NCBI GenBank assembly: GCA_036229005.1
Contig: JAZAMN010000023.1
Coordinates: 1 to 20,387 of the forward strand
Direction: 5' to 3'
DNA length: 20,387 nucleotides
Source of the DNA: Myxococcota bacterium
GTDB taxonomy: Bacteria > Myxococcota_A > UBA796 > CAJQPC01
Positions 1-20,387 of the stretch are shown one piece after another (within the stretch, counting starts at the first letter, position 1; the number at the start of each line of letters is the position of its first letter). Below the pieces are notes generated by a model that was not told where the DNA came from, ran no database searches, and saw nothing but the letters and a program-made list of their open reading frames with translations. Made by a program: the position numbers and the translations under genes.

Positions 1-491
1 CAGAGCTTTAGGCCCCGTTTGAGCTCAATCGGACAAGGTTGGGGCAACCCATGAATCTGCAGGGGTGGGCCTACGGATGCCAGATGGTACGGGAAGGTGC
101 GAGAGAGTGGGTGGGGCCGCCCGTTGGGGTAGAAGAAGCCGCTGGGGAGCCAGGGAGCCGCGCTCGAAGTGGAGTTGTCGCAGCGACGCGGTGGGATTGC
201 CGCTGCCGCATGAGCCCGGATGCTCAACCCCGGCGGCAGGTGTAGCGAGGCGTTCAATGGGAGCCGCGTTCGAGTGGGGGCGGACCCGGCAGTTTTCCCC
301 TTCGACTTCGAGGACACCGCTGGTTTGCTATCTGCGGTCCCTGTCGATGACGGCTGCGGGGGCCTGGCTGCACGGGCGCCTGCAGTGCGCAGGAATCGCC
401 AACCACGCGGAACACACCCAGGACAGGTCAATTGCGACGACACCCGGCAGCCCAAGAGGTCGGCCCGATGCACGATGCGAAGGCCCATCGC

Positions 492-565
492 GCACAACGT
501 TCAGGCGGAGACGCCGTCGTCGGAGGCCGGAGGCCGGAGCGATGGCGTTTCCCGCCCCGTTAGGT
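492..565 (-). repeat. attC-like recombination site, copy 1
   Basis: GCACAAC-GTTCAGGCGGAGACGCCGTCGTCGGAGGCCGGAGGCCGGAGCGATGGCGTTTCCCGCCCC-GTTAGGT; imperfect palindrome bounded by AAC (496-498) and GTT (559-561). Confidence 0.88.
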
Positions 566-611
566 GTCGGAGCGCCGACTACGGGCGGGTGTGTCAGGTC
601 GGGCTGTTTGT

Positions 612-1631
612 CTATAGGCTCCTGGGATTTGCGAATGCCAAGATCTTCTTCACACGGGAGACAACTGACTCCGGGAACGTGTCGGAGACATCGATTCCAT
701 CGGCGAAAACTATGTTTCCATTCTCGCCTGAGATGATGGCGGGTTCGGTCAGTGCGTGGGCAGCCATAGCCAACTGCTCGCGCGAACACTCGTCCACTTG
801 GAGGTACCGGTCCTGGCCACTCCCCCATCCACTATCGAAGAGGCCTTCCGAGTGTAGGTGCCAGAGGTTGACACTGACCAAGTCGGGAATTGGGGGCAAG
901 TCGGCAAGCCGAATCGGCCTGCCTGAGAGGACCAAGAGCTGTCGAGTACCTGAAAGTCCGCTCAAAATGCTGAGGTTTGGAGTTGTCGGATTCCTGACTT
1001 CGACAGACTTGGCGCGTACGTCGGCCGTCGACATCGAGTTTGAGGTCCAGATCTTCAGTGTCTCTACTTCCACGTCGGCTAGACCACCTCCGTAGGAAGA
1101 TAGGTGGAGTTCTGGGAGAGAGAACCCGGACAATGGCGCCCCGCGTGGCCGTGCCTGAGAAACGCACAGCGACCGAAGAGGCAGCCGCCCTGCTATGCTT
1201 CGCAGCTGGGAGACCCGTGGCTCGGCCAAGGTCATTTCCTCAATGTGCTTGGCATCGGACAGCCAGGAAAGCTCTCGGGATGACCCGATCAGTACAATTT
1301 TCCCCACGTTGGCGTGGGCAAGGTAGTCCAGTGCACACATTTTGTCGTGGATAGTAAGGCATTTGACTTGTAGCCCGTCAAGCCAGTTGAGATCTGACAG
1401 GCCGGAGCCCTCCGGCACCCAGATGTCAACGCCACCTTCTGCGGAGGGCAGGTCGGTCAGGACAGGCTCGGCATGCTCTTTGCCCCGCGCGGTGGCAGTC
1501 AGTAGGCCTATACCGTTGGGGTCTGATAGTCGGACGGCATTGTGCATGGGCGCTGGAACTCTGATGTTCGAGGAGCATGGAGAGTAGTGTGGTTCTCGGC
1601 CAGCAACCATTGAATTGAGGCGCTCTGACAC
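612..1631 (-). CDS. Cassette protein with degenerate leucine-rich-repeat-like periodicity; start uncertain (GTG 1631, ATG 1610 or later)
   Basis: 339-aa ORF filling the interval between repeats 1 and 2. Recurring LxxL.xLxxLxL-like segments (LSDLNWLDGLQVKCLTI, LSWLSDAKHIEEMTL, LSILSGLSGTRQLLVL, LADLPPIPDLVSVNL). Confidence 0.55.
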   Translation of the reverse strand: MSERLNSMVAGREPHYSPCSSNIRVPAPMHNAVRLSDPNGIGLLTATARGKEHAEPVLTDLPSAEGGVDIWVPEGSGLSDLNWLDGLQVKCLTIHDKMCALDYLAHANVGKIVLIGSSRELSWLSDAKHIEEMTLAEPRVSQLRSIAGRLPLRSLCVSQARPRGAPLSGFSLPELHLSSYGGGLADVEVETLKIWTSNSMSTADVRAKSVEVRNPTTPNLSILSGLSGTRQLLVLSGRPIRLADLPPIPDLVSVNLWHLHSEGLFDSGWGSGQDRYLQVDECSREQLAMAAHALTEPAIISGENGNIVFADGIDVSDTFPESVVSRVKKILAFANPRSL

Positions 1632-1704
1632 CTAACGTTCTAGGCGGAGACGCCGTCGTCGGAGGCCGCAGGCCGGAGCGATGGCGTTTCCCGCCCCGTT
1701 ATGG
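1630..1704 (-). repeat. attC-like recombination site, copy 2
   Basis: ACCTAAC-GTTCTAGGCGGAGACGCCGTCGTCGGAGGCCGCAGGCCGGAGCGATGGCGTTTCCCGCCCC-GTTATGG; AAC 1634-1636, GTT 1698-1700. Confidence 0.88.
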
Positions 1705-1728
1705 GCAGCCGACCCGACCTTGGAAGGA

Positions 1729-1766
1729 TTGTCCAACTTGACCAACAAGTTGAGTGTGGGTAGGGT
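1729..1766 (+). promoter_or_regulatory. Putative sigma70-type promoter with overlapping operator for the TA operon
   Basis: TTGACC (1738-1743), 17 nt spacer, TAGGGT (1761-1766). The palindrome CAACTTG-N5-CAAGTTG (1734-1752) overlaps the -35 box. An AGGAGG RBS precedes the start at 1784. Confidence 0.55.
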
Positions 1767-1783
1767 CTTCCAAGGAGGTCGTG

Positions 1784-2071
1784 ATGACCAAGACTCTTTC
1801 AGCCGCCATTGCCAAGGCTCAGTTCAGCGATTGCCTTCGCGAAGTGGAGCAGGGGGGCGAGGTGTTGATCACGCGCTACGGCCGTCCTGTAGCAGTTCTT
1901 GTATCAATGGAGGAGCTCGACCAACTTCGTCGATTGCGGGCGGCGTCCCCGATGGAGGGTCTTGCAGGACTGCTGGGCCAGGTGCCCGACGGTGACGAGT
2001 ATGCGGAGTCCCTGGATGCGGTGGTTGCCGAGCGCTCGGTCGGTCGTACTGTGGCGCCCGTGGAGGACTGA
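1784..2071 (+). CDS. Phd/YefM family type II antitoxin
   Basis: MTKTLSAAIAKAQFSDCLREVEQGGEVLITRYGRPVAVLVS is a typical Phd/YefM N-terminal motif; AGGAGG RBS upstream; lies directly before a PIN toxin. Confidence 0.9.
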   Translation: MTKTLSAAIAKAQFSDCLREVEQGGEVLITRYGRPVAVLVSMEELDQLRRLRAASPMEGLAGLLGQVPDGDEYAESLDAVVAERSVGRTVAPVED

Positions 2072-2076
2072 GCTCC

Positions 2077-2493
2077 ATGGCCTTCCTGTTGGACACCAAT
2101 GCCATCTCCGAGGTCCTGCGGTCCAGGCCCAATGCCGAGTTCTCCAAGTGGCTGATGGAGCTCCCGCGCGCTGAGCAGTTCACCAGCAGTGTCGTGGCCG
2201 GCGAGTTGCTGTATGGAGCGCTTCGGAGTTCAAAGCCAGACCGATTCGTCCAGCTCTACGAACACCAAGTGTTGCCCAGGCTGACGGTGCTGCCGTTTGA
2301 TCTCGACTGCGCGCGAGTGTATGCCTCGGTTCGGGCTGAGCTCAGCTCCAAGGGCCAGCCCATTGAGGATGCCGACTTGATGATTGCAGCAACCGCGCTC
2401 CATCATCGGCTGACCGTGGTGACTGCCAATGTTCGGCACTTCGGGCGGGTTCCCGGACTCCGGGTTCGGACATTCAAGCCAGGTTCCCAGTAG
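2077..2493 (+). CDS. vapC: VapC family PIN-domain toxin
   Basis: FLLDTNAISE ... GELLYGA ... DADLMIAATALHHRLTVVTANVRHFGRVPGL; conserved PIN acidic residues; 138 aa; 5 nt after the antitoxin. Confidence 0.93.
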   Translation: MAFLLDTNAISEVLRSRPNAEFSKWLMELPRAEQFTSSVVAGELLYGALRSSKPDRFVQLYEHQVLPRLTVLPFDLDCARVYASVRAELSSKGQPIEDADLMIAATALHHRLTVVTANVRHFGRVPGLRVRTFKPGSQ

Positions 2494-2689
2494 ACCGGAG
2501 ACTGGGGTATTGCTATGAGCTTGCTGACCAGATCGAATGCCTGCGCAGGCTGTTCCAGTCGAGCGATCTCAGAAGTACCAAGATTGCCGCGGGTACGTGC
2601 ATTGTCCGCATAGCCGGCCACCCTGAGAAGCCTTGAGTGCCAGGGTGCTCGTGCTTCGTCTACCAGCCGTCGATTTGAGGGTCGGTTGC

Positions 2690-2763
2690 CCATAACGTTT
2701 AGGCGGAGACGCCGTCGTCGGAGGCCGCAGGCCGGAGCGATGGCGTTTCCCGCCCCGTTAGTT
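2690..2763 (-). repeat. attC-like recombination site, copy 3
   Basis: CCATAAC-GTTTAGGCGGAGACGCCGTCGTCGGAGGCCGCAGGCCGGAGCGATGGCGTTTCCCGCCCC-GTTAGTT; AAC 2694-2696, GTT 2757-2759. Confidence 0.88.
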
Positions 2764-2866
2764 GAAGTGGCCCGGCGTCCGGCGCCCACCTGCCTGACGG
2801 CCGGGCCAAAGCCTCTTTCGTGGGAGGACTCATATGCTGCGACGAGAGAGAAGTTGAAGGGGGGGC

Positions 2867-3700
2867 CTACAAGGCCTGACCAATAAGGGTGTAGCCGGCA
2901 CTGTTGTACATGAGGGATGTGATTCTGAACCCGTCGGCGCACATGTCTTGCACCGCTGTTGAGAGCTCGCTGCCAGAGGCCTGAACGACGGCTCCTGCAT
3001 AGCTGGCATCTTGGTCAGCTCGTTGACCTACTAGCGTGTATCCAGCGGAAGTCGCAGTCGCGGATGTGATGACGAAGCCATTCGCGCTCATCGCGTCCAC
3101 AGTGTCCGCGAGATCCGATCCACCGGGCTGCTCGATGGTGGAGTCCAGATCCCCCTCATCACCCTGTCCGAAGAGAGTGTAGCCGGAGGAGTTGAAGACC
3201 AGGCTCTGAACTACCTGACCGTTGCTGGACATGTCAGCAACAGCCGCCGCCAGGTCTGAACCTGCCACTTGGTCTACTGCTGAGGACCCGGTCAAGGCCC
3301 CAGATTGACCGACAAGAGTGTATCCAGCCGTGTTGAACATCACTTCACCGACGACAAGCCCGGAGCTGTCCATTGAGCTCAGGGTCCCAGCCAGTTCGGA
3401 GCCTGCTACCTGCTGAACGTCGTCAGCTGAGATACCCGACCGGGCATCCTGGGCAAGGAGAGTGTATCCAGCATCATTGGCGACGGCCGCGATTACACGC
3501 TTGTCGCTGGAAGTGAATGTCCCGATCTGCGCAGCGATCTCAGCGCCAGAGACCTGGCTGATGGAGCATCCGCCGTCGACCTTCACCCCGGTCCAGGATG
3601 CCAAGTCGGGGGTTTCGTTGTCCTGGTTGTTGTTTCCGCTGCCGTCAAGTCGGTCGCCAACGAAGCAGCCTTGCAAGGCAATGAGCAGTAGGTAGGTCAT
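2867..3700 (-). CDS. Predicted lipoprotein with five ~48-aa tandem repeats
   Basis: Short signal peptide with lipobox-like LQGC; five units of the form QxxGS(E/D)LxxxxxxMxxxGxxxxxxxxNxAGYTLxGQ. Confidence 0.8.
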   Translation of the reverse strand: MTYLLLIALQGCFVGDRLDGSGNNNQDNETPDLASWTGVKVDGGCSISQVSGAEIAAQIGTFTSSDKRVIAAVANDAGYTLLAQDARSGISADDVQQVAGSELAGTLSSMDSSGLVVGEVMFNTAGYTLVGQSGALTGSSAVDQVAGSDLAAAVADMSSNGQVVQSLVFNSSGYTLFGQGDEGDLDSTIEQPGGSDLADTVDAMSANGFVITSATATSAGYTLVGQRADQDASYAGAVVQASGSELSTAVQDMCADGFRITSLMYNSAGYTLIGQAL

Positions 3701-3904
3701 CTGGTACGCCCTTGTTGAGTCATGGAGTCGTGGGGCTTCGTTCGACTAGAGACCACTGCCCGGTTCGGAGGGGTGGACTTGGCCCCCCAAAGCTCTACCG
3801 GACACTCGCTGGTCAGTTGAAGCCCTGAGGCAATAGCTTGTATTGGGAGGTCGATCCAGAGATCTGGACGCCTGACCAGGAGACATGGCGAGCCGGGTCA
3901 TTTC

Positions 3905-3978
3905 AACTAACGTTTAGGCGGAGACGCCGTCGTCGGAGGCCGCAGGCCGGAGCGATGGCGTTTCCCGCCCCGTTCTAC
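3905..3978 (-). repeat. attC-like recombination site, copy 4
   Basis: AACTAAC-GTTTAGGCGGAGACGCCGTCGTCGGAGGCCGCAGGCCGGAGCGATGGCGTTTCCCGCCCC-GTTCTAC; AAC 3909-3911, GTT 3972-3974; core identical to copy 3. Confidence 0.88.
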
Positions 3979-4016
3979 GTCGGCCGCGACCGCAGAGGAT
4001 AGTATCTCCCAAACGA

Positions 4017-5126
4017 GTGGAGTTGCTCTTGGCGAATCTCGGAAACATGGGGGAGAGCTTCTTCAACCACCTGTGCGATGAAGCGGGCCTGACACCGAAT
4101 CCTGTGAGACGGGATGCGACAGGCTGGGATTTCTTGGTCGAGATTCAACGCGGGATGGCGCCTCAGGGGGTGGACCTATGCCCTGAAACCTCGGCGCCGC
4201 TCGTGACCTGCCGGGTCCAGGTCAAGGCCACACATCGGAGTGAGAACCACGTTGATGGAATCTCGCTCGAGAACTGGCGTCGGCTCGCGATCGGCGAGTT
4301 GCCCGCGTTCTTTGTTGTACTCAGATACGAAGGCCTTCGCCCTGCCAGTGCCTACGTGATTCATGTAGGCCCCGAGCAGTGCAGGATCGTCCAGGAGCGA
4401 CTCCGAAAGGCGGCCGCGGAGAAGAATCCGAGCCTCCGTCGGAGGACTTTGCGCCTCAAGTGGGGTGAAGGGGACGCTCTTCCTGAAGTGAGCGGCGCCT
4501 GCTTGAAGGAACGGCTGGTTGGGGATGTTGGGGACCCGTCGACGTACGGCGCGCGGAAGAAGAAGTGGAATCAGGAAGCTGACTCGACCGTCACCCAGAT
4601 GCGGTTCTCGATAGACAGTGACAGTCTCGGAGCATCCGGGGCCGGAGAGTTCTTTCGGGCCATTGAGGAGCTGGCGCTCGGCATTCGCGAGTCTCTTCCG
4701 GTGACAGTCGCTGAGGTTTCATCGACCAGGCACGGGGTCACGCTGGTTCATCCGCAGACACCAGAGGGGGGCTTCGGCGGCGGGGCCAGGCTTTCTCTCT
4801 CGAACGGGCCACCAAAGGTGAATATGGAGGTGGAGTTCTGCAATCCGAGAGGGACGGTTAGGGCCACTTTCGTCTGGGACGCCATCATCCCCGTCGGCGT
4901 GTTCCCGTTCCTCCCCCATGAGCAGGCACGTGTTCGATACCTAATCGAGGGGGTCGAGTGTGTTCACTCCTTGGGAACCGGAAAGTTTGACCTTGTATTT
5001 CTGCCTGGATTCTTCGGCAGCGTGAGACCGGTCGCTGAGTGGTGGGAATGGATGAAGCTCCTGCGGCTGGTCGAAGAGGGCGCAGTGGAGTTCACCGCGC
5101 GCCCGCCTGAAGGGCTGCCACTCTGA
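4017..5126 (+). CDS. DUF4365-like PD-(D/E)XK nuclease domain protein, N-terminal part of a probably interrupted gene (alternative start TTG 4029)
   Basis: LGNMGESFF ... DATGWDFLVE ... RVQVKAT ... PAFFVVL fits the E...D...(Q/E)xK restriction-endonuclease-fold pattern; family assignment from motif recognition only. Confidence 0.65.
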   Translation: MELLLANLGNMGESFFNHLCDEAGLTPNPVRRDATGWDFLVEIQRGMAPQGVDLCPETSAPLVTCRVQVKATHRSENHVDGISLENWRRLAIGELPAFFVVLRYEGLRPASAYVIHVGPEQCRIVQERLRKAAAEKNPSLRRRTLRLKWGEGDALPEVSGACLKERLVGDVGDPSTYGARKKKWNQEADSTVTQMRFSIDSDSLGASGAGEFFRAIEELALGIRESLPVTVAEVSSTRHGVTLVHPQTPEGGFGGGARLSLSNGPPKVNMEVEFCNPRGTVRATFVWDAIIPVGVFPFLPHEQARVRYLIEGVECVHSLGTGKFDLVFLPGFFGSVRPVAEWWEWMKLLRLVEEGAVEFTARPPEGLPL

Positions 5127-5192
5127 GGCCGGTGGGAGGCCGTAGAGTTTGAGGGTGACCTCCGAGGACTCGCTGGCGAGGGGTACATAGCT

Positions 5193-5645
5193 GTGCAGGC
5201 GGCGCGTGATGTTCTTCACGACTTCGAGCTCCCGCTGAACATCGCAGTTGATCTAAGCGATTTGACTCGACAGACTGAACGGCTTCGGCTGGTCCGAGGG
5301 CTTCTTCAGGCCCAGCGCGTGGGATTGAAGATGCAGGTGAGCATCCAGATTCCGAGTGAAGCTGAGACTCCTAGGGAACTCGGGCATGGAGCTGTCGCTG
5401 CGGTTCGCGTAGGAGACCGGGTGCTCTTGATCGGGGCAGCGCTTGGCGGCGAGGTCGACGAGGTGGGGCGTGAAGGTGTTTGGACTCGGGTGGAGTGGGC
5501 GAGACCAGAGGTTGTCGTGGTGTACCGGAAAGTGTGTGACAGCGAGGAATTCCGCCAAGCTATGGTCGAGTGCGCGTACGAGCGCATCGTTGAGCACCTA
5601 GAAGACCTGCCGTACGACTATGTTGATCCAAGGCTGAGCGGCTGA
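5193..5645 (+). CDS. Hypothetical protein; in-frame C-terminal continuation of 4017..5126 beyond a single TGA
   Basis: Same frame as 4017 (offset 1176 nt); 5127-5192 is stop-free (GRWEAVEFEGDLRGLAGEGYIA); stop at 5643-5645 lies inside the cassette terminal repeat. Confidence 0.55.
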   Translation: MQAARDVLHDFELPLNIAVDLSDLTRQTERLRLVRGLLQAQRVGLKMQVSIQIPSEAETPRELGHGAVAAVRVGDRVLLIGAALGGEVDEVGREGVWTRVEWARPEVVVVYRKVCDSEEFRQAMVECAYERIVEHLEDLPYDYVDPRLSG

Positions 5646-5690
5646 CGTAGAACGTCCGCCTAGACGCCCCTCAGGGTTTTGTGCGCTGTC
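5638..5690 (-). other. Candidate attI-like primary integration site (crossover near AAC 5651-5653)
   Basis: The terminal repeat of the last cassette ends in AAC at 5651-5653 but is followed by unique sequence (GTCCGCCTAGACGCCCC) instead of the attC core; ~150 bp upstream of the recombinase start. Confidence 0.65.
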
Positions 5691-5806
5691 GAATGTTTGA
5701 CACCCCTCACCGGGGGGAGGCCGGGGGGATGTCGATGAGATGGGGGTTCTGGGGTTGGCCTGGGTCTTGCTACGCGAGGAGGTGCGTTGCGAAAGGAGGG
5801 TGTGCT

Positions 5807-6643
5807 GTGGAGAAGGTGCTGTCTGAAGGGCTGTTTGAGCGGTATCGGCAGGAATTGCGTTTACGCGGGTATATGCCGCGGACGGTGGACACCTATGTGA
5901 GCTGCCTGAGGAGCTATGTGCGGTGGTTGGGGGTGGCGGTGATTCCCAGGGAGGTGGCGGAGGACACGCCTCGGAACTTCCTGATGGGCCTGGTGGAGAC
6001 GGGGGCGTCCCGCTCGCTGTTGGATCAGATGATCTCGGCGCTGAACTTTCTGTACGTGGAGCTGTACGGATGGGAAAAGGACGCGCTGGACATGCCCCGG
6101 CCGAAACGGAGGCAGACGCTGCCAGTGGTCCCGACCCGCGATGAGGTGCTGAGGCTGGCAGAGGCCTGCCAGAACCGAAAGCACCGGGCGGCTGTGCTGC
6201 TGACCTACGCCTGCGGGTTGCGGGTGTCCGAGCTGGTGGGGCTCCGAGTGGGGGACGTGGAGCCCGATGAGCTGCTGGTGCGCGTGCGCTGCGGAAAGGG
6301 GGGAAAGGACAGGGTCACGATCCTGGCCGAGAGCCTGGTCCCCGAGGTGGAGTGGCTGTCGGCCGGGAAGACGCAGGTGGACTTCCTGATCCACTCAGCC
6401 AGAGGAGGGCAGTGGTCGACCCGCTCGATGCAGGCGGTGATGGCCAGAGCTCGCATCGAAGCAGGGCTGCACAAGCGGGTGACGCCCCACTCATTGCGCC
6501 ACGCGTTCGCCACGCACCTGCTCGAGCAAGGGACGGACCTGCGCGTGATCCAGGTGATGCTCGGTCACAACCACATCGCCACGACGACCCGGTACACGCA
6601 CGTGGTCAGCCCGGCGAAGGTGAGGGTGCGGTCGCCGCTCTGA
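5807..6643 (+). CDS. Tyrosine recombinase/integrase, IntI-like but lacking the IntI-specific insertion
   Basis: GTG start after AAAGGAGG; N-terminal SAM-like domain (LRLRGYMPRTVDTY); catalytic R (GLRVSE), K (GKGGKDR), HxxR (HSLRH), H (LGH) and Y (TRYTH) present; C-terminal VRSPL; 278 aa. Confidence 0.93.
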   Translation: MEKVLSEGLFERYRQELRLRGYMPRTVDTYVSCLRSYVRWLGVAVIPREVAEDTPRNFLMGLVETGASRSLLDQMISALNFLYVELYGWEKDALDMPRPKRRQTLPVVPTRDEVLRLAEACQNRKHRAAVLLTYACGLRVSELVGLRVGDVEPDELLVRVRCGKGGKDRVTILAESLVPEVEWLSAGKTQVDFLIHSARGGQWSTRSMQAVMARARIEAGLHKRVTPHSLRHAFATHLLEQGTDLRVIQVMLGHNHIATTTRYTHVVSPAKVRVRSPL

Positions 6644-6654
6644 GGCGAGTGTGC

Positions 6655-6730
6655 TTAGGCGCAGGGATTGCGGGATGCGGGTTTAGGGCGCGGGGATTGC
6701 GGGATGCGTGGGAAGTGCGCATTGCGGGAT
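6655..6730. repeat. Short direct repeats downstream of the integrase
   Basis: GGGATTGCGGGATGCG at 6664-6679 and 6693-6708, each preceded by TTAG(G)GCGC(A/G); partial ATTGCGGGAT at 6721-6730. Confidence 0.7.
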
Positions 6731-6809
6731 CGGTTTTTTTCCACCGATAGACGCAGTTGCGGGTTTGAGGTGGGTTCACGCAGTCTCAAGATGGTCCGAT
6801 GAAGGGGAC

Positions 6810-8018
6810 ATGCGCACGTTGACCTTCGTCTTTGCTGTCCTGCTCGCCCAAGAGGGCGGGTGGTCGGGTTCCATGGGTTCGCCAGGGTCGGAAGCTCCAC
6901 CCCCCGACGAGGAGACCGGTCAGGACACCTCTGAAGGAGAGGGCTCGGGCGAGGTCTCTGAGGGGGCTGATCCGGTGCACAGGGCAACGGATGAGGCGGG
7001 AACGGACGAGGTCCCCGAGGTGGAGCCACCACGCAGTTCCTCGCTGGTGGTTGGGGGTGTTGAGGATGGGGTGGGCCCAGAGGATGAGGCGGTGGGCCCG
7101 GATCTTGGGGAGGGGGAAAGCGCCGCTCCTCCTCTGGATCTGTCGCAAGCATCGACGGTTCCAGATGTGACACCGGCGCAGCTTGAGTGGCTGCGACCTC
7201 GGCTGGGGAAGCTGCCGCCGAACCCGCGGGCGCACACGGACTACACGGCGTACACGCTGGACTTCGGTGAGGTGCAGCTCGGCCTGACGAACACGCGCGT
7301 GGGGCTGCTGCCGCGGACGCAGGTGGGGGCGAACCTGCCGCTGACGCTGGCGGGGGTCTACAACGGGAACGTGAAGGTGAACGCGCTCCGGGCCGGTCCG
7401 GTGGACGTGGCGGTGTCGGGGGCGGGGTACCGCTACCTGCAGTCGGAGTTCGAGGCGCAGTACTGGTCGGTGGGGCCGACGGTGAGCTTGGCGCTGGGGC
7501 CGCACTTTGGGGTGCACCTGGGCGGGCAGTATTGGCGCGTGGGGATGGAGGGGGCGTTCGCGGCGGCGGAGGTGCACCCGGTGCTGGGACTGGCTGACGA
7601 GGTGGGGCTGTTCCCGCAGGTGGCCTACCAAGGCCAGGCAGCGAGCGGCCGGCTGGCGCTGGAGTGGCGGCTGAACCGCCGGGACTCGTTCGTGCTGGAC
7701 GCGGGGACGATGTTCTGGATGGAGGAGCTGCCGGGGAGCAAGAGCCAGGTGCCGCCGATGCTGGGGGCGTACGCGGGGAGCTCGGGGTTCTCGCCGCAGG
7801 ACAGCTACCGGGTGTCGCTGGCGTACCAGATGGACCTCAAGCGGCTGTCGCTGCGGGCAGGGGTGGGGACCTCGCAGCCGTCGGGGGCGTGGCTGCTGAA
7901 CACCTTCGAGGCGAGCTACCGATTCGGGGGCAAGACGAAGGCGCAGGAGCGGCGACAGCGCAGGACCTGGCGGCAGAACCGGCGGCACGCGCGCAAGGGA
8001 GAGCCGGGGGCGCCCTGA
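6810..8018 (+). CDS. Secreted hypothetical protein, possibly outer-membrane beta-barrel
   Basis: ATG 6810 after GAAGGGGA; hydrophobic N-terminus MRTLTFVFAVLLAQ; acidic low-complexity linker; then alternating beta-strand-like segments ending ...FEASYRFGG; strong GC3 codon bias from ~7200. Confidence 0.65.
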   Translation: MRTLTFVFAVLLAQEGGWSGSMGSPGSEAPPPDEETGQDTSEGEGSGEVSEGADPVHRATDEAGTDEVPEVEPPRSSSLVVGGVEDGVGPEDEAVGPDLGEGESAAPPLDLSQASTVPDVTPAQLEWLRPRLGKLPPNPRAHTDYTAYTLDFGEVQLGLTNTRVGLLPRTQVGANLPLTLAGVYNGNVKVNALRAGPVDVAVSGAGYRYLQSEFEAQYWSVGPTVSLALGPHFGVHLGGQYWRVGMEGAFAAAEVHPVLGLADEVGLFPQVAYQGQAASGRLALEWRLNRRDSFVLDAGTMFWMEELPGSKSQVPPMLGAYAGSSGFSPQDSYRVSLAYQMDLKRLSLRAGVGTSQPSGAWLLNTFEASYRFGGKTKAQERRQRRTWRQNRRHARKGEPGAP

Positions 8019-8045
8019 GGTCGTGGCGGTTAGGCGGGGCGGACG

Positions 8046-10721
8046 ATGAACGGCCTCCTCCCCAGACTGCTGGCGCGCGTGGCCCACCTCGCGTGGGATC
8101 ACCCGAAGGCGGTGATCGGCGTGGCGCTGCTGGTGACGGCGCTGGCGGGCGTGTCGGTGGCGACGCTGCCGGTGGACGCGACCTTCATGGGGATCCTGGA
8201 CGAGGAGGATCCGGCGGTCGTGGACCTGATGGAGGTCTCGGAGGAGTTCGGGGCGGCTTCGGGGCTGCTGCTGGTGATCAAGGGGGGCGAGGAGGCCGAC
8301 CGCCAGGACGCGGCGCAGGCGGCGGTGGAGGCGCTGGAGTCGGTGTCGGTGGTGACCTCGGTGCAGGCGCGGGTGGACCGGGATGCGGCGCTGGACCTGG
8401 GGCTGATGTACCTGGAGGACCCGGAGTTCGAGCGGCTGGAGCTGGGGGTGGAGCGGCTCTCCCCCGTGCTGCGCGCGCTGGACGAGGAGCCGACGCTGGA
8501 GAGCGCGCTGGGGGCGATGCGCCACGAGATGGCCGAGGGCTTCCAGGCGCGGTCGGCGACGCCGGATGCGGCCCAGGGGCTGGATGGTGTGGTGACGATG
8601 CTGCGCCTGGTCGAGCAGGGGGCGCAGACGCCGCTGACGGCGGGCGAGCTGGACGAGATGCTGGCCGGAGGGGTTACGCCGGCGGGCGGAGAGCTGCTGG
8701 GGCTGCCGCTGCGGGACGGGTTCCTGGCGAGCGAGGACGGGGCGATCTACGTGGTGGACGTCCGGACGACGCTGGACCCGATGAACATCGACATCGGGAT
8801 GGACGCGTTCGATGAGCTCGAGGGGGCTGTGGACACGGTGCGGCAGACGCACCCCGACCAGTGGATGAACTTTGCTGGGCTGCTGCCAGGGGGCTTCCAG
8901 GACCAGCAGAACGTGGTGGGCAAGATCCTGCCGCTGTCGTCGCTGAGCCTGGTGCTGGTGCTGCTGGCGCTGCTGGCGCTGGACCGGCGGCCGATGACCC
9001 CGGTGCTGGTGGGCGGCGGGCTGCTGATGTCGCTGGTGTGGACCTTCGCGCTGGTGCACCTGGTGTTCGGGTACGCGTCGCTGACCTCGCTGGCGTTCGG
9101 CATCCTGCTCTTTGGGCTGGGGGTGGACTACGCGGTTCACGTGGTGGTGCGCTTCAACGATGAGCGGGTGGCCGGGGTGGCGGGCCGGGAGGCGATGGAG
9201 ATTGCGCTGTCGCGCTCGGGGCGCGGGGTGGTGATCGGGGCGCTGACCACGATGGCGGCCTTTGGGCTGATGGTCCTCACGCAGTTCAAGGCGGCGACGC
9301 ACCTGGGCGTGACGGCGGCGATGGGGTTGGGCTGCGCGCTGCTGATCATGGTGCTGGTGCTGCCGGCGGCGCTGCGGCTGGGCGATGGGGCGGGGGGGAC
9401 GCGGGCGCGGAGCACGCTGGAGCTGCCGGTGATCGACCGGGTGGTGCAGGGCTGCCTGGACCACCCGAACCGGGTGCTGGGGGCGGTGGTGCTGGTGGTG
9501 GCCTTCTGCCTGGCGATGGTCCCGCGCTTTGCGCTGGAGACGAACCTGGAGAACCTGATCACGCAGGGGCTGCCGGCGATGGAGGCGAACGAGGACGTAG
9601 CTCGGGCCTTCGGGGGGAGCCCGGAGGCGGTGATGTCGGTGAGCCCGGACCTGGAGACCTCGCGGGCCCGGGCGGCGGCGTTCAAGGAGAAGGAGACGGT
9701 GGTGCGCGTCGAGGGGGTGCACGACTTCATCCCCGTGGACACGCAGGCGCGCCTGGACCGGAACCGGCGGCTGCAGCGCTGGATCGGGGACCTGGAGCTG
9801 AACACGCAGGGGCGCGACGCGGTGGACAACGAGGCGCTGCGGGCTGAGCTGCAGGCCTTTGTGGTCATCGGGGCGCGCATCACGGCGGAGGCGAGCTTTG
9901 GGGGCCGGCCGGACATCGCCGCCAAGGGTCGGGAGATCCAGGCGGCAGCGCAGGACGCCATCGCTGCGCTGGATGGGAACCAGGCGACGCTGGCGCAGTC
10001 CGAGCGCGTGCTGTTGGAGCGGGGAGCGGTCTACCTGGAGGCGCTGCAGGTGGGCAGCAGCCGCTGGCGCTTTGGGGTGGAGGACCTGCCCGAGGCGGTG
10101 CGCGAGCGCTACGTGCGCGACGGCAAGCTGCTCTCGTACGTGTACCCGGCGGACTACCGCATCGACTACGACTTCCTGATGGCCTTCAAGGGGGAGGTCG
10201 AGGAGGTGGACCCGAAGGCCGTGGGCACGCTGTTCATCGTGGACAAGCTGCTGGTGGGCGGGCTGGCGGGGCTGCCCTACGCGGTGGTCGCGATCCTGCT
10301 GGCGCTGGGGGGCATCCTGTTCGCGGATCTGCGCAGTCCCCGGAAGGTGCTGGTCGCGCTGGCCCCGCTTGTGCTGGGCTCCGCGGTGGCCATCGGCATG
10401 GTGCTGGCGCTGGGGATGCCGGTGAGCATCCTGATGATGAGCGCCTTCCCGGTGGTGTTCGGCATCGGGATCGACGACGGCGTACACATCCTGCACCGCT
10501 TCGACGAGGCGGGGGAGGACGTGGCCAAGGCGGTCGCGGCGACGGGGAAGGCGATCCTGTTCACGTCGGTGACGACCTCGCTGGGCTTCTCGATCCTCTT
10601 CCTGCTGAACCACCGGGGGCTGGCGGGGATGGCCACGATGGTGCTGCTTGGGGTGACGACCTGTTTCGTCACCAGCATCACGGTGCTGCCGGTGCTGGCC
10701 AGGTGGAGCGCGAAGCGGTGA
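8046..10721 (+). CDS. MMPL/RND family transporter (HpnN-like lipid exporter)
   Basis: 891 aa; two repeats of TM, large soluble domain and five TMs; GLGVDYAVH and GIGIDDGVH motifs. Confidence 0.88.
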   Translation: MNGLLPRLLARVAHLAWDHPKAVIGVALLVTALAGVSVATLPVDATFMGILDEEDPAVVDLMEVSEEFGAASGLLLVIKGGEEADRQDAAQAAVEALESVSVVTSVQARVDRDAALDLGLMYLEDPEFERLELGVERLSPVLRALDEEPTLESALGAMRHEMAEGFQARSATPDAAQGLDGVVTMLRLVEQGAQTPLTAGELDEMLAGGVTPAGGELLGLPLRDGFLASEDGAIYVVDVRTTLDPMNIDIGMDAFDELEGAVDTVRQTHPDQWMNFAGLLPGGFQDQQNVVGKILPLSSLSLVLVLLALLALDRRPMTPVLVGGGLLMSLVWTFALVHLVFGYASLTSLAFGILLFGLGVDYAVHVVVRFNDERVAGVAGREAMEIALSRSGRGVVIGALTTMAAFGLMVLTQFKAATHLGVTAAMGLGCALLIMVLVLPAALRLGDGAGGTRARSTLELPVIDRVVQGCLDHPNRVLGAVVLVVAFCLAMVPRFALETNLENLITQGLPAMEANEDVARAFGGSPEAVMSVSPDLETSRARAAAFKEKETVVRVEGVHDFIPVDTQARLDRNRRLQRWIGDLELNTQGRDAVDNEALRAELQAFVVIGARITAEASFGGRPDIAAKGREIQAAAQDAIAALDGNQATLAQSERVLLERGAVYLEALQVGSSRWRFGVEDLPEAVRERYVRDGKLLSYVYPADYRIDYDFLMAFKGEVEEVDPKAVGTLFIVDKLLVGGLAGLPYAVVAILLALGGILFADLRSPRKVLVALAPLVLGSAVAIGMVLALGMPVSILMMSAFPVVFGIGIDDGVHILHRFDEAGEDVAKAVAATGKAILFTSVTTSLGFSILFLLNHRGLAGMATMVLLGVTTCFVTSITVLPVLARWSAKR

Positions 10722-11326
10722 TCCTGCTGGTGACGGCCCTTCGCGCGGAGGCCCTGCCCTTGGGCCTGGCGCTGACGGAGCGCGAGATGCTGGACCGGCG
10801 GATGGTCACGGGGAGGCTGGCGGGACGCCCGGCGGCGCTGCTGCGCTGTGGGGTTGGCCGGGAGCGCGCGCGCGCTCAGACGGAGGCGGCGGTGAAGCGG
10901 CTGGAGCCTGACTGGGTGCTCTCGTTGGGCACCGCTGGGGGCTTGGATGATGGCCTGGACATCGGAGAGACCATCGGCGCAAGCGAGGTCATCCTGGCGG
11001 CGACGGGGGAGCGCTTCGAGACGGCGCCGCTGCCCGGAGTACGGGCTGGCGCGGTGCTGACGGTGGACGCGCTGATCCACACGCCCCAGCGGCGGGCGGA
11101 GGCCGGGCGGCAGGCGATGGTGTGCGAGATGGAGGCGGCGGGGGTGGCGCAGGCGGCCCGCGGGCGGCGCTTCTCCGCGCTCAAGGTGGTCTCGGACCAC
11201 GCGGGCGCGACGGCCGACCCGGCGCTGGTGGTCGGGAGCCCGGCGAGCATCGCGCGCTTTCAGCGGCGGGCGGCGGAGCTGTGCTGGGAGCGGCTGGTGC
11301 CGGCGCTGCGGCGGGCGCTGGGGTGA
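10718..11326 (+). CDS. PNP/UDP-family nucleoside phosphorylase (MTA/SAH nucleosidase or HpnG-like)
   Basis: VTALRAE, CGVGRERA, SLGTAGGL, CEMEAAGV and KVVSDHA motifs; GTG start overlaps the transporter stop (GTGA). Confidence 0.85.
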   Translation: MILLVTALRAEALPLGLALTEREMLDRRMVTGRLAGRPAALLRCGVGRERARAQTEAAVKRLEPDWVLSLGTAGGLDDGLDIGETIGASEVILAATGERFETAPLPGVRAGAVLTVDALIHTPQRRAEAGRQAMVCEMEAAGVAQAARGRRFSALKVVSDHAGATADPALVVGSPASIARFQRRAAELCWERLVPALRRALG

Positions 11327-11386
11327 GTCGGGCGGCTCTGAAGCGACAAAGGCCCCAGCGGGGCCAGTGTGTGGGGGAGGGGACGC

Positions 11387-11617
11387 TCAGATCTCGTCGT
11401 CGGGCTTGCGCAGGTCGACGGTGTGGGTCTCGGTGAGGATCACGGAGTGGGTCTCCTCGTCGACGACGGCGTCCAGGGCCTTGGCCAGGGCGTCGGCGGC
11501 CTCCTTGCGGGACATCTCGCGAGGGCCCTCGTCGAAGAGGCCGGACTCGTCGACCGCTGCTGGGCCCAGCATGCCGAGCGCGAGAGCGAGGCTGAGGGGG
11601 TCGGTGACGAAAGTCAT
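11387..11617 (-). CDS. Small acidic hypothetical protein
   Basis: 76-aa ORF with high-GC codon usage, GGAG upstream, filling the gap between two + strand genes. Confidence 0.5.
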   Translation of the reverse strand: MTFVTDPLSLALALGMLGPAAVDESGLFDEGPREMSRKEAADALAKALDAVVDEETHSVILTETHTVDLRKPDDEI

Positions 11618-11732
11618 GAGGGGCTCCAGTGCGGGTGGTCAAGTTACTCTCTTGACGACGAATGACCACCCCATGTTGCATTCAAGTCGTGAATAGAGAA
11701 CATCGGTTGTGCGCAAGGGGAAAGGAGATGCC

Positions 11733-13193
11733 GTGTCCATGCTGCTTCGCTCTGCTGTTGACCTCGCTGATGGGATTCGGGCTGGGGAGCTGCGGAGCCA
11801 GGATGTGGTGGGGGTGCACCTGGATCGGCTGAGGGCCGTGAATCCGCTCCTCAACGCACAGGTCGCGGATCGGCACGAGCAGGCGATCGTGGAGGCCCAA
11901 GCGGTGGACGCGGGGGCGGGCCCCGGGGGGGCGTTTCAGGGTGTGCCCTGCTCGATCAAGGAGTGCTTTGCGCTCACGGGGATGCCGCAGGCGGCGGGGC
12001 TGCTCTCGCGGCGGGATCTGCGCTCGGAGGAGGACGCGACGGCGGTGGCGCGGATCCGCAAGGCGGGGGCGATTCCGCTGGGGGTGACGAACACCTCGGA
12101 GCTGTGCATGTGGATGGAGTCGGACAACCTGGTCTACGGGCGCACGAACAACCCCTACGACGCGAGCCGCACGGTGGGCGGGTCTTCGGGCGGGGAGGGC
12201 GCGCTGGTGGGCGCGGGGGCGGTGCCCTTTGGGTTGGGCTCGGACATCGGCGGGAGCATCCGCATGCCGGCGTTCTTCAACGGGGTGTTCGGGCACAAGC
12301 CGACGGGGGGGCTGATCCCGGGGACGGGGCAGTTCCCGACCGCGGACCCCAAGGCGCTGCGCTACCTGACGACGGGGCCGCTGTGCCGGAGGGCGGAGGA
12401 CCTCTGGCCGCTGATCACCCTGCTGGCGGGGCCGGATGGGGTGGACGGGGGCTGCCTGCCCTGGGAGCTGGGCGACCCGGATGCGGTGGAGATCGCGGGG
12501 CTGCGGGTGCTGCACATCCCGGACTCGGGGCGGCAGTCGGTGACGCCGGATCTGCGGCAGGCGCAGGCGCGGGCGGCCGAGGCGCTGCGGGAGGCGGGCG
12601 CGCAGGTGGAGGAGCTGCGCATCCCCGAGATGGCCCACGGCTTCGACATCTGGTCGAGCATGCTGCAGGAGGCCAACGAGACGGCCTTTGTGGAGCTGAT
12701 GGGGGGCGGCGAGCCGGTGAACGCGGCGGCGGAGCTGGCGCGCATCGCGCTGGGGCAGATCGGGCTGGCCACGCCGCGACACACGCTGATGGCGTGCATG
12801 CTGGGGCTGACGGAGGCGCTGACGGCGGCCCTCCCGCGGCGGCAGCGGCGCTTTGTGGAGATGGGCCGGGCCCTGCGGCAGGAGTTGACGGAGCGCCTGG
12901 GGGACGACGGGGTGCTGCTCTACCCGAGCTTCACGATGCCAGCGCCCAAGCACGGGCAGCCGGTGCGGCGACAGCTCACGCTGCGCTTTGACTACGCGTA
13001 CACGGCGCTGCTCAACGTGATGGAGCTGCCGGTGACGCAGGTGCCGCTGGGGCTCAACGCCCAGGGGCTGCCGCTGGGGGTCCAGGTGGGCGCGGGCCAC
13101 GGCCGGGATCACATGACCGTGGCCGTGGCGCGCTTTCTGGAGCAGCGCTTTGGGGGCTGGGTGCCCCCGCAGACGCTGGGTCCGCTCGCTTAG
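11733..13193 (+). CDS. Amidase signature family enzyme (fatty-acid amide hydrolase-like)
   Basis: GVPCSIKE (catalytic Lys), GGSSGGEG, GSDIGGSIRMPA (Ser nucleophile) and GLPLGVQV; AAAGGAG RBS before GTG 11733 / ATG 11739. Confidence 0.92.
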   Translation: MSMLLRSAVDLADGIRAGELRSQDVVGVHLDRLRAVNPLLNAQVADRHEQAIVEAQAVDAGAGPGGAFQGVPCSIKECFALTGMPQAAGLLSRRDLRSEEDATAVARIRKAGAIPLGVTNTSELCMWMESDNLVYGRTNNPYDASRTVGGSSGGEGALVGAGAVPFGLGSDIGGSIRMPAFFNGVFGHKPTGGLIPGTGQFPTADPKALRYLTTGPLCRRAEDLWPLITLLAGPDGVDGGCLPWELGDPDAVEIAGLRVLHIPDSGRQSVTPDLRQAQARAAEALREAGAQVEELRIPEMAHGFDIWSSMLQEANETAFVELMGGGEPVNAAAELARIALGQIGLATPRHTLMACMLGLTEALTAALPRRQRRFVEMGRALRQELTERLGDDGVLLYPSFTMPAPKHGQPVRRQLTLRFDYAYTALLNVMELPVTQVPLGLNAQGLPLGVQVGAGHGRDHMTVAVARFLEQRFGGWVPPQTLGPLA

Positions 13194-13202
13194 CGCAGGC
13201 GA

Positions 13203-13883
13203 TCAGACCAGGGTCTGGCCGCCGACCTTTGGGTTGACCAGGGGGATGGTCAGCTCCTGGCCGACCTCGATCTTGTTGGGATCGATGCCGTTGGCTTCCG
13301 CGATGCGGGTGTACTCGCCGGCCTTGCCGTACCAGTGCTTGGCGATGACGCCCAGGGTCTCGCCCTTGGCGACGATGTGCTTGGGGGCCGGGGTGGGAGG
13401 GATGCGCAGGACCTGGCCGGGGTAGATCTCGTCGGGGTCCTGGATCATGGGCACGTTGGCGCCGAACACGGTCTCGTAGAGCCGCATCACGCCGTAGTAC
13501 TCCATGGCGATCTTGGAGAGCGTGTCGCCCTTGACGACCGTGTGGTAGACGGCCGGCGGGGCGGGGATCTCGACCTGGATCTGGTTGTCGACGGCCTCGA
13601 CGCCGTCGTGGTTGCCGACGATCAGGCAGCACTTCTCGCTGTCGCCGGTGGAGCTGGCCTTGCCGGTGATGGTCGCGGTGCCGGCGGCGAAGCCCACGGC
13701 GAGGTCCGCGATCTCCAGGCCCCGGCTGGTGACAGCGGCCTTGAGCATCTCGGCGATCTGGGCCTCGCTGGGGGCGGCGGCGGCCTTCTCGGCGGCGGCC
13801 TTGAGGCGGTCCTCCTTGGCGGCCTCGGTCTTGCCGAAGCCCAGCTTGCGTCCCGCACTCTTCACGAAGTTCATCAGGCCCAT
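13203..13883 (-). CDS. BON-LysM protein (Kbp/YgaU-like) with an additional C-terminal LysM
   Basis: MGLMNFVKSAGRKL N-terminus; BON motif VGNHDGVEAVDNQI; LysM HTVVKGDTLSKIA...IYPGQVLRIP and a second LysM HIVAKGETLGVIA...IEVGQELTIP. Confidence 0.88.
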   Translation of the reverse strand: MGLMNFVKSAGRKLGFGKTEAAKEDRLKAAAEKAAAAPSEAQIAEMLKAAVTSRGLEIADLAVGFAAGTATITGKASSTGDSEKCCLIVGNHDGVEAVDNQIQVEIPAPPAVYHTVVKGDTLSKIAMEYYGVMRLYETVFGANVPMIQDPDEIYPGQVLRIPPTPAPKHIVAKGETLGVIAKHWYGKAGEYTRIAEANGIDPNKIEVGQELTIPLVNPKVGGQTLV

Positions 13884-13940
13884 GGGGTCCTCCCGTCTTT
13901 GGGTTCAAGAGGAGCCTATCCGGCTCGGGGGATCGGGCTC

Positions 13941-15566
13941 TTACCCCGGTCCCACCTGGGCCCTGCGCGCCGCTCTGCGCTGCTGTACCCAAGCGAGGAC
14001 ATCGGCAGCCGATCGGGTGTTGAGCACATCGTCCGGGCCCAGGCCGGCGCGGCGCGCGAGGGCGACGCCGTGGTCCAGGTTGTCCAGCTCGCTGCAGCGG
14101 TGGGCGTCGGCGGCGATGCTCACGGGGACCCCCAGCTCCTTGGCGCGGGCCAGCCACTGGGGGGCCAGATCCATGCGCTTGGGGGAGGCGTTGAGCTCGA
14201 CCGCGACGCCCATGCGGGCGCAGTGCTGCAGCCAGAGCTCCATGTCGAAGTCGTTGGGCGGGCGCGAGAGCAGCAGCCGGCCGGTGGGGTGGCCCATGAT
14301 GTCCGCGCAGACGGCGGAGGTGGCCCGGGTCATGCGCGCCAGGGTGTCTTGGGGCGGGAGGGAGAAGCGCTGGTGGACGGAGGCGACCACGAAGTCCAAG
14401 GGGTGGAGCTGGGTGTCTGGGTAGTCGAGGTCCCCTTCCTTGAGGATGTCGGCCTCGACCCCGGCGAGCAGGCGGCAGGTGTGGCCCTGGCCGTTGAGGG
14501 CGCGGAGCTGCTCCCCCTGGCTGCGCAGGCGCTCGGGCTCCAGGCCGCGGGCCCAGACGGAGCTCTGGCTGTGCTCGCTGATGCCCAGGTAGCGCAGCCC
14601 GCGCTGGGCGGCGGCCTCGCGCATGGCCTCCAGGCTGTCGCGGCCGTCGGAGGCGGTGGTGTGGTTGTGGAGGGCGCCCTGGAGGTCGGAGCGGCGCACG
14701 AGGCGGGGGCGGCGCTGGGCCAGGCGCACCAGCGGGATGTCGGCGCGGCGGCGCTCGATGGGGGTGGGGTGGAAGCCGCGGTGCTGGTAGATGGCGTCGG
14801 CGTCGAGGCCAAGCAGCTCGGGGGCGTCCAGGTCGAGCTGGGCGGCGTGGGCCGGGTCGCTGGAGAGCTGGAGGACGCGCACGCCGAAGGCCGCGCGGTC
14901 GGTCGGCGCCAGGGTGACCTCGACGGCGGATTCGGGCAGCTCCGGGGCGCCGATGGCGACGATGTGGAGGTGGTGGACCAGCTCGTGGCCCTGCGCCAGG
15001 GGGCCCACCTCTTCCCAAGCCGCGCACTGTGCATCCAGGAGGGGGGTGAGGGCGGCGAGGGCCTGCTGGGCGGTGTCGCGGCGGACCTTGCCGGCGGCGC
15101 CGAGGGCGTGGGCGAGGCCCTTGATGAGCTTGCTGCGGGTCTTGGGGCCGAAGCCCGGCAGGGCGTTGAGGCGGCTTTCGTCGACGGCGTCCTGGAGGGA
15201 GGTGAGGTCGTTGACGCCGAGCTCGGTCCAGAGGGCCTTGACCTTGGCGGCGCCCAGGCCAGGGAGGCGGGCGAGGTCGAAGAGGCCGGCAGGGGTCTGG
15301 TCCTCGAGCTCGGAGAGCCCGGGCTGGGGCGTACCGTCCAGGAAGCGGGCGGCGGCCTTGGCGGCGATGGGGTCCACGCCTCGGAGCTGGCCCAGGGTGC
15401 CGGCCTGGTGGGCGGCGAGGAGCGCTTGCGGGGAGAGCTGAGAGAGCGGCCAGGCGGCGCGGGTGCAGGCCTTGGCGCGGCGCTCCTGGTCGTGGAGGGT
15501 GTAGACCAGCGCCAGGTGACGCAGGTGGCGGGAGAGCTGGCTGGGGGTGGGGAGCTCGCCGCTCAT
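13941..15566 (-). CDS. polX: PolX-family protein with intact PHP domain and degenerate polymerase site
   Basis: HhH motifs LPGLGAAKV and LPGFGPKT; PHP motifs LHNHTTASDG, ISEHS, GVEADI, ASVH, GHPTGRLL, ELNASPKRMDL and AADAH; ATG 15566 overlaps the upstream stop (ATGA). Confidence 0.85.
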   Translation of the reverse strand: MSGELPTPSQLSRHLRHLALVYTLHDQERRAKACTRAAWPLSQLSPQALLAAHQAGTLGQLRGVDPIAAKAAARFLDGTPQPGLSELEDQTPAGLFDLARLPGLGAAKVKALWTELGVNDLTSLQDAVDESRLNALPGFGPKTRSKLIKGLAHALGAAGKVRRDTAQQALAALTPLLDAQCAAWEEVGPLAQGHELVHHLHIVAIGAPELPESAVEVTLAPTDRAAFGVRVLQLSSDPAHAAQLDLDAPELLGLDADAIYQHRGFHPTPIERRRADIPLVRLAQRRPRLVRRSDLQGALHNHTTASDGRDSLEAMREAAAQRGLRYLGISEHSQSSVWARGLEPERLRSQGEQLRALNGQGHTCRLLAGVEADILKEGDLDYPDTQLHPLDFVVASVHQRFSLPPQDTLARMTRATSAVCADIMGHPTGRLLLSRPPNDFDMELWLQHCARMGVAVELNASPKRMDLAPQWLARAKELGVPVSIAADAHRCSELDNLDHGVALARRAGLGPDDVLNTRSAADVLAWVQQRRAARRAQVGPG

Positions 15567-15973
15567 CGGGGGGTGCCGGAGTGGTAGCGCCAGCGGCCGT
15601 TGAGCAGGGTGAAGGCGCTGCGCTCGCCGAAGCTGGCGTCGCGGCCGTTGCTGCGCAGGGTGGCGTGGAACTGGACCCAGGCGGTGTCGCCCTGGACCAC
15701 CCTGTCGACGATCTTGAGGCCCAGGAACTGGGTGGCGGCGCACCACTCCCGGAGCTCGTCGGCCCAGGCCACCAGGTCGCGCTGGTACTGGGGGCCGGTG
15801 GGGTCGGTGGTCTCCTGGATGTAGACGACCTCGCCCAGGGCGTAGGCGGCGTAGCGGGAGCGCATGAGCCGCTCGGGATCGGGGGCGCTCTTGCCTTGGT
15901 GGAGGGGGCGGCAGCAGCGCTTGTAGCGCTCGCCGGAGTGGCAGGGACAGGGGGTGTTGCCGGAGACGCTCAT
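15563..15973 (-). CDS. ychJ: YchJ family protein (SEC-C motif plus NTF2-like domain)
   Basis: CPCHSGERYKRCC, PERLMRSRYAAY, FLGLKI and ERSAFTLLNGRWRY motifs. Confidence 0.9.
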   Translation of the reverse strand: MSVSGNTPCPCHSGERYKRCCRPLHQGKSAPDPERLMRSRYAAYALGEVVYIQETTDPTGPQYQRDLVAWADELREWCAATQFLGLKIVDRVVQGDTAWVQFHATLRSNGRDASFGERSAFTLLNGRWRYHSGTPR

Positions 15974-16023
15974 GGGCGCAGAATACAGCGCCTTGGGGGT
16001 GTCAGGGCGTTAGGGCCACAGGC

Positions 16024-16347
16024 ATGGAGACTCCCGAGCTGGACAAGTTGGGTTTCGTGCGGGTTCCTGCAGCGCCGGGCCGCCCCGAGCAGTGGCTGCA
16101 GTGCAACCAGTGCGACAAGCGCGAGCGCTTCTGGATCGCGGAGCAGCGCGTGCACTGCTCGTGCGGTGCGGCCTACGATCACGCGGCGGTGGGGGAGCAC
16201 CAGGTCCCGGCGGCCGAGCTGCAGTGGGTGGCCTTCAAGGATGGGCCGGTCTCGCTGTCCGAGGTGGAGCTCGATCCCAAGCGTATCGCCGTGGTTGTCG
16301 CGATCCTGGCGGCCCTGGTGGCGGTGGTCGTCAAGCTGCTTTTGTAG
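16024..16347 (+). CDS. Small membrane-anchored protein with possible Zn-ribbon
   Basis: CNQC ... CSCG cysteine pairs and a C-terminal hydrophobic helix; good codon usage. Confidence 0.6.
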   Translation: METPELDKLGFVRVPAAPGRPEQWLQCNQCDKRERFWIAEQRVHCSCGAAYDHAAVGEHQVPAAELQWVAFKDGPVSLSEVELDPKRIAVVVAILAALVAVVVKLLL

Positions 16348-16405
16348 ACAATCCCTGCACGACCTGGGTTCGGGTGGCTACATTCGGAACAGCCGGAGAG
16401 CGCAG

Positions 16406-17332
16406 ATGGACGTGTTGAGCGGAATGCAGGCCTTCGTGAAGGTCGTCGACGAGGGGAGCTTCACCAAGGCCGCGCGCAGCCTGGGCATGCCCAAGTCCAC
16501 CCTGTCCCGGCACGTGGCCGCCCTGGAGGACCGCCTGGGGGTGCGCCTGCTGCACCGGACCACGCGCTCGCTGCGGCCCACCGACGTGGGCATGGCCTAC
16601 TACGACCGCTGCACCCAGATCGTGGAGGACGTGGCCGAGGCCGAGTCGGCGGTCACCCAGCTCCACACCAACCCCCGCGGCGTGCTCAAGATCAGCGCGC
16701 CGGTGAGCTTTGGGCACCTGTTCCTGCCCGGGCTGATCCGCGGCTTCATGGAGCACTACCCCGAGGTCGAGATCGAGCTGTCGCTCTCAGACCGCTACGT
16801 GGATCTGGTGGACGAGGGCGTGGACGTCGCGCTGCGGGCGGGCGTTCTGGAAGACAGCAGCCTGATCGCCCGGCGCCTGGGCAGCGCCACCCGCGCGTGC
16901 GTGGCCAGCCCGGAGTACCTGGAGGCCAACGGAACGCCCACCGAGCCCGGCGATCTGCGGGACCACGCGTGCCTGGGCTTTGGCCTGGGCCGCCAGGCGC
17001 TCACCTGGGCGTTCGACCACGAGCGCATCCACGTGAACGGGCCCCTGGTCGCCAACTCGCCGGACGTGGTGATGGAGGCCGCCCGCGCGCACATGGGCAT
17101 CGCCTTCCTGCCCCGGCACATGGTCGCGGTGCCCCTGGAGAAGGGCGAGCTGGTCTCGATCCTGCAGGACCACCTGGCCGACCGCGGCGGGGTCTACGTC
17201 GTCTACTCCCACAGCCGGCACCTCTCCGCCAAGGTGCGCGCGTTCGTGACCCACTGCATCGACCACCTGGGCCCCGTCGCCCCCTGGGACCAGCCGGTGT
17301 GCCTGGGGGAGACCTGCAAGAAGGACGATTAG
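16406..17332 (+). CDS. LysR family transcriptional regulator (CrgA/DmlR-like)
   Basis: FVKVVDEGSFTKAARSLGMPKSTLSRHVAALEDRLGVRLLHRTTRSL HTH; DLVDEGVDVALR; SAKVRAFV; ATG 16406 after GGAGAG. Confidence 0.95.
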   Translation: MDVLSGMQAFVKVVDEGSFTKAARSLGMPKSTLSRHVAALEDRLGVRLLHRTTRSLRPTDVGMAYYDRCTQIVEDVAEAESAVTQLHTNPRGVLKISAPVSFGHLFLPGLIRGFMEHYPEVEIELSLSDRYVDLVDEGVDVALRAGVLEDSSLIARRLGSATRACVASPEYLEANGTPTEPGDLRDHACLGFGLGRQALTWAFDHERIHVNGPLVANSPDVVMEAARAHMGIAFLPRHMVAVPLEKGELVSILQDHLADRGGVYVVYSHSRHLSAKVRAFVTHCIDHLGPVAPWDQPVCLGETCKKDD

Positions 17333-19659
17333 GTCGAGGCCGTGAGGGCCTCGATGGCCTGCTCGAGCAGGCGGGGGTGAACGGGGACCAGGGCCTTGAG
17401 CGCGCGGTCCAGGCGGAGGGGGTCTTGGCGGCGGCGGGCGCGCTTGCGCAGGGAAACCCCCAGCTCCTCCAGCAGGTCGACCCGGATGGCCAGCGGACCG
17501 ACCACCGCAAAGCCCAGGGCGCGGTAGAGCTCCCGGCTGCGGGTGGCCTCCTCCACGCGGGTCCCGGGCTCGGGGATCTCCGCCAGAGGGAGCTGGCGGC
17601 TGTGCAGGGCGGAGAGCAGCGCCTTGGCGTAGCAGGCGGCCTCGTCGTCCAGGTGGTCGCAGTAGACGTGGTGCCGGCCCAGTCGTACACGCGCGCGGCC
17701 CAACACTCCGCGATCCCGGGGGCTCAGGGCCTGGATCAGGCTGCGGTGCATCGGCGAGGACACCACACCCAGCGCCTGCTGCAGGTGGTCGACCAGCTCG
17801 CGGGCGGGGGCGCTCAGGCCTCGGGGGACAAAGGTGATGGGGCCCAGGGCTTCGTGGATGCGCAGGGTCAGCCAGCGGTCCAGCGCGCCCTGGAGCTGGC
17901 GGGCGGCGTCCTGACCCAGGTGGGGATTGCGCAGCAACACGGCCTGGGGTGTGAGCAGGGTGGGGCCGGGCTCCAGGCGGGCCACCAGGGTCTGCTGCCA
18001 GGAGAGGGCGGCCTGGGTGTCCAGGGAGAAGGCCGGGTCCTCGTCGGCGCTGAGGCGGGCCACGCGGCGGTCCAGCTCGGCGCGGATGGCGGACTGCAGC
18101 TCGGCGTCGATGGACCGGTGACCTCGACTGGGCCGGGGGATGTAGCGGAGACCGCGTAGAGCGCCCTTGATCTCGTGCGGTAGGACCCGCTCGTCCGTCG
18201 CGGAAGGATCCAGCTTGCCCTCCTCCATCAGGACGACGCGCCGCTTGTCGGTGAAGCGGCGGGTGAGGGCCTTGTGCAGGGCGTCGGAGAGGCGGTCTTC
18301 GAGGGCGCGACAGCGGGCCTGCCAGTGGGCGGGATCGCGCAGCCAGGCGCTGCGGAAGCTGACGTAGTTCCAGGTGCGCACCCAGGCCATTCGGGCCATC
18401 AGGGCGTCGATGTCGCCGTCGCTGCGGTCCAGGCGCCCCAGGCGGCCGTCCAGGAAGTCCTCGGGCAGCTCGCCGCGCTCCAGGAGCATGCCCAGGATCT
18501 GTCCCAGGAGCTGCTCGTGGCTGCCGGTGAGGGTCTTGCGGAAGTCGGGGATGCGGGCGACCTCCCACGCGAGGGCGACGGCCTGGGGGCTCTGGATGCG
18601 CGTTCGCAGGTGGGGGTCCTGGGAGAAGGACTGGAGGGCGAGCTGGTCCGGCCAGTCGTGCACCGCCTTGAGCTCTCGGCGCGGGGCCTCTCTGTTCAGC
18701 GAGTCCACCAGCGAGGACAGGCTGGAGAAGTCCAGCTCGTGGTTGCGCCAGTAGAGGCGGCGCAGGGCCGGGAAGCGGTGCTGCTCGATGGCGTGGACGA
18801 TCTCCGGGTCCAGGGGGCCGACCTGGTTGAGGGTGCCGAAGCTGCCGTCGGTGGTGTAGCGGCCGGCGCGCCCAGCGATCTGGGCGAGCTCGTCGGGGCG
18901 CAGATCCCGCATGCCCCGGCCGTCGAACTTGCGCAGGCCGGCGAAGGCGACGTGGTCGATGTCCAGGTTCAGGCCCATGCCGATGGCGTCGGTGGCGACG
19001 ATGTAGTCGACCTCGCCGGAGTTGTAGAGCGCGACCTGGGCGTTTCGGGCGCGGGGGGAGAGGGAGCCCAGGACGACGGCGGCCCCGCCGTGCTTGCGGC
19101 GCAGGGCCTCGGCCAGCTCGTAGACCTGCTCGGTGGAGAAGGCGACGATGGCGCTGCGCTTGGGCAGGGAGAGCAGCTTGCGGGGGCCGGTGTAGCGCAG
19201 GGTGCTCAGGCGCTGGGCGGGCGCGAGCTCGGCGGTGGGGATGAGGGTCTCCACCAGCGGGGCCAGGGTGTCCGAGCCCAGGATCCAGGTCTCGGAGACG
19301 CCGCGGGCGTGCAGCAGGCGCTGGGTGAAGGCGTGGCCGCGGTTGGGCGAGCCGGCGAGCTGTGCCTCGTCGATGGCGACGAAGTGAACGGCCTTGTCGA
19401 CGGGCAGAGCCTCCATGGTGCAGACGGTGTAGCGGGCGCCGGGGGGCGTGATCTGCTGCTCGCCGGTGATGAGGGCGACCTGTCCGGGGCGCTCGCGGTC
19501 CAGGCGCTCGTAGACCTCCTGGGCCAGCAGGCGCAGAGGGAGGCCGATCATGCCGCTGGGGTGCGCGAGCATGCGCTGGAGGGCGCGGTGGGTCTTGCCG
19601 GTGTTGGTGGGGCCGAGGGCGGCGGTGATGCGGCCGGGGCCAAGGTCAAAGCTGCGCAA
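17329..19659 (-). CDS. Suv3-like superfamily 2 helicase (MgpS-like); start uncertain
   Basis: LGPTNTGKT (motif I), PLRLLAQE, IDEAQL (motif II), ATDAIGMGLN and QIAGRAGR (motif VI); probable TTG start at 19659 after GGAGG. Confidence 0.9.
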   Translation of the reverse strand: MRSFDLGPGRITAALGPTNTGKTHRALQRMLAHPSGMIGLPLRLLAQEVYERLDRERPGQVALITGEQQITPPGARYTVCTMEALPVDKAVHFVAIDEAQLAGSPNRGHAFTQRLLHARGVSETWILGSDTLAPLVETLIPTAELAPAQRLSTLRYTGPRKLLSLPKRSAIVAFSTEQVYELAEALRRKHGGAAVVLGSLSPRARNAQVALYNSGEVDYIVATDAIGMGLNLDIDHVAFAGLRKFDGRGMRDLRPDELAQIAGRAGRYTTDGSFGTLNQVGPLDPEIVHAIEQHRFPALRRLYWRNHELDFSSLSSLVDSLNREAPRRELKAVHDWPDQLALQSFSQDPHLRTRIQSPQAVALAWEVARIPDFRKTLTGSHEQLLGQILGMLLERGELPEDFLDGRLGRLDRSDGDIDALMARMAWVRTWNYVSFRSAWLRDPAHWQARCRALEDRLSDALHKALTRRFTDKRRVVLMEEGKLDPSATDERVLPHEIKGALRGLRYIPRPSRGHRSIDAELQSAIRAELDRRVARLSADEDPAFSLDTQAALSWQQTLVARLEPGPTLLTPQAVLLRNPHLGQDAARQLQGALDRWLTLRIHEALGPITFVPRGLSAPARELVDHLQQALGVVSSPMHRSLIQALSPRDRGVLGRARVRLGRHHVYCDHLDDEAACYAKALLSALHSRQLPLAEIPEPGTRVEEATRSRELYRALGFAVVGPLAIRVDLLEELGVSLRKRARRRQDPLRLDRALKALVPVHPRLLEQAIEALTAST

Positions 19660-19726
19660 GCAGCCTCCAATGGGGTGGGCAGGGGGATGCTTTGCTGTCA
19701 GGATAGGCGCATCCCGAGGAGTTCCC

Positions 19727-20212
19727 GTGTCGCTCATCCTGCTCACCCTTTTCGCGTGCAACAAGAACGGCAGCATCTTTGGCAGCGAGGACACCGCGGA
19801 CAGCGGCGTGCCCTGGTGGGTCGATGAGTACGACTACGAGGGGGATGACCCGCCCGAGGCGCGGCTGGGGGACGCCTGGTGCGAGATGGCGCAGGGCTCC
19901 GCCGGGGACATCTTCTACTTCTCGGTCGAGGGCTTCGACAAGCAGGGCGAGAGCTCCATCACGGGGGGCTCGGTGATCGCCAAGCAGGACGGGAGCACGC
20001 TCTTTGACCACCCGCTGCTCTACTGCGATGACAACGGCGACTGCGAGGGGAGCTGGACGGCGGCGAGCTGGTCGGGGGAGCTGGCCTGCAACGAGACGGC
20101 CGTGGGCGCGTACACCTTCCGCGCCTACCTGACCGACGACGAGGGCAACGACTCCGAGAAGGTCACCTTGGACTGGAAGGGCGTGATCGAGCCCTCCGGC
20201 GGCGGTGACTGA
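19727..20212 (+). CDS. Predicted acidic lipoprotein
   Basis: GTG 19727 after GAGGAG; MSLILLTLFAC lipobox; D/E/G-rich body with several Cys. Confidence 0.65.
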   Translation: MSLILLTLFACNKNGSIFGSEDTADSGVPWWVDEYDYEGDDPPEARLGDAWCEMAQGSAGDIFYFSVEGFDKQGESSITGGSVIAKQDGSTLFDHPLLYCDDNGDCEGSWTAASWSGELACNETAVGAYTFRAYLTDDEGNDSEKVTLDWKGVIEPSGGGD

Positions 20213-20220
20213 GTAGCTGG

Positions 20221-20387
20221 CCGGCAGGACTAGTTCTGCCGGTCCGAAGTCACAACACGGAAGAGTCCGGCAGAACGCCGGGCCCGAGTGGGCCCGCGGG
20301 GGTGCGCCGGAGGCGCATTCCGGGGGTGTCCCCCGGAGAAGACAATAGTTCTCTGAGCCGCAAGTCCCGACACCAAGGGTGTTGGGA
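20221..20387. other. Hairpin-rich non-coding segment (REP-like, terminator or structured element; truncated by the window edge)
   Basis: Stems at 20221-20242, 20279-20296, 20303-20317, 20319-20337 and 20365-20387. Confidence 0.5.

Follow-up and report, generated by a model that had tools for sequence, protein, structure and literature searches.

A short IntI-related tyrosine recombinase beside an integron-like cassette array in a Myxococcota contig

The locus, its cassettes and its recombinase

The window, that is the whole stretch of DNA analysed (20,387 nt), is an entire contig from a draft genome of 6.4 Mb that is 94% complete. A gene on the + strand at 5807..6643 encodes a short IntI-related tyrosine recombinase of 278 aa, transcribed away from a cassette array that continues to the contig end at position 1 and is therefore truncated. 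Start 5807 was picked by homologue lengths; an in-frame GTG lies upstream at 5681. A preliminary description had placed recombinase, junction and array at 481..6643. All three elements were found there, with the array extending further, to position 1. The array comprises four whole cassettes and a cut one; a junction resembling attI and four AAC…GTT sites of almost the same sequence mark their borders. The array exhibits a G+C content of 0.58–0.61 in comparison to 0.71 in the flank.

The cassettes are given without strand assignment. Cassette 1 (3972..5653, 1,682 nt) holds a single + strand frame (4017–5645) interrupted by an in-frame TGA at 5124; the resemblance of its N-terminal part to DUF4365 (PD-(D/E)xK-type nuclease) is to be taken as a lead only. 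Cassette 2 (2757..3911, 1,155 nt) carries an ORF on the − strand (2867–3700, 277 aa) whose product is predicted to fold like DUF7477 repeat proteins and is possibly a lipoprotein; used as query, this protein gave no match in 153 other genomes of the order. Family matches in cassette 3 (1698..2696, 999 nt) revealed a Phd/YefM antitoxin (1784–2071) and a PIN/VapC toxin (2077–2493), both on the + strand and inverted with respect to the array direction. For the orphan ORF of cassette 4 (559..1636, 1,078 nt; ORF 612–1631 on the − strand, 311 aa if started at ATG 1547) family searches yielded no match, and a homologue search returned the query alone. Cassette 5 (1..498) is cut by the contig end. PADLOC reported nothing significant for the cassette cargo.

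Both domains proposed for checking, PF13495 and PF00589 (E 2e-39), were matched by the recombinase. Its catalytic residues R139, K164, H228, R231, H254 and Y263 are all present and invariant across 70 homologues, and a C-terminal SPL motif is shared with IntI. Between the KDR and HSLRH motifs lie 58 residues, as counted earlier, whereas the same interval measures 100 residues in 12 of 13 canonical IntI of the same order (the 13th could not be parsed) and 58–66 residues in XerC, XerD and XerA. The absence of the IntI-specific insertion, likewise claimed before, is borne out by a gap of 42 residues (I2 region) in the alignment, by a home-made insertion profile that matched neither the recombinase nor 120 homologues and detected 13/13 IntI at 68–127 bits, and by the structural model, in which helices 175–185 and 205–219 are connected through two short strands with no additional helix.

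TIGR02249 gave 188 bits, below its cut-off of 265, with the match falling into two pieces (profile positions 3–174 and 240–312), and the Xer profiles also stayed below their cut-offs (XerC 166/335, XerD 161/330, XerA 185/220 bits). The best PDB sequence match is 2a3v (VchIntIA), which also has the highest TM-score (0.69) among the fold matches listed; by fold E-value XerA comes first. In the tyrosine-recombinase tree suggested earlier, the recombinase groups with IntI in a single clade that excludes Xer (100/100). Within this IntI-plus-short group, IntI is a clade without the present enzyme (100/100), which belongs to a separate clade (100/100). The short recombinases come together on one side in 28% of bootstraps (AU p = 0.325), and the tree does not order the short groups relative to IntI. 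Separate Xer-type genes occur in the source genome.

Cassette sites and the attI-like junction

Core comparison and folding located attC-like cores, again without strand assignment, at 3909..3974, 2694..2759, 1634..1700 and 496..561, closing cassettes 1, 2, 3 and 4, respectively. These cores of 66–67 nt differ by 1–3 nt. Every cassette has its own inverted ends of 16–20 nt, which differ invariably by A/G at position 11; in all four whole cassettes a G·T pair results on just one of the strands. The start arm of cassette 5 likewise has A at this position. Cognate arms match at 10/10 positions, followed by G/A, in 4/4 cassettes, and cognate ends agree at 15–18 of 20 nt compared with 5–11 of 20 for non-cognate ends. 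Since a stringent search of the full genome for arm pairs carrying the wobble returned eight matches, four of them the array cassettes, their ends are beyond chance. One further match is a solo cassette elsewhere in the genome, adjoining a fifth, truncated core.

The sites had been described as hairpins. While the array of AAC…GTT sites is confirmed, the cores alone fold modestly (z −1.0 to −1.8). Junctions of modelled circles are calculated to fold at −35.7 to −38.7 kcal/mol, the bottom strand more strongly than the top strand in 4/4 cases, by 1.0–2.5; this strand bias is small. The same sites within the array fold at −20 to −23 kcal/mol with no bottom-strand advantage. In these folding models a strong hairpin forms only when one cassette's own two ends meet. 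Its unpaired spacer measures 5/2 nt, and the extra unpaired inner-stem base is C. A finder for canonical attC geometry recovers the sites of IntI arrays but places both ends correctly in none of the four cores. Rfam searches matched no family to the sites, in the window or in nine related loci, and a suspected link to the Flavo-1 motif was not confirmed.

The attI-like site (5638..5680, − strand) contains AAC at 5651–5653, and its predicted crossover G|TT on the − strand (5652/5653) lies 153 nt before the recombinase start. Evidence for variable DNA at this point was obtained from metagenome data. In run X5 a contig of 14,411 nt matches 5651–8000 from its position 1058 onward with 24 differences (99% identity), and its 1,057 other letters, presumably another cassette, are joined exactly at 5651. 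A contig of run X2 begins at 5651, and loose ends gather at site borders in all four runs. The junction at 5651–5653, previously set at 5653, is thus a real variable point in related populations. That cassette 1 lacked cover in runs X2, X5 and X8 was not counted as absence, nor were the summed core depths (~40–50x the platform in X2) counted as copy number. Joints between sites in these data were rejected as signs of excision, having short sides and arising from the repeated core. For a cassette promoter Pc, 5600–5900 gave no sigma-70-type match; the host may use other promoter types. A palindrome TGTC-N8-GACA at 5687 was considered as an SOS box; it does not occur upstream of recA or lexA, and no claim is made for it.

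Alternatively, the same enzyme might act on duplex sites with two rounds of strand exchange, in the manner of Xer or Cre, the hairpins being incidental. Such a mode would suit a recombinase without I2 whose predicted fold is, by E-value, as close to XerA as to IntI, and cores that are near-identical in the array and fold weakly alone. Yet the cassette ends vary freely while staying complementary over ~15 nt, which is unneeded for duplex recognition, and cores range among relatives from 66 to ~200 nt with the stem kept and the sequence not. Duplex tyrosine recombination needs a matching overlap, and attI and core have only the GTT triplet beside the crossover in common, which argues against this mode. 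We regard it as unlikely, though the likeliest of the alternatives.

Related loci and canonical IntI

The earlier concern that close homologues might stand without arrays was followed up. Like arrays adjoin seven of the 11 order-level homologues with more than 1 kb of upstream sequence; no cassette was found upstream of the remaining four (L044, L049, L050, L054) or of the class-level homologues L207 and L208. Contigs end within 1.5 kb upstream of 17/25 homologues, compared with three downstream. A search of genome contigs for related loci returned three distant proteins only, and phage records two weak matches.

An initial inverted-repeat detector with loose settings fired in 25/150 random 5-kb windows, a high background, so that chain, flank-blind and strict tests were relied on instead. 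The wobble-marked chain was recovered in only 10 of 80 metagenome loci, many of whose contigs are short. Among candidates whose outer arm matched (36 cassettes, 18 loci), a chain walk blind to the wobble found A/G at position 11 in 32/36, compared with 4/44 of the others; positions 12–14 were complementary in 35/36, with all four bases occurring. In a flank-blind test of four genomes of genus g41, A stood at position 11 in 13/13 start arms and G in 13/13 end arms. The core sequence of the window was not found in 29/30 relatives and only weakly in one, and cores are therefore lineage-specific. For several AT-rich sites, folding of the core is as good or better on the top strand. Cassettes from different genomes that share identical arms proved to have unrelated bodies, and no cassette common to two species was seen.

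A canonical IntI elsewhere, which could have built the array, could serve it in trans or could since have been lost, would make the short recombinase a bystander. In principle, the draft state of the genome (94% complete), the presence of IntI in 28/154 genomes of the order and the commonness of integrase-less arrays leave room for this. No canonical IntI was found in the source genome, and it occurs in 0/21 family members and in 3/25 genomes that have the short recombinase. Four genomes (G090, G091, G094, G096) with 35, 19, 25 and 6 site matches, respectively, yielded no IntI. Where canonical IntI does occur, arrays lie downstream and none upstream, and those of the same order differ in site geometry and wobble (A/G at position 11 in 0/9, outer arm in 0/9, spacers of 5 and 6 nt). 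The attI-like junction, in turn, precedes the short recombinase by 83–274 nt in 11 loci, and the invariance of the catalytic residues does not fit a bystander either. We therefore consider an array built or served by IntI quite improbable.

Least probable of all is a transposon-like nature of the cassettes, as small units mobilised by a different enzyme through their inverted ends, with the recombinase as a resolvase-type passenger: insertion-less IntI relatives are reported in IS91 and IS3 elements and one cassette stands alone in the genome, but the inverted ends differ between cassettes, the units adjoin precisely at AAC/GTT, are separated by a conserved core, all face the same way and are anchored at the recombinase, and no transposase was seen in the window's ORF list, read by eye, with family scans covering the array ORFs.

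Interpretation and comparison with known systems

We interpret the locus as an integron-like cassette platform in which a recombinase lacking I2 likely inserts and excises cassettes itself, with folded single strands as its predicted substrate (probability about 0.7). The preliminary description had proposed such a non-canonical cassette-capture system run by a shorter IntI-related enzyme, and the computational attempts made to refute it failed. According to the mechanism we propose, the + (bottom) strand of a site would fold so that an asymmetric unpaired spacer (5 nt after AAC, 2 nt before GTT) separates an inner stem from an outer arm of ~15 bp. This arm would be fully paired only when a cassette's own ends meet, as in an excised circle. 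In the paired arm, position 11 would be G-T for the bottom strand and A-C for the top strand; the wobble would single out the strand to be cut and assume some of the function of I2 and the extrahelical bases. At G|TT, the enzyme would then carry out a single-strand exchange that joins the folded site to duplex attI, replication would resolve the junction as in classical integrons, and new cassettes would enter beside the recombinase, pushing older ones outward.

A cassette array with predicted hairpin sites, an insertion-less enzyme beside it and different DNA joined at 5651 in a closely related population together make it likely that this enzyme runs a second, overlooked kind of integron. Standard integron detection may miss the platform, a prediction supported for the integrase and by site geometry. 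More tentatively, and with somewhat more doubt than confidence, it may represent a second widespread class with an I2-less enzyme and strand marking by wobble, an intermediate predating I2, with IntI arising inside the group by gaining the insertion.

Integrons are defined and searched by the I2 insertion. In the literature I2 is held necessary for cassette capture, which counts against our preferred explanation, and both I2 and the recombination of single strands are presented as properties of IntI only (PMC7790495). Escudero et al. posed a chicken-and-egg problem, with I2 selected before attC or the reverse, and pointed to missing intermediates (PMC4792948; PMC7790495). Our literature search returned no description of such an I2-less enzyme heading cassette arrays. 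An enzyme of this kind at the head of live arrays with their own site type would make the origin of I2 directly testable with short oligonucleotides. It would also imply a mobile-cassette pool, and possibly a new structure-specific recombinase, uncounted by current integron surveys.

Sedentary chromosomal integrons (VchIntIA, PDB 2a3v) share the divergent integrase, an attI next to its 5' end, the G|TT triplet, the array of hairpin sites between unrelated genes, toxin–antitoxin and nuclease-like cargo and a lower G+C than the flank. Unlike the present platform, they possess the 42-residue insertion. Canonical attC has an unpaired spacer of 5–6 nt on each arm and an extrahelical G in L'' (PMC5027507), in contrast to 5/2 nt and an inner-stem C instead of the usual G here; their outer arm of 7–10 bp compares with ~15 bp and a fixed G-T at position 11. 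XerC/XerD and archaeal XerA are similar in the length of the catalytic region and differ in their place in the tree (100/100) and in the cassette array found here. As sequences, insertion-less IntI relatives are known from the 'integron-like' simple tyrosine recombinases of Smyshlyaev et al. (PMC8138268, bioRxiv 10.1101/542381), to which our protein likely belongs; as far as the available text of that source goes, the subgroup is tied to IS91/IS3 elements and not to attI and cassette arrays. Cury et al. (bioRxiv 10.1101/030866) concluded that recombinases without intI_Cterm near attC are not IntI, which likewise counts against our preferred explanation. The CALIN described there resemble the present array as attC-like arrays with no recognisable intI, whereas the present sites differ in geometry and are accompanied by a conserved recombinase that is intact and by a junction resembling attI.

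An IntI-related recombinase lacking the IntI insertion

The cassette array and its recombinase are a real feature of this draft genome (6.4 Mb, about 70% G+C, 94% complete), of which the window makes up contig C23 in full, and the runs containing the window stretch are marine metagenomes. The names under which homologues are recorded (Myxococcota, Deltaproteobacteria) point to a probable Myxococcota host. The tyrosine recombinase (278 aa, 5807–6643, + strand; PF13495 and PF00589) scores 188 bits with the integron-integrase model TIGR02249 (cut-off 265), to which it aligns in two parts (positions 3–174 and 240–312), and remains under the cut-offs of the XerA, XerC and XerD models. The KDR–HSLRH interval is as short as the preliminary description claimed, with 58 residues compared to 100 in 12 of 13 canonical IntI of the same order (one not parsed); 56–59 residues were found in 118 of 120 listed short enzymes, i.e. 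this recombinase and its insertion-less homologues (two not parsed). In the alignment with IntI the gap consists of blocks of ~31 and ~10 residues flanking a WxFP-like strand. An insertion profile built from seven IntI and searched against 182 proteins recovers 13/13 IntI at 68–127 bits and leaves the window recombinase unmatched, in agreement with the claimed absence of the insertion (I2). The AlphaFold model (mean pLDDT 88.7) exhibits no extra helix in this interval. All six catalytic residues are invariant in an alignment of 70 sequences, and a C-terminal SPL motif is common to the recombinase and IntI and absent from two aligned Xer-type proteins. Among the Foldseek matches listed, XerA comes first by E-value and VchIntIA (2a3v) is top by TM-score. 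Judged by the insertion that defines IntI, the protein is outside the IntI family.

A tree built from 28 proteins unites the short enzymes and IntI in one clade, set apart from Xer-type proteins; IntI is monophyletic and the window recombinase falls in a separate clade (100/100 each), in line with the proposed relationship to IntI but outside the IntI clade itself. For the branching of the four subgroups, short-enzyme monophyly appears in 28% of bootstraps (AU p = 0.325), and I2 "never gained" and I2 "lost" are therefore not separated; it is simpler to assume that IntI gained I2 once. The chicken-and-egg paradox of integron evolution is raised in PMC4792948.

Ahead of the recombinase, a palindrome TGTC-N8-GACA is located at 5687–5702, which we take to resemble a CRP-family (MrpC) site; similar palindromes were seen in the promoters of 5 of 27 homologues and at 20 genomic positions, frequently in tandem. 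A GGACA-N5-TGGTC-like motif, picked after data inspection, is not present upstream of the window's own recombinase. It was found upstream of 9 of 28 short recombinases (L020, L023, L027, L036, L047–L050, L053), downstream of 0/28, and on contig C7 of this genome ~100 nt before a RecA match (one recA of the genome). Regulation by DNA damage is possible. At locus L061, a short recombinase that has an array upstream is followed directly by two tRNA genes (6965–7238).

Cassettes, sites and the variable junction

The proposed array of AAC...GTT sites is present as four cores of 66–67 nt between cassettes with their own inverted ends; cognate ends agree at 15–18 of 20 positions, compared to 5–11 for non-cognate pairings. 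Each of the four cassettes shows ten perfect pairs, then G versus A at position 11 and a further 5–7 pairs; this wobble mark reads G-T on the + strand and A-C on the − strand. In silico, the circle junctions have folding energies of −35.7 to −38.7 kcal/mol, the + strand being favoured by 1.0–2.5 in 4/4, whereas the sites as they stand in the array reach only −20 to −23 without + strand bias. Isolated cores fold weakly (z −1.0 to −1.8), with 5 nt unpaired after AAC, 2 nt before GTT and one extra C.

The fourth end pair terminates at AAC 5651–5653, where platform sequence, i.e. the recombinase side of 5651, replaces the core. The polarity is therefore classical: divergent recombinase, attI and cassettes read on the − strand, with a predicted crossover G|TT at 5653/5652. 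An 8-mer of the core's inner stem recurs inverted in the attI-like site (5651–5668), beside the crossover. In metagenome run X5 a 14,411-nt contig matches 5651–8000 (24 differences) starting only at contig position 1058, X2 has a platform contig that begins at 5651, and a contig of cassette 1 in X1 stops at 5653. Platforms that are nearly the same are thus joined to differing DNA precisely here; we infer that the other 1,057 letters in X5 are another cassette. In all four runs compared (4 of 11 listed), loose ends concentrate at the borders of sites. Many variant contigs over cassette 5 (100–480) and the Phd-VapC cassette (1870–2670) in X2 hint that the array is larger and includes cassette families present in several copies, for which summed depth is no copy number.

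Cassette G+C is 58–61% versus 71% in the flank. The newest cassette holds a DUF4365-like split frame (4017–5645; lead only) of 542 codons with an in-frame TGA at 5124. Since clusters resembling its product measure 526–529 aa, this cassette may represent a pseudogene or contain an error of assembly. Further cargo comprises a DUF7477-like protein (by predicted fold), the Phd-VapC pair and an orphan protein. A strict genome-wide scan gave eight wobble-marked arm pairs, four of them the window cassettes. One solo cassette (854 nt, C57:89933–90786) beside a fifth core truncated on its outer side (locus C57:89876–90786; L012, L216) sits within a tandem-repeat island and is likely an off-target insertion. 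The pairs at C22:58590–59363, C26:29220–30941 and C31:134934–136081 may be chance or solo cassettes.

Arrays and integrases among relatives

Canonical intI, whose presence would have offered another enzyme for the array, was found neither in this draft genome nor in 21 other drafts of the family. Across the drafts surveyed (13 candidates scored per genome), 28 of the order's 154 genomes have it, compared to 3 of the 25 with a match to the short enzyme. An IntI acting in trans, or since lost, is accordingly improbable as the enzyme serving these sites. Contig ends lie within 1.5 kb upstream of 17/25 close homologue genes and downstream of 3/25, as expected where assembly is interrupted by repeat arrays. 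The predicted association of homologues with similar arrays holds in part: where more than 1 kb of upstream sequence exists, 7 of 11 have a wobble-marked cassette ending 135–274 nt before the gene, and none was found upstream of the other four (L044, L049, L050, L054) or of class-level L207 and L208. Matches to one such site number 35 in genome G090, 19 in G091, 25 in G094, 6 in G096 and none in G099, and G002 has 8 for a site of its own; the survey found no IntI in any of these genomes. Among 80 distant metagenome loci, most of them AT-rich, 10 also carry wobble-marked chains (upstream in 3, downstream and co-oriented in 7).

In a chain walk blind to position 11, with duplicate loci and own-genome fragments excluded beforehand, 80 candidates were obtained, and A/G occurred there in 32 of 36 with a matched outer arm versus 4 of 44 others. 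With sites set by inner motifs alone, A was found in 13/13 start arms and G in 13/13 end arms, in nine contigs of four genomes, which are related and so do not count as independent. In same-order arrays of canonical IntI, with spacers of 5 and 6 nt, A/G at position 11 and the outer arm are each present in 0/9 usable cassettes (six further pairs excluded for a gap >1.5 kb or poor core match). Spacer asymmetry is not fixed among distant loci, where the offset is 1, 3 or 4 nt, which makes the wobble the more constant mark. Identical cassette arms around unrelated cargo in different species (L233, L234, L242) suggest reuse of arms in cassette formation.

Proposed reaction and comparison with known systems

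By every sequence test run, the system would work like an integron. We consider it probable (roughly 70%) that the short enzyme runs an integron-like reaction: the bottom strand of the site would fold as its substrate, and a single strand exchange at G|TT would be resolved by replication. The fixed G-T at position 11 would act as a strand mark, and a second exchange may be blocked, without I2, by the short asymmetric spacer. The arms vary freely yet stay complementary, which argues that pairing is needed; recombination of the sites as duplexes is rather unlikely. Transposon-like units, for their part, are very improbable. The non-canonical cassette-capture system of the preliminary description is supported in its architecture and missing insertion; catalysis by this enzyme is predicted.

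In the full-text literature, with most subscription journals outside coverage, we found no description of arrays run by insertion-less enzymes. PMC7790495 calls I2 necessary and intermediates lacking. PMC8138268 and bioRxiv 10.1101/542381 describe an "integron-like" subgroup in which the insertion is not conserved, with relatives in IS91/IS3. In bioRxiv 10.1101/030866, 21 recombinases without intI_Cterm near attC were judged not IntI, four of them intermediate between IntI and Xer; in that work (Cury), Figure S1 may include members of the short-enzyme family. Related work is bioRxiv 10.1101/2022.02.06.479319 and PMC9024848. Canonical IntI of the order (L186–L190, L199) have co-oriented downstream arrays, the reverse of the same-order short-enzyme layout; Treponema integrons are co-oriented according to PMC3607928. 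In contrast to canonical attC, with 5–6 nt unpaired in each arm and an extra base that is usually G (PMC5027507), the window cores combine 5/2 nt with an extra C.

Follow-up and report, generated by a model that had tools for sequence, protein, structure and literature searches.

The window analysed here, a stretch of 20,387 nucleotides from a Myxococcota bacterium, probably carries an integron-like cassette array that is served by a tyrosine recombinase without the I2 helix of integron integrases; the probability of this reading is put at about 0.6. The terminal repeats of the cassettes would then be R' and R'', the outer-stem halves of an attC-like hairpin, which is complete only in the excised circle. 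Tandem cassettes are divided by hairpin repeats bounded by AAC and GTT, each with an unpaired spacer and an extrahelical base. Throughout, the + strand of the window corresponds to the bottom strand of an integron. The features are as follows.

481..498, + strand: outer-stem arm R' of a partial distal cassette; ends in AAC, with T at position 11 (488) and GA before it
499..558, + strand: attC body 1, with a constant inner hairpin, a single extrahelical base and an unpaired spacer that is asymmetric
559..576, + strand: cassette 1 left arm (R''); G at position 11 (569)
612..1613, − strand: cassette 1 ORF, start uncertain; no family match in the scanned part (to 1562)
1619..1636, + strand: cassette 1 right arm (R'); T at position 11 (1626)
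1637..1697, + strand: attC body 2
1698..1715, + strand: cassette 2 left arm; G1708
1787..2493, + strand: cassette 2 cargo, a type II toxin-antitoxin pair (Phd/YefM antitoxin 1787-2071, PIN/VapC toxin 2077-2493)
2679..2696, + strand: cassette 2 right arm; T2686
2697..2756, + strand: attC body 3
2757..2776, + strand: cassette 3 left arm; G2767, with a second G·T at position 14
2867..3700, − strand: cassette 3 ORF, 277 aa
3892..3911, + strand: cassette 3 right arm; T3901
3912..3971, + strand: attC body 4
3972..3987, + strand: cassette 4 left arm; G3982
4017..5645, + strand: cassette 4 reading frame, broken by an in-frame TGA at 5124-5126
5638..5653, + strand: cassette 4 right arm; T5643, with the AAC at 5651-5653 forming the attI junction
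5651..5806, no strand assigned: attI-like insertion site with promoter region; in other strains the sequence is the same from 5651 onwards and different ahead of it
5807..6643, + strand: IntI-like tyrosine recombinase, 278 aa, without the IntI-specific insertion; R139, K164, H228, R231, H254 and Y263 present

All eight arms of cassettes 1–4 described in an earlier, sequence-only reading of this DNA are present, and they form stems of 18, 18, 20 and 16 bp. As that reading had also held, every mismatch in these stems is a G·T on the + strand, one of them at position 11 in 4/4 cassettes, while GA precedes each right arm and GAC or GTC follows each left arm (again 4/4). In this array the base that bulges from the bottom (+) strand of L'' is C, where canonical attC has an extrahelical G. 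The partner of the partial distal arm was not found in the assembly and lies beyond the contig end. A solo cassette (G000:C57:89933-90786) has an 18-bp stem with G·T at position 11, flanks of TA/GG instead of GA/GAC, the body kept on its left and an end at AAC.

The cognate stems are not a product of chance, because non-cognate arms give no stem of 14 bp or more. When the four left arms were compared with every AAC-ending stretch of positions 1-5650 on both strands, a range that stopped just short of the fourth cognate end, 564 trials yielded 7 stems of at least 14 bp: three cognate pairs, four trivial self-matches and no non-cognate pair. Likewise, 0/20 non-cognate arm pairs of this genome reached 14 bp. 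A genome-wide scan for the signature (6.4 Mb) returned six matches, four of which are cassettes belonging to this system; five control triplets gave 0, 0, 2, 0 and 2. Folding of mRNA can be set aside as the cause of the repeats, since the ORFs occupy both strands and the G·T is invariably on +. Terminal inverted repeats of a transposon or MITE were also rejected: there is no transposase among the cassette ORFs scanned, the arms are private to each cassette, and the junctions show no duplication. Profile searches gave no family match of note for the proteins of cassettes 1, 3 and 4, and positions 1-7000 of the window hold no Rfam match.

Strain differences extend exactly up to the AAC at attI, and in relatives the first cassette ends right beside the gene for the short recombinase. 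These boundaries place strand exchange, as in integrons, at AAC on the bottom (+) strand; for cassette 1 the crossover would fall between AA and C, at 1635/1636. Among the joints listed, 15 of 33, no circle junction was seen, but this search covered assembled contigs only and is no evidence either way.

The recombinase matches PF00589, and its six catalytic residues (R-K-H-R-H-Y) are invariant in 46 homologues. It lacks the IntI insertion of about 42 aa (the I2 helix, near patch III), and its alignment to VchIntI4 (2a3v) is split. The sequence-only reading had called the enzyme atypical, and the motif spacing bears this out: 58 aa here and 55-68 in short recombinases, versus 99-100 in canonical IntI. 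With the IntI profile (TIGR02249) it scores 188.1 bits, the cut-off being 265, and with the XerA profile 184.5 bits. Orthology to XerC, XerD or XerA was nevertheless rejected: the protein falls below all Xer cut-offs, the genome carries separate Xer genes, and the enzyme sits on a separate branch, in a tree that comes from a quick search, with weak deep branches and one row (L134) that is probably mis-extracted.

It is extremely improbable that this enzyme is an idle bystander and that a canonical IntI, located elsewhere or since lost, moves the cassettes. In the tree of Cury et al. (10.1101/030866) I2-less recombinases near attC sites had scattered positions, and these authors did not count them as IntI; one genome (G112) carries both recombinase types. 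Against this stand the failure to find canonical IntI in the present genome (94% complete) and in nine sampled genomes of its family, the lack of the signature in canonical arrays (0/100), and the position of the first cassette in relatives, next to the short recombinase gene.

The signature was compared between 59 cassettes beside short recombinases (from eight related genomes, one Bacteroidota plasmid and six metagenome contigs) and 100 cassettes beside canonical IntI, a control set to which class 1 cassettes and Vibrio repeats do not belong, since a plasmid search for mobile-integron controls yielded nothing that was used. A scan of genome contigs gave three distant loci only. General-purpose hairpin searches produced many spurious sites where the DNA was rich in GC or in AT, and ends delimited by motif or by hand took their place. 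The outer stem has a median of 18 bp in the first set and of 9 bp, with a maximum of 13, in the second; the earlier statement that canonical ends need only about 7 bp was thus too low. A bottom-strand G·T occupies position 11 in 57/59 cassettes, of which those from one genome are not independent of each other; the signature occurs in 0/100 canonical cassettes. The pattern therefore neither lapses in further cassettes nor is common among canonical ones. The exceptions are two of the 59 without the position-11 mismatch and six with stems shorter than 14 bp. About 14 of 60 cassettes had an end chosen by pairing. The position-11 mismatch is present in 29/30 cassettes delimited by attC-body motifs alone, with no pairing filter. 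As a same-genome control, G112 offers one canonical attC only and no cassette pair. A proposed closure of the stem by tandem G·A stood as a local trait and failed as a general one: the first unpaired pair is G·A in 5/5 cassettes of this genome and in 19/59 overall, and the tandem cap, found in only 8/59, was rejected as a family feature. No description of this arm design was found in the literature searched.

Within the arms, AAC/GTT is invariant and positions 1-3, 8 (G·C in 53/59) and 11 are fixed in sequence, while positions 4-10 and 12-15 each show three to four Watson-Crick pair types. The additional in-stem mismatches comprise 33 bottom-strand G·T, 2 top-strand G·T and 9 others; the same bias of G·T to the recombined bottom strand is reported for canonical attC (PMC5027507). 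Between related arm pairs, 79 double changes preserve pairing and 16 single changes lead to a wobble, whereas pairing is lost through 10 single and 5 double changes. These pair types and compensated changes, together with folding energies, uphold the central proposal of the sequence-only reading, namely that on the circle's + (bottom) strand the arms close an extended stem that varies in sequence but is conserved in structure. They also bear on a very improbable alternative, recombination of Xer type on double-stranded DNA, in which A versus G at position 11 would simply be what each of two inverted binding arms prefers in sequence, without any hairpin being formed. The fixed positions favour a duplex-site preference of this kind, as does a profile score nearly as close to XerA as to IntI; yet neither cassette-private complementarity, with three to four pair types at each position, nor the 33:2 skew of the wobbles to one strand can come from a sequence preference, and the two arms lie apart, with a hairpin body of 60-190 bases between them.

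Predicted folding energies are −36.3 to −38.7 kcal/mol for the circles versus −20.8 to −25.7 for the array sites, and by prediction the bottom strand is more stable than the top strand in 4/4 circles. From these observations a mechanism may be proposed, in which a Xer-like enzyme without I2 would most likely need the long arm as its binding site once the bottom strand has folded, with the wobble marking that strand. The two ends of each cassette are complementary over 14-26 bp around the fixed bottom-strand G·T; after exchange at AAC, the bottom strand of the excised circle is computed to form a single long hairpin, whose stability exceeds that of the chimeric array site by 11-16 kcal/mol. Lacking I2, the enzyme may bind as its Xer relatives do and would need a fully paired arm of about one helical turn beside the cut. 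The G·T, ten bp from the cut and an unpaired A·C on the other strand, could mark the bottom strand and hence the orientation, a task that in IntI falls to the extrahelical bases and I2. Circles would be good substrates and array sites poor ones, and therefore integration at attI would be favoured over loss.

This scheme is complicated by excision, which must use non-cognate arms. Because such arms pair over only about 4 bp in the array, a strict need for the long arm leaves excision hard to explain without another fold. A distinctly unlikely explanation of the arms is that they serve as a cassette's own address for excision: in a single-stranded array the two arms of one cassette would pair with each other over the intervening gene, and its near-identical bodies crosswise. 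The result would be a split attC whose outer stem is perfect, which would set single-cassette excision or release the circle after strand exchange. On the + strand of cassettes 1 and 2 the predicted pairing probabilities are 0.99 for the cognate stem, 0.6-0.7 for the crosswise body and 0.0 for the local R-box, and the cognate stem exceeds 0.5 on at least one strand in 5/7 other cassettes of this type. The same long-range fold, however, appears in 7/14 canonical cassettes, so it was dropped as discriminating evidence, and equilibrium models leave out kinetics and single-strand binding protein over 1 kb.

The arms may also speak of how cassettes arise, a process whose mechanism is unsettled in the literature. 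New cargo might be taken up by a copy of a circle junction that already exists, arms and wobble being inherited as a unit, with the length beyond about 10 bp having no role in recombination; as the explanation of the arms this is unlikely. Its attraction lies in 23 cassette pairs with related arms (at least 18/24 identical at both ends), 21 of which carry cargo unrelated by tblastx. In one two-genome pair the arms are identical at 24/24 and 23/24 positions and identity falls to 9-10 of 24 just inside; more weakly, one contig shares 1698-1714 and then continues in other sequence. Such near-identical arm pairs around unrelated genes hint at the way cassettes are constructed. A passive footprint should decay randomly, yet most changes are compensated (pairing kept in 79, broken in 15), and the strand bias of the mismatches likewise argues against it; moreover, the likeness of arms may partly reflect a common consensus. 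Recognition by the recombinase, the preferred reading, and a footprint of cassette genesis both draw support from the sequences, and the one would not exclude the other.

In the accepted view, integrases gained single-strand cassette recombination via I2, which is held necessary for cassette capture, and natural intermediates are lacking (PMC7790495). The standard integron finder discards recombinases without I2. A long-arm array beside an I2-less recombinase points to an overlooked branch of gene-capture systems. It is possible, though doubtful, that this branch is widespread, that a long private arm with a fixed G·T replaces readout by I2 and extrahelical bases, that it represents a living pre-I2 stage of integron evolution, and that arm pairs reused on unrelated genes record the building of cassettes from circle junctions. 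If active without I2, the system would provide either the intermediate that is missing or another solution to the same problem. It would then follow that Myxococcota-like and Bacteroidota genomes have cassette arrays that are being missed or misfiled, the signature would be a simple diagnostic, and its short, mutable site would lend itself to tests of substrate recognition and cassette genesis.

Among known systems, canonical integrons share with this array a recombinase gene beside the insertion site of a tandem array, AAC/GTT-bounded hairpin repeats, chimeric array sites, the bias of G·T to one strand, a toxin-antitoxin cassette and the polarity of the crossover. Canonical arrays from the same phylum also have the body's 2-versus-5 spacer register, and the asymmetric spacer was accordingly discarded as a family marker. 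The differences lie in the recombinase (about 42 aa shorter; 188 bits versus a cut-off of 265), the outer stem (median 18 versus 9 bp) and the fixed G·T at position 11 (57/59, with the signature absent from the 100 canonical cassettes). GTTRRRY is matched with at most one mismatch (positions 4-7) by 16/59 arms here, a figure that allows no fair comparison because the canonical set was prefiltered on RYYYAAC/GTTRRRY. Like XerC, XerD and XerA, the enzyme has no I2 helix, and its length and profile score are near those of XerA; unlike them, it stands at a cassette array, its arms are set apart from dif by varying between cassettes, and the genome has distinct Xer proteins of its own (27-35% identity, separate branch with support 100). 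In IMEX hairpin substrates such as that of CTX phage, a folded single strand mimics duplex arms and one strand is exchanged (PMC7790495). As an array without a gene matching the IntI-specific profile, the locus would be classed as a CALIN, from which it differs in having a tyrosine recombinase, conserved and intact, directly beside the first cassette, at a junction where strains vary. The short IntI-like recombinases found next to IS91-family transposases share the short motif spacing and the SPL-type C-terminal end and occupy a neighbouring branch, but in the annotated example (L138) no signature-bearing cassette array was seen.

The long stem with a mismatch at position 11 is real, family-wide and absent from the canonical controls used here. 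In the window, four near-identical attC hairpin bodies of 60-61 bases lie between the cassettes, and the recombinase gene is directed away from the array:

499-558, attC hairpin body
1637-1697, attC hairpin body
2697-2756, attC hairpin body
3912-3971, attC hairpin body
5807-6643, + strand, tyrosine recombinase gene

The sequence-only reading had described an extended inverted repeat for each of the four cassettes. All four arm pairs are present as described, with stems of 18, 18, 20 and 16 bp; the mismatches are all G.T on the + strand and always include position 11, and the stems are flanked by GA ahead of the right arm and GAC or GTC past the left arm. Position 11 is likewise T in a partial cassette whose end lies at 481-498. 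Pairing is private to each cassette: none of 20 non-cognate arm pairs reached 14 bp, and 564 pairing trials gave no hit of at least 14 bp that was both non-cognate and non-self. Contig C57 of this genome adds a fifth cassette, which stands alone (G000:C57:89876-90786): its ends pair over 18 bp with G.T at 11, and its flanks differ from GA/GAC. This solo cassette carries the same attC body, with first spacer bases unlike those of the array copies; its host is a GC-rich repeat element, and its junctions are consistent with insertion at G|AT, a non-canonical site.

The solo cassette has its body at the left and AAC at the right end. Contigs from other sequencing runs match the window from 5651 onward, and one has 1057 different bases ahead of this point. 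From these observations, the + strand of the window can be equated with the bottom strand of the integron, and exchange can be placed at or beside AAC, as is likewise described for attC (PMC5027507). It follows that the repeats correspond to R' and R'', joined only in the excised circle. On the attI side, 5654-5663 is an inverted 10-base copy of the attC body start (1639-1648), possibly by chance; it is absent in the relatives inspected. A palindrome, TGTC-N8-GACA (5688-5703), upstream of the recombinase gene is a candidate operator, and a similar one occurs in the compared genome G005.

Several observations concern cassette contents. A single reading frame at 4017-5645 is broken by an in-frame TGA (5124-5126), in agreement with spanning contigs of runs X1 and X3; it has a weak PADLOC match (PDC-M02A, E 0.038). 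A copy of the vapBC cassette (1698-2696) with about 5% divergence occurs in X5 record 30, from another run. For cassettes 3 and 4, runs X2 and X5 show coverage holes, which are uninformative on absence.

A match at E <= 1e-40 was found in 33/182 genomes of the class, mostly at 48-69% identity. In one family, cassette ends could be delimited from body motifs alone; the position-11 mismatch is present in 26 of 27 cassettes, the sole exception having a one-base insertion, and in 3/3 further ones. Short recombinases in metagenome contigs and on a plasmid of Rufibacter tibetensis (Bacteroidota; L139) head arrays with the same signature, whose bodies are AT-rich and unrelated and which lie mostly downstream of the recombinase gene. 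Sixty cassettes from eight related genomes, this plasmid and six metagenome contigs were pooled, and one whose R box pairs at fewer than 6/7 positions was excluded. Among the remaining 59, G.T at position 11 on the bottom strand is present in 57 and a stem of at least 14 bp in 53 (median 18 bp, range 7-26), with G.C at position 8 in 53; about 14 of the 60 had one end chosen by pairing and cassettes from the same genome are not independent. At loci L004-L033, an AAC junction with T at 11 precedes the gene in 12/30, as judged by eye and uncontrolled, many of these loci being without upstream DNA.

Variants of the stem were also seen. At L248-L260 and L040 (genomes G093, G094, G097 and G099), stems reach 22-26 bp and a second bottom-strand G.T is frequent at positions 18-19. 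Some arrays (L057, L060, L072; L071, L075, L080, L120, L139) have an extra position-10 mismatch, T.T on the bottom strand, beside the G.T. At L253:4556-4675, L257:1753-1880 and L072:5924-6035, the arms are merely 110-130 bases apart, resembling empty or nested mini-cassettes.

For comparison, 40 regions at full-length IntI genes were taken, 20 from the same phylum and 20 from the class of a Gammaproteobacteria genome. They gave 118 consecutive attC pairs, of which 18 were excluded by the same R-box filter, leaving 100 at 21 loci; the finder demanded an RYYYAAC/GTTRRRY-like consensus, a few false sites are included, and class 1 cassettes and Vibrio repeats are left out. Within this set the median stem is 9 bp and the maximum 13, so that the roughly 7 bp previously assumed for canonical ends is too low; none reaches 14 bp, and none combines a position-11 wobble with three pairs after it. 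The same-phylum subset (n=40) has a median of 9.5 bp and a maximum of 13. The pattern is thus not common in canonical collections of this kind (0/100). The 2-versus-5 body spacer was rejected as a diagnostic, being likewise present in canonical arrays of this phylum. At L146 (G035), the repeats adjoining a canonical IntI differ from those of ordinary cassettes: their flanks are nearly constant and cognate ends pair poorly.

The structure of the stem is selected on the bottom strand. At each of positions 4-10 and 12-15, 3-4 Watson-Crick pair types occur, and the remaining in-stem mismatches comprise 33 bottom-strand G.T, two top-strand G.T and nine others; such a G.T bias is known for canonical bottom strands (PMC5027507). 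When related arms are compared (23 overlapping pairs), pairing is preserved by 79 double changes and disrupted by 15 changes, while 16 single changes give a wobble. In models of the circle junctions the folding energy is -36.3 to -38.7 kcal/mol, versus -20.8 to -25.7 in the array, and the bottom strand folds better than the top in 4/4 circles. The proposed closing tandem G.A pair did not generalise; it occurs in 8/59 cassettes, a first G.A being present in 19/59, and is a local preference.

The arms of tyrosine recombinases span about 11 bp. The weak point of the proposed mechanism is that excision has to use arms with only about 4 bp of pairing. A crosswise long-range fold could give a perfect stem within the array; its predicted probability is 0.99, but it is likewise predicted in 7/14 canonical cassettes. 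XerC on CTX phage is a precedent for an enzyme that lacks I2 and acts on single-stranded DNA in its folded form (PMC7790495). The stems may also hold a clue to cassette genesis, namely that whole circle junctions would be reused for new cargo: the cargo flanked by related arm pairs is unrelated by tblastx in 21/23 cases, and one arm pair is nearly identical across two genomes, with identity stopping at the stem end.

The window recombinase is IntI-like. Its top NCBIfam match is TIGR02249, at 188 bits versus a cut-off of 265, with the XerA model at 184.5; it keeps the full set of catalytic residues and is without the IntI insertion, two motifs lying 58 aa apart versus 99-100 in canonical IntI. 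The genome (94% complete) contains separate Xer genes and no canonical IntI. In a quick-search tree of 65 proteins with weak deep branches, three groups contain the array-linked short recombinases. All three are separate from canonical IntI (support 100, with one long stray row) and from Xer (support 100); the group of the window recombinase has 13 rows (support 100).

Nothing returned by full-text literature searches, with most subscription papers outside their scope, describes long cassette-private R stems, a position-11 mismatch or I2-less integrons, and the accessible parts of PMC3053210, PMC8618304, PMC2426708, PMC8435808, 10.1101/2022.02.06.479319 and 10.1101/2024.07.02.601686 do not mention the feature. 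The study 10.1101/030866 describes cassette creation as unexplained and reports 21 I2-lacking recombinases near attC sites, judged not to be IntI; its Fig. S1 may include members of the short-recombinase family. Judged from its sequence, the present cassette system would work like an integron; its recombinase lacks the feature that defines IntI membership.
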